In this document: positions 1 to 30,147 of the stretch, piece after piece
How the letters are laid out: each line of letters opens with the position of its first letter
Numbering within the stretch: position 1 is the first letter of the stretch
Origin: a virus
Taxonomy: Duplodnaviria > Heunggongvirae > Uroviricota > Caudoviricetes
DNA length: 30,147 nt
IMG/VR virus record: IMGVR_UViG_2778261179_000014
Span: 1 to 30,147 of that record
Reading direction: 5' to 3' (one strand)
The notes under the pieces: model-generated
Databases searched by the model: none
Told to the model about the DNA's origin: nothing
What the model saw: the letters and a program-made list of their open reading frames with translations, nothing else
Program-made: the position numbers and the translations under genes

Positions 1-1119
1 TCAAATAACCAACTTAACCCATTCCTGACCTCGAGTATCGTTATAGCGATCGGTGGTTGCCTGGACTTTATGTCCTAGTAATGTTTTTGTATCGATACCC
101 TGTGCACGGTACAGCCGTTCTGATAGAGAGCGTTGTTCATGAAATGTTGGCGGAGTTTTTCCTGCTGGTGGAATTATCCCAGCCAGATCCCGTGCTTTGG
201 CAAAGTAGTCGCTCAGGTTGTCTTTACTCATCGGCTTTGGTTGTTTCTGGTGCCGACTATGGATTAGGTATGGACTTAATATTCTGTCTCGGCACCCATC
301 AATAACTTCTTTTAACGTTATCCCAATGGCATCACAGCGTAGTGTAAGCGGTAACGCCAGACGCATTCCGGTTTTTCCCTGGGTGATATGCAAGTGTTCG
401 TTCCACACATCTGAAAAACGCATGTGGCAAATGTCATCACGGCGCTGACCAGTAACAATCGCAAGAAGCATTGCGTTACGGATAAAGTGTTTTTCAGGCG
501 TTGCGTTGTAAATTTTTTGCCAGTCTTCCAGGGTGAGTCTGGCTCTGGTTACTTTAGGGATCGGTTTACGGGTAGCCTCCGGAGGATTCCATCCAGGAGG
601 AACTTCCCCTGCATGCTGTGCTTCTTTATAAATATCAACCCATAATCCACGATTTACTCTCGCTGTGCTGACCATGTCTTTATCCAGCCACTCATCCAGT
701 ATTAATGCAAAGTCTCTTACTTCCAGTTCTTTCAATGGGTGGTTTCCCAGACGGGAAACCAGGTATGCAGCCATTCGGGCTTTTTCTTTGTGAGTTGTAG
801 CTGCAATATCTCCATTTTTCAGTCGCGCGTCCTGTATTTTCAGATATCGATCAACCCATGCCTTTAATCTGATACCCCGACGTTTTGTTGCTGACGGACT
901 TTCATCAATTTTGCGCATGAAATATTCAGCTTCTGCTGCAGCTATTCGCTGATTGGCTGTGGAAGCGATTTTTTCTGCTTTGCCTTTGTCTGTTCCGAGA
1001 CCGTGAAATTTTCCAGTCACAGGGTTTTTATACTGGTAGTAAACCCTGCCAGTTCTGCGATCAAACTTTTCGTAAAGACCGGTTACGTCAGTGCTGTTTT
1101 TTCGTGGCCTCGGTGACAT
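1..1119 (-). CDS. int: Phage integrase (tyrosine recombinase, lambda-like)
   Basis: 372-aa ORF with complete stop at 1-3; C-terminal region shows the tyrosine recombinase pattern (R...H..R...Y: LLGHKVQATTDRY); position at prophage end next to an excisionase-like gene. Confidence 0.9.
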   Translation of the reverse strand: MSPRPRKNSTDVTGLYEKFDRRTGRVYYQYKNPVTGKFHGLGTDKGKAEKIASTANQRIAAAEAEYFMRKIDESPSATKRRGIRLKAWVDRYLKIQDARLKNGDIAATTHKEKARMAAYLVSRLGNHPLKELEVRDFALILDEWLDKDMVSTARVNRGLWVDIYKEAQHAGEVPPGWNPPEATRKPIPKVTRARLTLEDWQKIYNATPEKHFIRNAMLLAIVTGQRRDDICHMRFSDVWNEHLHITQGKTGMRLALPLTLRCDAIGITLKEVIDGCRDRILSPYLIHSRHQKQPKPMSKDNLSDYFAKARDLAGIIPPAGKTPPTFHEQRSLSERLYRAQGIDTKTLLGHKVQATTDRYNDTRGQEWVKLVI

Positions 1120-1357
1120 GAGTTAAAATCTCCTTCAGTGCATCATCATCGCCAGTATGAATTTCCGGCGCAATTCCCGTTTCACCAGGTCCAACAAATA
1201 CTGCCCGGCGATCTATCAGCCAACGCCCACGAATTTTTTGTGGTCTTGGAACGATGTATCCTAGTTTTCCGTATTTCACCAGGGTAGTGTTTGTTATTGG
1301 GAGACTGAACCGTTTTGGTTTCCACTCGTCGAGCGTTATCAGGTATTGTTCGCTCAT
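1088..1357 (-). CDS. xis: Excisionase-like small DNA-binding protein
   Basis: 89 aa from ATG at 1357 (GGAG about 9 nt upstream); overlaps the integrase start by 32 nt as is typical for xis-int; basic small protein. The track's GTG at 1366 is an alternative start. Confidence 0.6.
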   Translation of the reverse strand: MSEQYLITLDEWKPKRFSLPITNTTLVKYGKLGYIVPRPQKIRGRWLIDRRAVFVGPGETGIAPEIHTGDDDALKEILTHVTEATKKQH

Positions 1358-1418
1358 GGCTATCACTCCGGAACGCGCCAGTTGCAGAATACCAACGACA
1401 ACTGGCGACGGTTGAACA

Positions 1419-3860
1419 TTAAAAATCAGCCTGACTCGGGATCAGTTTTTGCCAGATAGCTGAAACGTATTTTGCCTGGTAACGAGCGTCATCAAGTGCA
1501 TTATGGCGCTCACCTTCGAATGGAATAGCCGTTCTGGCATCGAAGTCTATGGCTTTCCCCAGCTCAACGATTGTGCGTACATCGCGATCGTTGTAGTAAC
1601 GCCACGGGCAGGGGATCCCCTGCCGTTCGTATGAACGGCGCAAAATCGTGTTGTCGAAGTTGGCTCCATTTCCCCAGACCTGAACAAAAAATTCACCGGA
1701 GTTTTCGTCGATAAATTCCCGCAATTGTAACAGTGCATCATCTAACGGGATTTCATCGGTCATAATGGCAGATTGCGCTTCGCGTGATTGCTTAAGCCAC
1801 CATTTAATGGTGTCCCGATCAATGACTCCGCCAGCAGTTTCCAGATCGATAGTCTTACTAAATTCCGGTCCCATATCTCCGGTTTGCGGATCGAAAAATA
1901 TTGCACCTATTGAGATGATCGGGGCATCAGGATTTTTTCCCATGGTTTCAAGGTCGATCATTAGATGGTCACACGTCCTGCTGGTGGATGTGATTTCGCG
2001 ATGACCGTTCACCTTAATTGAGTGATCTGCCGTCTCGCCAGTTTTATTATCGCTGGCGTGATGCTGATTGCCGCCAGGGTTCTCCTTGTGTGGATGTTCA
2101 GCGCCTTCCATTTCCTCCGGATCATTTTCCTGAACTTCAACCTGATTCTCTTCATCGAATGTTTCCTGGTATGTTGCGTCGCCCATCACCGCGCCACAAT
2201 CAGGGCAGTTGCCGCCACCGCTTTGACCGCAGGCGGTGCAGACTTTTTCCGGTTCCTGTTGCGCTACTGGTTCGGATTGTTTCGTTTCTGGCTCGTTTTG
2301 TAACGCATTTGGGCTGTTTTGTTCCGCTTTTTGGTCGTTCCGTTCCGATTCATGCTGGTTCTGGTTCACAGAATCGCGAGTCTGGATCCCCTTGACCCAT
2401 TTCGGATCATTAGGGTCGCTAATCCCCTCAACAAATTCACCACGCGATACAGCAAGTAACTTATCGGCGTCAGGCTGGCTGATATTGGCTGCCTGCATAA
2501 TTTTGTTTACTTCGTCAGCGGTGACTTTTACTTGGTTAGCGGAACTCACCTGCGACTGAGCATCCAGCGACTGCGCGTTCTGGCCATGTTCAGTTGTATC
2601 CGGTTCCATTGTTTCAGTTGTTGCCTGTTCACCTGCCATTGCGTCAGATGGTTGTGGTTTTTCTTCTTCTGTTTCACGCTTAGTAACCACCTCGCGGTTA
2701 ATTTCTTCCAGGATATCTTTTTCCGGCGTATGCCGGGCAGCTGTGAGAATTTCCTTGCTGGGGTTCTCGTGATCAGTTTCCGTCAAATAGGCGTTGATAT
2801 ACCCCTGAAGGCGTCCCGGGTAGTGATAAAATTCAGGGTGTGCGCTTCGGATAAGTGCAAAAATAGCGGCGCGGGAATAGTCCAGAATACCCGGGGTTGC
2901 ACGAAGTGCTGCGGACCATTCTTTGAACGGACTTTCTTTGTTCAGGACTACTTCTTTTGCGCGACGATAAACGCTGCCCGGAATTTCATAAATATTAAAA
3001 TCCATCGGAAGTGTGGCTGCTGCAATCTCCACATCCAGTGTGTCGAGGGTGTGTACTAAATTCGGATTGCGATCGGTTTTGTTCCCACCGCCAGCATTAG
3101 CACCGGAAGCCGTGCGGGTGATGCGTGAAACACGATTTCCTTTCATCCACTCTTTTGTCAGCAGACCCCGATCAGTGTAGTCAGCGTCCAGGTATGCTTC
3201 GAAAAAAGCAGTTATTAGTCCCAAGTCTGAATTACTAGGATTAGGGAAAACTTTGTCAGTGTCACGAACCAGTTTGTGGAGGTCGCGAATCTCCAGCGAG
3301 TCGAGCAGACTGGTTTTATGCGAAATAGCCAGGGCAGTAACAGCCGGTAGTTCTTCAGCCCGTGCAATGTGTAATGCCTGGAGTTCGTCGCGTGAAACGT
3401 GCGTTACTGGTTTTTCGCTGCCGTGTTGAGCAAGCCAACGAATGGGCAGTTCCTGACCGGAGACAGGCAGAAGCATGCTCTCCTCAATCTCAGTCATGTC
3501 TTCGCCGTTGATGTTGGTATTGTCAGTGCTAGCTGGTTTGCCCTGAACAGAGGGGGAAGGGCCGATAAATGTCATTGTGATGCCATCTTTCCCGCCTTTT
3601 TCATAGCGGTTGCAGAATTCAGTATCAAACACGCCTTCTGGCGGAAGGTCGTCAACAACGGGCAAATTGACGCGGACGGGTTTTTTAAAGTCGTCTTCAT
3701 CATAATCGTTGTCATCCATTGCGGTAATGCAGCGGGAGATTGCAACAGATAATTTTTTTGCTGTAGTCCAGTAAAAACCACCTTTAATTCCCAGGCGTTT
3801 TCTTACTTTGTCATTTTTTGCTTCGCAATATAGTGCAAATTCTTCTTTATCAGTGCTCAT
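1419..3860 (-). CDS. Large exonuclease with C-terminal DnaQ-like DEDDh 3'-5' exonuclease domain
   Basis: 813 aa. C-terminal about 200 aa carry Exo I (MIDLETMG), Exo II ([12 protein letters not shown]) and Exo III (HNALDDARY) motifs. Long acidic, low-complexity N-terminal region with a CxxC..CxxC cluster ([16 protein letters not shown]). Proteins of this architecture in E. coli prophages are often annotated exodeoxyribonuclease VIII-like; that is from memory and unverified. Confidence 0.8.
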
Positions 3861-3953
3861 TATTGATAAACCTCATCACAGATTTAAGGGTGAACAAATC
3901 TCTGCCATTGCTGACATATAAGAATGAAACTGGATATTTATTACGGAACTGTT

Positions 3954-4145
3954 TTAAAGACCTGCCGGGATTTCGATATTATCCTGGTGAATAACTTTAT
4001 CGACCGGGTAACAGTTACCGGGAATTTTCTGTTCGGTTGCTGCTGCCATACATTCCTGCATTGTTCTGTGAACACTGACTGCAATATCAACTGGCTCTCC
4101 GGAAACAAGAAAAACCGTCAGAATAAGTGCAAATACTGGATTCAT
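3954..4145 (-). CDS. Hypothetical small protein with hydrophobic N-terminus
   Basis: 63 aa from ATG at 4145 (AAGGA 8 nt upstream); the start overlaps the stop of the upstream gene as ATGA (translational coupling); N-terminus MNPVFALILTVFLVSG is hydrophobic. Confidence 0.4.
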   Translation of the reverse strand: MNPVFALILTVFLVSGEPVDIAVSVHRTMQECMAAATEQKIPGNCYPVDKVIHQDNIEIPAGL

Positions 4146-4330
4146 TGTGCACATCCTTTTGGCATCAGACGTAAACGGGCCAGCATTGAAACAATGCATA
4201 CTTTATTTAATAACTCCCGTTCGTGTTTTCTTTTGTTAATGGCCTCTTCAGTGAATACAGGATTACTGATAGTGACACCAATTTCAAAACAACCTTCAGA
4301 CGTATTAACGTTTGGTAATAACGTTTTCAT
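4142..4330 (-). CDS. Hypothetical small protein
   Basis: 62 aa from internal ATG at 4330 with GAGGG 7 nt upstream; coupled to the downstream gene by ATGA overlap. The longer track ORF (to 4435) lacks an RBS. Confidence 0.4.
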   Translation of the reverse strand: MKTLLPNVNTSEGCFEIGVTISNPVFTEEAINKRKHERELLNKVCIVSMLARLRLMPKGCAQ

Positions 4331-4868
4331 TATCGCGCCCTCAACAATGAGTTTTGTGATGCGGTGCCTGGTGCCTCCAGGTGACGTTAACCAGTTAACA
4401 ATTAACGCCGGATACAGAGAATCCACCCATAACACTGTTTTTGGTTTTAACTGTTCCGCGTGCGCTTAGCCGCATTCACCGCATCACAAAATTCACTTTA
4501 AAAATGGCGGCAGAGCAGTCACGGAGTAAAACTGATACCGCCAAACGTCACCAGAAAATTGATAACAGAGGGCGTTGCAGCGGGGTTGTCACTTAAGCGT
4601 ATGGTCAACCTGACAACCCGGTGTCCTCAACGGGGAAGGAATAACCCCGCCATACTTACCGCCGCGCCATTTCGCGGAGTGCCACAACCGGAAGCGCACG
4701 GTCGACGAAAATTTAACGACAGGCTATCTATAAACCAGCTACCTCGCCGTACGCTTTCGCGTTGTGTGCCTGCTTTTAACCACGTCAGGCGAGGTGGTTC
4801 CTGTTATTCCCCAACAACAAGAAATTTGTATAATCCGGATATCCCCAACAACGAGAAGAGTACTCAAC

Positions 4869-5324
4869 GTGATAGCAGAACTGTCAGCGGCTATGGCTGC
4901 GATAAAGGAGACAGCTGGTCTCGCTAAGGTTATTAATGACGCAAAAACGGATGCAGAAGTTAAAGCCGCAACTATTGAACTTCAGAACAAACTAATCACG
5001 CTTCAGGCGGAATGCTTCTCTCTTTGCGATGCGATCCGCTTTCGTGATGAAGAGATAATGCATCTCAAAGCAAAAATTGCAGAGACAGAAGATTTTCAGC
5101 GACAGGCGGAAGGTTACAAGCTTAACAAGCTTGATTCTGGAACCCTTGTATATTCCAAGAAGCAATTTATAGGCGATACTGAGATAACTGTGCATCTTTG
5201 CCCACAATGTTTTGGAAAAAAGGTAATATCTGTACTTCAGCCAATGGAAATAATGCGCTTTGATGCTCATTTTCGTACTTTTTGCCCCGCTTGCAATAAT
5301 AAGTTCTGGATGAACTCAAGATAA
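4869..5324 (+). CDS. Hypothetical coiled-coil protein with C-terminal CPxC...CPxC zinc ribbon
   Basis: Plus-strand ORF inside an otherwise minus-strand early-left region; perfect TATAAT at 4829-4834 upstream; candidate starts GTG 4869 or ATG 4893; N-terminal heptad-like region (ELQNKLITLQAE..., LKAKIAETEDFQRQAEG) and C-terminal HLCPQCFG...FCPACNNKF. Confidence 0.6.
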   Translation: MIAELSAAMAAIKETAGLAKVINDAKTDAEVKAATIELQNKLITLQAECFSLCDAIRFRDEEIMHLKAKIAETEDFQRQAEGYKLNKLDSGTLVYSKKQFIGDTEITVHLCPQCFGKKVISVLQPMEIMRFDAHFRTFCPACNNKFWMNSR

Positions 5325-5459
5325 TTAACCGTTTAAATAAGTTGGGACTATCCAGATTTTTAAAGAACGTACCGGATGCTCACCCGTGTCCGGCGCACGC
5401 ACTCCACCTCACCCGTGGAGAACTCCTTAATTACCAACCTTAGCTTCGTTGGTTAGCTA

Positions 5460-5678
5460 TTAGCGCGGGTATGTAATCATTCTGGCAATGCTTAATGCTG
5501 CTGCTTTTTCCAGCCTGGTGATATCCTGCTCCAGAGCGGACAGATTTTCAGCCTGCTTAGCCCTGGCTTCATTGGCCCATTTCAGATCCTGCGCTGCATT
5601 AATTTTCTGGCGCATCCACTCATAAAGTTCATCATCGGTATAGTCTGGCGCGATGATGACGGGTTCTCGTTTCTGCAT
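5460..5678 (-). CDS. Hypothetical early-left protein
   Basis: 72 aa, ATG at 5678 with GAGGAA upstream; last gene of a three-gene leftward cluster downstream of the OL region. Confidence 0.5.
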   Translation of the reverse strand: MQKREPVIIAPDYTDDELYEWMRQKINAAQDLKWANEARAKQAENLSALEQDITRLEKAAALSIARMITYPR

Positions 5679-5707
5679 ACTGATTCCTCGCGGTGCTGCT
5701 TCGCTTA

Positions 5708-5836
5708 TCAGCCGTTAGATTTTGCCGAGCTGGAAAGCGCCTGTTTAAACTCACTGAAGCTGAGAGCTTCTTCGCCTTCGGCAAGGCCTTCGAAGTATTC
5801 TTCGTAAGCCTTTTCCATGATTGTGTCGAAATCCAT
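5708..5836 (-). CDS. Hypothetical small acidic protein (42 aa)
   Basis: Hand-translated MDFDTIMEKAYEEYFEGLAEGEEALSFSEFKQALSSSAKSNG; AGGTGA RBS 5 nt upstream; start 1 nt after the stop of the upstream gene. Below the ORF-track size cutoff. Confidence 0.35.
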   Translation of the reverse strand: MDFDTIMEKAYEEYFEGLAEGEEALSFSEFKQALSSSAKSNG

Positions 5837-5837
5837 A

Positions 5838-6074
5838 TCACTCACCTGAGTTTCTTTCCAGCCAGCGACGGGCACCATTTTCGGTTTTAAACGTTTTGCT
5901 TTTGGTATACGTCATTGCGGTGAACGTGCCGTCCTGGTTTGGAAACACGCCGTACACCAGAGATTCGTTGTTGCCAAGATCGATAGTATCCATGTTGACC
6001 TCATTTCCCCTTAACGCCGGGGTAGCGGAACAAAAACCTGCTGCATAGTTATTAAAGTTGAACCCTGCCGTCAT
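5838..6074 (-). CDS. Hypothetical protein, first gene downstream of the OL/pL region
   Basis: 78 aa with GAGG 6 nt upstream of ATG 6074; alternative internal start at 5993. Not Arg-rich, so no resemblance to lambda N. Confidence 0.5.
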   Translation of the reverse strand: MTAGFNFNNYAAGFCSATPALRGNEVNMDTIDLGNNESLVYGVFPNQDGTFTAMTYTKSKTFKTENGARRWLERNSGE

Positions 6075-6159
6075 GTTCTTACGCCTCGGGCTGGCTACTT
6101 AACCCCTGACCACTGCCTGGTAACTCGAAGTATTGCCCGGCGTTCTGTGGGGCGGGGTG

Positions 6160-6216
6160 GGTTGGTATGTAATAAATCTAAAAGTATTTAGTTTTATAGT
6201 CAAGGGGAATCTAAAT
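6160..6216 (-). promoter_or_regulatory. Putative OL operator / leftward early promoter region
   Basis: AATCTAAAAGTATTTAGTTT and GAATCTAAATTAATTT carry the same AATCTAA/TTAGATT half-sites as the palindrome between the repressor and cro genes; sits between the repressor terminator and the leftward small genes. Confidence 0.4.
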
Positions 6217-6220
6217 TAAT

Positions 6221-6250
6221 TTAAAAAAAAGGTCGGCATAACCGACCTTA
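6221..6250 (-). terminator. Rho-independent terminator downstream of the repressor gene
   Basis: On the minus strand GGTCGG-TTATG-CCGACC hairpin followed by TTTTTTTT, immediately after the repressor stop at 6271. Confidence 0.6.
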
Positions 6251-6270
6251 AGTTCAAGGACATGGCAGGG

Positions 6271-6918
6271 TTATAGGTTGAACTGCACACCTTTTGCTAC
6301 GGCAACAATTTTACACTCTGGCGTAAGCAAGGATGATTGATAGCGCGGATTGAGAGGGCTTAAATACACAAGTTTTCCATCAATAACTAATTTTTTTATA
6401 GTCATAGACGGTTCATTTGTAAGTGGATCTGGAACTATTACAGCGACGATACTGCCATTTTTATAACTCTCTCCTGGTCTTAGGATCACAGTGGCACCAA
6501 CCGGGATACTTGGCGACCCTGAGGGGTTATGCATAGTGTCATCAGGCATTGAAACGGCAAAATCACCTTCCACTACATCAAAGAATGTGGTGATCCTATC
6601 GACATTTCCCATTGTTTTCTCTCCTTCTAAGATTAGGAAAGAAATCGCGTCACCCCACGAAAAGTAGGGGATCTTGGTGCCTGGATTGCTCTGCACAAAA
6701 GATAGTTCAGGAGACGATACTCCATACAGGAGATAGGACTCAGTAGTTCCTAATGCCTGGGCTAACTTACTTAGAGCTTTGCTGCCGGGTTCGTTTAGAT
6801 CTTTCTCCCAGTACCCTATAGTAACCCCAGTCACGCCTGAAAGCTTACCCAGTTCTACTTGGGTGAGTCCCTTATCTTTTCTGAGTTTCTTAAGCCTGAT
6901 GCCAAGGCTTTCCATCAT
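6271..6918 (-). CDS. CI-like phage repressor (HTH plus S24 LexA-like peptidase domain)
   Basis: 215 aa; N-terminal HTH (GLTQVELGKLSGVTGVTIGYWE); C-terminal domain with Ser (AVSMPDD) and Lys (MTIKKL) typical of autocleaving repressors; divergent from a cro-like gene. Confidence 0.85.
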   Translation of the reverse strand: MMESLGIRLKKLRKDKGLTQVELGKLSGVTGVTIGYWEKDLNEPGSKALSKLAQALGTTESYLLYGVSSPELSFVQSNPGTKIPYFSWGDAISFLILEGEKTMGNVDRITTFFDVVEGDFAVSMPDDTMHNPSGSPSIPVGATVILRPGESYKNGSIVAVIVPDPLTNEPSMTIKKLVIDGKLVYLSPLNPRYQSSLLTPECKIVAVAKGVQFNL

Positions 6919-6939
6919 TTTCTCCCGCGAGTTGAATAT

Positions 6940-7005
6940 AAATTATTTTAGATTGCATTGACCTAAAAAAAATTATCCTGTAATCTAAAAATACTTAGAT
7001 TTTAG
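6940..7005. promoter_or_regulatory. OR-like operator/promoter region between repressor and cro-like genes
   Basis: Perfect palindrome AATCTAA-AAATAC-TTAGATT at 6982-7001 and a further TTAGATT half-site at 6948-6954; rightward promoter TTGACC (6958-6963), 17 nt spacer, TAATCT (6981-6986) overlapping the palindrome. Confidence 0.6.
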
Positions 7006-7014
7006 GAGAGTGAA

Positions 7015-7242
7015 ATGCGAGTTGATGAACTTGTTCAGTTTTTTGGCTCTGTTCAGAGGGTCGCTGATTTTTATGGGATAACCCGCGAAGCTATTTACAT
7101 GTGGCGTAAGCGCCCCGGTGAAATAGTTCCTAAAGGGAGAGCTGCGGAAGCTGCTGCATACTCCAAGGGAAAATTATCTTTGAACCCAGAGCTTTACAAA
7201 AAGAAGGATACCACCCGGGACAAAAGGAAGAGTGATTCATGA
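7015..7242 (+). CDS. Cro-like / YdaS-like small regulator
   Basis: 75 aa, GGAGAG RBS, divergent from the repressor; HTH-like VADFYGITREAIYMWRKR. Confidence 0.6.
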   Translation: MRVDELVQFFGSVQRVADFYGITREAIYMWRKRPGEIVPKGRAAEAAAYSKGKLSLNPELYKKKDTTRDKRKSDS

Positions 7243-7664
7243 AAATCAAACATGAACATATCCGCATGGCGATGAATGCCTGGGCGCATCCGGACGGCGA
7301 AAAAGTACCGGCTGCGAAAATTACCAAAGCGTATTTCGAGCTGGGAATGACGTTCCCGGAACTGTATGACGACAGCCATCCGGAAGCCCTGGCTCGCAAT
7401 ACTCAGAAAATTTTCCGCTGGGTGGAGAAAGACACCCCTGATGCGGTTAAAAAAATTCAGGCGTTGTTACCAGCTATCGAAAAAGCAATGCCACCTCTGC
7501 TGGTGGCCCGAATGCGCAGCCATAGCTCAGCCTATTTTCGGGAACTGGTGGAGACGCGGGAACGACTGGTGAGAGACGCTGATGATTTTGTCGCAGTGGC
7601 GATCGCTGGTTTCAACCAGATGAATCGAGGTGGCCCTGCAGGAAATATTGTGGCTGTGCATTGA
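7239..7664 (+). CDS. YdaT-like (CII-position) regulatory protein
   Basis: 141 aa, start overlaps the cro-like stop; sits in the CII position; N-terminus MKIKHEHI recalled as YdaT-family (unverified). Confidence 0.5.
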   Translation: MKIKHEHIRMAMNAWAHPDGEKVPAAKITKAYFELGMTFPELYDDSHPEALARNTQKIFRWVEKDTPDAVKKIQALLPAIEKAMPPLLVARMRSHSSAYFRELVETRERLVRDADDFVAVAIAGFNQMNRGGPAGNIVAVH

Positions 7665-7735
7665 CTCGCAATATTCATACCGGATCACTTCCGGCAATTT
7701 GTGAGTAAAAAGATTCGGTATCAAAAGAGGTGAGT

Positions 7736-8806
7736 ATGGCTAACGCCTGGCTCAGATTATGGCATGACATGCCAAATGACCCTAAGTGGCGAACAATTGC
7801 CAGGGTGTCAGGGCAGCCAATTGCAACAGTGATGGCAGTGTATATCCACCTATTGGTGAGCGCGTCACGAAATGTCACGCGAGGTCACATTGATGTCACG
7901 ACAGAAGATTTGGCAAGTGCGCTCGACGTGACAGAAGAGGTAATTGATTCAATTTTACAGACGATGCAGGGGCGGGTACTTGATGGTGATTTAATCACTG
8001 GATGGGAAAAACGCCAGGTGCTTAAAGAGGACAACGGCAATATTTCGCAAACCGCAAAATCTCCTGCAGAGCGCAAGAGGGCGCAGCGAGAGAGGGAAAG
8101 AAAGCGGGAACAAAATGGCGATTGTCACGGCGCGTCACGAAATGTCACGCACATGTCACGACAAGTCACGACAGATACAGATACAGAGAAAGATACAGAT
8201 CAAGAAGATCAAAACACTATGGTCCATGGCGTAAAAAACGCCACGAACCAGGCAGGGGATGTTCAGACCGTCAATCCTGGTCAGCCAGCAGGCACGACAC
8301 CGGAAGCCGATTCAGCGTATGCGCTGAAAGCCGATTCGGGCGCTGTGCAGCAGGTGATGACCGCAAGGCCGGAGCAATCACACCAACTGCAGCAGCCTGA
8401 AGCCGATTCCGCCATTCAGCGGGAAGCCGATCGGGTAGTCCCGGAAAACACCGGGCAGTCTGTGGGACGAGTGGATTATCCGGATGTGTTCGAACAGGTC
8501 TGGCGGGAGTACCCGTTGCGTGCCGGAGCAAACCCGAAGAAATCCGCTTTCAGTGCCTGGAAGGCCAGATTACGCGAGGGGGTGCCACCAGAGGCCATGC
8601 TGGATGGCGTGAGGCGTTACGCAAGATACCTGGCGGCTACCGGGAAAACGGGAACGGAATTTGTTCAGCGAGCGACGACGTTTTTTGGACCGGACCGGAA
8701 TTTTGAGAACCCCTGGTTGCTCCCGGTAAGCGGCACGAACAACCAGCGTTGTGTGAATCATATTTCTGAACCGGATAACGAAATTCCGCCGGGCTTCAGG
8801 GGGTAA
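7736..8806 (+). CDS. Replication initiation / replisome organizer protein (O-like) with internal origin iterons
   Basis: About 356 aa from ATG 7736 (GAGGTG upstream); two iteron clusters lie inside the coding sequence; low-complexity central linker; position after the cro/cII-like genes. Confidence 0.7.
   Translation: MANAWLRLWHDMPNDPKWRTIARVSGQPIATVMAVYIHLLVSASRNVTRGHIDVTTEDLASALDVTEEVIDSILQTMQGRVLDGDLITGWEKRQVLKEDNGNISQTAKSPAERKRAQRERERKREQNGDCHGASRNVTHMSRQVTTDTDTEKDTDQEDQNTMVHGVKNATNQAGDVQTVNPGQPAGTTPEADSAYALKADSGAVQQVMTARPEQSHQLQQPEADSAIQREADRVVPENTGQSVGRVDYPDVFEQVWREYPLRAGANPKKSAFSAWKARLREGVPPEAMLDGVRRYARYLAATGKTGTEFVQRATTFFGPDRNFENPWLLPVSGTNNQRCVNHISEPDNEIPPGFRG
7861..7900. repeat. Iteron cluster 1 (GTCACG-type repeats at about 10-bp phasing)
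   Basis: GTCAC(G/A) at 7864, 7874, 7884 and 7895; the 20-mer CGCGTCACGAAATGTCACGC is repeated exactly at 8131-8150. Confidence 0.6.
8124..8200. repeat. Iteron cluster 2 plus GATACA repeats (putative replication origin)
   Basis: GTCACG at 8124, 8134, 8144, 8155 and 8165 (9-11 bp phasing), followed by (A)GATACAG x3-4 at 8171-8200. Confidence 0.6.
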
Positions 8807-8846
8807 GTGTTAATTTCTGGTCATGAGGTAATTTTCAGGAGGGCTT

Positions 8847-9269
8847 GTGGCAAAAGTTTTTACACAAGAAGAGCGGGAAAAAATTAAAGGGCAGGTTCTT
8901 GAACTCGTACGCCAGAGTGGGCGCGAGACGTTACGACAACTGGAAGCTAAAACTGGGGCAACAAGATATCTGATGAGCGTTCTGGCCAGAGAGCTGGTTG
9001 CCAGTGGCGATGTATACAACTCTGGTTACGGGTTATTCCCGTCTGAACAGGCTCGTAAAGACTGGCAAAATGCCCGCAAAAAATTATCGAGGGCAAAGCT
9101 GAAGAAACCGGTTGTGGTTGATCCGGACCTTATCTGGTCATTACCTGACGGAGAAATACGTCGCTACGACAGTCGCCTAAACATAATCTGTCGCGAGTGC
9201 CGGAAGAGCGAAGTTATGCAGCGCATATTGTCGTTTTATCAGGGGGATGTTCGGTATTTATTGAAGTGA
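8847..9269 (+). CDS. Hypothetical protein with HTH-like N-terminus
   Basis: 140 aa from GTG 8847 with AGGAGGG RBS; sits where a helicase loader would be expected but is too small and shows no Walker motifs. Confidence 0.5.
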   Translation: MAKVFTQEEREKIKGQVLELVRQSGRETLRQLEAKTGATRYLMSVLARELVASGDVYNSGYGLFPSEQARKDWQNARKKLSRAKLKKPVVVDPDLIWSLPDGEIRRYDSRLNIICRECRKSEVMQRILSFYQGDVRYLLK

Positions 9270-9513
9270 CGAGATTAAAGTGCATTAGTTCAGATGCAAA
9301 TTGACATTTTGTGGCACAGGGTAGAGCTAGCGTGGTTGTCCGCTTTGTGCCAAAAGCAGAACTTGCTTACATTGTGCTATGTTAATTTGTTGGGAGCAGG
9401 TCACAAAGTCCAGCCAGGACGAAAATAAATAATTGCCATACATTTAGTGTTGATTATTTCGGGATTGTTCATCTATTCTGATTGTATCAGCGAGCAGGCC
9501 GGAGTCACTCTTC

Positions 9514-9738
9514 GTGGATCATCCCATACTTCAGAAAACAATCGTTCTCTTTATTCTTGCCCTATGGGTAATTGATCCATTCAGGACAAAGAGCAGAAAG
9601 CATACTGAATCCACCATTGAAGAAGCCGATGCCAGAGAACGTCATAAATGGCGATATCTCAGATGGGGAGTGCGAACAATACAAATTGCAGCGACAGTAT
9701 ATATGTTTGCTATGCTGATTCAGTTTTTACTGAAGTAG
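9514..9738 (+). CDS. Possible small membrane protein
   Basis: 74 aa from GTG; two hydrophobic segments (TIVLFILALWVIDPF, IQIAATVYMFAMLIQFLL); no convincing RBS. Confidence 0.25.
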   Translation: MDHPILQKTIVLFILALWVIDPFRTKSRKHTESTIEEADARERHKWRYLRWGVRTIQIAATVYMFAMLIQFLLK

Positions 9739-10516
9739 ACGGCTCAGGCAGGTACGACCGGACGGAATTGGCAGCCAATTCAGCGGAGGCCGGACGGGGT
9801 TAAACGTCCCCTCTGTGCCAGTGACCTGCTCCTCGTTGATTCACACGGAAGGCTGTTAGAAATGTGCAATTTTTGCTCACAGCAGACTGTAAGAGTTGAT
9901 TGTGTGTTGCACTGTGAGATCAAATCAAAACCAATATATTCAGGCATCTTCCCACAGCGCCCCCCATTCAACAGGCAATTGCTCCTTATCAAATCCCTCA
10001 AACCAGTAAACACTACTTTTTGCCCAACAATAGGCACTTCTCCCCAACCCTAATGAAACAATGCGCGACTCCAGTCCGGCTTGAGACGACCATGCCGTTT
10101 AAGGCGCACACCATTACAAGCAGTTGCTCATATTGAGGGAAAGTTAATAAAGAAACTTAACGGCATTTCCTCTTTTGCGCACGTTTCAATTGCCTTGATA
10201 TCCAGTCTTGGTTACGTTTGCGAATTTTTTGTTTCATTGGCTACTGTTCTGATTCGACTCACTTATTAATCAATGATCTTACTGTATTCCAACGCCATGC
10301 TTTGTACAGGAATGTCCGCTTTTCGCTCAAAGCGGACTAGAAGGTTAGCTTGCGTCGGACTTGGCGTATTTAAAGAAGTGCTGGTGGTGACTGGTTGTTG
10401 TGTTCCATTTCTACAGAACAAAATCACAGAAACTATACCCAATAGTTGTATCTCATCAATGATGAGACAGCCTCATATTTATCAGGACTGGTGTACGTCC
10501 AATACAGGAGGTTGTC

Positions 10517-10606
10517 GTGCTGGTTCTCAAATGTGCGCTGGCTATTGCAGCTGTAATGGCAATTTATTGTCTTGCTGTTGTTCTTATGGATCGCCTTTCT
10601 GATTGA
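10517..10606 (+). CDS. Candidate 29-aa hydrophobic peptide (possible type I toxin-like small protein)
   Basis: AGGAGG (10506-10511), 5 nt spacer, GTG 10517; hand-translated VLVLKCALAIAAVMAIYCLAVVLMDRLSD, stop TGA 10604-10606; lies just upstream of the hok leader. Below the track size cutoff. Confidence 0.3.
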   Translation: MLVLKCALAIAAVMAIYCLAVVLMDRLSD

Positions 10607-10760
10607 TTTTATATTGGCGAGGTAACGGGAGTTAAGTAGAATGGCTGCGGGTGCTTGAGGCTATCTGTCTCAGGCATGAACACCAAAGGCAGATAGAGAA
10701 AAGCCCCAGTTAACATTACGCGTCCTGCAAGACGCTTAACATTAATCTGAGGCTCAATCT

Positions 10761-10973
10761 ATGAACGGCAAATCTAGGTTAGCCTCTTACGTGCCGAAAG
10801 GCAAGGAGAAGCAGGCTATGAAGCAGCAAAAGGCGATGTTAGTCGCCCTGATCGTCATCTGTTTAACCGTCATTGTGACGGCACTGGTAACGAGGAAAGA
10901 CCTCTGCGAGGTACGAATCCGAACCGGCCAGACGGAGGTCGCTGTCTTCACAGCTTACGAACCTGAGGAGTAA
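10761..10973 (+). CDS. Mok-like upstream reading frame of the hok locus
   Basis: 70-aa ORF that includes the hok frame with a 19-codon N-terminal extension from ATG 10761. Confidence 0.4.
   Translation: MNGKSRLASYVPKGKEKQAMKQQKAMLVALIVICLTVIVTALVTRKDLCEVRIRTGQTEVAVFTAYEPEE
10818..10973 (+). CDS. hokD: Hok/Gef-family type I toxin (HokD/RelF-like, 51 aa)
   Basis: MKQQKAMLVALIVICLTVIVTALVTRKDLCEVRIRTGQTEVAVFTAYEPEE; AAGGAG RBS 9 nt upstream; single TM segment plus the conserved C and Y. Close match to my recollection of E. coli HokD. Confidence 0.85.
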   Translation: MKQQKAMLVALIVICLTVIVTALVTRKDLCEVRIRTGQTEVAVFTAYEPEE

Positions 10974-11042
10974 GAGACCTGGCGGGGGAGAAATCCCTCG
11001 CCACCTCTGATGTGTCAGGCATCCTCAACGCACCCGCACTTA

Positions 11043-11062
11043 ACCCGCTTCGGCGTTTTTTC
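11043..11062 (+). terminator. Putative 3' hairpin / terminator of the hok mRNA
   Basis: CGC-TTCG-GCG short hairpin followed by TTTTTT; preceded by GCATCCTCAACGCACC, which could pair with the 5' leader GGTGCTTGAGGC (fold-back element). Confidence 0.4.
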
Positions 11063-11116
11063 CGTTGATTAACTCTAGTTATTAGAGAACCGAACTTTTA
11101 TTGATGGGGCAGGGAG

Positions 11117-11509
11117 ATGAAGAAACTTGTTTTAGTCGCAGGTGTAATGATTGCAACAGTAATGTTGGGAGGGTGTGCAGCAAAGGTCGATCCAGCGTTG
11201 AAAGCAGAAGCAATGAAGCCACTAACATGTAATGATGAAAAGCAATGTGACTTTTATTGGAAACGAGCGCAATTCTGGTTGGCTAATAATTCCTCATGGA
11301 AAATTCAAACGGCGACAGACACGCTAATTTCCACTTATAATCCCTCTCCAAATAGTCCATTCCTCGCTTATCAAGTGAGTAAAATGCCAAATGAAGATGG
11401 ATCCTCAAGAATTTTCATCAAGCCTTTTTGCGATAATATGTTTGGCTGTCAACCAAACCCCTATCAGGCAGTTGTTTCCTTTAAAAACTTCGTTAAAACA
11501 GGGCAGTAG
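11117..11509 (+). CDS. Lipoprotein of unknown function (moron)
   Basis: 130 aa; GGGAG RBS; signal peptide ending in lipobox LGGC (MKKLVLVAGVMIATVMLGGC); several Cys in the mature part; followed by a strong terminator. Confidence 0.75.
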   Translation: MKKLVLVAGVMIATVMLGGCAAKVDPALKAEAMKPLTCNDEKQCDFYWKRAQFWLANNSSWKIQTATDTLISTYNPSPNSPFLAYQVSKMPNEDGSSRIFIKPFCDNMFGCQPNPYQAVVSFKNFVKTGQ

Positions 11510-11707
11510 TGTATAGCTTGGACGATAAATTATTAGTGAAAACGCCGTAAACCCTCACCCAATGTGGACTAAGTCTATCAAACATGACTGTGATGATTAG
11601 TCCGTAGTTGTTGCCTATGAAATCTGGATTGAGTCAGGGTTTAATCCAATAATTATTCTATCGTTCCTTTACAAGTCCGGTATATTACTTTCAGTTTGTT
11701 TTAGCAT

Positions 11708-11733
11708 ACCCGCTTCGGCGGGTTTTGTTTTTT
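11708..11733 (+). terminator. Rho-independent terminator
   Basis: ACCCGC-TTCG-GCGGGT hairpin followed by TTTTGTTTTTT. Confidence 0.8.
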
Positions 11734-11805
11734 CCTGGCATTCTGGTTTACAATTCGCACGCCAGCCTGAACAACTGGCACCTGCTGCGCCAGCAGAGAC
11801 AACCG

Positions 11806-12084
11806 ATGGCGCACGATACCAAATTACACAATTCTGATGATTCTGCCGTCTTTGCCAGCAGGCACGGGCGGCGTTCCCGCACTTTCAAATCTGACTGGTT
11901 CCAGCATGACCCATGTACTGAAGAACAGGCCGAATGGCTAATTCATAACTATCGCAGACGCGGATACGAGATTAAGAAAGCCCTCAGCCTCGATTATCGT
12001 CACTGGATAATCTATGTCAGGCTCCCTTATTCCGAACGCCCACCGCGCCCATCCCGCACATACCAGCAACGGATCTGGAGGTAA
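11806..12084 (+). CDS. Hypothetical basic protein
   Basis: 92 aa from internal ATG 11806; stop overlaps the RBS/start of the next gene (GGAGGTAACGTG). Confidence 0.4.
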   Translation: MAHDTKLHNSDDSAVFASRHGRRSRTFKSDWFQHDPCTEEQAEWLIHNYRRRGYEIKKALSLDYRHWIIYVRLPYSERPPRPSRTYQQRIWR

Positions 12085-12085
12085 C

Positions 12086-13135
12086 GTGCGGATATTACTT
12101 CGACCTGTTCTGGTACCGGAACTCGGGCTGGTGGTCCTTAGGCCGGGCCGTGAATCCATGCAAGTATTTCATAACCCTCGAGTGCTGGTGGAGCCTGAAC
12201 CGAAAAGCATGCGCGGTCTGCCGTCCGGAGTCGTCCCTGCCGTTCGCCAGCCGCTGGCGGAGGATAAATCATTACTGCCATTTTTCAGCGATGAGCGGGT
12301 GATTCGTGCTGCTGGCGGCGCTGGGGCACTGTCTGACTGGCTGTTGCGTCATGTCAAATCCTGCCAGTGGCCTCATGGTGACTATCATCACAGTGAAATC
12401 GTCATACATCGTTACGGTACCGGCGCGATGGTGTTGTGCTGGCACTGCGACAACCAGTTGCGTGACCAGACATCCGAATCACTCGGGCAACTTGCTCATC
12501 AAAACCTGTCAGCATGGATGATTGACGTCATCGGTCACGCAATAAGCGGTACGCAGGAGCGTGAATTATCTCTGGCTGAATTATCCTGGTGGGCGGTCCG
12601 CAATCAGGTGGCGGACGCGCTACCGGAAGCGGTATTACGTCGTTCGCTGGGGTTGCGTGCGGAAAAAATCCGCTCAATGTACCGTGAAAGCGACATCGTA
12701 CCGGGAGAGCAGACCGCCACCAGCATACTGAAGCAGCGCACAAAAAATCTTGCGCCGTTGCTTCACACCCACCAGCCACAGAACCCAGCACAGGAAAAGG
12801 CGGTGGTCAGCATTACCGTTGATCCGGAGTCTCCGGAATCTTTCATGAGGCGACCTAAACGTCGCCGTTGGGTAAATGAGAAATATACGAGCTGGGTGAA
12901 GACACAGCCGTGTGCGTGTTGTGGTCAGCCAGCCGACGATCCCCATCACCTGATTGGTCACGGTCAGGGAGGGATGGGAACAAAGGCCCACGATATTTTC
13001 ACGCTACCGCTGTGTCGGGAGCATCACAACGAGCTTCATGCGGATCCGCTGGCGTTCGAAGAAAAGCATGGTTCCCAGATTGATTTAATTTTTCGTTTTC
13101 TTGATCACGCCTTTGCAACCGGCGTGCTCGGGTAA
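12086..13135 (+). CDS. DUF968 / YdfU-like protein with C-terminal HNH-like zinc motif
   Basis: 349 aa from GTG 12086 (GGAGG 5 nt upstream); C-terminus CACCGQ...DPHHLIGHG...CREHHNELH; typical nin-region position upstream of rusA and Q. Confidence 0.75.
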   Translation: MRILLRPVLVPELGLVVLRPGRESMQVFHNPRVLVEPEPKSMRGLPSGVVPAVRQPLAEDKSLLPFFSDERVIRAAGGAGALSDWLLRHVKSCQWPHGDYHHSEIVIHRYGTGAMVLCWHCDNQLRDQTSESLGQLAHQNLSAWMIDVIGHAISGTQERELSLAELSWWAVRNQVADALPEAVLRRSLGLRAEKIRSMYRESDIVPGEQTATSILKQRTKNLAPLLHTHQPQNPAQEKAVVSITVDPESPESFMRRPKRRRWVNEKYTSWVKTQPCACCGQPADDPHHLIGHGQGGMGTKAHDIFTLPLCREHHNELHADPLAFEEKHGSQIDLIFRFLDHAFATGVLG

Positions 13136-13147
13136 AAGAGGTTACTG

Positions 13148-13507
13148 ATGCGTATAGAGTTTGTTTTGCCTTACCCGCCAACGGTGAACACCTACTGGCG
13201 GCGTCGTGGCAGCACATATTTTGTATCAAAAGTCGGTGAGCGTTATCGCCGTGATGTGGCGCTTATTGTTCGCCAGCAGCAACTGAAATTAAACCTGTCC
13301 GGAAGGCTGGCAATAAAAATTATTGCAGAGCCACCGGATAAGCGCCGTCGTGACCTGGACAATATCCTGAAGGCACCACTGGATGCACTGACGCATGCGG
13401 GGCTGCTCATAGACGACGAGCAGTTTGATGAAATTAATATTGTGCGCGGTCAGCTTGTTCCTGGTGGGCGGTTGGGGATAAAAATCACAGAACTGGAGTA
13501 CGCATGA
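13148..13507 (+). CDS. rusA: RusA-family Holliday junction resolvase
   Basis: 119 aa; conserved RusA features PPxxNxYWR near the N-terminus and DxDN catalytic motif (RRRDLDNILKAPLDAL). Confidence 0.85.
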   Translation: MRIEFVLPYPPTVNTYWRRRGSTYFVSKVGERYRRDVALIVRQQQLKLNLSGRLAIKIIAEPPDKRRRDLDNILKAPLDALTHAGLLIDDEQFDEINIVRGQLVPGGRLGIKITELEYA

Positions 13508-14193
13508 ATAACCAGTATTTACAGTTTGTTCGTGAGCAACTCATGATTGCCACCGCCGATTTGAGTGGATCAACAAAAGGGCAGCTTGAGGCCTGGCAGG
13601 AGAATGCCATGTTTGATACAGGGCGTTACAGGCGTAAAAAAATCCGGTACCGCGATGAAGTGACTGGAAAAATGATAACGCGGGATAATCCACCAATCCC
13701 GGGAAAGCAATCGCTGGCGAAGGGGACGTCAATTCCTCTGGTCAGTCCGGTTGAGTTTTCGACATCATCGTGGCGGCGGGCTGTTCTGTCTCTTGAAGAA
13801 CATCATAAAGCCTGGTTGTTGTGGTGTTACAGCGGGAGTATTTGTTGGGAATATCAGATCGCGATAACACAGTGGGCGTGGAATGAATTTAATACTCAAT
13901 CCGGTACCAGAAAAATTGCAGGGAAAACGCAGGAACGCCTGAAAAAATTAATCTGGCTGGCGGCGCAGGCAGTAAAAGCAGAACTTTTTGGTGGGGAAGG
14001 TTATGAATACCAGGAGCTGGCATTACTGGCGGGAGTGACAACTAAAAACTGGTCCAAAACATTTACTCGTCACTGGGTTGCAATGAAACACATTTTTCAC
14101 CGACTGGATAGTGAGGCTTTATTGTTTGTAATGAGAACACGTTCAAAACAAAAGGCGGCATTTTCAAAGCAAAGTGTTGCAAAAGTAGATTGA
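13504..14193 (+). CDS. Late-gene antitermination protein Q-like
   Basis: 229 aa, start overlaps the rusA stop; sits directly upstream of a terminator, tRNAs and the lysis cassette. Family assignment is by context and recall. Confidence 0.6.
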   Translation: MNNQYLQFVREQLMIATADLSGSTKGQLEAWQENAMFDTGRYRRKKIRYRDEVTGKMITRDNPPIPGKQSLAKGTSIPLVSPVEFSTSSWRRAVLSLEEHHKAWLLWCYSGSICWEYQIAITQWAWNEFNTQSGTRKIAGKTQERLKKLIWLAAQAVKAELFGGEGYEYQELALLAGVTTKNWSKTFTRHWVAMKHIFHRLDSEALLFVMRTRSKQKAAFSKQSVAKVD

Positions 14194-14256
14194 AAGGCAT
14201 ATATTTCATGCAAATCTGATATTTTGCCGATTTTGTACGTGATGGCAAAAGCAAAC

Positions 14257-14284
14257 AAAACCCGCCCACAAGCGGGTTTTTTTA
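14257..14284 (+). terminator. Rho-independent terminator downstream of the Q-like gene (tR'-like candidate)
   Basis: AAAACCCGC-CCACAA-GCGGGTTTT hairpin followed by TTTTT. Confidence 0.7.
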
Positions 14285-14365
14285 TGCCACTTATCTCGGA
14301 TAGACATGGTGAATGCGCTGGTGGAGGAGGTAAGGGTGATTTTTAACCAGGTGATTTTTGAATGC

Positions 14366-14394
14366 TTGCAACATTGATTTCGTAACGTTATTAT
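14366..14394 (+). promoter_or_regulatory. Sigma70-like promoter upstream of the tRNA cluster
   Basis: TTGCAA (14366-14371), 17 nt spacer, TATTAT (14389-14394); predicted start about 14401, just before the first tRNA at 14404. Confidence 0.5.
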
Positions 14395-14403
14395 GCTGCG
14401 CCC

Positions 14404-14479
14404 GGCCCTTTAGCTCAGTGGTGAGAGCGAGCGACTCATAATCGCCAGGTCGCTGGTTCAAATCCAGCAAGGGCCACCA
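14404..14479 (+). tRNA. tRNA with anticodon CAU, Ile2 (lysidine)-like
   Basis: Hand-folded cloverleaf: acceptor GGCCCTT/AAGGGCC, D-stem GCTC/GAGC, anticodon loop CTCATAA, T-arm GCTGG-TTCAAAT-CCAGC, encoded CCA. Resembles E. coli ileX from memory. Confidence 0.8.
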
Positions 14480-14480
14480 A

Positions 14481-14557
14481 CCGCCACTAGCTCATCAGGA
14501 AAGAGCGTCAACCCTTTAAGTTGAGTGTGCGAGGTTCGAGTCCCCGGTGGCGGTCCA
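14481..14557 (+). tRNA. tRNA-like gene with atypical anticodon loop CCTTTAA (anticodon UUU, Lys-type, isotype uncertain)
   Basis: Acceptor CCGCCAC/GTGGCGG (7 bp, C1-G72), D-stem GCTC/GAGC, anticodon stem TCAAC/GTTGA, T-arm CGAGG-TTCGAGT-CCCCG with one A-C mismatch, encoded CCA. Position 33 is C rather than the near-universal U. Confidence 0.55.
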
Positions 14558-14559
14558 GT

Positions 14560-14635
<76 letters not shown>

Positions 14636-14638
14636 TAT

Positions 14639-14713
<75 letters not shown>

Positions 14714-14717
14714 GTTA

Positions 14718-14765
14718 GAGTCTTTCAGTCTGCGATGATGGGAAATCCCGGAGTGACTGAAAGAC
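14718..14765. repeat. 11-bp perfect inverted repeat (GTCTTTCAGTC / GACTGAAAGAC) with 24-nt loop
   Basis: Seen directly; the loop contains a GGGA-AA-TCCC mini-hairpin. Confidence 0.6.
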
Positions 14766-14772
14766 GTTTAAG

Positions 14773-14845
14773 TTATGAATGATCGCCTTTTTTTGCAAAA
14801 TTGCTGTGCAGAAATACTAACCTTCGGGCAGGCGATCATTCATAA
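14773..14845. repeat. 15-bp perfect inverted repeat (TTATGAATGATCGCC / GGCGATCATTCATAA) flanking a 43-bp spacer
   Basis: Seen directly; the spacer begins with a T7 run. Confidence 0.6.
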
Positions 14846-14920
14846 GCACTCTGCTTTTATTCCGATTAACTGTGGTTGGTTTGTTGGATAGAGTGCTTTC
14901 CTTTCTGTATATATCGTTTC

Positions 14921-14950
14921 GCCCGCTTTTGCGGGTTTTTCTTTTCAAAT
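14921..14950 (+). terminator. Rho-independent terminator upstream of the holin gene
   Basis: GCCCGC-TTTT-GCGGG hairpin followed by TTTTTCTTTT. Confidence 0.7.
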
Positions 14951-15005
14951 CCCTTTCATTTCTCAGTGTAAAACTACGCCATCCGTTATTTGCGGAGGTG
15001 AGGCT

Positions 15006-15221
15006 ATGAAATCCATGGACAAAATTTCAACGGGCATTGCCTACGGCACCTCCGCAGGCAGTGCTGGCTACTGGTTTTTACAGTGGCTTGATCAGGTCAG
15101 TCCTTCACAGTGGGCTGCGATTGGTGTACTGGGGAGTCTGGTTCTGGGCTTCCTGACTTATCTGACAAATCTGTACTTCAAAATCAGAGAAGACAAGCGT
15201 AAGGCTGCACGGGGAGAGTAA
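15006..15221 (+). CDS. Class II holin / pinholin (phage 21 S-like) with dual-start motif
   Basis: 71 aa; Met1-Lys-Ser-Met4 dual start (MKSMDK) as in S21 antiholin/holin; two TM segments; strong GGAGGTGA RBS; directly upstream of a SAR endolysin. Confidence 0.85.
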
Positions 15222-15225
15222 TTCA

Positions 15226-15576
15226 ATGACTCAAAACTATGAACTGATTGTGAAAGGGATCCGCAATTTTGAGAATAAAGTTACGGTAACTTTAGCGTTA
15301 CGGGACAAAAAACGCTTTGACGGTGAAATTTTTGCCCTGGACATCTCGCTGGGCCGTGTTGAAGGTGCCGCGCTGGAGTTTTATGAGGCAGCAGCCAGAA
15401 GGAGCATCAGACAGGTCTTCCTGGATGTTGCTGCCGGGTTATGTGAAGGGGATGAGCAGTCGCCGGAAAAGCGCCCCGTAATTTTAGATGCGCAGAATGT
15501 GTGGATAACCTACAAAGGAAAGCTACTAGGAAGAATTACTGGTTCTCTGAAGACTCCTCCGGAATCACAACCTTAA
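15226..15576 (+). CDS. Hypothetical protein interposed between holin and endolysin (possibly YdfR/DUF1327-like)
   Basis: 116 aa with RBS; soluble; the family name is recalled from Qin prophage gene order and is unverified. Confidence 0.55.
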   Translation: MTQNYELIVKGIRNFENKVTVTLALRDKKRFDGEIFALDISLGRVEGAALEFYEAAARRSIRQVFLDVAAGLCEGDEQSPEKRPVILDAQNVWITYKGKLLGRITGSLKTPPESQP

Positions 15577-15639
15577 GTCACTGACCGGAACAGATAAACC
15601 TGTCCGTGGGCAGAAACCGATAAATCCTGTTAAATATCC

Positions 15640-16173
15640 ATGAACGCAAAAATCAGATACGGCCTGTCGGCTGCCGTTCTGGCACTGATTGCCGTCGGTG
15701 CGCCCGCGCCTGATATTCTCGACCAGTTTCTGGATGAAAAAGAAGGTAACCACACAACGGCATACCGCGATGGGTCCGGCATCTGGACCATCTGTCGGGG
15801 TGCCACGATGGTGGATGGAAAACCCGTTTTTCCCGGTATGAAACTGTCGAAGGAAAAATGCGACCAGGTCAACGCCATTGAGCGTGATAAGGCGCTGGCA
15901 TGGGTGGAGCGCAATATTAAAGTACCACTGACCGAGCCACAAAAAGCGGGTATCGCGTCATTTTGTCCCTATAACATTGGCCCCGGTAAGTGTTTTCCGT
16001 CGACGTTTTATAAGCGGCTGAATGCTGGTGATCGTAAAGGTGCATGCGAGGCGATTCGCTGGTGGATTAAGGACGGTGGCCGTGATTGCCGCATTCGTTC
16101 AAATAACTGTTACGGTCAGGTTATTCGTCGTGACCAGGAAAGCGCATTAGCCTGTTGGGGAATAGATCAGTGA
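15640..16173 (+). CDS. SAR endolysin (T4 lysozyme-like muramidase, GH24)
   Basis: 177 aa; N-terminal signal-anchor-release segment ([17 protein letters not shown]); catalytic E-x8-D-x5-T signature ([16 protein letters not shown]). Confidence 0.9.
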
Positions 16174-16637
16174 GCAGAGTCGCCGCGATTATTTATGCTC
16201 TGGTTATCTGCACTATCGTCTGCCTGTCGTGGGCGGTCAATCATTACCGTGATAACGCCATCGCCTACAAAGAACAACGTGATAAAAAAGTCAGTGAGCT
16301 GAAGCAGGCGATCGCCACCATCGCTGACATGCAGCAGCGTCAGCGTGATGTTGCTGCGCTCGATGCAAAGTACTCGAGAGAATTAGCCAATGCGAAAGCT
16401 GAAAATGAAACTCTGCGCGCTGATGTTGCCGCTGGCCGTAAGCGCCTGCGGGTCAATGCCAGTTGCTCCGCAGCCGTGCGTGAAGCCACCGGACCCACCA
16501 GCGTGGATAATGCAACCATCCCCCGACTGGCAGACACCGCTGAACGGGATTATTTCACCCTCAGAGACCGATTGATGACGATGCAGATGCAACTGGAAGG
16601 GGCGCAGGAATATATCCGCACTCAGTGCATTAAGTAG
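16170..16637 (+). CDS. Rz-like inner-membrane spanin
   Basis: 155 aa from GTG 16170, overlapping the endolysin stop; N-terminal TM segment then coiled-coil periplasmic domain; Rz1 is embedded in the +1 frame. Confidence 0.75.
16390..16575 (+). CDS. Rz1-like outer-membrane lipoprotein spanin (embedded in Rz)
   Basis: Lipobox AVSAC after a short signal peptide; proline-rich mature part; wholly inside Rz in another frame. Start 16390 or 16405. Confidence 0.65.
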
Positions 16638-16679
16638 CCTTTTTATCGTGGTAAACATTTCGCAGGGTATGAGGTATTT

Positions 16680-17030
16680 ATGCCATCACGAATCCCACGC
16701 GCCTGCCGTAAGCGTGGATGTGCAGGTACAACCACAGACAGTTCTGGTTACTGCGATAAACATCGTGGCGAAGGATGGGTACAGCATCAACGCGGACTGA
16801 GCCGCCACCAGCGTGGCTATGGCTCGAAATGGGATGCCACACGTGCGCGCATACTGAAGCGTGATAATCATCTGTGTCAGAACTGCCTGCGCAATGGGAG
16901 AGCCGTTGAAGCCAGAACTGTGGACCACATCATTCCGAAAGCTCATGGTGGCACGGATGCAGACAGTAACCTGCAGAGTCTGTGCTGGCCCTGTCATAAA
17001 GCAAAAACAGCGCGCGAACGCATCAATTGA
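16680..17030 (+). CDS. HNH endonuclease (terminase-associated)
   Basis: 116 aa; Cys-rich N-terminus; HNH core (DHIIPKAHGGTDADSNLQSLCWPCHKAK); immediately upstream of the terminase genes. Confidence 0.85.
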   Translation: MPSRIPRACRKRGCAGTTTDSSGYCDKHRGEGWVQHQRGLSRHQRGYGSKWDATRARILKRDNHLCQNCLRNGRAVEARTVDHIIPKAHGGTDADSNLQSLCWPCHKAKTARERIN

Positions 17031-17177
17031 TAACAGTTCCCATCTGTAGGGGAGGGGCGGGTCAAATCTCTGCAACCCTGGCTGCTCAGTACCGCCGCCT
17101 GACCCTTCCTCACATCGCCGCAGGTTCGAAAACTTTTTTTGGAAATGTGAACAAACGATTGATAGGTAAGACCGATT

Positions 17178-17660
17178 ATGTCAGGACCTCCGAAAACCCC
17201 GCCACGCCTGCATTTGATTCGAGGCAACCCCTCAAAGCGCCCCGTTAATGACCACAAAAAAACCGCTAAAAAGGATGAAAAAGGTCTTCCTAAAATTCCG
17301 CAGCATTTAGGGGCTCAGGGGAAGTACTGGTTCAGGCGAATGGCGGAAGAGCTGAATGCGGAAGGGATCATTTCTCAGCTTGATGCGCGTGCGCTCGAGT
17401 TGCTGGTGGAAGCCTACACCGAATATCGGCATCACTGCGAAACACTCGATGTTGAGGGGTATACCTACCGTACGGAAACGCAGAGCGGTGATGTACTGAT
17501 TAAGGCGCACCCCGCGGCGGCAATGAAAGCGGATGCCTGGAAGCGGATCCGGGCAATGCTTGCAGAGTTTGGTATGTCACCGGCAAGCCGGGCTAAAGTA
17601 AATATCGCCGGACCGGATGATGTTGATCCGCTGGCGGAGCTTTTAAAAGCGAGAGACTGA
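17178..17660 (+). CDS. Terminase small subunit (P27-family-like)
   Basis: 160 aa; stop overlaps the large-subunit start (ATGA); basic N-terminus; family call from recall. Confidence 0.75.
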   Translation: MSGPPKTPPRLHLIRGNPSKRPVNDHKKTAKKDEKGLPKIPQHLGAQGKYWFRRMAEELNAEGIISQLDARALELLVEAYTEYRHHCETLDVEGYTYRTETQSGDVLIKAHPAAAMKADAWKRIRAMLAEFGMSPASRAKVNIAGPDDVDPLAELLKARD

Positions 17661-19417
17661 TGGCAAAAGTGGCTGACGGGATCCGCTACGCCGAACGTGT
17701 TGTTGCAGGAGAAATTGTTGCTGGCGAATTTGTCCGCCTGGCCTGCCAGCGTTTTCTTGATGATCTGAAGTACGGCGAAGAGCGGGGGATTTATTTCAGT
17801 GAACCCCGTGCTCAGCACATCCTGAATTTCTACAAATTTGTGCCTCATGTAAAAGGGGCGCTGGCAGGCCAGTCCATTGAGTTGATGGACTGGCATGTAT
17901 TTATCCTCATTAATATTTTTGGTTTTGTCATTCCGCTGGTCAATGAAGAGACCGGGGAAGTTGTCATGCGCAGCGATGGCAGCGGACGTCCGGTGATGGT
18001 GCGCCGGTTCCGGACGGCGTACAACGAAGTCGCCCGTAAAAACGCAAAATCAACTCTGTCATCGGGTATCGGCCTGTATATGACGGGGGCAGATGGTGAA
18101 GGCGGAGCTGAGGTGTATTCAGCCGCAACCACGCGTGACCAGGCCAGAATCGTGTTTGAAGACGCCAAAAATATGGTCAGAAAAGCCCGGTCGACACTCG
18201 GGCGGTTGTTTGATTTCAACAAGCTGGCGATTTACCAGGAGCAGAGCGCATCAAAATTTGAACCGCTTTCCTCGGATGCAAACAACCTGGACGGTCTGAA
18301 CATCCACTGCGCCATTATTGATGAGCTGCATGCACATAAAACCCGCGACGTGTGGGACGTTCTGGAAACTGCAACCGGTGCCCGTCTACAGTCCCTGTTA
18401 TTTGGTATCACCACGGCGGGCTTTAACAAGGAAGGGATTTGTTACGAGCAACGCGATTACGCCATCAAGGTATTGCGAGGCTATAACAGCGACGTGGAGG
18501 GCGCGGTAAAAGACGACTCTTACTTTGCGATCATTTACACGCTTGATGAGGGAGATGATCCGTTTGATGAAACGGTCTGGCAGAAAGCGAATCCTGGCCT
18601 GGGCATCTGTAAACGCTGGGATGATCTGCGTCGCCTGGCGAAAAAAGCGAAGGAGCAGGTCTCTGCGCGGGTGAATTTTTTCACGAAACACATGAATGTG
18701 TGGGTCACTGCCGAATCTGCCTGGATGGACATGATTAAGTGGGAGAAGTGCGAATACATTGCTCCACAGCATGAGCTGAAAACATATCCCATGTGGGTCG
18801 GTGTAGACCTTGCTCATAAGATTGATATCTGTGCGGCGGCAAAACTCTGGCGAACCGATAACGGACATGTTCATGCCGATTTTAAATTCTGGCTTCCGGA
18901 AGGACGGCTGGAACGATGCTCGCGGCAGCAGGCAGAACTTTACCGGAAGTGGGCGGAGATGGATAAGCTGATTCTGACGGATGGTGATGTTATCGATCAT
19001 GCTCAGATAAAAAGTGACTTACTGGAATGGATTGGTGGTGAAAACCTCAGGGAACTGGGATTTGACCCGTGGAGCGCGATGCAGTTCAGCCTGGCACTGG
19101 CTGAAGAAGGGATACCGCTGGTGGAGGTTCCGCAGACGGTTCGCAATCTGTCAGAGGCCATGAAGGAAACGGAATCACTGGTCTATGCCGGGCGTTTCCA
19201 TCACAGCAATCATCCGGTCATGAACTGGATGATGTCTAACGTTACGGTAAAACCGGACAAAAACGACAATATCTTCCCGAATAAATCCACGCTGGAAGCC
19301 AAAATCGACGGCCCTGTTGCGATGTTTACAGCAATGAGCCGGATGCTGGTCAATGGTGGTGAACCGGAGCTGGATCTGTCTGAACATCTGGTCAGCGTGG
19401 GCATCCGCTCGCTTTAA
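17660..19417 (+). CDS. Terminase large subunit
   Basis: 585 aa; N-terminal ATPase region with a Walker A-like stretch ([10 protein letters not shown]) and DE box ([11 protein letters not shown]); C-terminal nuclease-type region. Confidence 0.9.
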
Positions 19418-19428
19418 CCGAGGTCATT

Positions 19429-19611
19429 ATGTTTCTGATAATTCTCGCGCCACTGGTGGGCGTGCTGGGTGCGCTTTTGCTGGCGTATGGTGCCTGGCTG
19501 ATTTATCCCCCGGCGGGTTTTGTTGTTGCCGGGGTGCTGTGCCTGTTCTGGTCGTGGCTGGTGGCGCGATATCTCGACCGTACACAGCCGTCTGTCGGCG
19601 GAGGTAAATAG
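19429..19611 (+). CDS. Hypothetical small membrane protein
   Basis: 60 aa, two hydrophobic segments, GAGGT RBS; between terminase and portal. Confidence 0.4.
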
Positions 19612-20852
19612 TGTTCTTTTCGGGATTATTTCAACGAAAAAGTGACGCGCCGGTGACCACGCCAGCAGAGCTGGCGGATGCCATCGGGTTGTCTTACGAC
19701 ACCTATACCGGAAAGCAGATCAGCAGTCAGCGGGCCATGCGACTGACGGCGGTTTTTTCCTGCGTCAGAGTGCTGGCAGAGTCGGTCGGGATGTTGCCCT
19801 GCAATCTGTATCACCTGAACGGCAGCCTGAAACAGAGGGCCACCGGCGAACGTCTGCATAAGCTGATCTCCACGCATCCCAATGGCTATATGACGCCGCA
19901 GGAGTTCTGGGAGCTGGTGGTCACCTGTCTGTGCCTGAGGGGAAACTTTTACGCCTACAAAGTGAAAGCATTTGGCGAAGTGGCTGAACTGCTGCCCGTC
20001 GATCCCGGTTGTGTGGTACCGAAGCTTAACAGTCGCTGGGAGCCGGTCTATCAGGTCACATTCCCGGACGGTTCCACGGATGTACTGAGCCAGGAAGATA
20101 TCTGGCATGTGCGCACGCTGACGCTGGACGGTCTGGTGGGACTGAATCCCATCGCCTATGCCCGCGAGGCAATATCGCTGGCAGCAGCGACCGAAGAGCA
20201 CGGGGCCAGACTGTTCAGCAATGGTGCAGTGACGTCCGGTGTGTTGCGTACAGAACAGACGCTGTCGGATCAGGCTTATGAGCGCCTGAAGAAAGATTTT
20301 GAGGAGCGTCACACCGGGCTTGGCAATGCTCACCGCCCGATGATCCTTGAGATGGGGCTGGACTGGAAGTCGATGGCGCTGAACGCCGAGGACAGCCAGT
20401 TCCTGGAAACCCGCAAGTTTCAGCTTGAAGAAATCTGTCGTCTGTTCCGGGTGCCGTTGCACATGGTGCAGAACACCGATCGCGCCACCTTCAACAATAT
20501 CGAAGAGCTGGGGCTGGGATTTATCAACTATTCACTGGTGCCGTATCTGACCCGCATCGAACAGCGGATCAACACCGGACTGGTACGAAAAAGTAAGCAG
20601 GGCGTTTATTACGCCAAATTTAACGCCGGGGCGTTACTGCGCGGGGATATGAAGTCCCGTTTTGAAGCCTACGCCACCGGGATCAACTGGGGAATTTACT
20701 CTCCCAATGACTGCCGCGACCTGGAAGATATGAATCCGCGTCCCGGTGGGGATGTCTATCTCACACCGATGAACATGACCACGAAACCCTCCGATGGCAG
20801 TAAAGCCGGTAAGCAGAAGGATAACGCCAATGCAGACGAAACAACGTCTTGA
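19611..20852 (+). CDS. Portal protein (HK97 family)
   Basis: 413 aa from GTG with GGAGGT RBS; follows the terminase; size and composition typical of HK97-type portals. Confidence 0.85.
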   Translation: MFFSGLFQRKSDAPVTTPAELADAIGLSYDTYTGKQISSQRAMRLTAVFSCVRVLAESVGMLPCNLYHLNGSLKQRATGERLHKLISTHPNGYMTPQEFWELVVTCLCLRGNFYAYKVKAFGEVAELLPVDPGCVVPKLNSRWEPVYQVTFPDGSTDVLSQEDIWHVRTLTLDGLVGLNPIAYAREAISLAAATEEHGARLFSNGAVTSGVLRTEQTLSDQAYERLKKDFEERHTGLGNAHRPMILEMGLDWKSMALNAEDSQFLETRKFQLEEICRLFRVPLHMVQNTDRATFNNIEELGLGFINYSLVPYLTRIEQRINTGLVRKSKQGVYYAKFNAGALLRGDMKSRFEAYATGINWGIYSPNDCRDLEDMNPRPGGDVYLTPMNMTTKPSDGSKAGKQKDNANADETTS

Positions 20853-21480
20853 TGTACCGCTGAGTCTGAAATCTGTCAGTGACTCCGGTGAGTTTGAAGG
20901 GTATGGCTCCGTCTTTGGTGTAAAGGACAGCCACGATGATGTGGTGATGTCCGGGGCATTTGCTGCTTCCCTGCGGGCGTGGAGTGACAGAAAAGCGTTA
21001 CCTGCGCTGCTCTGGCAGCACCGCATGGATGAGCCCATCGGTGTTTACACCGAAATGAAGGAAGACGATGTCGGGCTTTACGTCAGGGGACGGTTGCTTA
21101 TTGATGATGATCCCCTCGCAAAACGCGCACATGCACACATGAAGGCCGGTTCGTTAACCGGCCTTTCTATTGGGTACGTCCTGAAAGACTGGGAATACGA
21201 CCGGAGCAAAGAAGCCTTTCTGCTGAAAGAAATCGACCTCTGGGAAGTCAGCCTGGTGACGTTCCCGTCTAACGACGAGGCGCGGATCAGCGACGTCAAG
21301 AACGCACTGGCCCGCGGGGAAATCCCCGAACAGAAAAAAATCGAAAGAGTCCTGCGTGATGTCGGACTCTCCCGTACCCAGGCCAAAGCATTCATGGCCG
21401 GGGGCTATGGCGCACTGTCCCTGCGCGACGCTGAGGATGTGGGCTCTGCACTGAATGCACTGAAAAATCTGAACTTCTAA
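20830..21480 (+). CDS. Prohead protease (HK97 family)
   Basis: About 216 aa from ATG 20830 (AGGATAA RBS), overlapping the portal 3' end; lies between portal and major capsid genes. Confidence 0.8.
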   Translation: MQTKQRLDVPLSLKSVSDSGEFEGYGSVFGVKDSHDDVVMSGAFAASLRAWSDRKALPALLWQHRMDEPIGVYTEMKEDDVGLYVRGRLLIDDDPLAKRAHAHMKAGSLTGLSIGYVLKDWEYDRSKEAFLLKEIDLWEVSLVTFPSNDEARISDVKNALARGEIPEQKKIERVLRDVGLSRTQAKAFMAGGYGALSLRDAEDVGSALNALKNLNF

Positions 21481-21494
21481 TCAGGAGAAATACG

Positions 21495-22700
21495 ATGGCG
21501 GTTGATATTAAAGATGTCGAACAGGTCGCGCAGGAGCTGCAGCAGAAGTTTGACGACTTCAAAGCAAAGAACGACAAGCGCGTGGATGCGATTGAGCAGG
21601 AAAAAGGCAAACTTGCCGGACAGGTGGAAACCCTGAACGGGAAACTCAGCGAGCTGGAAAACCTCAAAAGCGATCTTGAAAAAGAGCTGCTTGAGCTGAA
21701 ACGTCCGGCAGGTGGTGCGCAAAATAAACTGGCCACCGAGCATAAAGAAGCGTTTGTGGGCTTCCTGCGTAAAGGCCGTGAAGATGGTCTGCGCGATCTG
21801 GAGCGTAAGGCATTGCAGGTGGGCACCGATGAAGACGGCGGCTATGCCGTGCCGGAAGCACTGGATCGCAACATTCTCACCCTGCTGAAAGATGAAGTGG
21901 TGATGCGCCAGGAAGCCACGGTGATCACCGTTGGCGGTTCCGACTACAAAAAACTGGTGAATCTGGGCGGCACGGCTTCCGGATGGGTTGGCGAGACTGA
22001 CGCGCGCCCCCAGACTGCCACCTCAAAACTGGGCCTGATTGAACCTTTCATGGGGGAAATCTACGGTAACCCACAGGCCACCCAGAAAATGCTGGATGAT
22101 GCCTTTTTCAACGTGGAGGCCTGGATCAACAGCGAGCTGGCAACCGAATTTGCCGAACAGGAAGAAATTGCCTTTACCACCGGTGATGGTACCAAGAAGC
22201 CGAAAGGGTTCCTGGCGTATGAGTCCACTGATGAAACCGACAAGGTCCGGGCGTTCGGCAAACTTCAGCATATTGTATCCGGCGAAGCGACGGCGGTGAC
22301 CGCAGATGCCATTATCAAACTGATTTACACGCTGCGAAAGGCACACCGCACTGGCGCGAAGTTCATGATGAACAACAACAGCCTGTTTGCCATCCGTCTG
22401 CTGAAAGACACAGAGGGTAACTATCTGTGGCGTCCGGGGCTGGAACTGGGGCAGCCGTCCTCTCTGGCGGGTTACGGTATCGCTGAAAACGAACAGATGC
22501 CGGATATTGCCGCGGATGCGAAAGCCATTGCATTTGGTAACTTCAAACGGGGTTACACCATCGTTGACCGTATCGGTACCCGCATTCTGCGTGACCCGTA
22601 CACCAATAAACCGTTTGTCGGTTTTTATACCACCAAGCGCACCGGCGGCATGCTGGTCGATTCGCAGGCCATCAAACTGCTGAAGATTGCAGCGGCGTAA
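21495..22700 (+). CDS. Major capsid protein (HK97 fold) with N-terminal coiled-coil delta domain
   Basis: 401 aa; first about 100 aa are strongly coiled-coil (scaffold-like delta domain), followed by the capsid domain. Confidence 0.85.
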   Translation: MAVDIKDVEQVAQELQQKFDDFKAKNDKRVDAIEQEKGKLAGQVETLNGKLSELENLKSDLEKELLELKRPAGGAQNKLATEHKEAFVGFLRKGREDGLRDLERKALQVGTDEDGGYAVPEALDRNILTLLKDEVVMRQEATVITVGGSDYKKLVNLGGTASGWVGETDARPQTATSKLGLIEPFMGEIYGNPQATQKMLDDAFFNVEAWINSELATEFAEQEEIAFTTGDGTKKPKGFLAYESTDETDKVRAFGKLQHIVSGEATAVTADAIIKLIYTLRKAHRTGAKFMMNNNSLFAIRLLKDTEGNYLWRPGLELGQPSSLAGYGIAENEQMPDIAADAKAIAFGNFKRGYTIVDRIGTRILRDPYTNKPFVGFYTTKRTGGMLVDSQAIKLLKIAAA

Positions 22701-22750
22701 TCATTCAGGGGGCGCAGAAGTGCGCCCCTGTTCTGACAGGTGAAAGAATC

Positions 22751-22939
22751 ATGATCCTGAAACAAGATCTGAAATGGTCACCGGACGGTATGCGTGTTGA
22801 GATTATTCGGGCCGGTGAGTATGAAGATAAAGAATTACCCGAACGGGTACGCGAAATTGCCACTGCAGCTGGGATTGTCTCTGATAAGAGAACACCTGTT
22901 GCGCGGGGGGCTGATAAGTCTAAAAAACAGCATTCATAG
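22751..22939 (+). CDS. Hypothetical small protein
   Basis: 62 aa with AGGTGA RBS between the capsid and connector genes. Confidence 0.4.
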   Translation: MILKQDLKWSPDGMRVEIIRAGEYEDKELPERVREIATAAGIVSDKRTPVARGADKSKKQHS

Positions 22940-22950
22940 AGGTTGCCCAA

Positions 22951-23256
22951 ATGATGCCCACTCTGGAAGAGCTTCGTGTTCAGTGCCGGATTGATGATGA
23001 CAATGAACAGGAGAATGCTCTTCTTATGATGTATCTGGCTGCTGCCAGGGAAGAGGCTGAAAAGTTTTTAAACCGGACGCTTTACGATGAAACTGTTTCT
23101 GAGCAGGATACGACCGGGCTTGTAATAACACCGCTGATAAAGCTGCGTCTTATGCAACTGGTTGGCTACTGGTACGAGAACAGGGAAATGCTGGATGCAG
23201 TGCCTGATTTTTTCTATACCGGACTGCGGATGTATCGGTTTCATCCCGGAACATAG
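22951..23256 (+). CDS. Head-tail connector protein (gp6-like)
   Basis: 101 aa, acidic N-terminus; assigned by position and size in an HK97-like head module. Confidence 0.65.
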   Translation: MMPTLEELRVQCRIDDDNEQENALLMMYLAAAREEAEKFLNRTLYDETVSEQDTTGLVITPLIKLRLMQLVGYWYENREMLDAVPDFFYTGLRMYRFHPGT

Positions 23257-23264
23257 GGGGATTC

Positions 23265-23603
23265 ATGCAGGCAGGAAGATTACGTGATCGTGTGGTTATT
23301 CTGAATGCCACCACCGTTCGGTCTCCGTCAGGGCACCCTGTGGAAACAATGACGGAGGGGGCAACCATATGGGCAGAAGTTAAGGGGATCAGTGGCAGGG
23401 AGAGAATATCCGGAGGCGCAGAAACTGCTCAGGCTACAGTGAGGGTCTGGATGAGATTCCGGCGAGATGTAACAGCAACTTCATGTCTGAAAGTGCTGAC
23501 TGGTGCATTCAAAGGCGCGATTCTGAGTATAGACGGTCCGCCGATACCGGATGCTCGTGCCACACGGCTTGAGATACTCTGTTCTCAGAAGGGGAATGTG
23601 TGA
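23265..23603 (+). CDS. Head closure / head-tail adaptor protein
   Basis: 112 aa; assigned by position. Confidence 0.55.
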   Translation: MQAGRLRDRVVILNATTVRSPSGHPVETMTEGATIWAEVKGISGRERISGGAETAQATVRVWMRFRRDVTATSCLKVLTGAFKGAILSIDGPPIPDARATRLEILCSQKGNV

Positions 23604-24049
23604 TGGATTTCAGTCTTGATTTTTCAGGTCTGGCGGATATTGCACGGGATCTGGAGACGCTCAGCAGGGCAGAAAACAATAAGGTACTGCGCGATGCCAC
23701 CCGTGCCGGTGCTGAAGTTATGCGGGATGCAGTTGTTGAACGTGCGCCGGAGCGAACCGGGAAACTGAAGAAAAATGTGGTTGTTCTCACTCAGCGTTCA
23801 AAGCGTCGGGGGGAAATTATCTCGGGTGTCCACATTCGTGGACGGAACCTGCGAACCGGAAACAGTGATAACAGCATGAAAGCCAGTGATCCCCGAAATG
23901 CGTTTTACTGGCGCTTTGTGGAGCTGGGAACGGTAAACATGCCCGCTCACCCGTTCATTCGTCCGGCGTTTGATACGACAGAGGAACTGGCGGCGCAGGT
24001 TGCCATACAGCGAATGAATCAGGCTATTGATGAGGTATTAAGTAAATGA
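23600..24049 (+). CDS. Tail component protein (HK97 gp10-like)
   Basis: 149 aa; start overlaps the upstream stop; assigned by position. Confidence 0.55.
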   Translation: MMDFSLDFSGLADIARDLETLSRAENNKVLRDATRAGAEVMRDAVVERAPERTGKLKKNVVVLTQRSKRRGEIISGVHIRGRNLRTGNSDNSMKASDPRNAFYWRFVELGTVNMPAHPFIRPAFDTTEELAAQVAIQRMNQAIDEVLSK

Positions 24050-24390
24050 GGGAGGCCACACTGTATTCCCTGCTGTCTCAGCTGGCCGGAGGACAGGTTT
24101 ATCCTTATGTGGTCCCGCTGACGGAGGGAAAGCCTGCGGTATCTCCGCCATGGCTGGTATTTTCTGTGGTGTCTGACACTGCGTCTGATGTGCTTGATGG
24201 TCAGGCTGAATCCAGAATTACCGTGCAGATCGATGTCTGGGCGACAGTACCTGATGACGCAGATGATATTCGTGAGCAGGCGCTTGATGCGGTAAGGCAA
24301 CTGGCACCCTCCGTTATTTCTAAAACGCAGGGTTATGATCCTGATTCCCGTCTGAGCAGAGCCACGCTTGAATTTCAGGTAATAGCCTGA
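24046..24390 (+). CDS. Tail completion protein
   Basis: 114 aa; start overlaps the upstream stop; assigned by position. Confidence 0.5.
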   Translation: MREATLYSLLSQLAGGQVYPYVVPLTEGKPAVSPPWLVFSVVSDTASDVLDGQAESRITVQIDVWATVPDDADDIREQALDAVRQLAPSVISKTQGYDPDSRLSRATLEFQVIA

Positions 24391-24410
24391 GGTCGTTAAT
24401 GATTTTACCC

Positions 24411-24436
24411 ACCCGCCGCTGGCGGGTTTTTTATTT
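24411..24436 (+). terminator. Hairpin plus T-run (attenuator/terminator) upstream of the major tail gene
   Basis: ACCCGCC-GCT-GGCGGGT followed by TTTTTTATTTT. Confidence 0.55.
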
Positions 24437-24449
24437 TCAGGAGACGAGT

Positions 24450-25154
24450 ATGTCCTCTAATTTTGAGCGTTCGCAACTGACGAAAATTATGATTTCGTCT
24501 GCACCGGTAACAGCAGAAACCCTGGATTCTGCCAGCTATCTTGGCCTGAGCTGTACAATCAAAGAGGTGCAGTTTACCGCAGGACAAAAGCAGGATATTG
24601 ATGTCACCACGCTGTGTTCTGTTGAGCAGGAAAATATTAACGGTCTTGGTGCCGCGTCAGAGATTTCCATGTCAGGCAACTTTTACCTCAATGCTGCCCA
24701 GAACGCGTTGCGCAGTGCCTATGACAATGACACCACGTATGGCTTTAAAGTTATTTTTCCGTCAGGAAACGGATTTACCTTTATGGCAGAGGTGCGTCAG
24801 CATACCTGGTCTGCAGGAACCAATGGTGTTGTGGCTGCAACGTTTTCCCTGCGCCTGAAAGGTAAACCTGTGCTGACGACAGAGCCGCTGAAAGTGAAGG
24901 TCGATTTAAACAGCACGCTGCAGGTTTCTGCCGGAGCGAAACTCGAAATGGTGGTTGAGGCTGTCGGTGGTGTGCCGCCTTATTCTTATGTCTGGAAGAA
25001 AGGTAGTTCTCCTGTTTCCGGACAGACGGCGGCAACATTCAGTAAGGCATCAGCAGCATCAGGTGATGCCGGTGCGTATACCTGCGAGATTTCTGATTCA
25101 GCAAGCCCTGTTAACAAGGTGACCTCCACTTCCTGCACTGTTACCGTCAGTTAA
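24450..25154 (+). CDS. Major tail protein with C-terminal Ig-like domain
   Basis: 234 aa from ATG 24450 (GGAG RBS); C-terminal about 90 aa (GVPPYSYVWKKGSSPVSGQTAATFSKASAASGDAGAYTCEISD) look like an Ig-like decoration domain. Confidence 0.75.
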   Translation: MSSNFERSQLTKIMISSAPVTAETLDSASYLGLSCTIKEVQFTAGQKQDIDVTTLCSVEQENINGLGAASEISMSGNFYLNAAQNALRSAYDNDTTYGFKVIFPSGNGFTFMAEVRQHTWSAGTNGVVAATFSLRLKGKPVLTTEPLKVKVDLNSTLQVSAGAKLEMVVEAVGGVPPYSYVWKKGSSPVSGQTAATFSKASAASGDAGAYTCEISDSASPVNKVTSTSCTVTVS

Positions 25155-25168
25155 TGAGGATAGATGTG

Positions 25169-25540
25169 ATGACTAAAAATATCCGCAATCTGGCACTGGC
25201 AACGATGTCGGGGTTTCGCCATAAAACTGTTGATGTGCCTGAATGGGAAGGGGCAACGGTTGTATTACGGGAACCTTCTGCAGAAGCCTGGTTGCGCTGG
25301 CAGGAGATCGTTAAAGCAAAAGATGATGAGACACCGTTATCCGTTGCGGAGCGCGCCCGCCGAAATCTGGAGGCAGATGTTGAACTGTTCATTGATGTTC
25401 TGTGTGATACCGGACTGCAACCTGTATTTTCAGAGGATGATCGTGAACAGGTGATTGCCGTGTATGGCCCGGTGCATGCGCGGCTTCTTCGGCAGTCTCT
25501 GGAACTGATCAGTGATGCCGGCGAGGTTAAAAAAAAGTAG
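25169..25540 (+). CDS. Tail assembly chaperone (G-like)
   Basis: About 123 aa from ATG 25169 (GAGGA 8 nt upstream); ends with a slippery A-run immediately before its stop. Confidence 0.7.
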   Translation: MTKNIRNLALATMSGFRHKTVDVPEWEGATVVLREPSAEAWLRWQEIVKAKDDETPLSVAERARRNLEADVELFIDVLCDTGLQPVFSEDDREQVIAVYGPVHARLLRQSLELISDAGEVKKK

Positions 25541-25842
25541 AGCTTCCGGGGATGCGTTTTCTGATGATGCTGGCGCTCAGGATGGGGCGCACATTGTCAG
25601 AGTTACGCCGGGAAATGTCCGCATCAGAAATCATGATGTGGGCAGAATTTGACAGGTTCAGCCCGCTGGGTGACGAGCGGGCTGATATCCGGGCTGCCCA
25701 GATAGTTTCTGCGGTTTACGGTGCGCAGGGTGTCAAAGTCCCACTGAATGATGCGCTTCTTCAGTGGGAACAAGAGCAGACAGAAGGCGTCTCAGATCCA
25801 TTTGCCGGACTGGAAAACGCGCTTTTAATAGTGTCTCAGTGA
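25169..25842 (+). CDS. Tail assembly chaperone GT-like fusion via programmed -1 frameshift
   Basis: Slippery heptamer A_AAA_AAG at 25531-25537, just before the G stop (TAG 25538-25540); the -1 frame is open from 25531 to 25842; sits between major tail and tape measure genes as in lambda. Confidence 0.6.
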
Positions 25843-25851
25843 GTCAACATA

Positions 25852-25872
25852 ACCGCTTCGGCGGTTTTTTTC
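25852..25872 (+). terminator. Hairpin plus T-run between chaperone and tape measure genes
   Basis: ACCGC-TTCG-GCGGT followed by TTTTTTT. Confidence 0.55.
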
Positions 25873-25881
25873 GTCCGGAGA

Positions 25882-28800
25882 ATGAGTGTGGCGACATTAC
25901 GTGAACTGATTATTAAAATCTCGGCAAATTCCCGGTCATTCCAGTCAGAGATCTCCCGGGCTTCGCGTATGGGGCAGGATTACTACCGTACCATGCAGAA
26001 CGGAGGCCGGCAGTCCGCTGCTGCATCCCGTGAAATGCGGCGTGCACTGGCAGAAGTGACGGATCAGATAAATACAGCTAAATCTTCGGCACTGAATATG
26101 GCGGGTGCATTTGCCGGAGCTTTTGCTACCGGTCATCTTATTTCTCTCGCCGATGAGTGGAATTCAGTAAATGCCCGTCTGAAGCAGGCTTCACAGTCCA
26201 GTGATGATTTTCAGGTATCACAACGTGAATTAATGGCAATCAGCCAGAGAACGGGAACGGCGTTTTCTGATAACGCCAGCCTTTTTGCCCGCTCTGCAGC
26301 TTCCATGCGGGAGTATGGCTACAGTTCTGAGGAGGTACTGAAAGTCACCGAGGCGATCTCCACGGGCCTGAAATTATCCGGTGCCAGTACAGCAGAAGCC
26401 AGTTCGGTGATCACGCAGTTCAGTCAGGCACTGGCGCAGGGAGTGCTGCGCGGTGAAGAATTTAACTCTGTGAATGAGAACGGCGATCGTGTTATTCGTG
26501 CGCTGGCTGCGGGAATGGGTGTTGCCCGTAAGGATCTGAAGGCCATGGCGGATAACGGAAAACTGACCGCCGATAAGGTTGTTCCTGCACTGATTAGTCA
26601 GCTTGGGGCGTTGCGTGATGAATATGCAGCAATGCCTGATACTGTTTCATCCTCTGCAACCAAAGTTGAAAACGCCTTTATGGCCTGGGTTGGTGGTGCG
26701 AACGAGGCAAGCGGAGTGACAAAGACACTCACCGGGGTGTTGAATGGTGTTGCAGACAATATTGATACCGTGGCTGCTGCAGCTGGCGCACTGGTTGCCG
26801 TCGGGGTAGCCCGATATTTTGGCAATATGGCGTCGTCTGCTGGATCTGCAACTGCCGGATTAATTACTGCAGCCAGAAACGAAGTGGCTCTTGCTGAAGC
26901 GCAACTTCGGGGGACACGGATAGCAACCGCCAGGGCGCGTGCGGCGGTTTATCGTGCGCAACAGGCGGTTGTTGCTGCTCGCGGTACCGAAAGGCAGGCC
27001 GCAGCAGAAGCGAAGCTGACAGCTGCCCAGGCGTCACTTACCCGTAATATTGCGGCAAGAACAGCGGCACAGACAACGCTGAATACTGTCACGTCAGTGG
27101 GGAGTCGTCTGTTAAGTGGTGCGCTGGGGTTGGTTGGTGGTGTGCCGGGACTCGTCATGCTGGGGGCGACGGCCTGGTACACGATGTATCAGAATCAGGA
27201 GCAGGCCAGAGAATCTGCACGCCAGTATGCCGCAACAATCGACGAAATTCGCCAGAAAACGTCGGCAATGTCGCTTCCTGAAGCGTCAGATAATGAGGAA
27301 AAGACGCGGCAGGCACTTGATGAGCAAAACAGGTTAATTGACGAGCAGAAAAGTAAGATTAAATCCTTACAGGAAAAAATTGCTGGCTATCAGTATGTGC
27401 TGGCAAACCCGGGCTGGACAACCGATAACGGTTTTATGATTAACCACATGACGTCGGTAAAAACTGTCACAGAAGGGCTTGCAGAAGCAACAAATCAACT
27501 GGCAGTTGAACAGTCCCGTCTCACACAAATGCAGGGCAAAGCGCAATCCATTCAGGATGTGCTTGCCGGGCTGGAGGAGCGACGGGTGGCGTTGATCCGT
27601 CAACAGGCCGCGGAACAAAACAAAGCGTATCAGTCCCTGTTGATCATGAATGGGCAGCATACCGAGTTTAATCGCCTTCTCGGGCTCGGTAATGAATTAC
27701 TTCAGCAGCGACAGGGGCTGGTGAATGTACCGTTACGGCTACCACAGGCAACCCTGGATGATAAACAGCAGACCGCACTGAATAACAGTGAGCGCGAACT
27801 GGCTCTGTCCCGCCTGAAGGGGGAAGCCCGTGAGCGTGCCCGCCTGGGTTATGCTGCGGATGATCTCGGCTTTGTGGGAGAGGCGTATCAGACAGCCAGA
27901 CAGAATTATATCAATAACTCACTGGATGCCTGGCGAAATAACCAGGCAAATAAACCCAAAGCGCATAAAAAGACCGAAGCGGAAAAAACAGAAGATATTT
28001 ATAAACGGCTGATTAAACAGCAAAAAGAACAAATAGCACTGGCAGGGCAGAATACTGAACTGGCTAAGATGAAATATCAGGTCAGTCAGGGCGAATTATC
28101 AACCCTGTCAGAAGCGCAGAAAAAAACGCTTTTGCAGAATGCAGCACTCATCGACCAGAAAAAGATTCGTGAGCAGCTTGCTGCGTATGAGAGCAGTCTG
28201 GCGGACAGTAATGCCAGTGCCCGGGCATCTGACGAAGCGCAGTTGCTGGGATATGGTGAAGGCTCACGGATGCGTGAACGACTCCAGGAAATGTGGAGTA
28301 TCCGGCAGGCGTTTGAGCAGAAAAATAACGAGCTGCTGAGACAGTATCAGGCCGGAGAAATTGAAGAAGCTCTGTGGAAACAGGAGAAAGAACTGAATAA
28401 AAAATATCTGGAAGAGCGTCTCAGCGATCAGCAGGATTATTATGCAAAGGCCGATGCTTTACGTAATAACTGGAATGCCGGACTCCAGGAGGGACTGACC
28501 AACTGGGCAGACAGTGCCACCGATTATGCTTCACAGGCGGCAGATGCTGTCGTTTCCACGATGGACGGGCTGGTATCAAATATTTCCGATGCACTGGCCG
28601 GGAATGTTGTGGACTGGAGGAACTGGGGGAGTTCAGTTCTCCGGGAAGTTTCAAAAATTCTGATGAATGCAGCCATTGTTAACGGACTGAAATCACTCTC
28701 CGGTGCCGGAGGGTGGCTTGGTACGGTCGGCGGATGGATTTCGGGGGCAGTGGCAAACGCAAAAGGTGGTGTTTACACATCGGCAAATCTGAGTGCTTAC

Positions 28801-29115
28801 AGTAACACTATTGTGGATACACCGACGTATTTTGCTTTTGCGAAAGGTGCCGGGTTGATGGGCGAGGCCGGGCCTGAAGCAATCATGCCACTGACACGGG
28901 CAGCGGACGGCTCTCTTGGGGTCAGGGCCATTGGAAATGTGAATGGTGGCGGTGGATTTGTTTATTCTCCCGTGTATCACATCAGCATTCAGAATCAAGG
29001 GAGCAATGGCGAGATAGATGCGCGCTCAGTCAGGGGACTGGTGGATCTGATCGACAGCAGGGTTGTGTCAATTATGCAGTCATCGCGTCGGGATGGAGGA
29101 TTGTACAGTGCCTGA
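25882..29115 (+). CDS. Tail tape measure protein
   Basis: 1077 aa, Ala/Gln-rich with long helical segments and a glycine-rich hydrophobic region near residues 900-1000; follows the chaperone pair. The start may be GTG 25888, which has better RBS spacing. Confidence 0.9.
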   Translation: MSVATLRELIIKISANSRSFQSEISRASRMGQDYYRTMQNGGRQSAAASREMRRALAEVTDQINTAKSSALNMAGAFAGAFATGHLISLADEWNSVNARLKQASQSSDDFQVSQRELMAISQRTGTAFSDNASLFARSAASMREYGYSSEEVLKVTEAISTGLKLSGASTAEASSVITQFSQALAQGVLRGEEFNSVNENGDRVIRALAAGMGVARKDLKAMADNGKLTADKVVPALISQLGALRDEYAAMPDTVSSSATKVENAFMAWVGGANEASGVTKTLTGVLNGVADNIDTVAAAAGALVAVGVARYFGNMASSAGSATAGLITAARNEVALAEAQLRGTRIATARARAAVYRAQQAVVAARGTERQAAAEAKLTAAQASLTRNIAARTAAQTTLNTVTSVGSRLLSGALGLVGGVPGLVMLGATAWYTMYQNQEQARESARQYAATIDEIRQKTSAMSLPEASDNEEKTRQALDEQNRLIDEQKSKIKSLQEKIAGYQYVLANPGWTTDNGFMINHMTSVKTVTEGLAEATNQLAVEQSRLTQMQGKAQSIQDVLAGLEERRVALIRQQAAEQNKAYQSLLIMNGQHTEFNRLLGLGNELLQQRQGLVNVPLRLPQATLDDKQQTALNNSERELALSRLKGEARERARLGYAADDLGFVGEAYQTARQNYINNSLDAWRNNQANKPKAHKKTEAEKTEDIYKRLIKQQKEQIALAGQNTELAKMKYQVSQGELSTLSEAQKKTLLQNAALIDQKKIREQLAAYESSLADSNASARASDEAQLLGYGEGSRMRERLQEMWSIRQAFEQKNNELLRQYQAGEIEEALWKQEKELNKKYLEERLSDQQDYYAKADALRNNWNAGLQEGLTNWADSATDYASQAADAVVSTMDGLVSNISDALAGNVVDWRNWGSSVLREVSKILMNAAIVNGLKSLSGAGGWLGTVGGWISGAVANAKGGVYTSANLSAYSNTIVDTPTYFAFAKGAGLMGEAGPEAIMPLTRAADGSLGVRAIGNVNGGGGFVYSPVYHISIQNQGSNGEIDARSVRGLVDLIDSRVVSIMQSSRRDGGLYSA

Positions 29116-29449
29116 GCCTGAAGTTTTTAACTGGATCCCCCGTGAGGGGATGGAGACGACACGAAAGCCATCAGTTATTACGGTAAAGTTTGGTGACGGA
29201 TATGAACAGCGACGGGCTGGTGGTCTGAATGCGGATCTGAAAACGTTTAAACCGGTATTTCGTGTCACAGATGAATATTCCCGTGCCGCGCTGGACAGTT
29301 TTTTATCCCGTCATGCCGGGATTCGTGCTTTTTTGTGGCGTCCGCCAAAACACAACAGGACTGTCCGGGTTGTCTGCAGGGAGTGGAGCATTTCGGATAA
29401 TACCATGTATACCGATTTTAACTGTACCTTTGAAGAGGTCACTCACTGA
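29108..29449 (+). CDS. M: Minor tail protein M (lambda gpM homologue)
   Basis: About 113 aa from GTG 29108 (GGAGGA 7 nt upstream); VKFGDGYEQRRAGGLNADLKT and FLWRPP...VRVVCREWS match lambda gpM as I recall it. Confidence 0.85.
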   Translation: MPEPEVFNWIPREGMETTRKPSVITVKFGDGYEQRRAGGLNADLKTFKPVFRVTDEYSRAALDSFLSRHAGIRAFLWRPPKHNRTVRVVCREWSISDNTMYTDFNCTFEEVTH

Positions 29450-30147
29450 TGCAGGATATACAGCAGGAAACACTCAATGAGTGCACTAAAACGGAGCAAT
29501 CCGCGCTGGTCGTGCTCTGGGAAATTGATCTGACAGAAGTCGGCGGAGATCGTTATTTCTTCTGTAATGAGCAGAACGAAAAAGGTGAACCAGTCACCTG
29601 GCAGGGGCGGCAGTATCAGGCTTATCCCATTCAGGGAAGCGGATTTGAGATGAACGGCAAAGGAGCCAGTGCAAGGCCAACGCTTAAAGTCTCTAATCTG
29701 TACGGCATGGTCACCGGGATGGCGGAAGATCTGCAGAGTCTGGTCGGCGGAACGGTGGTCCGGCGTAAGGTTTACGCCCGTTTTCTGGATGCGGTGAACT
29801 TCGTCAACGGAAACAGTGACGCCGATCCGGAGCAGGAGGTGATCAGCCGCTGGCGCATCGAACAGTGCAGCGAACTGAGCGCGGTCAGTGCCTCTTTTGT
29901 GCTGTCCACACCGACGGAAACGGATGGTGCTGTTTTTCCGGGGCGCATCATGCTGGCCAACACCTGCACCTGGATCTACCGCGGCGATGAGTGCGGTTAT
30001 GATGGCCCGGCGGTCGCGGATGAATATGACCAGCCAACGTCCGATATCACGAAGGATAAATGCAGCAAATGCCTGAGTGGTTGCAAGTTCCGCAATAACG
30101 TCGGCAATTTTGGCGGCTACCTTTCCATTAACAAACTTTCGCAGTAA
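29449..30147 (+). CDS. L: Minor tail protein L (lambda gpL homologue)
   Basis: 232 aa, complete (TAA at 30145-30147); near-identical to my recollection of lambda gpL, including the C-terminal Cys cluster; start overlaps the M stop (TGATG). Confidence 0.9.
   Translation: MQDIQQETLNECTKTEQSALVVLWEIDLTEVGGDRYFFCNEQNEKGEPVTWQGRQYQAYPIQGSGFEMNGKGASARPTLKVSNLYGMVTGMAEDLQSLVGGTVVRRKVYARFLDAVNFVNGNSDADPEQEVISRWRIEQCSELSAVSASFVLSTPTETDGAVFPGRIMLANTCTWIYRGDECGYDGPAVADEYDQPTSDITKDKCSKCLSGCKFRNNVGNFGGYLSINKLSQ

Follow-up and report, generated by a model that had tools for sequence, protein, structure and literature searches.

A putative Rip1-type defence cassette with a sieB-type promoter head in the dicBF operon of a Qin/Rac-like Escherichia coli prophage

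The plus-strand gene that lies between ydfC and DicF in the 30,147-nucleotide stretch of DNA analysed here (the window) very probably encodes a divergent member of the Rip1 family, as judged by profile searches and by comparison of a predicted model with the solved structure. The cassette that carries this gene is probably a lysogen-expressed abortive-infection gene of the Rip1 type, which would be triggered by the ring-shaped late proteins of superinfecting phages and would kill the cell via pores. The first-pass annotation of this DNA had pictured an independently transcribed accessory gene opposing the early-left operon, as a candidate for a role in defence or exclusion, and this core idea is supported by the homology of the protein to Rip1 and by the homology of its promoter to that of sieB. 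The same annotation had placed the product in no family and had called its function uncharacterised. Neither description can be kept, because the protein can be assigned to a family, and that family has been characterised since 2026. The analysis supplies a likely function for a protein that PGAP calls hypothetical and that PADLOC 2.0 does not match.

The cassette and its genomic setting

The left arm and the morphogenesis region of a Qin/Rac-like lambdoid E. coli prophage make up the window, whose features are listed in Table 1. Because Rfam identifies DicF, and because dicB and the ydf genes are in place, the leftward genes around the cassette are recognised as the dicBF operon, in the order ydfA-ydfB-ydfC-DicF-dicB-ydfD. 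Beyond cI there follow a rightward cro, a cII-like gene and replication genes. The cassette occupies an unusual slot within the dicBF operon, flanked by ydfC and DicF and on the opposite strand, and the nearest protein-coding genes on either side, dicB and ydfC, are on the minus strand as previously described. An Rfam E-value scan of 4331–5460 returned only DicF and a sub-threshold match to STnc100, both of them on the minus strand and in the backbone.

Table 1. Features of the window, in window coordinates, with the evidence used for each.
Feature	Position	Strand	Evidence
Integrase	1–1119	−	gene calls
Excisionase	1088–1366	−	gene calls
ExoVIII-like protein, 813 aa	1419–3860	−	gene calls
ydfD/DUF1482	3954–4199	−	gene calls
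dicB	4142–4330	−	Pfam DicB, 5.7e-39
DicF sRNA, full-length	4505–4556	−	Rfam, 73 bits (gathering score 48)
Near-invariant upstream element GCCTGC-TTTT-AACCAC-GTCAGGCGAG-GTGGTT, two alternative hairpins; opens the sieB-type head	4768–4799	+	conservation
Whole cassette (putative moron), made up of the promoter head, the rip1-like gene and a 3′ hairpin	4778–5368	+	blastn breakpoints
Weak −35-like hexamer TATTCC, overlapping box 1 and 18 bp ahead of the −10	4805–4810	+	alignment to P22 promoter
Box 1, CCCCAACAACAAG	4809–4821	+	exact match, conserved across phages
−10 hexamer TATAAT of the putative sieB-type promoter	4829–4834	+	sequence and alignment
Box 2, CCCCAACAACGAG; expected in the 5′ leader of a transcript that would begin at about 4841	4843–4855	+	exact match
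Purine-rich Shine-Dalgarno-like stretch GAGAAGAG, 8 nt ahead of the GTG	4853–4860	+	sequence
rip1-like CDS, 151 aa, GTG start	4869–5324	+	ORF, PGAP and phrog_1244
Imperfect hairpin across the stop codon, then AUUUUU; candidate intrinsic terminator	5305–5361	+	repeat search and folding
ydfC	5460–5678	−	gene calls
ydfB	between ydfC and ydfA	−	gene calls
ydfA/DUF1391	5838–6074	−	gene calls
cI repressor, LexA-type	6271–6918	−	gene calls
Resident small terminase, Terminase_4	17178–17660		domain match
Resident portal	19611–20852		gene calls

The breakpoints of the insert were obtained by blastn comparison with phages Tritos and vB_EcoS-640R1, which have the same operon without a rip1-like gene. Homology to these gene-less phages is lost after position 4777 and regained at 5369, giving an insert of 591 bp. 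The module had earlier been drawn as 4331–5455, which is too wide: because homology to the gene-less phages runs up to 4777, the stretch 4331–4777 is backbone of the dicBF operon, with DicF in it. In Tritos and 640R1 the empty site holds approximately 29 unrelated bp, which are swapped for the 591-bp insert, and comparison of the insert with this empty site revealed neither a target-site duplication nor a clean insertion joint. Transposition as the origin of the insert thus finds no support. There is no partner gene within the 591 bp, and the cassette is a single-gene unit.

At its 3′ end, the cassette has an imperfect hairpin with a fold energy of −15 kcal/mol (z = −2.4); in other alleles the equivalent place is taken by a different hairpin. 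Two further hairpins, at 5402–5420 and 5433–5453, had been assigned to the gene as the structures that follow it. These inverted repeats do exist, but they are part of the shared backbone, occurring in phages that lack the gene; they have no U-run and the terminator scan called nothing at them, and a role for them as terminators is accordingly rejected. The hairpin at 5305–5361, with its U5, is the better candidate. Consensus scans called neither a promoter nor a terminator at the cassette, and this includes the strict terminator scan at 5305–5361.

From the features visible in its sequence, the cassette can be classed as a moron: it combines a promoter (by homology), an ORF and a 3′ hairpin with U5, and it is present in some and absent from others of a set of collinear phages. 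It resembles lambdoid morons in that one ORF is provided with its own putative promoter and, at the 3′ side, with a hairpin and U-run, in its presence or absence, and in being exchanged as a unit. It differs from them in its head, which is a conserved promoter module common to several unrelated cargo genes.

The slot proved to be variable when related prophages were compared, the insert being carried by 79 of 5426 complete E. coli genomes and the flanks by 4731. In one prophage the flanks are at only 85.6% and 92.6% identity while the insert itself is at 99.8%, which points to recent exchange as a unit. The prophages that bear it have different attachment sites (adjoining potC or adjoining yccA) and different immunity regions. 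Other rip1 alleles, one of them very divergent and another a chimera, occupy the ydfC–DicF slot in other E. coli prophages. These observations would extend the range of Rip1 to Qin/Rac-like E. coli prophages of bovine, porcine and ETEC/STEC strains, and suggest that the dicBF operon is able to host a defence cassette, in a slot that is new for the known Rip1 family.

The protein and its relation to Rip1

The plus-strand ORF had been correctly identified: PGAP calls the identical ORF, as WP_000559912.1, and labels it ‘hypothetical protein’ in near-identical prophages. The GTG start is fixed by the N-terminus MIAELSAAM, which is conserved in homologues from many genera. A word-indexed search gave 152 homologues across Enterobacterales, all of which are annotated as ‘hypothetical’. 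The protein matches phrog_1244 (‘unknown function’) with E = 1e-51; the same phrog also matches HK446 gp37 (2.2e-53), HK620 HkaP (7.9e-51) and JBD30 gp30 (2.7e-61), and a PhiR29 protein likewise falls into it (E ≤ 1e-51).

A profile made from 30 homologues was compared with the PDB, and matched 9oox_L, ‘ring interacting pore 1 (Rip1)’, over residues 6–151 with E = 1.8e-20, the runner-up being at E = 0.42. Entry 9oox is titled ‘Escherichia phage HK446 Rip1 in complex with the Enterobacteria phage T6 small terminase’. BLASTP with the window protein itself gave 27% identity to HK446 gp37 (E = 5e-17) and 28% identity to Pseudomonas phage JBD30 gp30 (E = 4e-19), and the identity to characterised Rip1 proteins is only 26–28%.

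The AlphaFold2 model of the protein (pLDDT 89.8) consists of two helices, at residues 2–24 and 28–80, followed by a β-rich C-terminal domain with a four-cysteine zinc ribbon. A Foldseek search of the PDB with this model returned 9oox_M and 9oox_L (E approximately 1.7e-7, probability 1.00, TM 0.66/0.77), and all other hits had E ≥ 0.6. The predicted model superposes on the solved structure of 9oox_M with an rmsd of 3.2 over 122 columns. The four cysteines, C111, C114, C139 and C142, are invariant in the 30 homologues and also in HK446, HK620 and JBD30; they form a CPxC-x24-CPxC pattern, the earlier reading of the spacing as x21 being incorrect. Y83, V94/Y95 and L123/Q124 are also invariant, including in the distant members HK446 and JBD30. 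The most hydrophobic part of the protein is the N-terminal stretch (residues 1–22), with a mean hydrophobicity of approximately 0.4 and a modest amphipathicity (muH 0.29–0.34), and residues 2–24 are predicted to be helical; these values would be compatible with an amphipathic helix that may insert into the membrane.

An exhaustive profile search found 2683 clusters (at 50% identity) with E ≤ 1e-3, 879 with E ≤ 1e-10 and approximately 20 with E ≤ 1e-30. Since only about 20 clusters reach this last threshold, the family is large and the subclade to which the window protein belongs is small. Among the matches listed, the family members are mostly around 145–175 aa in length, with matches that span almost the entire protein. 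The window protein ranks with the shortest family members, and past the zinc ribbon it is without the C-terminal tail found in most homologues; in close homologues of 155 aa the tail is just as short. To our knowledge, no member of this enterobacterial subclade has been tested.

Other searches gave little. All that Pfam returned for the window protein was noise below threshold, of coiled-coil and zinc-finger type (DUF641, DnaJ_CXXCXGXG, TerY_C), the NCBIfam search gave nothing usable, and no nuclease or other enzymatic domain was found in Pfam, NCBIfam or the PDB profile search. PADLOC 2.0 has no match for the window protein, nor for HK446 Rip1 or lambda SieB, and its result is uninformative because the latter two are missed too.

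Rip1 was described by Patel et al. (2026, Nature 651:1060), and the account given here is the one found in a review (PMC13434031), a meeting report (PMC12908700), a paper that cites the work (PMC13601566) and the PDB title. According to these sources, Rip1 is a single prophage-encoded defence protein, which is non-toxic alone. Phages that escape it do so through portal genes in Pseudomonas phages and through small terminase genes in E. coli phages. Cryo-EM is described as showing an 11-mer small-terminase ring encircled by 12 Rip1 subunits; an amphipathic helix makes up the N-terminal part of Rip1 and the contact with the ring is made via the C-terminal half. The complex is reported to form a pore that lets dye escape from liposomes and opens holes in cells, with premature lysis of infected cells as the outcome. 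Homologues are stated in the same sources to be widespread in proteobacterial prophages, and the Pseudomonas aeruginosa Rip1 gene to sit between the genes for the small and the large terminase; the position of JBD30 gp30, between terS and terL, agrees with this.

The window protein is like Rip1 in its assignment to phrog_1244, its length class, its two predicted N-terminal helices followed by a β/zinc-ribbon domain, and its four cysteines and other invariant residues. As with Rip1, it is encoded by a single prophage gene antisense to the flanking operon, and HK446 has a sieB-type head too. It is unlike Rip1 in the low identity noted above, in its distinct enterobacterial subclade (approximately 20 of at least 879 clusters) and in the absence of a C-terminal tail; its slot also differs, being in the dicBF operon of an N-less Qin-like prophage and not in the N–cIII or inter-terminase position.

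At every homologue locus examined, the gene is in a prophage context and runs antisense to the flanking phage operon. HK446 gp37 is located between an anti-restriction gene/cIII and N, and the PhiR29 homologue adjoins cI; in Edwardsiella, Klebsiella and Plesiomonas prophages, the homologue is antisense in the early-left region. HK620 hkaP, which is annotated as ‘putative superinfection exclusion protein’, is a further relative (tblastn E = 3e-12, 31% identity), sharing with the window gene its phrog, its plus-strand location in the pL operon and the same head. It belongs to another subclade, however, and is located between cIII and hkaQ/N rather than between ydfC and DicF.

Proposed mode of action and alternative explanations

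By homology to Rip1, the protein would be made constitutively in the lysogen and would be harmless there. Once a superinfecting phage had reached late expression, its small-terminase or portal ring would be bound by the variable C-terminal domain, and the bound phage ring would template a Rip1 ring of approximately 12 subunits. The N-terminal helices of this ring would then form a pore in the inner membrane, and the cell would be permeabilised ahead of progeny maturation, resulting in abortive infection. To this scheme we would add that, on prophage induction, strong leftward transcription of dicB/DicF may silence the antisense gene and spare the resident terminase and portal rings. The antisense slot may serve this silencing, because the resident prophage itself encodes a small terminase and a portal.

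Compared with five diverged alleles, the CDS has a dN/dS of 0.23–0.31, and the ORF is by these measures real, intact and under purifying selection. We therefore consider it unlikely that the protein is a Rip1 homologue that is no longer defensive, either as silent or decaying cargo or as a truncated ring-binder without a pore, comparable to the Esc inhibitor of SieB. Such a loss would be in keeping with the short length of 151 aa and the missing post-ribbon tail, but the 155-aa close homologues are equally short-tailed and every invariant family residue is kept. It would also be in keeping with the weak −35 and with scans that call no promoter and no terminator. A sister allele, a chimera of a different N-terminal half and the C-terminal half of the window protein, is frameshifted in O103:H2 strain 12009, which indicates that the locus can decay; in the other direction, prophages with diverged backbones keep the identical 151-aa allele at a DNA identity of 99.8%, a sign of selection or spread in recent times.

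The two halves of the protein evolve at different rates, with a dN of 0.43–0.52 in the C-terminal half as against 0.05–0.40 in the N-terminal half. The faster evolution of the C-terminal half is compatible with a conserved effector to which a variable sensor is attached. The allelic series as a whole, with its conserved N-terminal half, its variable and shuffled C-terminal half and its one frameshift, represents natural material for the mapping of trigger specificity. The same divergence of the C-terminal domain, together with the shuffling of domains among alleles that is seen in the O103:H2 chimera, could also be read as a Rip1 fold put to another use, with a ring that is neither terminase nor portal as the trigger, or with a zinc ribbon that acts as a nucleic-acid binder or regulator in place of a pore. 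Ring-activated systems with other effectors exist, for example RAZR, a ring-activated zinc-finger RNase that is 24-meric and assembles around large phage rings including the portal (Zhang et al., 2026; PMC13017515). The window protein shares with RAZR the concept of a small zinc-finger immune protein acting on phage protein rings; RAZR, which was compared by its description, has an RNase effector, whereas the window protein has no RNase domain and its sole significant PDB match is Rip1. We regard such a change of trigger or effector as very unlikely, given that the N-terminal helical half, which is the pore part in Rip1, is the best-conserved region of the family, that no nuclease or other enzymatic domain is detectable, and that 151 aa leaves no space for a second effector.

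It is likewise very unlikely that the cassette acts chiefly in cis, with convergent or antisense transcription tuning the read-through, processing or levels of DicF/DicB and the protein being secondary: although the insert lies within the dicBF transcription unit, in the ydfC–DicF interval, and its gene opposes dicBF transcription, the gene family is found in very different slots (N–cIII, beside cI, between terminase genes), the CDS is under purifying selection and the same head stands ahead of unrelated cargo elsewhere, all of which argues that the protein is the selected product.

The sieB-type promoter head

The approximately 100 bp upstream of the ORF are conserved ahead of Rip1 genes in other genera and in other slots, including those of HK446 and HK620, and are homologous to the DNA ahead of sieB in lambda and in P22. 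SieB, which acts in superinfection exclusion and abortive infection, is classically a prophage-expressed exclusion function. The likeness to the lambda and P22 sieB loci covers the hairpin element, box 1, the −10 and box 2, and it includes the antisense position in the early-left operon and the logic of expression in the lysogen. It does not include the protein: BLASTP of the window protein against lambda SieB gave no alignment at E ≤ 100, which rules out homology to SieB. Neither an Esc-like internal product nor a sas antisense RNA could be recognised in the window cassette, a further difference.

In a P22 record, ‘promoter; sieB RNA start site’ is annotated on the segment whose counterpart in the window runs from box 1 to the −10. 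The TATAAT hexamer had already been picked out in the first-pass annotation and is present in the sequence where it was placed; because it is aligned with the annotated P22 promoter, we take it to be the −10 of a sieB-type promoter. Its counterparts are GATAAA in P22 and lambda, TAAAAT in HK446 and GATAAT in other alleles. The window hexamer is closer to consensus than the GATAAA of P22, and the −35, TATTCC, is weak; the promoter was missed by the consensus scan because the −35 is weak and overlaps box 1. A purine run equivalent to GAGAAGAG is seen in all the aligned heads.

The two 13-nt boxes are likewise where they had been reported, and are the sole two exact matches in the window. When up to two mismatches are allowed, there are 6 matches in the window against 1.5 expected. 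Described as a repeat, the twin boxes comprise 16 nt at 94%, spaced 34 bp apart. They keep their position in nearly all the heads examined, and they co-vary in three versions: the window group, SfIV and F1055 have two copies of CCCCAACAAC, some copies departing from it at a single base; CCCCTACAG occurs twice in lambda, P22, HK446 and HK620; and CCACAGTCAA occurs twice in Salmonella phage MS2 LVA. Comparison of these heads indicates that the boxes are not there by chance, and the suggestion of the first-pass annotation that they may be a regulator-binding pair is kept here as a hypothesis.

The sieB-type head is also found ahead of unrelated cargo, namely genes for a 144-aa protein (SfIV), for a BssS-family protein (Salmonella phage F1055) and for a 93–95-aa protein (phiES15 and MS2 LVA). 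The classic sieB promoter may be seen from this as an expression module common to several unrelated accessory genes, and is a possible guide to more prophage defence genes. Much more tentatively, the head could be a dedicated, portable switch for interchangeable exclusion or defence cargo, built from the near-invariant hairpin element and the identical boxes on either side of the −10, with the twin boxes being read by a factor, and with the Rip1 subclade of the window perhaps sensing a ring other than the terminase or portal; we find this broader picture rather doubtful. In lambdoid prophages, the cargo of such a switch may comprise SieB, Rip1, the BssS-like protein and at least two small proteins.

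RNAalifold was applied to the element at 4768–4799 and returned invariant pairs only, and since all pairs are invariant there is no evidence of covariation for a structure. The element is conserved ahead of lambda sieB, P22 sieB, HK446 rip1, HK620 hkaP and other cargo genes. As an anecdotal observation, one compensatory ACCGC/GCGGT change is seen in Plesiomonas.

The promoter head and the repeats of the cassette

The head (4768-4868) upstream of the rip1-like gene corresponds to the sieB promoter region of lambda and P22. The observation also takes in loci L005, L006 and L018-L023. In other lambdoid phages a head of the sieB type precedes unrelated cargo, namely SieB, Rip1, SfIV p36, a BssS-family protein and a protein of 93-95 aa. 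The two boxes of the head lie on either side of the -10 and co-vary, occurring in three sequence versions.

An 18-nt inverted repeat (4832-4849 and 5341-5358, 83% complementary) has one arm in the head of the cassette and the other in its tail, and the core of the repeat is formed by the palindromes ATCCGGAT and GGATATCC; other alleles carry a similar GGATATCCAGAT tail downstream. The hairpin element (GCCTGCTTTTAACCACGTCAGGCGAGGTGG), which is 32-37 bp long, is also found as solo copies lacking a downstream cargo gene, as listed in the table, and one of these positions is directly upstream of ydfC. Because the element occurs without cargo, we suggest that it acts as a recombination joint or as an independent functional element.

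The allele in E. coli O103:H2 12009 (L013, 2592-3046), a member of an STEC lineage, is chimeric: its N-terminal half comes from another allele, and its C-terminal half is identical to that of the window protein. Its N-terminal helix is frameshifted by a 1-bp deletion; what PGAP annotates there is a remnant of just 115 aa.

Coordinates of RNA features, solo hairpin elements and resident ring proteins
Feature	Position	Strand	Match
DicF sRNA, full length	4505-4556	-	Rfam RF00039, 73 bits
STnc100 match, sub-threshold	4353-4493	-	Rfam, 38.8 bits vs gathering score 47, E=1.2e-6
Small terminase (Terminase_4), resident prophage	17178-17660	+	
Portal, HK97-type, resident prophage	19611-20852	+	
Solo hairpin element, phage vB_EcoS-640R1 (L002)	3810-3846		
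Solo hairpin element, PPompW phages			Search matches H228-H232
Solo hairpin element, Evi			Search match H227

RNAs of the dicBF operon

The first-pass annotation had assigned the whole of 4331-5455 to a plus-strand module. The opposite-strand DicF sRNA falls within this interval and is part of the leftward dicBF operon rather than of the module. Between DicF and dicB is the sub-threshold STnc100 match, which coincides with a 19-nt inverted repeat (4348-4366 and 4477-4495, 95% complementary); together these may represent a structured section of the dicBF transcript.

Resident ring proteins and other features of the window

Rip1 is triggered by rings of the small-terminase and portal kinds, and the resident prophage encodes its own version of each, so that one must ask how it escapes self-killing.

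We note three further features. A hok/sok-type toxin-antitoxin RNA locus (10649-10823, +; Rfam sok, 110 bits) is situated in the region that follows the replication genes. At 14404-14713 (+), immediately after the gene for the Q antiterminator (13504-14193), four tRNA genes form a cluster: Met-CAT, Lys-TTT, Thr-TGT and Gly-TCC. In the 813-aa ExoVIII-like protein (1419-3860, -), an Exonuc_VIII region is accompanied by an Rv2179c-like 3'-5' exoribonuclease domain at the C-terminus (Pfam, 6.2e-68).

Follow-up and report, generated by a model that had tools for sequence, protein, structure and literature searches.

The stem-loop-rich spacer upstream of dicB in a Qin-like prophage is the dicF locus with its predicted processing structures

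The stem-loop-rich stretch between positions 4331 and 4868 of the window (the whole 30,147-nt viral sequence analysed) is the known dicF locus together with its processing structures and is not an unknown element. We are highly confident that, within the leftward early operon (PL-type, 'dicBF') of a Qin-like lambdoid prophage, it forms the untranslated spacer from ydfC through dicF to dicB, and that it is transcribed from the minus strand. dicF was among the first bacterial sRNAs to be described, and the dicF/dicBF operon of the Qin cryptic prophage is said to have been the subject of work by Bouche & Bouche in 1989, Faubladier et al. in 1990 and Ragunathan et al. in 2023. The first-pass annotation of this DNA had offered a small regulatory RNA, a structured 5′ leader or a cluster of protein-binding sites as possible readings. 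The first of these was right, as dicF (Rfam RF00039) lies inside the stretch, and a structured leader is present as well, but the sRNA had been neither located nor given a strand, and the DicF hairpin with its terminator (4557..4500) had been missed. The features of the spacer and its surroundings are as follows.

4142..4330, minus strand: dicB, encoding a 62-aa cell-division inhibitor, the next gene of the operon (Pfam PF05358, E 5.7e-39, full length)
4347..4496, minus strand: structured dicF-dicB spacer domain (module C), with an outer helix of 19-21 bp (4495-4477/4366-4348), from the fold and covariation
4500..4557, minus strand: DicF sRNA, 53 nt (4557..4505), plus the terminator U tract (4504..4500), from Rfam RF00039
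4558..4573, minus strand: A/U-rich single-stranded linker, identical to the K-12 sequence
4574..4688, minus strand: four-helix junction (module A), inside the 190-nt DicF precursor, from the MFE (minimum free energy) fold and covariation
4688-4681 and 4581-4574, minus strand: closing stem of module A, in which GUUGUGGC pairs with GCUGCAAC
4677-4662, 4649-4631 and 4619-4583, minus strand: module A hairpins H1, H2 and H3, the last with a conserved 19-nt loop
4683..4772, minus strand: long imperfect hairpin with a basal helix of ~22 bp (4766-4742/4708-4683) and a variable tip, from the fold and its recurrence
4772..5368, plus strand: inserted cassette of 597 bp, outside the dicF element, from the K-12 alignment
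4808-4823 and 4842-4857: 16-nt direct repeats, TCCCCAACAAC(A/G)AGAA, flanking the TATAAT
4829-4834, plus strand: candidate cassette promoter TATAAT, read from the sequence and not reported by the consensus scan
4869..5324, plus strand: cassette gene, 151 aa, phrog_1244 (function unknown), E 1e-51

When compared with Rfam, the minus strand matched DicF well above the family threshold (73.4 bits, E 1.3e-14; gathering score 48), with 4556..4505 aligned to model positions 1-52 of 52. Compared with K-12 dicF (b1574), 52 of the 53 nucleotides are identical, both target-pairing regions being included, and the only mismatch is at the base that directly precedes the U tract. The 3′ intrinsic terminator is present as GGCGGUAUCAG...CUGCUCUGCCGCC followed by AUUUUU; it was not flagged by the consensus terminator scan because its 11-nt loop and irregular stem fall outside the rules of that scan. 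Alignment of 4330-4765 with the K-12 Qin ydfC-dicF-dicB spacer gave ~98% identity, and DNA of the dicF spacer was present in 4722 of 5426 complete E. coli genomes, with dicB annotated beside it by RefSeq. In phage Tritos, a DicF RNA is annotated at the homologous position. A scan of genome contigs with CAGGTTGACCATNCGC gave, among the matches listed, a true copy only in Escherichia albertii, the others being chance matches. We also observed that 238 nt of the 254-kb Aeromonas phage AP1 (MT713136.1, 249906-250143) share 98% identity with the dicB-proximal spacer of E. coli, a match that looks like contamination or a chimeric assembly and not like real homology.

The minus-strand gene order, ydfA-ydfB-ydfC-dicF-dicB-ydfD, is the same as in K-12 and phage Tritos. 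All five operon protein genes were identified in the K-12 order and on the minus strand, interrupted by a single foreign cassette; the identifications include DicB, YdfD (DUF1482), YdfC (phrog_1744) and YdfA (DUF1391). The minus-strand start claimed at 4330 was read as an ATG at 4330-4328, with a Shine-Dalgarno sequence (GAGGG) at ~4343-4339, but the gene that begins there is no unknown protein gene, as had been supposed. Its product is DicB, matching both PF05358 and NCBIfam NF049927 (130.7 bits, cutoff 100), and RefSeq labels dicB in a 99.4%-identical locus; the gene after it is ydfD. Upstream on the minus strand lie ydfC, ydfB and ydfA, and then a repressor (6271-6918, minus strand), which is a 215-aa HTH and S24 peptidase protein of the self-cleaving LexA/CI type. 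K-12 Qin has DicA instead, which is described as being without a cleavage site. Because the adjoining repressor is of the S24-peptidase type, unlike DicA, induction of dicF and dicB in the present prophage may be SOS-dependent. The prophage keeps int, xis and an exonuclease and is less decayed than Qin. Elsewhere in the window we noted a sok antitoxin RNA (10649-10823, plus strand, 110 bits) and four tRNA genes (14404-14710, plus strand), both typical of lambdoid/Stx-like prophages.

The locus shares with K-12 dicF/dicBF (Qin) its sRNA, spacer, gene order, terminator and predicted RNase III and RNase E substrates, but differs from it in the plus-strand cassette that lies between ydfC and the processing hairpin. 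Homology to K-12 is lost from ~5369 to ~4772, the cassette replacing ~45 bp of the K-12 ydfC-dicF spacer. The cassette was found in 59 of the 5426 complete E. coli genomes, and its first ~80 nt also occur in further genomes with different downstream content. The 151-aa cassette protein has a coiled-coil N-terminus and a CxxC...CxxC C-terminus, and its gene received no assignment from Pfam, PADLOC (defence systems) or NCBIfam. Since homology is lost at ~4772, the right-hand 60 nt (~4772-4830) of the interval delimited in the first-pass annotation belong to the cassette and not to the dicF region. The same insertion accounts for the 'divergent intergenic space' in which the stem-loops had been placed; the space is actually an internal untranslated spacer of the leftward early operon, and looks divergent because a plus-strand cassette has been inserted into it.

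It could still be argued that the stretch serves as a promoter/operator region for divergent transcription, in which clustered protein-binding sites control both dicB and the plus-strand gene. Indeed, 4772-4868, which contains a perfect TATAAT and the two flanking 16-nt repeats, plausibly drives the gene at 4869. However, the consensus scan found no minus-strand promoter-like site in 4100-5700, 4330-4765 is contiguous with ydfC in cassette-free genomes, and the inverted repeats covary in the manner of RNA helices, G-U pairs included, as expected of RNA but not of DNA operators. Experiments in K-12 also saw no promoter within the operon (PMC10448788). We consider the divergent-promoter explanation, and with it the proposed cluster of protein-binding sites, to be very improbable. 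For the operon reading that we prefer, the position of the cassette has a possible consequence, as an antisense unit at this site may lower, or otherwise change, the transcription that reaches dicF from the operon promoter.

The local features listed in the first-pass annotation were recovered. The 9-bp inverted repeat GGGTTGTCA/TGACAACCC is at 4583-4591/4611-4619 (9 nt, 100% complementary), CGGGG/CCCCG is at 4631-4635/4645-4649, and CCGCG/CGCGG is at 4662-4666/4673-4677, ~2 nt off the range first given; GTTAAC occurs twice, at 4386-4391 and 4394-4399, and a TTAAC comes next at 4402-4406. The description of the region as GC-rich was likewise borne out, the G+C content being 0.50-0.54 over 4351-4950 compared with 0.39-0.43 on both sides. 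The three hairpins sit within the published 190-nt DicF precursor. Further pairings had been overlooked, namely the ~22-bp helix 4742-4766/4683-4708, the closing stem 4688-4681/4581-4574 and a 19-nt long-range inverted repeat, 4348-4366/4477-4495. Folded as minus-strand RNA, the 543 nt between both flanking start codons (4328-4870) reached −207.7 kcal/mol (z −5.1), and none of 100 shuffles was as good; as plus-strand RNA the same segment reached −177.7 kcal/mol (z −4.35), so that it folds far better than shuffles on both strands. Because the minus-strand fold is better by 30 kcal/mol and the conserved helices contain G-U pairs, the structures belong to the minus-strand transcript.

The claim that the stretch is non-coding proved sound, because its ORFs have no match in Pfam or PHROGs, RefSeq annotates no CDS over it, and close homologues differ by 1-nt and 4-nt indels within it. 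We nevertheless weighed the possibility that a small protein is encoded here. ORFs can be read mechanically at 4441-4596 (plus strand), 4559-4927 (plus strand) and 4739-4867 (minus strand), and some phage records carry 'hypothetical proteins' over homologous DNA. Against this, the search of these three ORFs against Pfam and PHROGs returned nothing, neither RefSeq, in the near-identical locus, nor K-12 has an annotated protein here, the indels interrupt the homologous stretch, and the substitutions preserve base pairs and not codons. We give the small-protein explanation hardly any weight at all. An analogy to RNA-dependent defence or toxin-antitoxin systems had also been drawn, and nothing supports it; DicB is reported to keep some phages out, though through a protein mechanism in which this RNA plays no part (PMC10448788).

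In K-12, DicF derives from a polycistronic transcript and has no internal promoter (PMC10448788; PMC9438474; PMC5069750), and the dicBF operon has been described as having dicF within a long untranslated region (PMC5069750). A terminated 1146-nt transcript is a main species, and a 190-nt species, which is stable in vivo, has a 5′ end made by RNase III (PMC10448788). The 5′ end of the 53-nt DicF is RNase E-dependent (PMC10448788; PMC9438474; PMC5069750), and the 3′ end arises by intrinsic termination, or by RNase III for a 72-nt form (PMC9438474; PMC5069750). We located these ends on the present sequence from the RNA lengths, which places the RNase III sites within a few nucleotides (the published site is 'between 813 and 814'). 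The expected 5′ end of the 190-nt species is near 4694 (4505+189), within the 3′ arm of the ~22-bp helix, and the expected 3′ end of the 72-nt DicF is at 4486, within the 5′ arm of the 19-21-bp outer helix. E. coli RNase III needs roughly two helical turns, and both long helices provide them. By analogy with K-12, the ~22-bp helix is thus the predicted RNase III substrate for the 190-nt 5′ end, and the outer helix 4495-4477/4366-4348 the predicted RNase III site for the 72-nt 3′ end.

The hairpin that contains the first of these helices (4772..4683) had a folding energy of −41 kcal/mol (z −4.5), which none of 200 shuffles equalled. Its basal helix recurs in most dicF-type loci while the tips differ, and phage cdtI has at the same place a hairpin of unrelated sequence, whose 3′ arm likewise ends in GUUGU. 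The annotated K-12 dicF begins at the base homologous to 4557, after the U4558/U4557 junction, from which we infer that the RNase E cut giving the DicF 5′ end lies between U4558 and U4557. The following scheme of processing would fit these positions. A polycistronic transcript would begin upstream of ydfA and then traverse the spacer; RNase III would cut the ~22-bp helix 4766-4742/4708-4683 to give the 5′ end of a stable 190-nt RNA consisting of the four-helix junction and DicF; and RNase E would cut the A/U-rich linker at 4558/4557 to give the 5′ end of the 53-nt DicF. Most transcripts would terminate at the DicF hairpin and its U tract (to ~4500), the others reading through into dicB-ydfD, and an RNase III cut of the read-through RNA in the 19-21-bp outer helix would release the 72-nt DicF and split it from the dicB message. 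The mature RNA, as known from K-12 work, would bind Hfq and base-pair to repress the ftsZ, manX, xylR and pykA mRNAs. Both the cleavage positions and these targets are carried over from K-12 experiments on a nearly identical sequence and should be read as probable. In being cut out of a longer operon transcript, DicF resembles SroC, CpxQ and SdhX, which are produced by early intrinsic termination combined with endonucleolytic 5′ processing of a longer mRNA (PMC9438474), but it differs from them in having RNase III helices on both sides and, in its 190-nt form, a big conserved 5′ domain.

We analysed this 5′ domain, module A, by comparison of its copies. The MFE fold of 4566-4692 is exactly the four-helix junction. 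As the junction by itself is no more stable than its shuffles (z −0.67), the support for it is purely comparative. An exact-word scan of viral contigs, together with annotated phage loci, gave 47 distinct copies, among which 95.7% of the cells form standard pairs. Eight pairs are changed on both sides, compared with 2.2 in column shuffles (0 of 500 reached 8) and at most 5 in slid controls, so that covariation, which had been put forward as a check on the stem-loops, supports the four-helix junction. H2 retains its hairpin shape although its stem occurs in six or more different sequences. Hardly any variation is seen in the H1 stem or the H3 loop, the constancy of H1 being partly by construction because the retrieval word lies in H1. 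Read on the other strand, the frequent U-G and G-U pairs of the closing stem would not match, and they therefore fix the strand as minus. Across 28 variants, the H2 loop (4636-4644, minus strand) is pyrimidine-rich and keeps a UCCU/CUCC motif, resembling an anti-Shine-Dalgarno sequence, despite the changes in its stem. A pseudoknot between this loop (UCCU) and the downstream GAGGA linker was considered and dropped, as it is not kept in P1, L034 and L116. In H3, the 5′ arm (GGGUUGUCA) is directly followed by a near-repeat in the loop (GGUUGACCA), and the 3′ arm can pair with either. A competing fold is therefore possible for H3, and RNAalifold paired the loop GGUUG with the 3′ arm; one compensatory change favours this alternative, the change in P1 favours the 9-bp H3, and we retained H3. 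A permissive Rfam search of 4300-4900 found no family for module A; apart from DicF and a sub-threshold STnc100 match, it listed only mascRNA over part of the module, a chance-level match (E 6.1) that we rejected. A literature search that covered neither the P1 genome paper nor the 1990 study by Faubladier et al. found no report on module A.

Module A can also be present without DicF. Such copies lie ~280 nt downstream of a PL-like promoter beside cI in phages cdtI and 2H10 and in Stx2c phages; in P1, module A is in the leader of the ban operon, ~45 nt past the −10 signal annotated for P1ban, in an area that the P1 GenBank record labels just 'dicF-like region'. Every sequence class of module A has an intrinsic terminator within 20-50 nt downstream; the linker and terminator hairpin differ among the classes, several of them scoring below the Rfam threshold for DicF. 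Module A is always preceded by a feature that defines a 5′ end, either an RNase III hairpin or a promoter. The dicF region is modular, and module A behaves as a conserved 5′ unit placed before variable seed-terminator units.

This distribution raised the question of whether module A is a separate functional RNA, either a cis-acting read-through element like the put sites of HK022 or a shared 5′ scaffold, that is, a 'pro-sRNA' cassette. Its occurrence without DicF in cdtI, Stx2c phages, 2H10 and the P1 ban leader speaks for such a role, as do the terminator that follows in every class behind variable linkers, the unchanged orientation of the downstream genes, the covariation that backs all variable helices, and the stability in vivo of the 190-nt species that contains the module; the near-invariant H1 stem and H3 loop further suggest recognition by a factor. 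The likeness to HK022 putL and putR is one of analogy, both being structured RNAs of an early phage operon (promoter-proximal for module A in cdtI and P1) followed by terminators that must be passed for downstream expression. However, put has two stems of ~70 nt whereas module A has four helices over ~115 nt, the two have no sequence similarity, and HK022, although part of the searched phage collection, was absent from the matches. We rejected membership of module A in the HK022 put elements on these grounds (no blastn match to HK022, a different architecture). Termination at DicF is also substantial in K-12, where the terminated 1146-nt transcript is a main species, which means that read-through is inefficient and argues against efficient antitermination. 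A lambda-type nut reading was rejected as well, neither a boxA nor an N-like protein having been found: no boxA (GCUCUUUA-like) was read in the sequence upstream of H1, and no such Pfam match was obtained among the operon proteins or for the ORF downstream in cdtI, the N-terminus of which is acidic.

Plain processing through RNase III and RNase E, combined with 5′ protection, explains the data on module A equally well. A separate role for module A is, in our opinion, doubtful. The same tentative standing applies to the wider proposal that module A is an undescribed, independently mobile phage RNA domain common to Qin-like, cdtI/Stx2c-like and P1-like phages. On the mobile-domain reading, DicF may be one of a wider set of sRNAs that share a 5′ scaffold, and the scaffold may serve antitermination, controlled release of the sRNA, or binding of a factor through the H1 stem or the H3 loop. 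We prefer the simpler reading, in which module A might be a processing and 5′-protection structure and nothing else, as is consistent with the stable 190-nt species.

On the dicB side of DicF, module C folded to −60 kcal/mol (z −5.4). Its outer helix is formed by the 19-nt inverted repeat, which is 95% complementary, and its inner hairpins include a CCUGG/CCAGG hairpin and a GTTAAC hairpin (~4412-4386), of which the GTTAAC motifs are the two arms. RNAalifold analysis of 35 distinct copies showed that the outer helix is kept, with exchanges of G-C for G-U and of A-U for U-A, around a hypervariable central hairpin. Module C matched Rfam STnc100 (RF02076) at model positions 21-154 of 206 with 38.8 bits (E 6e-7), below the gathering score of 47. 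Because of this score, module C is, as judged from its alignment, a relative of the STnc100/PasD prophage RNAs and not a member of the family. STnc100 has been described as prophage-associated (bioRxiv 10.64898/2026.05.13.724894). The alignment takes in the outer helix and both the GUUAAC and the CCxGG hairpins, but unlike STnc100, module C sits inside an operon, with an sRNA on one side and a protein gene on the other.

Similar domains were seen in other contexts. In the ban operons of P7 and P1, an STnc100-like domain lies just upstream of terB/tciA (L005 2501-2616 and L004 3842-3961), the P7 and P1 copies scoring 43 and 33 bits against STnc100, both below the gathering threshold. In some viral contigs (L014 4747-5234 and L126 951-1359), isrK and C4 antisense RNAs, and not dicB, come after an STnc100-like domain that follows the DicF position; contigs of this isrK/C4 type (the antirepressor-control region) have four or five structured RNAs in one early operon. 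The PasA and PasC sRNAs were considered as candidates for the DicF position and set aside, as their described context (RusA, TerB, DUF1627 and lysis genes) is a different part of the prophage.

The position of module C suggests a further explanation, in which the stretch would act chiefly in cis, as a regulatory 5′ leader whose structures between DicF and dicB govern the translation of dicB or the stability of its mRNA. The segment 4504..4331, between the DicF terminator and the dicB start, contains a very stable domain; the 3′ arm of the outer helix stops 17 nt before the ATG; the dicB message would take its 5′ end from an RNase III cut made there; and the same domain is found upstream of terB/tciA in P7 and P1. 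On the other hand, the Shine-Dalgarno sequence is outside the helix, and the leader covers only the left third of the stretch in which the stem-loops were found. It is also compatible with the main explanation and so no alternative to it. As an account of the stretch as a whole, we consider the dicB-leader reading conceivable but somewhat less than probable. The earlier suggestion of a structured leader held in part, as 4504..4331 leads dicB in read-through transcripts.

Taken as first described, the stem-loop-rich stretch amounts to a rediscovery of dicF in a common prophage context, with little at stake; such novelty as there may be lies in the four-helix domain, which is conserved, and in the antisense cassette, a rare insertion next to the dicF region. 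The fit of the two long helices to the RNase III-dependent ends offers a concrete structural reading of DicF processing, which can be checked by mutagenesis. Module A, conserved and backed by covariation, recurs in the ban leader of P1 and before seed-terminator units that differ from one another, which suggests that phages reuse it as a module to make or control sRNAs or to get past early terminators. If module A has a function of its own, this would explain why a stable 190-nt 'long DicF' exists.

Follow-up and report, generated by a model that had tools for sequence, protein, structure and literature searches.

Organization of the Operon

The window, that is, the whole 30,147-nt stretch of DNA that was analyzed, contains three small ORFs on the minus strand at positions 5,460–6,074: the first at 5838..6074 (78 aa as called), the second at 5708..5836 (42 aa, with a 56-aa version from a start at 5878), and the third at 5460..5678 (72 aa). 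An earlier note on this DNA had described three such ORFs as the tightly packed first genes of a leftward early operon with good ribosome binding sites, and all three were found, in that arrangement. A single nucleotide stands between the stop codon of the first ORF and the ATG of the 42-aa frame (TGA-t-ATG), and these two genes are predicted to be translationally coupled; the second and third genes lie 29 nt apart, and a Shine–Dalgarno (SD)-like motif precedes each start (GAGG 5′ of ATG 5993, GGTGAG 5′ of ATG 5836, and GAGGA 5′ of ATG 5678). Each ORF has a protein-family match and dN/dS is below 1 in all three annotated frames, which sets them apart from chance ORFs. Comparison with Escherichia coli K-12 identifies their products as YdfA (100% identical to WP_000379575.1), YdfB (100% identical to WP_000344964.1), and YdfC (71 of 72 residues identical to WP_001171942.1). 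We have almost no doubt that this is a dicBF-type early-left operon and that its promoter-proximal genes, the three ORFs here, are ydfA (51 aa), ydfB (42 aa), and ydfC (72 aa). Though the earlier note presented them as unknown genes, they are already catalogued under these names in the dicBF operon of the Qin prophage, which has the order ydfABC–dicF–dicB–ydfD and in which ydfABC are promoter-proximal with no function assigned (PMC5069750). The feature is an already known and ordinary one, and its K-12 annotation is decades old.

The remainder of the operon lies to the left, where the earlier note, correct in its three ORFs, had overlooked DicF, dicB, and a ydfD-like gene. Directly 3′ of ydfC is an untranslated stretch conserved in the K-12 Qin alignment (5369..5459, minus strand), followed by an insertion of ∼590 bp that separates ydfC from dicF here and is absent from K-12 Qin (4780..5368, an alignment gap against K-12). 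The insertion carries an opposite-strand ORF (4764..5324, plus strand) that matches phrog_1244 (2e-51 over residues 40–185) and has a C-terminal CxxC...CxxC arrangement; another locus, L007, has a probable homologue at the same place, a 177-aa ORF that likewise lies on the opposite strand and shares the weak DUF641 match. Next on the minus strand, at 4505..4556, come the DicF small RNA and the intrinsic terminator that ends it (Rfam RF00039 over its full length, 1–52, at 73.4 bits where the gathering score is 48). The same strand then encodes the cell-division inhibitor DicB in its 62-aa form (4142..4330; Pfam DicB, 2.3e-38; NCBIfam CellDivInhibDicB, 128.8 bits against 100), a ydfD-like DUF1482 protein (3954..4145; PF07358, 2e-25; named YdfD or DUF1482 in matching records) and, distally in the same leftward operon, an exonuclease (1419..3860) with a Pfam Exonuc_VIII N-terminal region and an Rv2179c-like 3′–5′ exonuclease domain. 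Thus, downstream of an immunity repressor gene, a single strand carries the order ydfA–ydfB–ydfC–DicF–dicB–ydfD, as in a dicBF operon. The K-12 Qin genes share this order, their spacing, the downstream DicF, dicB, and ydfD, and the kind of repressor-controlled promoter. Whereas K-12 Qin is a remnant, the element here looks intact, with an integrase, a full exonuclease, a Q antiterminator, and structural-gene-size ORFs further along the window, and it is probably an intact Qin-related lambdoid prophage. In K-12, ydfABC are co-transcribed from the repressor-controlled promoter upon derepression and the ydfA transcript is processed; this regulation and the RNase E/III processing that releases DicF are established for K-12 only (bioRxiv 10.1101/2023.04.14.536235). 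Expressed without dicF and dicB, the K-12 genes are not λ protective; resistance to λ requires DicB (PMC6832061).

Upstream of ydfA, on the minus strand, lies a cI-type repressor gene (6271..6918; Pfam HTH_3, 1.5e-12, and Peptidase_S24, 1.5e-10; phrog_4, transcriptional repressor), followed by a terminator-like hairpin and T-run (6229..6249; a 9-bp stem with 5 GC pairs, then TTTTTTAAAT). A promoter scan places a σ70-like pL-type promoter, TTGACT-17-TAGATT, at 6203-6175 on the same strand, and operator-like repeats of the AATCTAAAAGTATTTAG type (6174-6195 and 6207-6223, minus strand) accompany it within the region 6174..6223. Further copies of the repeats are at 6934-6950 and 6982-7002, in the interval that separates the repressor gene from cro. 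We infer promoter and operator function at 6174..6223 from these sequences and from the K-12 dicBp precedent, and at the sequence level the OL/pL region proposed in the earlier note is borne out by the terminator-like hairpin, the promoter-like site, and the repeats. Immediately 5′ of the ydfA ATG is a conserved 38-nt leader with its SD (GTTCCGCTACCCCGGCGTTAAGGGGAAATGAGGTCAAC; 5994..6031, minus strand), which marks a mosaic joint and, in Salmonella loci that lack ydfA, directly precedes ydfB. The DNA upstream of this leader is unrelated to K-12 because the immunity regions differ: the repressor here is a 215-aa HTH plus S24 protein and that of K-12 is the 135-aa DicA. The 186-nt leader has no unusual structure relative to shuffled sequence (z = 0.22), and a put-like or otherwise structured leader RNA was rejected on this value and on a permissive Rfam scan of the leader, which returned nothing.

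Start Sites, Selection, and Predicted Structures

The DUF1391 model PF07151 matches the first ORF at 96.8 bits (gathering threshold 27.3) over the whole 48-position model (model 1–48), which assigns the product to the DUF1391/YdfA–YdaF family. The match falls on residues 29–76 of the 78-aa ORF. Homology to K-12 and to loci of other immunity types starts 38 nt upstream of ATG 5993, the upstream ATG that would begin the 78-aa frame is present solely in this flank type, and copies of that type show no differences across the N-terminal extension. RefSeq and other gene callers give ydfA as 51 aa. The comparative evidence of where homology starts and of the unconserved upstream ATG speaks against a coding role for the extension; ydfA, as these comparisons indicate, probably starts at ATG 5993 and encodes 51 aa (5838..5993, minus strand), with the 78 aa an over-extension. 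The 78-aa gene of the earlier note exists, then, as an ORF, but the gene probably does not have that length. Its description of the first product as not Arg-rich is accurate, there being 7 K+R in 78 aa, with 4 Arg, none clustered at the N terminus. Amino acid constraint on ydfA is the strongest of the three (dN/dS = 0.07–0.18), and the predicted structure of YdfA is a β-hairpin plus helix (pLDDT 74). YdfA has a weak match (E = 0.38) to protein D, which decorates phage heads; this match may be the source of the label "head-DNA stabilization protein D" in some phage records, a label that we regard as spurious.

The second gene, ydfB (5708..5836, minus strand; phrog_2061), encodes an acidic two-helix–type peptide of 42 aa. 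Its pI of 4.05, with 10 D/E against 3 K/R and a net charge of about −7, agrees with its earlier description as highly acidic. Exactly 42 codons are kept in Escherichia, Salmonella, Citrobacter, and Cronobacter, and together with the identity to K-12 this conserved frame makes the product a b1572-type YdfB. In most pairs ydfB dN/dS is 0.14–0.3; the annotated frame is stop-free and has the lowest pN/pS ratio among the six frames (0.33), with a Fisher p of 2.6e-4 against Cronobacter. Because purifying selection acts on all three genes, the 42-aa ydfB is, on these comparative grounds, a real gene; the literature searched held no ribosome-profiling or mass-spectrometry report of its translation. 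An acidic core, EGEEALSF.EF, is conserved across genera, and many of the conserved positions are hydrophobic. An EF-hand–like reading of this core (LAEGEEALSFSEF) was dropped, as neither an EF-hand nor any other Pfam match appeared even at E ≤ 10. Homology to the Rac protein YdaG is likewise unsupported, since its A17, V18, C30, and V38 (bioRxiv 10.1101/2025.03.22.644768) do not fit the YdfB sequence.

The third gene, ydfC (5460..5678, minus strand), matches phrog_1744 at 1.9e-39 and encodes 72 aa that comprise a conserved N-terminal peptide and one long helix. The AF2 model is a single helix spanning residues 15–69 (pLDDT 88), in which an a/d-type hydrophobic repeat can be read from the sequence. 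For ydfC dN/dS is 0.55–0.6, and the C-terminal part is allelic, diverging to 46–62% identity. Its size and position are like those of KilR, but the Pfam KilR model finds true KilR in related loci and not YdfC, and homology to KilR was rejected.

For none of the three products was there a functional match in the Pfam, NCBIfam, or PHROG libraries, a significant match to the PADLOC defense models, or a significant relative of solved structure by sequence. The fold search, which covered the YdfA model, gave no match carrying a biochemical clue; the single helix of YdfC is uninformative for such a search. The earlier note had held that homology to N, cIII, or Kil would overturn its view; no family match to N, cIII, Kil, or KilR was found for the three products in Pfam, NCBIfam, and PHROGs. 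The KilR, Lambda_Kil, and DicB models do detect other genes in the window and in related loci, and no relationship in sequence to DicB could be detected for YdfA, YdfB, or YdfC; the three thus fall outside the Kil, KilR, DicB, and λ cIII families.

Distribution of the Module and Its Relatives

DNA of the module, annotated ydfA/ydfB/ydfC, was matched in 4391 of 5426 complete E. coli genomes (∼80%), and it is 95–99% identical in 3359 E. coli records. The same gene order is found with repressors of several different types. Salmonella, Citrobacter, and Cronobacter have related operons in which ydfA is missing while kilR, gam, and the exonuclease are retained downstream; other related operons lack ydfC, and one strain without ydfB has been reported (PMC5069750). 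Thus, as each gene is absent from some related operons, the three do not form an obligate unit. The same comparison suggests that downstream expression does not need ydfA or ydfC, in that operons without ydfA or ydfC keep kil, gam, and the exonuclease. In Rac-like loci ydfB is accompanied by kilR, which stands where dicB would be, and dicB was not among the genes called there. Neither ydfB nor ydfC has fusion partners, and both have a narrow host range.

YdaF of the Rac prophage belongs to the same Pfam family as YdfA, as a DUF1391 paralogue, and "YdaF family protein" is the name that NCBI gives to some close homologues. The genes for YdaF and YdfA both belong to leftward operons made up of small genes and adjoin a prophage repressor (PMC11014345), though the Rac operon differs in its content (ydaFG, sieB, kilR, recET). 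In λ the corresponding slot, that of repressor-controlled leftward genes upstream of recombination, excision, and integration functions, is held by N, ral, cIII, and kil. Unlike these λ pL genes, ydfABC have no family relationship to them, no Arg-rich motif, and no nut-like boxA, and their K-12 copies are nontoxic.

DUF1391 Occurs within Polyvalent Proteins

DUF1391 was found in 230 clusters. An architecture scan covered 20 long DUF1391 representatives, among which 5 clusters combine the domain with DarA_N (P0415, P0436, P0442, P0443, and P0455) and 2 with ArdC-N and DUF3560 (P0435 and P0473). P0442 is part of a dar-like operon, in which an hdf-like DarA_N protein is followed by P0442, an InPase plus DdrB-ParB protein, and an LPD29 plus helicase plus methyltransferase protein; P0415 is followed by a DdrB-ParB protein. 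Two DUF1391 multidomain proteins sit in P1-like dar anti-restriction operons. The domain of YdfA co-occurs, in phage or conjugative contexts, with domains of polyvalent counter-defense proteins, which have been interpreted as effectors of counter-defense early in invasion (Iyer et al. 2017, PMC5512222). Within the polyvalent proteins the signature of YdfA, which runs GNNE, DGTF.A.T, and SK.FKT..GA.RWL in that order, is preserved in DUF1391. YdfA differs in being the domain alone (51 aa), made from an early promoter, whereas the DarA- and ArdC-type proteins are large and presumably delivered with the DNA.

Several observations bear on how far this association reaches. Unrelated phages, too, carry DUF1391 as a stand-alone gene, in the company of small genes that are mostly hypothetical. 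P1 DarA gave no tblastn match to YdfA, and a tblastn search for an association of DUF1391 with plasmid leading regions, being a single-sequence search blind to remote members, returned only prophage-like E. coli/Salmonella DNA filed as plasmids. The terms DUF1391, YdfA, and YdaF are absent from the main text of Iyer et al. 2017 (PMC5512222), and the literature searched holds no experiment that ties YdfA, YdfB, or YdfC to any defense system. Domain co-occurrence is guilt by association, and because DarA_N may itself be capsid targeting, the DUF1391 fused to it could be any payload or adaptor. The link to the DarA_N and ArdC-N polyvalent proteins is a new lead, and we put it forward as a lead only.

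Proposed Function of ydfABC

The recurrence of DUF1391 in DarA_N- and ArdC-N/DUF3560-containing proteins supports, indirectly, a counter-defense role for YdfA. The earlier note had suggested anti-defense functions for the genes at the head of the operon; these fusions lend the idea indirect support for the first gene and none for the others. We hold a counter-defense role for YdfA as a tentative possibility and regard it as less probable again for YdfB and YdfC.

In the mechanism that we propose, ydfABC would be dispensable accessory early proteins that bind components of the host or of its defenses and do not regulate phage transcription. YdfA would be a free-standing DUF1391 β-hairpin-plus-helix module of the kind that elsewhere lies inside DarA_N-type and ArdC-N/DUF3560-type proteins; if it is a free-standing copy of the polyvalent-protein module, then counter-restriction or another counter-defense function at the start of the lytic program would be its most likely role. 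YdfB would be a small acidic helical peptide. YdfC would form a coiled-coil that presents its conserved N-terminal peptide (REPVIIAPDYTDDELYEWM), and it is probably an oligomeric binder of a conserved target. This explanation as a whole, comprising the identity of the genes, the operon, and the accessory-binder mechanism, is one that we modestly favor. The narrower proposal that YdfA is a free-standing counter-defense module and that ydfABC are an anti-defense cassette at the head of the early-left operon in N-less phages of the Qin/Rac type is doubtful at present, and we offer it with corresponding reserve.

Alternative Roles

The proteins could instead modulate host physiology or the lysis–lysogeny decision, resembling λ cIII, Kil, and Ral in role and not in ancestry; YdfC, for example, might use an amphipathic helix to inhibit a protease or a division protein of the host. 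The three genes occupy pL-operon slots held in λ by ral, cIII, and kil; DicF and DicB of the same operon target host division and transport; and the one long helix of YdfC, with its a/d-type repeat, is what would be expected of a coiled-coil binder. An ASKA overexpression screen adds a weak point, in that ydfA, ydfB, and ydfD were among many oxidant-tolerance genes (PMC8228696). The failure of the Lambda_Kil, KilR, DicB, and cIII families to match argues the other way, as does the YdaT-family protein, and not a λ-type CII, that stands in the cII position and thereby removes the obvious need for a cIII. The check for toxicity upon ectopic expression that the earlier note recommended has in effect been done in K-12 and speaks against a toxic product: when the operon was induced without dicF and dicB (F−B−), growth, viability, and morphology were normal (PMC5069750). 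Taken with these results, a modulatory role is unlikely.

The ORFs might also act mainly at the RNA level, their translation protecting or shaping the 5′ transcript that yields DicF and dicB, and the peptides themselves having little function. The uniformity of the module DNA in E. coli (95–99% identity across the 3359 records) is consistent with this, and the literature searched reports no protein phenotype. Selection, however, acts on the amino acids of all three products, most strongly on YdfA (0.07–0.18), with substitutions mostly at third codon positions, and ydfB retains its exact codon number across four genera. In addition, DUF1391 is a protein domain with hundreds of clusters, some of its carriers being multidomain proteins away from any DicF context, and ydfB persists in Rac-like loci where kilR replaces dicB. 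We consider an RNA-level role improbable.

The earlier note had speculated that the acidic YdfB is a DNA mimic, which would block a DNA-binding defense or repair protein. The net charge of about −7, the pI of 4.05, the acidic core conserved across genera, and the early-operon position of ydfB are compatible with this idea, which nothing beyond charge supports, but YdfB resembles no solved structure or family, its hydrophobic conserved positions fit a helical binder equally well, and neither fusions nor gene neighborhood support mimicry. At 42 aa it is also shorter than the known DNA mimics, the smallest known being phi29 p56, with 56 aa and active as a dimer. DNA mimicry by YdfB is accordingly a quite improbable reading.

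Finally, a nonhomologous analogue of λ N, permitting leftward read-through past the DicF terminator to dicB, the exonuclease, xis, and int, could be among the three, with the first gene as the obvious candidate by its position. YdfA does stand in the N position directly after pL, an intrinsic terminator (the DicF 3′ end) lies within the operon upstream of genes that a viable phage needs, and, as the earlier note had observed, no N gene was recognized in the early region examined, where Q is present. No boxA-like site occurs in 5990-6170 or in the cro-proximal region, matches across the window being at chance level, so that nut sites in the pL and pR leaders find no support from boxA or from the leader fold (z = 0.22), the boxB-hairpin search being nonexhaustive. 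We rejected an N analogue as scarcely credible on families, Arg content, leader fold, boxA, and comparative loci: YdfA has neither an Arg-rich motif nor an N-family match and is predicted to fold as a β-hairpin plus helix, whereas N is disordered; kilR, gam, and the exonuclease are retained in the Salmonella, Citrobacter, and Cronobacter operons without ydfA, a point against YdfA acting like N; some operons lack ydfC and one strain lacks ydfB (PMC5069750); and Plac-driven transcription in K-12 gives dicB expression without a known factor (PMC5069750).

Significance

The accessory-binder explanation, which we prefer to these alternatives, concerns genes of wide occurrence, as ydfA, ydfB, and ydfC are the first products made upon derepression of a very common class of prophage. 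For YdfA, the DUF1391 link yields a hypothesis that is cheap to test, namely that this 51-aa protein alleviates restriction or has another counter-defense activity. Were this so, the known anti-defense modules would gain one that is very small and very widespread, and the retention of the cassette by cryptic prophages would be easier to explain. The wider reading of ydfABC as an anti-defense cassette, if true, would assign a function to three "y-genes" that ∼80% of E. coli genomes carry.

The Three Small Leftward Genes Are ydfABC of a dicBF-Type Operon

The three ORFs lie on the minus strand at 5838..6074 (78 aa), 5708..5878 (56 aa, or 42 aa from ATG 5836) and 5460..5678 (72 aa). The stop of the first and the start of the 42-aa frame are arranged as TGA-t-ATG, 29 nt separate the second and third ORFs, and an SD-like motif is present at every conserved start. 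Upstream are a promoter-like site (TTGACT-17-TAGATT, 6203-6175), a terminator-like hairpin (6249-6229) and a 215-aa repressor gene (6271..6918; HTH_3 and Peptidase_S24 by Pfam), and the operator-like repeats at 6174-6195 and 6207-6223 are found again in the repressor-cro interval (6934-6950 and 6982-7002). The hairpin, promoter-like site, shared repeats and ORF spacing thus bear out the earlier note, which described three closely spaced small genes after an OL/pL region. Its remarks on composition are also accurate: the 42-aa product is highly acidic (pI 4.05; 10 D/E, 3 K/R) and the first product is not Arg-rich, containing only 7 K+R in its 78-residue form. The gene in the cII position (7239-7664, plus strand), named "activator protein cII" in one phage record, belongs to the YdaT family (Pfam YdaT_toxin, 1.1e-09); this places the immunity region in the Rac/Qin (YdaS/YdaT-like) class, and its cro gene is P22-Cro-like.

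Pfam assigns the first ORF to DUF1391 (PF07151) with 96.8 bits (cut-off 27.3), and all three ORFs match PHROG families of unknown function. A megablast search of complete E. coli genomes with 5440-6270 returned matches in 4391 of 5426, at a median of two places per genome, and the matched DNA carries the annotations ydfA (DUF1391), ydfB and ydfC. With C600, a K-12 derivative, as the K-12 reference, identity is 100% for both YdfA (51 aa) and YdfB (42 aa), and YdfC has a single residue difference. Downstream, the window encodes DicF RNA (4505-4556, minus strand; Rfam 73.4 bits vs 48), dicB (Pfam, NCBIfam), a DUF1482/ydfD-like gene and an 813-aa exonuclease. The dicBF operon of Qin, a cryptic K-12 prophage, has the order ydfABC-dicF-dicB-ydfD, and the ydfA, ydfB and ydfC products are described as "small proteins of unknown function" (PMC5069750; PMC9438474). 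These comparisons establish both the identity of the window genes, which are ydfABC as described for Qin, and their place in a dicBF-type operon. The earlier reading, that small early genes without a known role take the place of N, stands as regards function, but the genes are already named and belong to a well-studied operon; the feature is real, already known and ordinary.

Compared with K-12 Qin, the window has a different immunity region and an insertion of ~590 bp, with an ORF on the opposite strand, separating ydfC from dicF. Its 4100-7300 stretch is 99% identical to Escherichia phage vB_EcoS-689R5 over 82% of its length. The window encodes an integrase and a Q antiterminator, has ORFs as large as structural genes further on, and gives the appearance of an intact phage. 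A run of four tRNA genes (14404-14710, plus strand) comes immediately after the Q gene, and a full-length match to sok antitoxin RNA (10649-10823, plus strand; Rfam RF01794, 110 bits vs 59) implies a hok/sok-type module in the early-right region.

The opposite-strand ORF (4764-5324, plus strand; insertion 4780-5368) lies inside the leftward operon, and its DNA is absent from K-12 Qin. Its phrog_1244 match spans residues 40-185, which makes an internal Met the likely start; the product has a coiled-coil-like N terminus and a C-terminal CxxC...CxxC. At the equivalent place, Rac-like loci carry sieB in opposite orientation, and the related locus L007 has a 177-aa ORF, likewise on the opposite strand, that shares the weak DUF641 match. 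The ORF may be a prophage-expressed moron, or a defense or exclusion gene; PADLOC returned no significant match for it.

The Start of ydfA and Its Conserved Leader

The earlier note gave the first product 78 aa, but we conclude that ydfA is probably 5838..5993, encoding 51 aa, and that the longer form is an over-extension. This follows from several features. The Pfam DUF1391 model spans residues 29-76 of the 78-aa ORF; similarity to K-12 and other-immunity loci starts only 38 nt upstream of the internal ATG 5993, which has GAGG five bases ahead of it; the upstream in-frame ATG, 27 codons earlier, is confined to this flank type, the K-12 position having only TTG or GTG and the Salmonella loci no start codon at all; and RefSeq and other gene callers choose 51 aa at every locus. 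Translation from 6074 is possible in this particular phage. In Salmonella loci lacking ydfA, the same leader, SD and ATG stand directly in front of ydfB.

The 38-nt leader, SD included (5994-6031, minus strand; consensus aGTTCCGCyACCC(C)GGCGTTAAkGGG(A)AATGAGGTCArc), is kept before the first cistron whatever the immunity type (related loci L002, L004, L013 and L014), and is the same before ydfA or, where ydfA is missing, before ydfB. It contains a small CCCC-N8-GGGG hairpin just ahead of the SD. Its appearance is that of a joint from mosaic recombination or of a conserved element for translation initiation. In ON470583.1 (4177-4413) and other phage records ydfA is labeled "head-DNA stabilization protein D"; the sole basis found was a non-significant similarity to a head decoration protein (PDB 1td0; E = 0.38), and we take the label as a misannotation.

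ydfABC Encode Proteins and Form a Modular Cassette

All three genes are protein coding. By the Nei-Gojobori method, dN/dS is 0.07-0.18 for ydfA, 0.14-0.3 in most pairs for ydfB (0.5-0.67 vs Citrobacter), and 0.55-0.6 between allele types for ydfC. That the 42-aa ORF is a real gene, as the earlier note proposed, is indicated by sequence conservation: prophages of Escherichia, Salmonella, Citrobacter and Cronobacter carry homologues with precisely 42 codons, dN/dS is low, the annotated frame has the lowest pN/pS of six (0.33) and is the sole frame without stop codons, and the excess of synonymous changes is significant against Cronobacter (Fisher p = 2.6e-4). The literature searched gave no direct evidence of YdfB translation.

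The cassette is modular. Repressors of several unrelated types precede it; Rac-like Citrobacter loci have ydfB alone, then sieB, kilR, ydaE and recE-type genes; in Cronobacter and at one Salmonella locus ydfB is present while ydfA and ydfC are both missing; and another Salmonella locus has ydfB-ydfC. The organism names on YdfC homologues are Escherichia only. In some E. coli prophages, such as L005 (2929-3407) and L007 (2930-3402), a PaaA2/ParE toxin-antitoxin pair separates the repressor gene from a ydfA leader that is the same as the window's.

None of the Three Proteins Is a Good Substitute for N

The observation that no N is recognizable near pL stands. None of the three proteins matches the N, cIII, Kil, KilR or DicB families in Pfam, NCBIfam or PHROGs, and no relationship to N, cIII or Kil is detectable at the sequence level. 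The pL leader contains no boxA-like site, such matches across the window being at chance level; its folding is no stronger than that of shuffled sequence (z = 0.22), and Rfam, scanned permissively, gave no match in it. Downstream genes are kept in operons lacking ydfA or ydfC. The window does encode a Q antiterminator (13504..14193). None of YdfA, YdfB and YdfC is a good N substitute.

The DicF intrinsic terminator (4505-4556, minus strand) lies upstream of dicB, the exonuclease, a small integrase-adjacent ORF (possibly xis) and int, in the leftward operon of a seemingly functional phage without recognizable N; the terminator could leak, or read-through could depend on processing or on some other means of antitermination. 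A sub-threshold STnc100 match (4353-4493, minus strand; 38.8 bits vs a gathering score of 47; E = 2e-6 in a local scan) falls after DicF and before the start of dicB.

Possible Roles of YdfA, YdfB and YdfC

Published data exist for the identical K-12 genes. The Plac-driven operon is highly toxic, but once dicF and dicB are deleted the cells again grow normally and are normal in viability and morphology; at that expression level ydfABC, together with ydfD, are therefore not toxic (PMC5069750). Operon-conferred lambda resistance is DicB-dependent (PMC6832061), and DicA represses the promoter, a repression that the antirepressor Rem relieves (bioRxiv 10.1101/2023.04.14.536235). In an ASKA overexpression screen ydfA, ydfB and ydfD were three of several hundred candidates for oxidant tolerance (PMC8228696), a result to which we give little weight.

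AlphaFold2, run with family alignments, models YdfC as an extended N-terminal peptide followed by a single long helix (15-69; pLDDT 88), in which an a/d-type hydrophobic repeat, read from the sequence, suggests a coiled coil. Residues 1-22 are almost invariant, and identity in the remainder falls to 46-62%; YdfC may be a conserved docking peptide on a variable oligomerization helix. ydfC (5460-5678, minus strand) is internally mosaic, its helical remainder occurring in several allele types (L004-L007 and L014). YdfA is modeled as a beta-hairpin (10-18, 24-31) and a helix (38-48) with mean pLDDT 74, resembling no fold among solved or predicted viral structures, and no PDB sequence is related to YdfA, YdfB or YdfC.

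An exhaustive HMMER search with YdfA over 1.84 billion cluster representatives (E <= 0.001) matched 230 clusters, mostly small solo proteins; 13 of 144 newly returned representatives exceed 250 aa. Pfam was applied to 20 long representatives: DUF1391 is joined to DarA_N in five of them, and to both ArdC-N and DUF3560 in two. The locus of one DarA_N+DUF1391 representative, P0442, has an hdf-like DarA_N protein upstream and, downstream, an InPase+DdrB-ParB protein and then an LPD29+helicase+methyltransferase protein, mirroring the dar anti-restriction operon of phage P1; in another, P0415, a DdrB-ParB protein is next downstream. The DarA_N and ArdC-N proteins carrying DUF1391 are "polyvalent proteins" of Iyer et al., interpreted there as effectors deployed against host defenses as invasion starts; the main text of that study does not name DUF1391 (PMC5512222). 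The signature D.GNNE ... DGTF.A.T ... SK.FKT..GA.RWL..RG is kept in solo and fused copies alike, and in several unrelated phages (Pantoea LIET2, Escherichia Bas97, Serratia OS31, Salicola CGphi29) a solo DUF1391 gene is also present among small genes.

YdfA, YdfB and YdfC would be dispensable accessory early proteins acting through binding of host components. For YdfB, an acidic helical peptide, and YdfC, with its predicted coiled coil and conserved N-terminal motif, a generic "small binder" role can be argued at most, and the idea that YdfB is a DNA mimic is unsupported beyond its charge. The domain fusions point to counter-restriction or other counter-defense for YdfA, a role we consider possible but rather doubtful because co-occurrence does not show what a domain does and DarA_N, for its part, may serve to target capsids. 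YdfA is thus a modest lead, but one that can be tested.

Follow-up and report, generated by a model that had tools for sequence, protein, structure and literature searches.

A probable exchangeable cargo cassette between two palindromic sites in the early region of a lambdoid prophage

We find that positions 9270-10620 of the DNA analysed here (the window, the whole 30,147-nucleotide stretch that makes up IMG/VR virus record IMGVR_UViG_2778261179_000014) are probably explained by a swappable cargo cassette lying between two short palindromes, L and R, in a variable slot with conserved flanks; the replication initiator ahead of it most likely recruits host proteins. The same palindromes bound many cargoes, several of them with anti-phage defence functions, in unrelated phages, and they may be the points at which these cargoes are swapped.

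Results

Layout of the region

The early region reads, from 5' to 3', integrase, RecE-like exonuclease, repressor, cro, a YdaT-like gene, the initiator (7730-8806), a DUF977 gene (8847-9269), hok, DUF968, RusA and Q. Between the DUF977 gene and hok, positions 9270-10620 consist of three parts set end to end, namely a spacer (9270-9337), a 1000-bp cassette (9338-10337) and the hok leader (10338-10620), with the following features.

9270-9337, unstranded: backbone spacer after the DUF977 gene, containing TGGCACAGGGTAGAGC (9312-9327), which P2-like phages also have to the left of their L site
9338-9361, unstranded: L site, GTCCGCTTT GTGCCA AAAGCAGAA (9-6-9), a hybrid with a left arm of backbone type and a right arm of cassette type
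9392-9404, unstranded: inner repeat GGGAGCAGGTCAC, with an inverted copy at 9821-9832
9514-9738, plus strand: 74-aa protein gene (phrog_25496, E 2e-23); two membrane helices are predicted in the product, and its ERHxWRYLRWG loop is invariant
9806-9832, unstranded: scar in which an L-like half-site, GTCCCCTCTGTGCCA, precedes the inverted inner-repeat copy GTGACCTGCTCC
9864-9887, unstranded: degenerate R-type site GTGCAATTT TTGCTC ACAGCAGAC at the internal junction of two fused cassettes
9940-10237, minus strand: pseudogene of the 99-aa family phrog_12809, with two 1-nt deletions and two premature stops
10314-10337, unstranded: R site, GTCCGCTTT TCGCTC AAAGCGGAC, a perfect palindrome with a 9-bp stem
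10338-10620, unstranded: conserved backbone upstream of hok, not cargo
10517-10606, plus strand: candidate gene for a 29-aa hydrophobic peptide, with a GTG start and AGGAGG 5 nt upstream
10614-10973, plus strand: hok/sok/mok module, with a promoter-like site (10614-10642), the sok region (10649-10823), mok (10761-10973) and hokD (10818-10973)

Both flanks are common and the interval between them is rare. Positions 9270-9360 (query positions 1-91) are kept in about 2,400 E. coli genomes, with the similarity ending at the L palindrome, and the right flank matches at 87-98% in 1,746 E. coli genomes, starting at the R site, whereas the interval 9338-10337 is present in 25 genomes. The right flank is unannotated in every one of the 1,746 matching genomes, and phages Tritos, Evi and mEp460 also carry DNA of this type. 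The spacer flank left of L is common to the lambdoid window and the P2 backbone.

The original prediction described the stretch as AT-rich, poor in genes and without a convincing long ORF. AT-richness is borne out, although it is mild (GC 0.437 against 0.500 for the whole window, in the lowest 0.5% among all 1351-nt windows), and the lack of a long ORF agrees with the PGAP annotations of M3, M1 and 357900 (97-99.7% identical), which are blank between DUF977 and hokD. The longest frame, a Cys-rich ORF of 109 aa at 10273-10602, was rejected as a gene; it has no Pfam, PHROG or NCBIfam match, it runs across the R site and, in a different frame, the 29-aa ORF, and its frame is disrupted by a 14-nt deletion in a homologous locus. 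Genes are indeed few, but the stretch is not gene-free: a 74-aa gene and a 29-aa ORF, both conserved, lie in it together with a 99-aa pseudogene. The local palindrome that had been remarked on is real, with TGGCACA at 9312 and TGTGCCA at 9346, and the second of these is the centre of the 24-bp L palindrome.

Contents of the cassette

The 1000-bp cassette is two fused cassettes, the first with an intact gene for the 74-aa membrane protein and the second with a dead 99-aa gene. The 74-aa gene is bracketed by the inner repeat and its inverted copy, and the inner-repeat motif recurs inside other cassettes. This protein has 11 homologue clusters, ten with 71-74 aa that align along their full length at 58-100% identity and one with 72 aa that covers 70%, and its gene is included as a CDS in the annotation of E. 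coli strain H1. At the internal junction, where the window has a degenerate R-type site, strain CU42ET-1 has an intact one. The same strain carries an intact copy of the 99-aa gene, and the lesions of the pseudogene were read from the alignment with it; the family comprises 19 clusters across Enterobacterales, 13 of which are of 99 aa. PADLOC defence models matched neither the 74-aa nor the 99-aa protein.

These results agree with the earlier suggestion of a cargo region with decayed genes and small peptides, since the stretch holds a frameshifted pseudogene, a small-protein gene and exchangeable cargo. Frameshifted homology to a known gene, which had been named beforehand as evidence against the prediction, is found in the pseudogene, but this accounts for only about 300 of the 1351 bases. 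As to the suggestion that the stretch encodes small RNAs, no RNA family matched except sok, which lies downstream of the region. A search of Rfam at a permissive threshold, covering 8500-11500 and five repeat-rich loci, returned only sok and one unrelated sRNA and left the palindromes unmatched.

The hok leader and hok/sok

The start, stop and length of the 29-aa ORF in the hok leader are kept in all 50 standard-length loci among 52 related loci; the changes are conservative, with 7, 5 and 9 variable sites at codon positions 1, 2 and 3. It is unannotated in three phage records, and the CDS that overlaps it in HannyBb is read from the other strand. A hok/sok type I toxin-antitoxin system is present, as the match to Rfam family RF01794 (sok) at 10649-10823 scores 110 bits against a gathering score of 59 and is accompanied by a Hok ORF. 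The promoter-like site comes from a promoter scan, and hokD from the annotation of relatives. The absence of relBE beside hok, which had been pointed out earlier, is confirmed for the window. In K-12, relE ends 71 nt ahead of hokD, which indicates that relBE took the place of the hok leader there, and the presence of relBE next to hokD is a peculiarity of K-12.

The replication module

Three features of the replication module bear on the question of a helicase loader.

7730-8806, plus strand: replication initiator of 358 aa, with a DnaD-like/primosomal C-terminal half (PHROG profiles)
8732-8803, plus strand: initiator C-terminus (24 residues, GTNNQRCVNHISEPDNEIPPGFRG), a near-copy of that of host DnaT (NCBIfam and PDB matches)
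8847-9269, plus strand: DUF977/Ren-like protein of 140 aa, in the position of lambda ren (Pfam PF06163, phrog_142)

The initiator matches phrog_3729 'replication initiation protein' (E 8e-256) and phrog_9327 'primosomal protein', and its residues 122-358 match phrog_1701 'DnaD-like helicase loader' (E 6e-63); PGAP labels the initiators of relatives 'phage replisome organizer' or 'DNA-binding protein'. Residues 335-358 align to positions 156-179 of 179 in the NCBIfam DnaT family NF002770, a short match of 24 residues that does not reach the curated cut-off. The PDB DnaT entries 6aep, 2ru8 and 9zbt_D match the same tail at their own extreme C-termini, where the alignment reads SEPDN.IPPGFRG. Given its DnaD-like domain and its copy of the DnaT tail, the initiator most likely recruits host DnaB-DnaC through host primosome proteins.

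The 140-aa protein is DUF977/Ren-like and not a loader, with matches to Pfam PF06163 (E 2e-28, 99.4 bits against a gathering cut-off of 22.1, covering residues 1-135 of 140) and to phrog_142 'Ren-like exclusion protein' (E 5e-45). The claim that no helicase loader follows the initiator stands: among the ORFs at 7239-9269 and the left-arm candidates, searches with Pfam, PHROG and NCBIfam detected no member of the DnaC/IstB, lambda-P or DnaB families, and PGAP lists no loader in near-identical prophages. The isolated phage HannyBb has the same pair of initiator and DUF977 genes, also without a loader. The absence of a loader is normal for this replication module and is an ordinary finding.

The same cassette in other contexts and other cargo in the same slot

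In the window the slot is that of a lambdoid prophage, between the Ren-like gene and hok, and not the P2 location. The whole cassette recurs at 97.4-99.4% identity (local alignments) in other contexts and is found in at least five backbones; across its full length, identity exceeds 98.6% in four and is 97.4% in the other one. Its other homes are a P2-like prophage, between the tail-fibre-assembly and tail-sheath genes; a site beside an island integrase near mutS; the end of a prophage near a restriction-modification system and a reverse transcriptase; and a CTX-M-15 plasmid. Strain 027_SK3 carries the cassette at the P2 tail-fibre-assembly/tail-sheath location. The cassette has spread across these backbones while bearing the dead 99-aa gene.

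Relatives with the same initiator and DUF977 gene hold NUDIX+HAD genes, a 251-aa protein, an AAA ATPase or a methyltransferase at the slot. Among IMG/VR and E. coli loci we observed 22 other cargo classes between ordered L...R pairs, of 0.4 to 4 kb and unrelated in content, including Shedu SduA, PDC-S39, PDC-S15, a SIR2/ThsA-like protein, GIY-YIG and NUDIX+HAD; SduA, PDC-S39, PDC-S15 and the ThsA-like protein are PADLOC matches. Three cargo classes are found in both lambdoid and P2 backbones. No empty slot was detected, either in IMG/VR by exact-flank patterns for the lambdoid and P2 backbones or in 5,426 E. coli genomes by a synthetic empty-site query, and this fits replacement and not insertion followed by excision. 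A short match in strain A20 was considered as an empty slot and rejected as a deletion remnant with a truncated R.

The L and R palindromes

The palindrome pattern occurs twice in the window against 0 occurrences expected. L and R share an arm type (GTCCGCTTT / AAAGCGGAC) and differ in their centres, GTGCCA in L versus TCGCTC in R; the former centre is present in 42/64 L sites and the latter in 43/47 R sites, a conservation equal to that of the stems. Of 5,426 complete E. coli genomes, 2,634 have R-type sites, with a median of one per genome.

To follow the backbone and the cargo at each junction, we compared the arms of the sites. The lambdoid backbone invariably has GTCCGCTTT as the left arm at L and AAAGCGGAC as the right arm at R, the arms of the P2 backbone are GTCCGCTCT and AAAGCAGAC, and the window cassette retains AAAGCAGAA at L in seven contexts. 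Every informative junction puts the switch between backbone and cargo between the arms. The outer arms thus follow the backbone and the inner arms follow the cargo, indicating that the exchanges fall inside the palindromes. The crossover intervals are bounded only to about 9-17 of the 24 positions per event, and with intervals this wide ordinary recombination within the 24 bp is still compatible.

The R site forms a DNA hairpin of -9.2 kcal/mol (z -4.8). The hybrid L site is a poor hairpin (-3.1 kcal/mol, z -0.13), and hairpin stability is therefore not what is maintained at L. The only variable stem pair (4 with 21) varies independently, with no covariation, which fits hybrid arms and not selection on the hairpin. 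A terminator scan calls neither L nor R, and neither site has a T-run. In Alphaproteobacteria the palindrome family is abundant between ordinary chromosomal genes, REP-like rather than cassette-bounding, and its copies are often paired at a spacing of 45 or 91 nt; Xanthobacteraceae and other Proteobacteria carry this palindrome, again flanked by 'at...at', as an intergenic repeat in high copy number. This implies that the sites may have a different primary role, to which recombination is incidental.

Discussion

How cargo may be exchanged

As the junctions show, cargo enters and leaves by replacement, with one crossover in L and one in R, against a replicon that bears both sites. We tentatively favour, at somewhat under an even chance, a dedicated reaction at these sites, which would pair L with L and R with R, the unlike centres blocking deletion through recombination of L with R. 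The further step is a doubtful one: L and R might be heterospecific core sites of a host- or phage-encoded recombinase, in a natural cassette exchange that moves defence and other cargo among such otherwise unrelated elements as P2-like and lambdoid phages, integrase-flanked islands or satellites and plasmids, and the palindrome family of Proteobacteria might be the wider substrate of that enzyme family. As for a tyrosine-recombinase core, the 9-6-9 geometry and the tracking of arms are observed, and the exchange intervals are wide. No recombinase, transposase or RAYT gene recurs beside the sites in 120 genome loci, where an ABC-transporter binding protein is the commonest neighbour; the integrase genes next to three copies of the cassette differ in kind and may be coincidental.

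General recombination (by RecA, by annealing of the Red/RecET type or by template switching) is a serious competitor, though one with distinctly less than an even chance. It would act at the palindromes as the sole sequence common to unrelated backbones, and the palindromes would persist for another reason or by descent. Whatever the mechanism, the boundaries must fall in the sole shared sequence, so that their position is expected here as well, and the wide crossover intervals, the RecE-like exonuclease encoded by the prophage itself and the lack of a recombinase beside the sites in the 120 loci are all in keeping with it; homologous and illegitimate recombination are also named as candidates in a 2026 paper (PMC13586616). 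However, every swap would take a pair of crossovers, both confined to 24 imperfect bp, and yet one decayed cassette has reached at least five backbones. The centres of L and R are moreover distinct, ordered and conserved like the arms, and the informative junctions all switch between the arms. It is unlikely that the palindromes are mainly elements of transcript or DNA structure, for example REP-like hairpins that serve to insulate or stabilise mRNA or as binding sites for a host protein, with swapping as a by-product. The strong hairpin at R and the high-copy intergenic repeat with its 'at...at' flanks in Xanthobacteraceae and other Proteobacteria would suit such a role, but the copies in E. 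coli are few (median one) and the examined loci are all in mobile-element slots, the L site of the window folds poorly, the loop sequences are conserved, and neither a T-run, a terminator call nor an Rfam match is associated with the sites.

We regard as very improbable a non-autonomous transposon, either a MITE or an element of the IS200/IS605 type that is associated with palindromes and mobilised in trans. Terminal palindromes, several genomic contexts and the lack of target-site duplications at the five insertion contexts (as in IS200/IS605) are what such an element would give, but its ends are shared with the adjoining backbone and not carried whole, the outer half of each palindrome belonging to the backbone; the cassette is always in pre-existing L/R slots, with no empty target found; no transposase recurs nearby; and the cargo of 0.4 to 4 kb is unrelated in content. 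The original prediction had implied a link to the replication module, and a reading of 9270-10620 as decayed loader or helicase genes, or as a non-coding RNA or regulatory island of that module, would draw on its place directly after the replication genes, its low GC and its lack of long ORFs. We consider this reading close to untenable. Nothing loader- or helicase-like is found in the stretch, and the one pseudogene in it comes from a 99-aa family that is unrelated. In relatives the position is taken by unrelated cargo, no RNA family apart from sok matched, and copies of this DNA lie in P2-like phages, in islands and on a plasmid, well away from any replication module.

Implications

The two defined 24-bp sites mark exactly where the backbone ends and the cargo begins, and they are a testable candidate for the exchange at hotspots. 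The lambdoid slot is present in roughly 40-50% of complete E. coli genomes, and L and R are also used in the P2 tail-fibre/tail-sheath slot. If L and R suffice for exchange, the rapid turnover of defence genes would be explained, scanning for L...R pairs would help to find cargo, unannotated small genes included, and the sites would offer a possible natural tool for cassette exchange.

Comparison with known systems

Genes flanked by inverted repeats in the Z/fun region of P2-like coliphages were reportedly described by Nilsson, Karlsson and Haggard-Ljungquist in 2004 (Mol Biol Evol 21:1). The record AJ512677 (P2-EC31) annotates these repeats in P2, and the L region of the window matches its 'left inverted repeat': window positions 9338-9403 and AJ512677 positions 92-157, the latter beginning inside the annotated left repeat (3-115), share 88% identity, and the R site corresponds to the first part of the right repeat. 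L-type and R-type palindromes of the same kind enclose the cargo of AJ512677, the Shedu-like ORF1. The window cassette is thus bracketed by the same left and right repeats as the cargo of the P2-EC31 Z/fun region, and it is also found in that P2 slot. The two differ in that the annotation in AJ512677 is of repeats of about 100 nt and not of a 9-6-9 core, and that the slot of the window is lambdoid (Ren-like gene/hok). We found no description of these repeats in the literature on P2-EC31 or citing Nilsson et al. 2004, and the palindrome sequences are absent in any relevant context from the open-access literature.

The hotspots for defence genes in phages and satellites (2022, PMC9122126; NAR 2026, PMC13586616) are alike in having a fixed slot between conserved phage genes and a fast-changing cargo, much of it defence. 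In these papers the mechanism of exchange is stated to be unknown, especially between unrelated elements, and palindromes or hairpins at the hotspots are not mentioned. The P2 tail-fibre/tail-sheath locus is one of the slots that use L and R; the window's own cargo differs in matching no known defence family.

Similar to integron cassettes, the units described here are promoter-poor and of 0.4-4 kb, with short imperfect palindromes, tandem arrays and fixed junctions (R, 18-21 nt, L). The window differs in having two sites per unit and not one attC, and in its perfect 9-bp arms. An attC site has R''/L''/L'/R' boxes, a GTTRRRY core and extrahelical bases, and its partner is the IntI-attI platform; by direct reading no GTTRRRY core is present in L or R, and no intI is annotated in the relatives of the window. 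The pdif modules of Acinetobacter plasmids are likewise discrete modules in different replicons that are flanked by recombinase-core-like sites of arm, 6-nt centre and arm. A pdif site has an 11-6-11 layout in which the XerC arm and the XerD arm are unlike, whereas the L and R arms are identical, of 9 bp and, as we take it, unlike dif in sequence.

REP/REPIN elements with RAYT share with the family a short palindrome with an asymmetric centre that is high-copy and intergenic in Alphaproteobacteria, often in doublets. E. coli differs, with a median of one copy, examined copies in mobile-element slots and no RAYT nearby (120 loci), and we assume the L/R palindrome to be unlike the classical E. 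coli REP consensus. For IS200/IS605, the hairpin-like ends and the lack of duplications fit, but the junctions are inside the palindrome and not at an offset, and no Y1 transposase is nearby. The replication module resembles lambda O-P-ren and Rac ydaU-ydaV-ydaW in that, downstream of cro and a cII-like gene, an initiator precedes a Ren/DUF977 gene, and both order and position agree. It differs in that no P or DnaC-like (YdaV-type) gene lies between the two, and the initiator instead bears the DnaD-like domain and the DnaT-like tail. The reaction proposed for L and R, with their unlike centres, would be analogous to engineered cassette exchange with heterospecific lox or FRT sites.

A mobile cassette between conserved flanks

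The stretch at 9270-10620 had been described as gene-poor and AT-rich, and it is both: between the DUF977 gene and hokD, PGAP calls no gene in strains M3, M1 and 357900 (97-99.7% identity to the window over 8700-10800), and the GC content of 43.7%, against 50.0% for the whole window, falls in the bottom 0.5% when every window of that length is ranked. The palindrome TGGCACA...TGTGCCA noticed there is genuine, with halves at 9312 and 9346. A search of E. coli genomes shows that the stretch is composite. Positions 9270-9360, after the DUF977 gene, are kept in about 2,400 genomes, with similarity ending thereafter, and positions 10308-10620, upstream of hokD, are kept in 1,746 genomes, with similarity beginning there, while the interval between these conserved flanks is rare (25 genomes). 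Both break points coincide with 24-bp palindromes, L and R.

Features of the window, a lambdoid (Rac/Qin-like) E. coli prophage
Left of the repressor, in order: integrase, RecE-like exonuclease
6271-6918, minus: LexA-type repressor
Between repressor and initiator: cro, then YdaT-like protein gene
7730-8806: initiator, 358 aa
8847-9269: 140-aa protein (DUF977)
9338-9361: L, GTCCGCTTT GTGCCA AAAGCAGAA
9514-9738, plus: 74-aa protein gene (phrog_25496), with two hydrophobic helices; its ERHxWRYLRWG loop is invariant
9806-9820: L-like half-site, between the 74-aa gene and the 99-aa pseudogene
9864-9887: degenerate R-type site, between the same two genes
9940-10237, minus: dead 99-aa gene, with two deletions of 1 nt each plus two stop codons
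10314-10337: R, GTCCGCTTT TCGCTC AAAGCGGAC
10517-10606: 29-aa hydrophobic ORF, GTG start, strong ribosome-binding site (AGGAGG 5 nt before), just upstream of the hok promoter
10614-10642: promoter-like site
10649-10823: sok (Rfam, 110 bits)
Gene order right of 9270-10620: hok/sok, lipoprotein, DUF968, RusA, Q, lysis genes, structural genes

The 1000-bp unit from L to R is a mobile cassette, with copies in quite different settings: one separates the tail-fibre-assembly gene from the tail-sheath gene of a P2-like prophage (locus L008, 97.4% identity), one adjoins an island integrase beside mutS (L005, 99.4%), one lies at the end of a prophage with a restriction-modification system and a reverse transcriptase nearby (L006, 99.2%), and one is carried by a CTX-M-15 plasmid (L007, 98.6%). 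In these copies similarity starts at or slightly before L and stops at R, and no target duplications are present at the insertion contexts.

Contents of the cassette and the hok leader

Homologs of the 74-aa protein form 11 clusters: ten, of 71-74 aa, are 58-100% identical along their whole length, and one, of 72 aa, reaches 70% coverage. The annotation of strain H1 includes the gene as a CDS. A homolog in Citrobacter amalonaticus (L125 4001-4225) lies directly upstream of the gtrA-gtrB-gtrC O-antigen modification cluster, with no L or R palindromes near it at that locus. The lesions of the 99-aa gene are read against the intact gene of strain CU42ET-1; its family is real, with 19 clusters (13 of 99 aa) across Enterobacterales. 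Neither protein matches known defence families. The degenerate R-type site and L-like half-site between the two genes indicate that the cassette is a fusion of two older ones, and in CU42ET-1 the second half is preceded by an intact R-type site. At L009 1947-4465 in that strain, the right half of the window cassette, with its 99-aa gene intact, comes immediately after an L...R cassette containing DUF3800, an arrangement that shows the origin of fused cassettes.

The right-hand 280 bases of the stretch are hok leader. The 29-aa ORF keeps its start, stop and length in 50 of 50 standard-length loci, phi80-type and mEp460-type phages included (52 related loci have the region), with conservative changes. 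Three phage records leave it without annotation, and the CDS that overlaps it in the isolated phage HannyBb is on the opposite strand. Because its codon-position bias is weak (7/5/9), we rank it only as a candidate gene. A 109-aa Cys-rich ORF was rejected as a gene, as it is not conserved. In the Qin prophage of K-12 (L016 4120-5203) relE ends 71 nt before hokD, so that relBE has there taken the place of the hok leader, of which sok and the 29-aa ORF are part. The same locus has an L-like site within ydfV (4982) and a degenerate R-like site between flxA and ydfW (5973).

The original prediction offered several readings of 9270-10620. Those of decayed genes and of a cargo region are partly borne out: the dead 99-aa gene is a pseudogene, and the apparently empty DNA is explained as hotspot cargo plus hok leader. 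After hok, a 130-aa lipoprotein-like gene (11117-11509, phrog_16082) stands where relatives have rem and other genes, and looks like another variable cargo position.

An ordinary replication module

The observation that a loader is absent holds: the DnaC/IstB, lambda-P and DnaB families have no match among the early-region ORFs scanned, and PGAP lists no loader in near-identical prophages. Across the related prophages examined, the DUF977 gene as a rule comes after the initiator and no loader stands between the two (in one, a DUF1627 gene intervenes), the DNA of the module is widespread in E. coli, and HannyBb has the same arrangement with no loader annotated in its non-structural half. The loader-less module is ordinary. 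The 140-aa protein matches DUF977 in Pfam above the cut-off and also 'Ren-like exclusion protein', and ren occupies the equivalent position in lambda.

The initiator matches the PHROG 'replication initiation protein' (E 8e-256), and its C-terminal two-thirds match the 'DnaD-like helicase loader' and 'primosomal protein' families. Its final 24 residues (8732-8803, ...VNHISEPDNEIPPGFRG) match the extreme C-terminus of host DnaT (NCBIfam and three solved DnaT structures), the two being nearly identical (SEPDN.IPPGFRG). DnaT is an adaptor in the PriA-PriB restart pathway, thought to bring in DnaB/DnaC (PMC13377028). The tail may be phage mimicry of this host primosome adaptor, and the initiator probably borrows the host loader. 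Short tandem GATACAGA-type repeats at 8170-8199, inside the initiator gene, lie in the part for its acidic TD-rich linker and could, by analogy with lambda O, be origin iterons.

Palindromes around many cargoes and beyond E. coli

An exact-pattern scan of IMG/VR for L/R sites gave 108 loci. In most of these, an L-type site (centre GTGCCA) is paired, in fixed order and at a distance of 0.4-4 kb, with one of R type (centre TCGCTC). Clustering found 22 further cargo classes between them, including Shedu SduA (ORF1 of P2-EC31), PDC-S39 (DUF4209), PDC-S15 (FRG domain), GIY-YIG, NUDIX+HAD, and a SIR2/ThsA-like protein with an adenosine-deaminase-like neighbour. The pair is used by two main backbones: lambdoid, in the Ren-to-hok slot, and P2, in the tail-fibre/tail-sheath slot. 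Three cargo classes are common to both, the window cassette among them. Tandem cassettes join as R, 18-20 nt, L.

The same palindrome, GTCYGCTTT-N6-AAAGCRGAC, with centres GTGCCA, GGGTCA, GGGCCA and others, occurs in Alpha-, Beta- and Gammaproteobacteria (at least 120 matches), and carriers among the matches listed (L129-L248) include Nitrosomonadaceae, Rhizobium, Serratia and Pantoea. Xanthobacteraceae have it, among the same matches, as a high-copy repeat in the intergenic DNA between ordinary genes (up to 16 copies in 8 kb), often in doublets 45 or 91 nt apart (e.g. L151 104-7870; L157; L225), which resembles a REP-type element. The picture in E. coli is different: 2,634 of 5,426 genomes have the R type, at a median of one copy. 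No Rfam family covers the palindrome, and no enzyme was found associated with the repeat among the same matches.

Exchange at the palindromes

The left arm of L tracks the flank outside it (GTCCGCTTT for the lambdoid backbone, GTCCGCTCT for P2) and its right arm tracks the cargo (AAAGCAGAA for the window cassette in seven contexts, AAAACGGAC for a 251-aa cassette, ACAGCGGAC for a 1032-bp cassette). R mirrors L, its left arm tracking the cargo and its right arm the backbone (AAAGCGGAC lambdoid, AAAGCAGAC P2). Every informative exchange therefore falls between the arms. This accounts for the lack of covariation at the variable pair 4/21, and for the difference in hairpin quality between the two sites: poor for the window L (-3.1 kcal/mol, z -0.13), perfect for R (-9.2, z -4.8). 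The centres are conserved to the same degree as the arms. L and R bound the cassette, crossovers lie inside them, and several unrelated replicons use the same sites. No empty slot was found in IMG/VR or in 5,426 E. coli genomes, which fits replacement over insertion and excision. The smallest content observed in the lambdoid slot, about 230 nt in strain A20 (L250 1238-1515), is flanked by an intact L and by an R without its left arm. It was rejected as an empty slot, since it is what a deletion left of the 1032-bp cassette.

With its 9-6-9 layout and its two kinds of centre, the site has the look of a recombinase core site, and the unlike centres would prevent deletion by L with R yet permit exchange of L with L and R with R. 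From this design, the enzyme behind the exchange would be a recombinase, and we tentatively put a dedicated site-specific reaction at a little under an even chance. That a single cassette, decayed and useless, has recently reached at least five backbones speaks for an efficient process. General recombination is a somewhat less likely source of the exchanges: short-homology recombination or template switching would yield identical boundaries, the crossover intervals are wide, and no recombinase was found beside the sites among the 120 genome loci listed. Other explanations take the remainder.

The interest lies in the palindromic joints, which are partly known already and directly testable. The GenBank annotation of P2-EC31 (AJ512677) already has a left and a right inverted repeat at these ends, and the title of a 2004 paper tied to that entry invokes site-specific recombination. 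Integron cassettes, Acinetobacter pdif modules and engineered cassette exchange work similarly; the features that define each of them are absent here. The feature is a member of a class of cargo flanked by inverted repeats, for which the P2 Z region gave the first annotation. It also belongs among the phage defence hotspots that papers of 2022 and 2026 describe (PMC9122126, PMC13586616); their authors call the exchange mechanism unknown and make no mention of palindromes.

Follow-up and report, generated by a model that had tools for sequence, protein, structure and literature searches.

Very small membrane peptides are known in Escherichia coli and its phages from several kinds of systems. 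Type I toxins (TisB, ZorO, ShoB, DinQ, Ibs, Ldr and the Hok/Gef proteins) consist of about 20–50 residues with one hydrophobic helix and a short charged end, and they are often found on prophages. The E. coli inner-membrane regulators AcrZ, MgtS, MgrB, KdpF, CydX and PmrR have at most 50 residues, a single transmembrane segment and a strong ribosome-binding site; such proteins are typically missed by annotation and are conserved mainly in their hydrophobic character. Accessory or "moron" envelope genes, as represented by DicB, HK97 gp15 and Cor-type exclusion proteins, are located in accessory zones and are associated with a promoter-like element. Finally, leader peptides and regulatory upstream open reading frames (ORFs) are very short, have a strong Shine-Dalgarno (SD) sequence and lie immediately upstream of a tightly regulated gene. 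Here, we compare with these systems a 29-codon ORF adjacent to a hok/sok locus, which appears to be a small membrane-protein gene of its own.

The ORF was found in a window of 30,147 nucleotides, meaning the whole stretch of DNA that was analysed (IMG/VR record IMGVR_UViG_2778261179_000014). The window represents an E. coli lambdoid prophage, in which the ORF is preceded by a variable cargo slot and followed by the hokD/sok locus. The gene order comprises DicF, a replication-initiator gene (7730–8806), a Ren-like/DUF977 gene (8847–9269), a cargo stretch of about 1.2 kb that is mostly non-coding, the 29-codon ORF, hokD/mok/sok, a lipoprotein-like gene, DUF968, RusA, Q, the lysis genes and the terminase, with four tRNAs located farther right in the window than DicF. 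All genes in this order are directed rightward, in the same direction as the ORF. Its position corresponds to the accessory zone that separates the replication module from the Q module, among other small membrane and lipoprotein genes.

The neighbouring hokD/mok/sok locus is complete. On the plus strand, the hok leader begins at approximately 10649, where the Rfam model RF01794 matches positions 10649–10823 with 110 bits, and it is followed by mok (10761–10973), hokD (10818–10973) and a 3' fold-back/terminator region, whose end at about 11062 was read from the sequence. In matching genomes, hokD is annotated by RefSeq. The hok promoter, TTGGCG (10614–10619) separated by 17 nt from TAGAAT (10637–10642), shows a 9/12 match and is found at the same site in the related locus L002. 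Only 7 nt separate the stop codon of the ORF from the −35 hexamer of this promoter. The hok/sok leader match, which begins at 10649, is about 43 nt away from the stop codon, and not the approximately 20 bp given in the original prediction, which had been made from the window sequence alone.

The ORF itself spans positions 10517–10606 on the plus strand, from a GTG start codon (10517–10519) to a TGA stop codon (10604–10606). It is preceded by the SD sequence AGGAGG (10506–10511) and the 5-nt spacer TTGTC, so that the arrangement of SD, spacer, GTG and 29 codons was correctly predicted. The sequence across the SD and the ORF is acAGGAGGttgtcGTG. Translation from the GTG start codon yields the 29-residue product V/M-LVLKCALAIAAVMAIYCLAVVLMDRLSD; a longer frame is blocked by two in-frame stops at 10460–10465, and the first possible start in this frame is at 10517. 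The product contains a lysine at position 5, a predicted transmembrane helix at about residues 6–24 and the charged, acidic tail DRLSD. Its most hydrophobic 19-residue segment reaches −2.9 kcal/mol on the Hessa scale, which is a clear prediction of a transmembrane helix and agrees with the earlier description of a single helix with a short charged tail. With a length below 50 aa, a single predicted transmembrane helix and a credible ribosome-binding site, the ORF has the characteristics by which small membrane proteins are recognised.

The motif AGGAGG occurs only seven times in the whole window on both strands, in three of the seven cases with a start codon 4–9 nt downstream, and one of these three belongs to the real DUF977 gene. 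Among 200 shuffles of the window, AGGAGG followed by a start codon and an ORF of at least 25 aa was obtained with a mean of 1.4 per shuffle. Such an ORF with a helix as hydrophobic as that of the 29-aa peptide appeared in 0/200 shuffles, and an ORF with this combination of SD and helix is not expected to arise by chance.

Other ORFs covering the same region were rejected. An overlapping 109-aa ORF (10273–10602) is not kept in its upstream part where the flanks differ between loci, and substitutions also create stops in one of the two off-frames. The minus-strand ORFs annotated across this region in phage HannyBb are closed in the window.

It had also been anticipated that the ORF would fall below annotation cutoffs. 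This is true only in part: RefSeq shows no feature here in near-identical genomes, but several records do call the ORF, including those of REL606 (ACT39199.1) and BL21 (ACT43394.1) as well as UniProt A0A0M1UIT1. The peptide variant of BL21(DE3) and REL606 is MLVLKCTLAIVAVMAIYCLVIVLMDHLSD. In addition, a RefSeq MULTISPECIES entry for the peptide spans 650 contigs. In public protein sets, exact copies of the peptide carry no label other than "hypothetical protein", "membrane protein" or "uncharacterized protein". The peptide was not reported in the literature searched, and the paper describing hokW-sokW is silent on upstream ORFs.

A 211-bp query around the ORF matched 3060 of the 5426 complete E. 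coli genomes searched; at least 80% of the query was covered in 1815 of these 5426 (about one third). The same region is present in four isolated phages, namely Tritos, Evi, mEp460_ev081 and HannyBb. For a wider search of loci, a degenerate DNA pattern was applied to one genome per bacterial species and to viral contigs. The species scan revealed matches in Escherichia albertii, E. ruysiae and Shigella; its other matches were one chance match and three contigs binned in metagenome-assembled genomes (MAGs) of unrelated genera, which are probably mis-binned. With the same pattern, 119 viral contigs were identified. At the protein level, the peptide was extended in frame to 46 aa with window sequence; among 1.84 billion representative proteins, a HMMER search with this query yielded no relative below approximately 75–80% identity. 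Altogether, these searches describe a peptide family that is real but narrow, being confined to Escherichia and Shigella.

The surroundings of the ORF differ considerably between loci. Among 12 annotated loci, the upstream cargo includes QueH, SIR2 together with an NTP pyrophosphatase, DUF2326, DUF4209, an acetyltransferase and hypothetical proteins, and homology to the window resumes at about position 10310 or only about 45–65 nt before the start codon. On the downstream side, hok follows the ORF in 102 of the 119 classifiable loci. The other 17 keep an intact ORF without hok; here, homology ends about 20 nt past the stop codon, and the ORF is followed by an opposite-strand TehB/DUF1971 gene or, on the virulence plasmid pINV, by icsP. 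In mosaic lambdoid phage genomes, joints are typically found at gene boundaries. From the alignments, the ORF, its SD and a promoter-like element (see below) are seen to form an island of about 160 bp that is bracketed by mosaic joints. Within the compared loci, the ORF behaves like a backbone element rather than like cargo and occupies the fixed right-hand border of a slot in which cargo genes are exchanged. Since it persists intact where hok has been lost or replaced, these comparisons indicate a gene that evolves separately from hok/sok and is a neighbour of this locus rather than a part of it.

In about 1200 genomes, only a 3' stub of the ORF is left, which comprises the last 7–10 codons, carries indels and is fused to other cargo. 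Examples are an O157-type locus and a locus where a QueH cargo gene abuts the stub. In K-12 MG1655, relE directly precedes hokD, and no trace of the ORF is found at this hokD locus. The ORF is dispensable and non-essential, because about 1200 genomes hold only the stub and the hokD locus of K-12 is without the ORF.

A distant copy is found on plasmids of Shigella. A tblastn search with the peptide identified 143 plasmids, 124 of Shigella and 19 of E. coli, with 135 of the matches at 60–80% identity. Two plasmids were examined; both are pINV-type virulence plasmids with an intact ORF upstream of icsP, in a region silenced by H-NS. The copy of pWR100, MLVLKGTLAIAAVMTIYCLIVVLMERFSD, has an ATG start codon and an AGGAGG at the same spacing. 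It precedes icsP by about 290 bp, and what comes after it is a decayed hok promoter/leader stub, with no hok. Between pINV and the window, the ORF shows 18% divergence without any indel (pS 0.38, pN 0.11), compared to 26% divergence and two gap columns in the 90 nt upstream and 23% divergence and four gap columns in the 100 nt downstream.

The substitution pattern of the ORF is that of a coding sequence. Among 28 distinct haplotypes, the numbers of variable sites at codon positions 1, 2 and 3 are 13, 9 and 20, respectively. A test for synonymous changes was limited to the 20 codons that were not fixed by the search pattern. In frame 0, it counted 20 synonymous and 21 non-synonymous events, where 13.4 synonymous events were expected under a transition/transversion-matched random model (Monte Carlo P = 0.006, which is not overwhelming, as every relative is at least about 75% identical and the selection tests rest on few substitutions). 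The two off-frames gave 13 and 8 synonymous events, with six stops in one of them. The non-synonymous changes are conservative and consist of swaps between A, V, T, I, L and M in the helix as well as K5T, C6G, D25E, R26H and L27F. Summed over seven lineages, the Nei-Gojobori pN/pS is 0.39, versus 0.52 and 1.03 in the off-frames, and the deepest pairs reach 0.15–0.30. For example, ten synonymous and four non-synonymous differences separate the window from the related locus L005, and 13 and 7, respectively, separate L005 from pINV. Diversity at codon position 3 (0.088–0.098) is equal to or above that of the neighbouring non-coding DNA (0.066–0.072), with two- to threefold lower values at positions 1 and 2 (0.03–0.05).

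The signals for translation are likewise retained. The start codon is GTG in 135 and ATG in 3 of 140 loci, and the SD core, GGAG(G) or GGGAGG, is kept in 137 of 140; the exceptions are AGAAAG in two frameshifted copies and AGAAGA in one other. Indels within the ORF include two independent in-frame 3-nt deletions and, in two loci, a 13-nt deletion that removes the stop codon and extends the product to 35 aa. A further lineage, also represented by two loci, carries a 2-nt frameshift together with the SD mutated to AGAAAG and looks like a pseudogene, and one lineage has an arginine in the middle of the helix. The substitutions thus indicate that the amino-acid sequence of the peptide, and not merely the act of translation, is under purifying selection. 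The ORF has been kept in homologous regions, as judged from the SD core and the pN/pS values, and this conservation, the codon-position pattern and the retention of SD and start codon support the original prediction in its view that a small hydrophobic peptide gene is worth noticing at this site.

One could argue that the island of about 160 bp is conserved as DNA, either as a recombination joint or as sequence upstream of the hok promoter, and that the ORF and its SD are fortuitous. In fact, the openness of the frame is uninformative (0.2 stops expected; no stop in 79% of simulations) and all copies are closely related; RefSeq usually makes no call for the ORF, and cargo exchange often truncates it, so that it does sit at a recombination joint. 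However, constraint at the DNA level predicts neither a three-base periodicity nor a synonymous excess in a single frame. It also does not predict the switching from GTG to ATG, the retention of the SD or its specific loss from the lineage with the frameshift, and the island survives where the hok promoter and hok are gone. We regard such a fortuitous ORF as improbable. Counting together the readings as a toxin gene and as a non-toxin gene, we consider it likely that the ORF is a real coding gene.

Transcription of the ORF might be driven by a promoter-like element. In most loci, TTGAAT (or TTGAAG/TTGAGT), a 17-nt spacer and CATATT are located 66–37 nt before the start codon. The −10-like hexamer CATATT (10474–10479, plus strand, in the window) is found in 132 of 140 loci, and the −35 position (10451–10456, plus strand) is occupied by TTGAAT in 96, by TTGAAG in 19 and by TCTCAT in 12 of the 140, the window having TCTCAT. 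These hexamers persist where the spacer and the flanks have diverged, including pINV. TTGAAT and CATATT together match 8 of 12 consensus positions, which is under the threshold of the promoter scan. From this pattern of conservation, we infer that TTGAAT-17-CATATT may act as a promoter of the ORF; the predicted transcription start near 10486 would give a leader of about 30 nt.

With the −35 hexamer replaced by TCTCAT, the putative promoter of the ORF has probably been weakened or inactivated in the window. In this variant, the place of the −35 is taken by the perfect palindrome TCTCATCA-a-TGATGAGA (10451–10467), which is confined to the window-type lineage in the locus alignments. A role of this palindrome as a repeated operator was rejected, given its single occurrence in the window. 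Expression of the ORF may be low in the window, because the putative −35 is destroyed and the cargo of about 1.2 kb upstream is mostly non-coding. Scanning the window detected no plus-strand terminator either from the DUF977 gene up to the ORF or from there to hok; transcripts of the early operon could therefore extend into the ORF, and transcription of the ORF would continue into hok. A structured leader was not found: the predicted fold has a z-score of −0.14 with the SD exposed, and a candidate pairing is not kept in the related locus L006.

The location of the ORF had led to the proposal of a second small-toxin module beside hok, in which a membrane-depolarising type I toxin would be controlled by an unrecognised antisense or divergent small RNA (sRNA). 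The size, the single transmembrane helix and the charged tail of the peptide do resemble TisB, ZorO, ShoB and DinQ-type toxins, and the ORF is prophage-borne and adjoins a known type I system. Simple scans for an antisense promoter and sRNA gave a mixed outcome. They detected one minus-strand site resembling a promoter, TTAACT-18-TAAAAT (10635 to 10606; 9/12), which would produce an RNA antisense to the whole ORF. However, this site is not conserved: in most relatives, its −10 reads TGAAAT or TGTAAT, without the conserved A of the second position, and the −35 sits in hok-specific sequence that is absent where hok has been replaced. The terminator scans found no minus-strand terminator, there is no Rfam match over the ORF, and the predicted folding of the minus strand is not more stable than that of shuffled sequence (z = −1.5 and −0.9). 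No direct repeat was found that would fit trans-pairing with a divergent sRNA. A divergent minus-strand sRNA at 10310–10427 was rejected as a candidate as well: the fold of this region was not significant, no terminator there was convincing, and the region is not complementary to the mRNA of the ORF. The ORF would be translated from a short, unstructured leader in which the strong SD is exposed and not hidden, which sets it apart from known type I toxin mRNAs.

The comparison with known small toxin families likewise gave no match. Searches of Pfam and NCBIfam yielded no match to the peptide at E-values up to 10, PADLOC gave none, and the best PHROGs match had an E-value of only 0.74. A BLASTP comparison of the peptide with the adjacent HokD produced no alignment at E-values up to 100. 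Kinship with Hok/Gef (PF01848) was rejected on the basis of the missing profile match and the missing HokD alignment. A duplicated hok locus was also rejected, since no internal duplication was found and the Rfam sok/hok model matches only downstream, at 10649–10823. In view of these results, we consider it unlikely that the ORF encodes the toxin of a second type I module.

As an alternative, a regulatory leader peptide had been suggested, where the act of translation would control hok or the downstream early genes, for instance by opposing Rho termination or through transcriptional interference. This idea is in line with the short distance of 7 nt between the end of the ORF and the hok −35, with the missing terminator in between, whereby the transcript would run into hok, and with the presence of hok downstream in 102/119 classifiable loci. 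A weak terminator-like hairpin is also located inside the ORF (10541–10560). Nevertheless, this hairpin is within chance, with one found versus 2.1 expected, and no terminator that could serve as an attenuator was found between 10606 and the start of hok. Furthermore, hok has its own promoter just downstream of the ORF, and it is under its own well-known post-transcriptional control, which also counts against a leader function. In 17/119 classifiable loci, pINV included, the ORF is intact without hok, and the selection acting on the peptide sequence itself does not fit a peptide whose translation alone would matter. A leader peptide or upstream ORF is, in our view, highly improbable.

The explanation that we consider probable is that the ORF is a genuine, uncharacterised gene for a small, non-toxin membrane protein belonging to the lambda-like prophage backbone in Escherichia and Shigella. 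According to this explanation, mRNA would be supplied by the weak promoter of the ORF (TTGAAT-17-CATATT in most relatives) and/or by rightward read-through from the early operon. Ribosomes would load on the exposed, near-perfect SD and initiate at GTG, or at ATG in some lineages. With one hydrophobic helix at about residues 6–24 and a short acidic tail, the peptide should insert into the inner membrane. By analogy with proteins of similar size, its action beyond insertion would most likely be to pack against a larger membrane protein, or to disturb the membrane at high dose. Its role would be a dispensable accessory function of the moron type, and regarding the features of morons, the ORF shows a conserved promoter-like element and variable presence, with no terminator of its own. 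Points that speak against this explanation are the narrow family with its few substitutions, the pN/pS of 0.52 in one off-frame, the dispensability of the ORF, the arginine within the helix of one lineage and, in the window, the destroyed −35 hexamer; in addition, the searches returned no homologue of known function.

A more far-reaching possibility is that the peptide founds a new family of membrane-active prophage peptides, either as a toxin lacking any recognisable antisense partner or by modulating, through its helix, Hok or an envelope protein of the host. We consider this unlikely; if true, even the copy on the Shigella virulence plasmid would be retained because of the peptide itself.

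About one third of sequenced E. coli carry the ORF, as do BL21(DE3), REL606 and the Shigella invasion plasmid. Ribosome profiling aimed at small proteins has mostly been carried out in K-12. The ORF appears to be absent from the hokD locus of this strain, which probably explains why small-protein surveys in K-12 did not report it and why it has escaped study. With the ORF, the increasing number of very small membrane proteins gains a case with evolutionary support. Moreover, it marks the fixed right-hand edge of a prophage cargo slot, in which some of the cargo is annotated with domains of phage-defence systems. The locus also calls for caution, as a hydrophobic mini-ORF beside a toxin locus need not be a second toxin. 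Should an activity be found, the peptide might serve as a compact inner-membrane tool or target.

Comparison with the described systems places the ORF close to several of them. It shares with the type I toxins the size, the single hydrophobic helix, the short charged end and the prophage location, and a bona fide hok/sok locus is found less than 50 bp away. Unlike these toxins, it has no sequence kinship with them and no detectable antisense or divergent RNA gene, its leader is short and unstructured with a fully exposed SD, and its tail is acidic instead of basic or polar. With leader peptides and regulatory upstream ORFs, it has in common the very short frame, the strong SD and the position immediately upstream of a tightly regulated gene. 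It differs from them in that it has no attenuator, that the downstream hok gene possesses a separate promoter, that the ORF is retained where hok is missing and that the peptide sequence is conserved. The moron or accessory envelope genes resemble it in their accessory-zone location and promoter-like element, whereas the ORF is several-fold smaller than the DicB, HK97 gp15 and Cor-type genes, has no homology to them and lacks a terminator of its own. Similar to AcrZ, MgtS, MgrB, KdpF, CydX and PmrR, the ORF encodes no more than 50 residues with a single transmembrane segment behind a strong ribosome-binding site; in contrast to these regulators, it is carried by a mobile element, occurs only in Escherichia and Shigella, is dispensable and does not form an operon with a candidate partner.

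The stretch running from the Ren-like/DUF977 gene to the 29-aa ORF, a GTG-started frame for a predicted membrane peptide (10517-10606, + strand), is a hotspot of cargo exchange (window 9270-10516). A comparison of the equivalent slot in related loci (L002-L012, L142 and L143) showed that the cargo varies by prophage, comprising QueH, SIR2 together with an NTP pyrophosphatase, DUF2326, DUF4209, an acetyltransferase or an alpha/beta hydrolase. Some of these domains are also found in phage-defence systems. In the window, the segment that separates the conserved block from the DUF977 gene (~9370-10310) is rare, being near-complete in only 25/5426 E. coli genomes; the matching genomes carry no annotated feature within it, and a 74-aa ORF was the only convincing gene that we found there.

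This 74-aa ORF (9514-9738, + strand) contains two hydrophobic segments and matches the phage family phrog_25496 over its full length (E 2e-23); it lacks an annotation in a RefSeq genome 99% identical to the window. It is probably another overlooked gene for a small membrane protein. Further to the right, a 130-aa ORF (11117-11509, + strand) has a lipoprotein-like N-terminus (…MLGGC), is matched over its full length by phrog_16082 and weakly resembles Cor-type exclusion proteins in their signal region. The 74-aa ORF, the 29-aa ORF, Hok and the 130-aa ORF form a run of small, putatively envelope-directed genes. A second occurrence of AGGAGG with a 5-nt spacer and GTG precedes a 13-codon ORF (VIFNQVIFECLQH; 14325-14377, + strand), and directly downstream of this lies an array of four tRNAs (14404-14710).

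The left boundary of the block common to many prophages is marked by a hairpin, GTCCGCTTT-tcgctc-AAAGCGGAC (10316-10340). As no T-run follows it on either strand, it is no obvious intrinsic terminator. Closer to the 29-aa ORF, a perfect 8+8 palindrome, TCTCATCA-a-TGATGAGA (10451-10467), which occurs once in the window, takes the position at which most relatives have the -35 hexamer TTGAAT. This palindrome was found in 12 of the 140 related loci and could be a protein-binding site.

Two viral contigs (L098 and L138) carry a 29-aa ORF with a 2-nt deletion and extra substitutions, and the Shine-Dalgarno sequence has changed from AGGAGG to AGAAAG in both; the hok promoter and leader directly downstream of the damaged frame remain intact. 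These contigs appear to be a pseudogenised lineage of the 29-aa ORF. The S. flexneri plasmid pWR100 (L013, 3001-3190) harbours an intact copy of the 29-aa ORF beside hok remnants, namely a relic promoter (TTGGCG-18-TAGAAT) and ~80 nt of decayed hok leader, located ~200-290 bp upstream of icsP. The relic promoter is a candidate contributor to the second promoter reported for icsP. This arrangement suggests that the upstream region of icsP derives from a fragment of a lambdoid prophage.

Follow-up and report, generated by a model that had tools for sequence, protein, structure and literature searches.

A 130-residue lipoprotein gene of an E. coli prophage is best explained as the cargo of an accessory cassette, in broad terms a moron, which was gained by horizontal transfer and recombined into the terminator hairpin of the toxin gene hokD; taken as a whole, this reading is given a probability of about 0.4. 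The product belongs to a large, unnamed and uncharacterised family of mobile cargo proteins, which is of a known kind of element, the phage moron or accessory lipoprotein. The best guess at its function, held with about the same probability and hence at less than even odds, is the exclusion of superinfecting phages or of toxins.

The window, by which the whole analysed stretch of 30,147 nucleotides is meant, is a Qin/lambdoid-type E. coli prophage that has 100% identity to E. coli Ecol_881, where it adjoins tRNA-Ser/mtfA. It carries, in this order, DicF/dicB, the repressor region, the replication genes, sok/hokD, the lipoprotein gene and a rem-like gene of 92 amino acids, which are followed by DUF968/YdfU, RusA, Q, four tRNAs, the lysis genes, an HK97-type head and a lambda-type tail. 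The features around the lipoprotein gene are collected in Table 1. The initial annotation had placed a 130-aa lipoprotein gene between the hok locus and the nin-like genes, and the reading frame, the lipobox and the flanking annotation all agree with this placement.

Table 1. Features of the hokD-rem interval, in coordinates of the window
Feature	Position	Strand	Basis or remark
Promoter-like site near sok/hok	10614-10642		Sigma-70 scan
sok/hok regulatory region	10649-10823	+	Rfam RF01794 sok, 110 bits
hokD toxin CDS	10818-10973	+	RefSeq annotation of the identical region, WP_000813254.1
Crippled left hokD-terminator hairpin, ACCCGCTTCGGCG then T-run	11043-11061	+	Stem-closing GGG missing; left junction of the insert
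Inserted cassette, 665 bp	11056-11720	+	Bounds ambiguous within the 13-bp repeat; 11043-11707 is equivalent
Palindrome CTCTAGTTATTAGAG at the site of the relatives' extended -10-like element	11073-11087	+	Upstream alignment
Ribosome-binding region, purine-rich, GGGGCAGGGAG, ahead of the ATG	11106-11116	+	Sequence reading
Prolipoprotein CDS, 130 aa	11117-11509	+	Signal peptide, residues 1-19; Cys20, lipid-attachment site
3' untranslated part of the cassette, 198 nt	11510-11707	+	Inverted repeat 11548-11563 / 11628-11643
Intact intrinsic terminator, ACCCGCTTCGGCGGGT + TTTGTTTTTT	11708-11733	+	Original hokD terminator
rem-like 92-aa gene, right neighbour of the insertion site	11806-12084	+	RefSeq WP_024175747.1; PHROG 1212

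The coding sequence is present as annotated, according to both the sequence and the list of open reading frames, and the N-terminus of the encoded prolipoprotein, MKKLVLVAGVMIATVMLGGC, matches the lipoprotein signal pattern. Lipoproteins were recognised by a positive n-region, a hydrophobic h-region and a lipobox of the form [LVI][ASTVIG][GAS]C; the start of the protein, MKKLVLVAGVMIATVMLGG-C, is a canonical signal of this type, and MKK-LVLVAGVMIATVM-LGGC fits a PS51257-like pattern. The lipobox is LGGC, with the codon of Cys20 at 11174-11176, and it is followed by Ala at position +2. In E. coli, the residue after the lipobox cysteine governs sorting to the outer membrane (the +2 rule). The lipobox cysteine is found in 94/94 aligned family members, whose +2 residue is Ala in 78 and Asp in none of the 94, so that, as far as the sequence goes, the lipoprotein is predicted to be sorted to the outer membrane. 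The mature protein comprises 111 amino acids (12.6 kDa, pI 8.6) and contains four further cysteines at positions 38, 44, 105 and 111; together with Cys20, W48, T73 and N107, these residues are invariant in the 94-sequence homologue alignment. RefSeq labels the product as a hypothetical protein (WP_000737636.1).

The open reading frame is a real gene under strong purifying selection. The dN/dS ratio is 0.10-0.25 between the E. coli alleles and 0.11 when the 81%-identical Enterobacter copy is compared (dS = 1.2); a ratio of about 0.1, together with the 1141 clusters of the family described below, excludes a spurious reading frame. The upstream alignment indicates that the ribosome-binding region is kept as GGGGATAGGGAT in the Pantoea copies.

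The claim of the initial annotation that the gene had been inserted is borne out by an empty site, by a restricted distribution and by a low GC content. Alignment with phage vB_EcoS-640R1 reveals the empty site, in which hokD is followed by a single hairpin, ACCCGCTTCGGCGGGTTTTGTTTTTT, and then by rem. The cassette has a GC content of 38.9%, compared to 48.2% in the left flank and 54.7% in the right flank, and a 13-bp direct repeat that corresponds to the left half of the hokD hairpin borders it on both sides, with copies at 11043 and at 11708. Among 5426 complete E. coli genomes, the full 801-bp segment is present in 255, and a further 4470 match merely parts of this query, such as the flanks; the 196 nt that lie 3' of the stop codon are confined to the same 255 genomes. 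In all loci examined, the E. coli copies of the gene occupy the hokD-rem slot, and the crippled left junction is found in 59 of the 60 E. coli-type loci checked (the remaining one has an IS element at the left junction, and its contig begins inside the IS). The recurrence of the same crippled junction points to a single ancestral insertion in E. coli.

As a result of the insertion, the terminator of hokD is partly duplicated, and its two copies differ in quality. The intact form of the left hairpin would be ACCCGCTTCGGCGGG; the crippled copy folds at -4.1 kcal/mol, versus -13.1 and -14.7 for intact copies, and does no better than shuffled sequences. The right copy has a 6-bp GC-rich stem, a UUCG loop and a U-tract (-13.1 kcal/mol, z = -3.5), and 198 untranslated nucleotides separate it from the stop codon. 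The strong terminator that had been noticed 3' of the gene is therefore real, but it is not the gene's own, since it is the resident terminator of hokD. In the relatives, which have terminators of their own, these are located 30-60 nt past the stop codon. As for the 198-nt tail, considered as a structured RNA, it gave no Rfam match and a fold z of -1.1 against shuffles, and the loop of its inverted repeat holds about 69 nt that are absent from shorter alleles.

The hairpin may also indicate how the cassette arrived. The Enterobacter and Pantoea sp. cassettes open with the same type of hairpin, (A)CCCGCTTCGG(C/T)GGGTTTT, and because the E. coli cassette and those of donor type are homologous right through the hairpin, the insertion may plausibly have come about by recombination between nearly identical terminator hairpins. 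More generally, cassettes may move between phages via recombination at near-identical CCCGCTTCGGCGGG terminator hairpins.

The upstream region of the E. coli copy differs from that of its relatives. An extended -10-like element reads TGnTAGGAT in Enterobacter, Pantoea sp. and P. ananatis, and TGGTAAAAT in Yersinia. At this position the palindrome of the E. coli copy reads AGTTATTAG, as opposed to TGnTAnnAT in the relatives; it is without the TG and the final T, and the promoter of this copy thus appears to be degenerate or absent. A sigma-70 two-hexamer scan gave no site in the 61 nt that separate the left hairpin from the start codon, and a two-hexamer scan of two relatives found none either, which leaves the aligned extended -10-like motif alone. 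With no recognisable promoter in the E. coli copy, read-through from hokD or from early transcription is its likeliest source of transcription. The gene would be transcribed through the crippled hairpin, from the constitutive hok promoter and by early-right transcription, and the read-through transcript would end at the intact hokD terminator, at 11733. Expression from the repressed prophage may likewise be expected, given the crippled upstream hairpin and the position of the Thiobacillus homologue in a cI operon.

The initial annotation had been unable to name a family for the mature domain, and database searches led to the same result. No significant match for the lipoprotein was obtained in Pfam, NCBIfam, PADLOC or the PDB (by sequence and by profile), with 0 PADLOC families at E <= 1, and the Pfam matches to DUF6491 remain below the gathering score (best E = 0.005, 9/49 members). 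PHROG 16082 matches residues 1-130 over profile positions 1-130 with E = 2.6e-84, and PHROG 4186 shows a more distant relation; both are families without known function. When 1.84 billion cluster representatives were searched with a profile, 1141 clusters, defined at 50% identity, were retrieved at E <= 1e-3 and 532 at E <= 1e-10, nearly all of them unnamed and many of them metagenomic. Some family members have a C-terminal PDZ domain, others are tandem duplications, and a LysM fusion is encoded on Acinetobacter plasmids of about 110 kb (hhalign probability 99.5%). A literature search found no papers on WP_000737636, WP_032201349, DUF6491, or the ColE1-plasmid lipoprotein in phage resistance.

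Structure prediction, which had been proposed as a check by the initial annotation, yielded a confident model with generic fold matches only. The AF2 model, built with 94 sequences, has a pLDDT of 91.2 (the five models span 87-91) and an alpha-beta4-alpha fold, which consists of a short tether helix, a helix at residues 41-58, four antiparallel strands and a helix at residues 115-128; a shallower model has the same topology. Its structural neighbours include Flpp3 (DUF3568, Francisella) and the N-terminal domain of BamC at 11-13% identity, and no profile-level sequence match to DUF3568 (Flpp3) or BamC was found. KA1, START and TBP-like domains score as well as these two proteins, which indicates that the fold is generic and that the matches are no evidence of family membership or function.

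The homologues occur in a broad range of genetic settings. In Yersinia enterocolitica (57% identity), the gene lies in a prophage early region, with parDE on one side and sieB on the other. In Thiobacillus (42%), it belongs to a same-strand operon 3' of a cI-like HTH-S24 repressor, and its start codon overlaps the preceding ORF; relative to the repressor, this is the position of rexAB in lambda. On a metagenomic prophage-like contig, a homologue adjoins a ydaS/cro-like gene and a VapE primase. Several others are found near tail genes: in the interval between the tape measure gene and gpM in Enterobacter hormaechei (81%), in the gpI-gpJ interval in Pantoea ananatis and two IMG/VR phages (73-76%), between the antirepressor gene (ant) and gpI in Pantoea sp. 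and another viral contig (85%), and upstream of a gpM fragment in a prophage remnant of Phytobacter. The Pantoea sp.-type locus contains a second, unrelated lipoprotein gene 3' of the homologue, and J is an immediate neighbour in Pantoea phages only. A distant homologue from a metagenomic phage (32%) is located between chaperone-like and tape-measure-like genes, both called by position only; by position, this may be the exclusion-moron slot of HK97 gp15, since HK97 gene 15 sits between the tail chaperone and tape measure genes (PMC3594210). Other homologues occupy regions rich in IS elements or in toxin-antitoxin, Mob or TIR genes, one of which is defence-island-like, and one distant homologue has a chromosomal-looking site among housekeeping genes. 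Among deposited phage genomes, the lipoprotein gene is present in only 2 of 50,697.

In addition, ColRNAI (ColE1) plasmids of 2.5, 4.0 and 8.6 kb from Citrobacter, Salmonella and Enterobacter carry a 42%-identical homologue (WP_032201349). It is the largest annotated ORF of these plasmids, the transposon genes of the 8.6-kb plasmid aside, and it has a promoter-like element and a terminator; an exact-sequence look-up also located it on short contigs of several Salmonella serovars, E. coli and Klebsiella. The homologues are the main cargo of the ColE1 plasmids of 2.5-4 kb, which suggests that they function as a single gene, and the lack of a fixed neighbour gene likewise argues that the function is carried by one gene. 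The occurrence of relatives on many phages and on tiny plasmids suggests a stand-alone, envelope-protecting role.

Taken together, these properties fit a stand-alone, periplasm-facing accessory factor. Anchored in the outer membrane, the lipoprotein would present a compact, disulfide-containing alpha-beta4-alpha domain of 12.6 kDa to the periplasm and would act alone, without a partner gene. The target would probably be a conserved envelope component, either an outer-membrane protein or a peptidoglycan-associated factor, and the carrier cell would most likely be refractory to incoming phages, at the step of adsorption or DNA entry, or to imported toxins. Because the product is exported, encoded by a single gene, under purifying selection and found recurrently in slots of exclusion genes, periplasm-facing protection of the envelope is the best supported reading. 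Known exclusion lipoproteins act on an outer-membrane receptor from the periplasmic side (PMC12685063), and the Llp-FhuA and Rtp45-LptDE structures provide a precedent for such periplasmic-face action on an outer-membrane protein (PMC9586334; PMC12685063). Exclusion in our case would also proceed from the periplasmic side, as with Llp and Rtp45, by means of an unrelated protein.

The genomic context of the relatives, namely the cI operon, the sieB neighbourhood, the tail-tip slots and the plasmid cargo, leans toward exclusion. On the opposite side stand the lack of any sequence relation to Llp, Cor, Rtp45, Bor or a PADLOC defence model, a mature protein about twice as large as the known exclusion lipoproteins, the absence of co-variation with the receptor-binding domain of gpJ, a dN/dS of about 0.1, which carries no arms-race signature, the distant homologue among housekeeping genes, and the lack of a promoter in the E. 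coli copy, whose expression in lysogens is putative.

As to the target, masking of the carrier phage's own receptor was considered and is argued against by the receptor-binding domains, which are not shared: the C-terminal domains of gpJ are unrelated among four carrier prophages whose lipoprotein copies are 73-85% identical. If exclusion is the function, the target would consequently be a conserved host component rather than the carrier's own receptor. In E. coli, the lipoprotein gene lies about 17 kb from gpJ. It is a tentative and somewhat doubtful idea that the whole family represents a novel class of envelope-level exclusion factor, unrelated to Llp/Cor/Rtp45 and directed at a conserved outer-membrane or peptidoglycan-associated target instead of one phage's receptor. 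The family comprises at least 1141 clusters at 50% identity, and its carriers are prophages, large Acinetobacter plasmids and 2.5-kb ColE1 plasmids.

The fusions to PDZ and LysM suggest that the domain acts in the periplasm or close to the cell wall, and an inhibitor or binding partner of a periplasmic or peptidoglycan-associated protein would account for them just as well. The lipoprotein could be an orphan immunity protein or inhibitor directed at a periplasm-acting enzyme, such as a bacteriocin or T6SS peptidoglycan hydrolase or a phage tail-associated lysin; T4 Spackle, for example, inhibits the gp5 lysozyme. A small, predicted disulfide-bonded periplasmic domain on a lipid anchor, fused elsewhere to peptidoglycan-binding LysM or to PDZ, would suit this role, as would the stand-alone carriage on ColE1-type plasmids, which are classic carriers of colicin and immunity genes, and a conserved enzymatic target would agree with the strong conservation. 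This explanation is considered unlikely, and the same low rank is given to lysogenic conversion for the benefit of the host, in which the envelope would be altered to confer, for instance, serum or complement resistance as with lambda Bor, stress tolerance or adhesion. The location and the kind of product resemble those of Bor, a lipoprotein moron (cited in PMC3594210), purifying selection on the family is strong, the carriers include clinical E. coli and the small plasmids of Salmonella, and there is no co-variation with receptor-binding proteins. However, homology to Bor/Iss is absent (no Pfam match), and the diversity of the family peaks in environmental metagenomes and in non-pathogens (Thiobacillus, Pantoea, Rhodanobacteraceae), for which serum resistance is irrelevant. 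The recurrent placement at tail tips and in immunity regions, moreover, suits phage-phage conflict better.

A role restricted to lytic growth is less probable still. The lipoprotein would then mask receptors on lysing cells and debris, in the manner of T5 Llp-type lytic conversion, or modulate the disruption of the envelope, and it is true that the E. coli gene lies in the early-right (nin-like) unit without a promoter of its own, and that the Enterobacter and Pantoea copies are inside the late tail operon. Nevertheless, those homologues that reside on small plasmids or in a cI operon must be independent of any lytic programme, the conserved -10-like element and the upstream terminator of the relatives suggest independent transcription, and the spanin and lysis genes of the window sit elsewhere than the lipoprotein locus. 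Finally, although Enterobacter, Pantoea and one metagenomic phage hold the gene between tail genes, a virion structural or tail-assembly protein is rejected as scarcely credible, because a lipoprotein processed by Sec/Lgt/LspA leaves the cytoplasm, where tails are assembled, because the gene occupies variable slots, being found away from the tail module in E. coli, Yersinia and Thiobacillus as well as on 2.5-kb plasmids, and because closely related phages are without it; a non-functional ORF, which shares this rating, is excluded by the selection and cluster counts given above.

If exclusion is indeed the function, the family would constitute a widespread single-gene envelope defence that is missed by current catalogues, as neither PADLOC, Pfam nor NCBIfam has a model for it, and its spread on tiny mobilisable plasmids would be relevant to the use of phages in treating and typing Salmonella and E. 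coli. If the activity is absent, the gene is simply another prophage ORFan for which a good structural model exists. What is useful is how large and mobile the unnamed family is, that small plasmids carry it, and that the insertion lies within a terminator hairpin; the locus is a clean natural example of a moron that landed in a terminator hairpin and apparently swapped its own promoter for toxin-antitoxin read-through.

Like lambda Bor/Iss, the lipoprotein is encoded by a prophage moron and predicted to be an outer-membrane lipoprotein of about 100 amino acids. It differs in its slot, in the mostly environmental distribution of its family and in its sequence, as no match to the Bor family profile was obtained and the Pfam and NCBIfam searches gave noise alone. 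Bor lies beside the lysis genes.

The exclusion lipoproteins Llp (T5), Rtp45 (Rtp) and Cor (phi80, N15, HK022, T1) form the second group for comparison (PMC9586334, PMC12685063, PMC3594210). Similarly to these, some relatives of the lipoprotein gene adjoin the tail-tip gene J. In contrast, PHROG, Pfam and PDB searches revealed no homologue among Llp, Cor, Rtp45 and Bor; a match to the Cor PHROG (E = 0.007) covers residues 1-44 alone, which are mostly signal peptide. The mature Llp, Cor and Rtp45 proteins have about 60 amino acids, whereas the lipoprotein, with 111, is about twice as long and is modelled with an alpha-beta4-alpha fold. Furthermore, the E. coli gene is not adjacent to a receptor-binding gene and does not co-vary with the gpJ C-terminus, and its relatives are also found on non-phage plasmids.

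The initial annotation had called the gene a moron, and this label holds in part. The prototype of the moron, in the sense of Juhala and Hendrix, is HK97 gp15 (PMC3594210), a small, YebO-like inner-membrane protein that has no sequence similarity to the predicted outer-membrane lipoprotein of 12.6 kDa. Since the terminator is borrowed from hokD and a promoter of its own is not recognisable, the E. coli copy appears to correspond to the textbook definition only partly. Its insertion and low GC content do conform to that definition, because it is extra DNA that is absent from collinear relatives, as the empty hokD-rem site indicates, and its base composition lies below that of its neighbours (38.9% versus 48.2% and 54.7% GC). 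As in other morons (PMC3594210), the insert holds one small gene whose product is targeted to the envelope, with terminator hairpins at its borders, and relatives of the gene are found in tail-operon slots that adjoin the tape measure gene.

Genes of the lipoprotein family are also carried outside E. coli prophages. A homologue that is 42% identical (WP_032201349.1) is the main cargo gene of ColE1-type plasmids in Citrobacter, Salmonella and Enterobacter (L026, L027 and L028), which are as small as 2.5 kb, and a promoter-like element and a terminator accompany it there. The family domain is also found fused to LysM in proteins encoded on Acinetobacter plasmids of about 110 kb, and this genus is the source of 126 of the plasmid matches. 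Some metagenomic relatives have the domain fused to PDZ at the C-terminus, and there is also a tandem duplication (family protein P0117). The 1137 members of the 90%-identity cluster that contains the window lipoprotein in the protein collection should not be taken as a count of the lipoprotein, because this cluster, which also lists many Hok-family toxins and is represented by an 87-aa fragment, looks like a clustering artefact.

Among the prophage relatives, those of the Pantoea type encode a second, unrelated lipoprotein-like gene directly 3' of the homologue, and the two genes form a small lipoprotein island beside gpI and gpJ. In a Thiobacillus prophage, a single-strand operon runs from a cI-like repressor through a 217-aa protein (PHROG 16260) and the lipoprotein homologue to an SNase-family nuclease, and this operon may be a module that is expressed in the lysogen. 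One E. coli prophage (IMGVR_UViG_2537561932_000021) has an IS3-family element, assigned by eye from transposase orfA-like sequence, immediately upstream of the lipoprotein start codon; the element stands in place of the junction on the hok side, and the contig begins within it.

The 3' untranslated tail of the lipoprotein cassette contains an inverted repeat, the loop of which is only 12 nt long in the shorter alleles (E. coli EC416 and E9, and phage 606R7) and holds about 69 additional nt in the window allele. The fold of this inverted-repeat region was not significant. RNA genes of the window are included in the table.

Coordinates of features in the window and in related loci
Feature	Location	Strand	Remarks
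DicF antisense RNA, dicB region	window 4505-4556	-	Rfam, 73 bits
Inverted repeat, 3' untranslated tail	window 11548-11643		compared with downstream regions of L017, L018 and L003
Four-tRNA-gene cluster (Ile, Lys, Thr, Gly), between Q and lysis genes	window 14404-14710	+	RefSeq annotation
Second hokD-terminator-type hairpin	window 25852-25865
Second lipoprotein-like gene, Pantoea-type prophages	L015 6374-6721; L085 4374-4784; L086 4332-4679		PHROG 914, or PHROG 890 'lipoprotein'
Thiobacillus prophage operon	L019 3707-5827
IS3-family element locus, E. coli prophage	L030 1-331
ColE1-type carrier plasmid	L026		NZ_CP141253.1, 2519 bp
ColE1-type carrier plasmid	L027		NZ_CP091549.1, 3988 bp
LysM fusion gene	L029 4776-5345		A. 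baumannii plasmid NZ_CP046537.1

The tail region of the window has another hairpin of the hokD terminator type, ACCGCTTCGGCGGT, which lies between gene T (tail assembly) and the tape measure gene. The slot between these two genes is where HK97, the phage of the prototype exclusion moron, carries gp15 (PMC3594210), and in the window this slot is empty.

Follow-up and report, generated by a model that had tools for sequence, protein, structure and literature searches.

Organisation of the locus

The window analysed here, that is the whole stretch of 30,147 nucleotides from a Caudoviricetes record in IMG/VR, represents the late control and lysis region of a lambdoid prophage. The upstream part of the region contains, in this order, a ydfU-like gene, rusA, Q (13504-14193), a pR'-like site, a tR'-like terminator and a second promoter-like site. 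These are followed by a cluster of tRNA genes, three consecutive hairpins (termed domains A, B and C), a terminator, the gene for a 71-aa holin (15006-15221), a ydfR-like gene, and the lysozyme and Rz genes. The moron slot between Q/pR' and the holin gene is presumably the position occupied by stx in Shiga-toxin phages.

A promoter scan located the pR'-like late promoter (TTGCAA-17-TATATT; 14177-14205, plus strand) at the end of the Q gene, and a TTGCAAAA...CATATT motif is also found before a short leader and terminator in the related phages L247, L284 and L244. The short pR' transcript would end at a tR'-like intrinsic terminator (AAAACCCGCCCACAAGCGGGTTTTTTT; 14257-14285, plus strand), which was read from the sequence; the terminator scan lists this hairpin on the minus strand only, and weak isrK/isrJ-type Rfam matches fall at the same place. 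The promoter scan also returned the promoter-like site of the tRNA operon, TTGCAA-17-TATTAT with a GC-rich discriminator (14366-14394, plus strand), 9 nt upstream of tRNA-Met. Elements of the form TTGCAT/TTGCGT-17-TATCAT/TATTAT/TACCAT occur at the same distance from the tRNA (8-9 nt) in the divergent loci L017, L040, L069, L070, L136 and L183. The sigma-70-like site before tRNA-Met resembles a stable-RNA (stringently controlled) promoter, and the tRNA cassette thus looks like an autonomous moron placed inside the late leader.

The tRNA cluster, Met(CAU)-Lys(UUU)-Thr(UGU)-Gly(UCC), spans 14404-14713 on the plus strand and was identified by ARAGORN and by Rfam tRNA matches. Its members are tRNA-Met (14404-14479), tRNA-Lys (14481-14557), tRNA-Thr (14560-14635) and tRNA-Gly (14639-14713). 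An intrinsic terminator (GCCCGCUUUUGCGGGUUUUUCUUUUC; 14921-14946, plus strand) closes the unit; this hairpin, at about 14918-14946, is the only plus-strand terminator in the scan and lies 60 nt before the holin start at 15006. In most of the homologues examined a terminator of varying sequence likewise follows the domains.

The domains start 1-7 nt after the 3' end of a tRNA, leaving no room for another promoter before them. Because the promoter-like site, the tRNAs and the terminator enclose them, the hairpins would constitute the 3' external transcribed spacer (3'ETS) of an autonomous tRNA operon, and we read them as the 3' trailer, of about 230 nt (14714-14946), of a prophage tRNA operon. 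From the sequence we infer the transcription, processing and stability of this trailer RNA, as well as any partner it may have. In phage HK639 the 5' half of tRNA-Gly has been lost and A-B-C is intact, which argues for selection on the trailer itself. The trailer RNA also suggests that the 3' trailers of phage tRNA operons can be selected in their own right. A separate tRNA promoter was not found in HK639, and expression there would thus depend on read-through from pR'.

Inverted repeats and predicted RNA structure

Three perfect inverted repeats downstream of the tRNA genes were returned by a repeat finder. Repeat I2 has arms at 14720-14730 and 14755-14765 (11 nt, 100% complementary, with 24 nt between them) and repeat I1 has arms at 14773-14788 and 14830-14845 (16 nt, 100% complementary, 41 nt between them). 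The third, I7, is a 9-bp repeat (14844-14852/14890-14898) whose first two bases are the last two of I1. I2 and I1 begin 7-60 nt past the last of the four tRNA genes and are the longest perfect inverted repeats with loops of up to 60 nt in the whole 30-kb window. An original prediction, made from the letters of the window alone, had pointed to two such repeats. Both exist, and the 11-bp stem with its 24-nt loop was described exactly; the other, given as 15 bp flanking 43 bp, is really a 16-bp repeat around 41 nt, and the third was absent from the prediction.

The two repeats had also been considered too long to be due to chance. In first-order Markov simulations of the window, an arm of at least 16 nt appeared in 1 of 200 simulations and an arm of at least 11 nt in 30% of the runs, so that length alone goes beyond chance for the 16-bp repeat only. 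For the 11-bp repeat, length is insufficient, and it is the sequence conservation described below that validates it. RNA folding of the 240 nt from 14711 to 14950 gave -85.3 kcal/mol (z = -6.4 against shuffled sequences), with three predicted hairpins plus the terminator.

Each hairpin was named and analysed separately as a domain. Domain A (14720-14765, plus strand), corresponding to the first of the two predicted repeats (I2), has an 11-bp outer stem, an internal loop (UGCGAUGAU/GGAGU) and an apical hairpin, GGG-AAAU-CCC. Domain B (14773-14845, plus strand), which corresponds to the second (I1), is a three-way junction made of P1 (14773-14788/14830-14845, 16 bp), P2 (14790-14797/14807-14814, with the 9-nt loop AAAUUGCUG) and P3 (CC-UUCG-GG, 14821-14828). 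Domain C (14844-14898, plus strand), built on I7, consists of an outer stem (14844-14852/14890-14898), an 8-nt bulge on the 5' side and an inner helix (14861-14871/14878-14888); its helices are thus of 9 and 10-11 bp, split by the bulge, and B abuts C without a spacer. The 3' strand of the inner helix of C, GGUUGGUUUGUUGGAU, is almost invariant, this sequence having also served as a search pattern. A/U-rich linkers, GUUAGA and GUUUAAG, lie between the units.

Covariance models built for the three domains gave 70-100 bits overall on the plus strand and 17-29 bits on the minus strand: 74.9 against 21.4 bits for model R1 (domain A), 95 against 26 bits for R2 (domain B) and 70 against 17.5 bits for R3 (domain C). 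R1-R3 would allow the systematic annotation of A, B and C. An intrinsic terminator is a G+C-rich hairpin with a U-tract immediately after it; A, B and C were tried as such terminators and rejected for lack of a U-tract, the sequence immediately downstream being GUUUAAG for A, domain C for B and UCCUUUCUG for C.

Homologues and covariation

Homologues were collected by scanning IMG/VR with a 17-mer and the GTDB genomes with a 16-mer. At least about 75 distinct sequences were obtained, from about 100 IMG/VR phage contigs, HK639 and several Enterobacterales. The GTDB scan gave mostly chance matches, the real ones being a handful of Enterobacterales among the matches listed, which included Enterobacter hormaechei, Phytobacter ursingii, Yokenella regensburgei and Shigella flexneri. 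HK639 matches the segment at only 76% identity, with every helix kept through double substitutions and G-U intermediates. A comparison with the same locus in related prophages, proposed as a check in the original prediction, showed all three helices retained through compensatory change.

In alignment A1 (domain A, 26 distinct sequences) 94.1% of the cells were paired, a value that fell to 40-51% when the partners were slid by 1-3 columns, and 7 pairs had changed on both sides. The corresponding values for alignment A2 (domain B, 30 sequences) were 93.8% and 30-52%, with 5 pairs changed on both sides, all of them in P1, and those for alignment A3 (domain C, 27 sequences) were 91.6% and 37-50%, with 4 such pairs. 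When stand-alone copies of C were included (alignment A5), 89% of the cells were paired and 7 pairs had changed on both sides. None of 500 shuffles reached the observed covariation score for any of the three domains, in a test that ignores phylogeny. RNAalifold, applied to 14 full-length sequences, independently predicted A, B (with P1, P2 and P3), C and the terminator, and 13 of the 64 pairs of its consensus are compensatory.

P2 of domain B was 99.6% paired in A2, its loop sequence having itself been used as a search pattern. The conservation of this loop and of the G/U strand of C is partly inflated, both sequences being search patterns; with an independent pattern P2 was found to vary slightly among homologues, and in phage L340 it is deleted. 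Moreover, a strand composed of G and U alone can still pair after a transition in the opposite strand, and part of the one-sided variation needs no other explanation.

The alignments also show a preference for one strand. G-U cells numbered 64-71 per domain, against 6-26 A-C cells, and pairing dropped to 80-88% when the minus strand was read. Because of this G-U asymmetry and the strand-specific model scores, the selected molecule is an RNA made in the direction of late transcription and not a DNA cruciform or a protein site. We therefore regard it as highly probable that the repeats are helices of a selected, plus-strand non-coding RNA. The suggestion of a small structured RNA, one of several in the original prediction, is thus borne out by covariation, G-U asymmetry and strand-specific covariance-model scores, which agree with each other.

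Distribution and modularity

The 247-bp segment occurs at 581 places, which are spread over 536 of the 5,426 complete E. coli genomes (about 10%), with a median of 1 and a maximum of 3 places per genome. All of these places are chromosomal and none is on a plasmid. The locus of E. coli Ecol_224 is 100% identical to that of the window. Carriers include ExPEC lineages, for example IHE3034 and ST131 isolates, and prophages of Shigella, Enterobacter, Phytobacter and Yokenella also carry the trailer RNA. Every copy whose flanks were examined belongs to a phage late region, near tRNAs, Q or lysis genes. Among the matches listed, RefSeq has no feature under the E. coli segment other than the adjacent tRNA, and no ncRNA annotation. 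An RNA of about one in ten complete E. coli genomes is unannotated or, in two phage records, is entered as a 38-aa protein.

Judged from their arrangements in related phages, domains A, B and C recombine independently. B-C follows the tRNA directly, without A, in L042, L041, L025 and L017, and follows a small hydrophobic ORF in L069, L004, L040 and L084. A-B occurs without C in L005, L108 and L118, and A alone in L183. A scan with the 3' strand of C found this domain alone in about 20 phage contigs; it lies immediately after pR'-tR' in L247, L284 and L244, and about 20 nt before a start codon in L283 and L267. In L265 and L302 it is preceded by the end of an ORF and followed by a terminator and a putative holin start.

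A 38-aa hydrophobic ORF (MGIWKIALILTASLIAGVIIYIDVISDLIADANFLHLP) replaces tRNA-Gly and domain A in L069 (4521-4637, minus strand), L004, L029, L087 and about ten other loci. In L069 only 2 nt separate the end of the ORF from 4518, the first position aligned to the B model. The small ORFs of L040 and L084 are different ones, and two other small membrane-like ORFs end within the 5' arm of B. The 38-aa hydrophobic ORF could be the gene of a small membrane protein or of a type I-like toxin, in which case B-C would form its 3' UTR.

Relation to known RNAs

Searches with Rfam 15 (4,227 models) showed that the four tRNAs alone reach the gathering threshold in 13500-15500, and at E values up to 10 only junk matches, far below threshold, were found over 14714-14900. 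In the whole window the gathering scan returned only tRNAs, DicF and sok. The STnc100, AgvB, AsxR, Esr41 and isrK models have no match in 14714-14900. STnc100 (RF02076) has no match in the window but does match a neighbouring segment in L002, L005, L069 and L284. This family of Hfq-binding sRNAs adjoins the downstream end of A-B(-C) in HK639, L005 and L069 and that of the stand-alone C in L284; the matches are at L002 3277-3482, L005 371-563, L069 4106-4304 (minus strand), L284 8805-9005 and L108 6455-6567. A full-text literature search with diagnostic sequence strings of the trailer RNA found no paper, and a literature search for HK639 found nothing on the hairpin region. On these comparisons, the trailer RNA is taken as an undescribed member of the class of prophage late-leader/tRNA-trailer RNAs.

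The moron slot is a known home of prophage sRNAs (PMC4104026; bioRxiv 10.64898/2026.05.13.724894). Convergent sRNAs at the pR' moron site were described by Tree et al. (PMC4104026), and Zhu et al. found PasA, PasC and PasD adjoining the holin-lysozyme genes in EPEC, with PasB sitting among structural genes. STnc100 is related to PasD according to the 2026 preprint. The trailer RNA is like STnc100/PasD, PasA/PasC, AgvB/AsxR and StxS/IsrK-type RNAs in occupying the slot between Q/pR' and the holin-lysozyme genes, and shares with the prophage moron-site sRNAs a non-coding, horizontally shuffled nature. The AgvB/AsxR-type sRNAs are convergent to late transcription (PMC4104026), whereas the trailer RNA is co-directional with it and fused to tRNAs. 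With the trailer, the non-coding RNAs found between Q and the lysis genes of lambdoid phages gain a member that is supported by covariation and made up of three separable domains.

STnc100/PasD are thus the closest neighbours of the trailer RNA, which in organisation comes nearest to 3'ETS-leuZ of the E. coli glyW-cysT-leuZ operon. In both cases the trailer of a tRNA operon fills the space from the last tRNA to the intrinsic terminator, the order in the window being promoter-like site (14366-14394), tRNAs (14404-14713) and terminator (14921-14946). As for 3'ETS-leuZ, the trailer would be freed by tRNA 3' processing and would carry the terminator hairpin at its end. 3'ETS-leuZ is reportedly about 50 nt long and nearly unstructured apart from its terminator, with a defined sequence that pairs with RyhB and RybB. 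In contrast, the prophage-borne trailer is of about 230 nt and has three co-varying domains, and the two share no sequence similarity. The species 1 and 2 RNAs of phage T4 are structured non-coding RNAs co-transcribed with a tRNA cluster and released by processing; their likeness to the trailer is one of organisation only, T4 belonging to a different phage group.

Three other relationships were considered and rejected. For the Pas sRNAs, the comparison covered the partial PasA and PasD sequences given in the supplement of PMC8550237, which are unrelated to the trailer. A relationship to GcvB was suspected from a shared GUCUGCGAU and the G/U-rich strand, and no significant similarity or complementarity to K-12 gcvB was found: the best shared word is of 9 nt (E = 0.2), and the duplex energy of -83.6 kcal/mol equals that of shuffled sequences (mean -81.7 +/- 6.4). 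Domain A shares GAUGAUG...GGG...CCC with tRNA-Gly, a resemblance too weak to claim that it is a decayed tRNA 3' half.

Possible functions of the trailer RNA

By analogy with 3'ETS-leuZ and STnc100/PasD, the trailer could be a stable, trans-acting processed RNA, a reading that we favour among those considered here but put forward tentatively, as quite possible and short of probable. Transcription would start at the promoter-like site of the tRNA operon itself in the lysogen, or at pR' under the control of Q during lytic growth. The transcript would cross the four tRNAs and A, B and C and, without Q, would end at the 14921-14946 terminator. The trailer would then be released when the host enzymes for tRNA 3' processing cut out tRNA-Gly, and would fold into three stable domains with short A/U-rich linkers between them. 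A stable small RNA might persist whole, or be cut into A and B-C-terminator pieces, and its conserved loop and G/U-rich strand might contact a partner RNA or protein, as the 3'ETS-leuZ sponge and STnc100/PasD do. If the trailer is a riboregulator or a processing module, it bears on the expression of prophage tRNA cassettes and on the rewiring of host RNA networks by prophages.

Against an sRNA role, the RNA is almost entirely helical and offers little single-stranded seed, unlike typical Hfq sRNAs. A search of the 30-kb window for complements of the three conserved loop and strand sequences found only the elements themselves. In the leaders or 5' UTRs of other phages, C stands alone with no terminator within about 110 nt, and it thus fits a cis element better than a free sRNA.

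The hairpins may instead serve as cis-acting RNA punctuation, that is, as processing or stability elements of a long untranslated late leader, a possibility that we rate as rather unlikely for the trailer as a whole. As at the RNase III sites of T7, structures cut by RNase III or RNase E, along with end-protecting hairpins, would separate the tRNAs, sRNAs and lysis mRNA, and the hairpins would protect the 5' and 3' ends that cleavage creates. The domains coincide precisely with the boundaries tRNA|A|B|C|terminator, with the linkers GUUAGA and GUUUAAG, and are shuffled independently, as cassettes would be; among the loci examined, none of the neighbouring protein genes stood out as conserved. 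For C in particular, this explanation is favoured by copies that stand alone just downstream of tR' or some 20 nt ahead of a start codon. The long helices (16 bp in B, about 20 bp with the bulge in C), which are placed end to end without a spacer, point the same way, and like the RNase III hairpins of T7 and lambda they are long imperfect helices with asymmetric internal loops located between the units of a polycistronic transcript. An element placed as a 3' trailer is also compatible with the original suggestion of a processing site for the tRNA transcript. However, RNase III substrates typically consist of a duplex of about two turns, in many cases interrupted by an internal loop, and the perfect helix of B (16 bp) is below this length. 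Neither end protection nor RNase III should require the near-invariant GGGUGGUUUGUUGG of C and AAAUUGCUG of B across divergent phages; the strong conservation of one strand of C, with no known requirement for RNase III, also sets the trailer apart from the T7 and lambda sites.

It is improbable, although worth stating, that the domains are RNA effectors of another kind, either as a counter-defence or host-manipulating trailer acting with the tRNA cluster, or with C as a cis element acting on the transcription or translation machinery. The tRNA cluster looks adapted to evade anticodon nucleases (C33 in tRNA-Lys and, in some homologues, a tRNA to which ARAGORN assigns a two-base anticodon). The near-invariant G/U strand of C and its recurrence by pR'-tR' and at operon starts support the view of this domain as a new cis element.

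Even less probable is a cis regulator of elongation or termination in the late leader, either an RNA of the put/EAR kind, modifying RNA polymerase, or an attenuator at 14921-14946, where control of the terminator would set the flow into the lysis genes. Such a regulator would agree with a structured RNA that directly precedes one or more intrinsic terminators and the holin gene, with B and C as two directly abutting stem-loops, and with the recurrence of C by pR'-tR' and at operon starts. The put sites of HK022 are two adjacent stem-loops just downstream of a promoter, which act in cis on RNA polymerase, whereas the hairpins in the window come after tRNAs, or elsewhere after tR', and not directly after a promoter. 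The phages already encode Q, which makes polymerase resistant to terminators, and the downstream terminators differ completely among homologues with no matching change in B or C. Alternative anti-terminator pairing was not found, and constitutive read-through from the tRNA promoter into the lysis genes would be expected to kill the lysogen.

The original prediction had also offered DNA-level readings, namely the terminal inverted repeats of a miniature transposable element or an attachment or recombination site. Taken together with a protein operator, such an element is very improbable here. Its attraction lies in the arms, which are perfect 16-bp and 11-bp inverted repeats, and in its location beside a tRNA 3' end, a common integration target. 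Miniature inverted-repeat transposable elements have many dispersed copies per genome, in unrelated contexts and with target-site duplications. The search for multiple copies that had been proposed gave instead about one copy per prophage across the 5,426 E. coli genomes, and with a median of one and at most three copies per genome a miniature transposon is ruled out. All flanks examined are phage late regions, the repeat finder detected no flanking direct repeats, and the arms evolve through G-U intermediates in a strand-asymmetric way. Covariation also extends to P2, P3 and the apical hairpins, where a DNA site would have no use for it. The same evidence of copy number, late-region location and G-U pairs leaves the attachment or recombination site without support.

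Least probable of all is a small protein gene, the 38-codon ORF at 14775-14891, which is ATG-initiated, spans B and C and is annotated as a "hypothetical protein" in the GenBank phages vB_EcoM-606R7 and vB_EcoS-689R5. This ORF has no Shine-Dalgarno sequence, its start codon lies within the 16-bp helix, and its frame is shifted by a T-run in B that varies from 6 to 9 T among near-identical copies. In HK639 the frame meets a stop after 10 codons, and the substitutions over the ORF are helix-compensating and follow no codon pattern. A protein-coding reading of 14775-14891 was thus rejected, since the frame is not conserved among homologues, and the 38-aa "hypothetical protein" of ON470580.1 (16511-16627) and ON470583.1 is probably a mis-annotated non-coding RNA.

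Other features of the region

The tRNA-Lys(UUU) gene (14481-14557) has the anticodon loop CCUUUAA, with a C in place of the otherwise invariant U33, and its score with the tRNA model is only 44 bits. The gene resembles phage tRNAs thought to evade anticodon nucleases. In the related loci L069, L040 and L017, the tRNA that ARAGORN places between tRNA-Met and tRNA-Thr is given an anticodon of two bases, which points to an unusual anticodon loop. Most codons read by the cluster are of the ANN type (Met/Ile, Lys, Thr).

Two defence-like genes were noted next to stand-alone copies of C. A 501-aa protein in L283 (5967-7472, minus strand) has a reverse-transcriptase-like motif, RYRDDY, and a 1,050-aa protein in L108 (2261-5413, minus strand) is metallophosphoesterase/NTPase-like, both being judged from sequence alone. 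There are hints in these neighbours that the late-leader/moron region may also gather defence cargo.

Elsewhere in the window, the DicF sRNA (73 bits) was found at 4505-4556 on the minus strand and the sok antitoxin RNA (110 bits) at 10649-10823 on the plus strand, the latter implying a hok/sok-type module. The HNH partner of cos-type terminases is usually located between Rz and the small terminase subunit, and an HNH-endonuclease-like ORF of 116 aa (16680-17030) occupies this position in the window.
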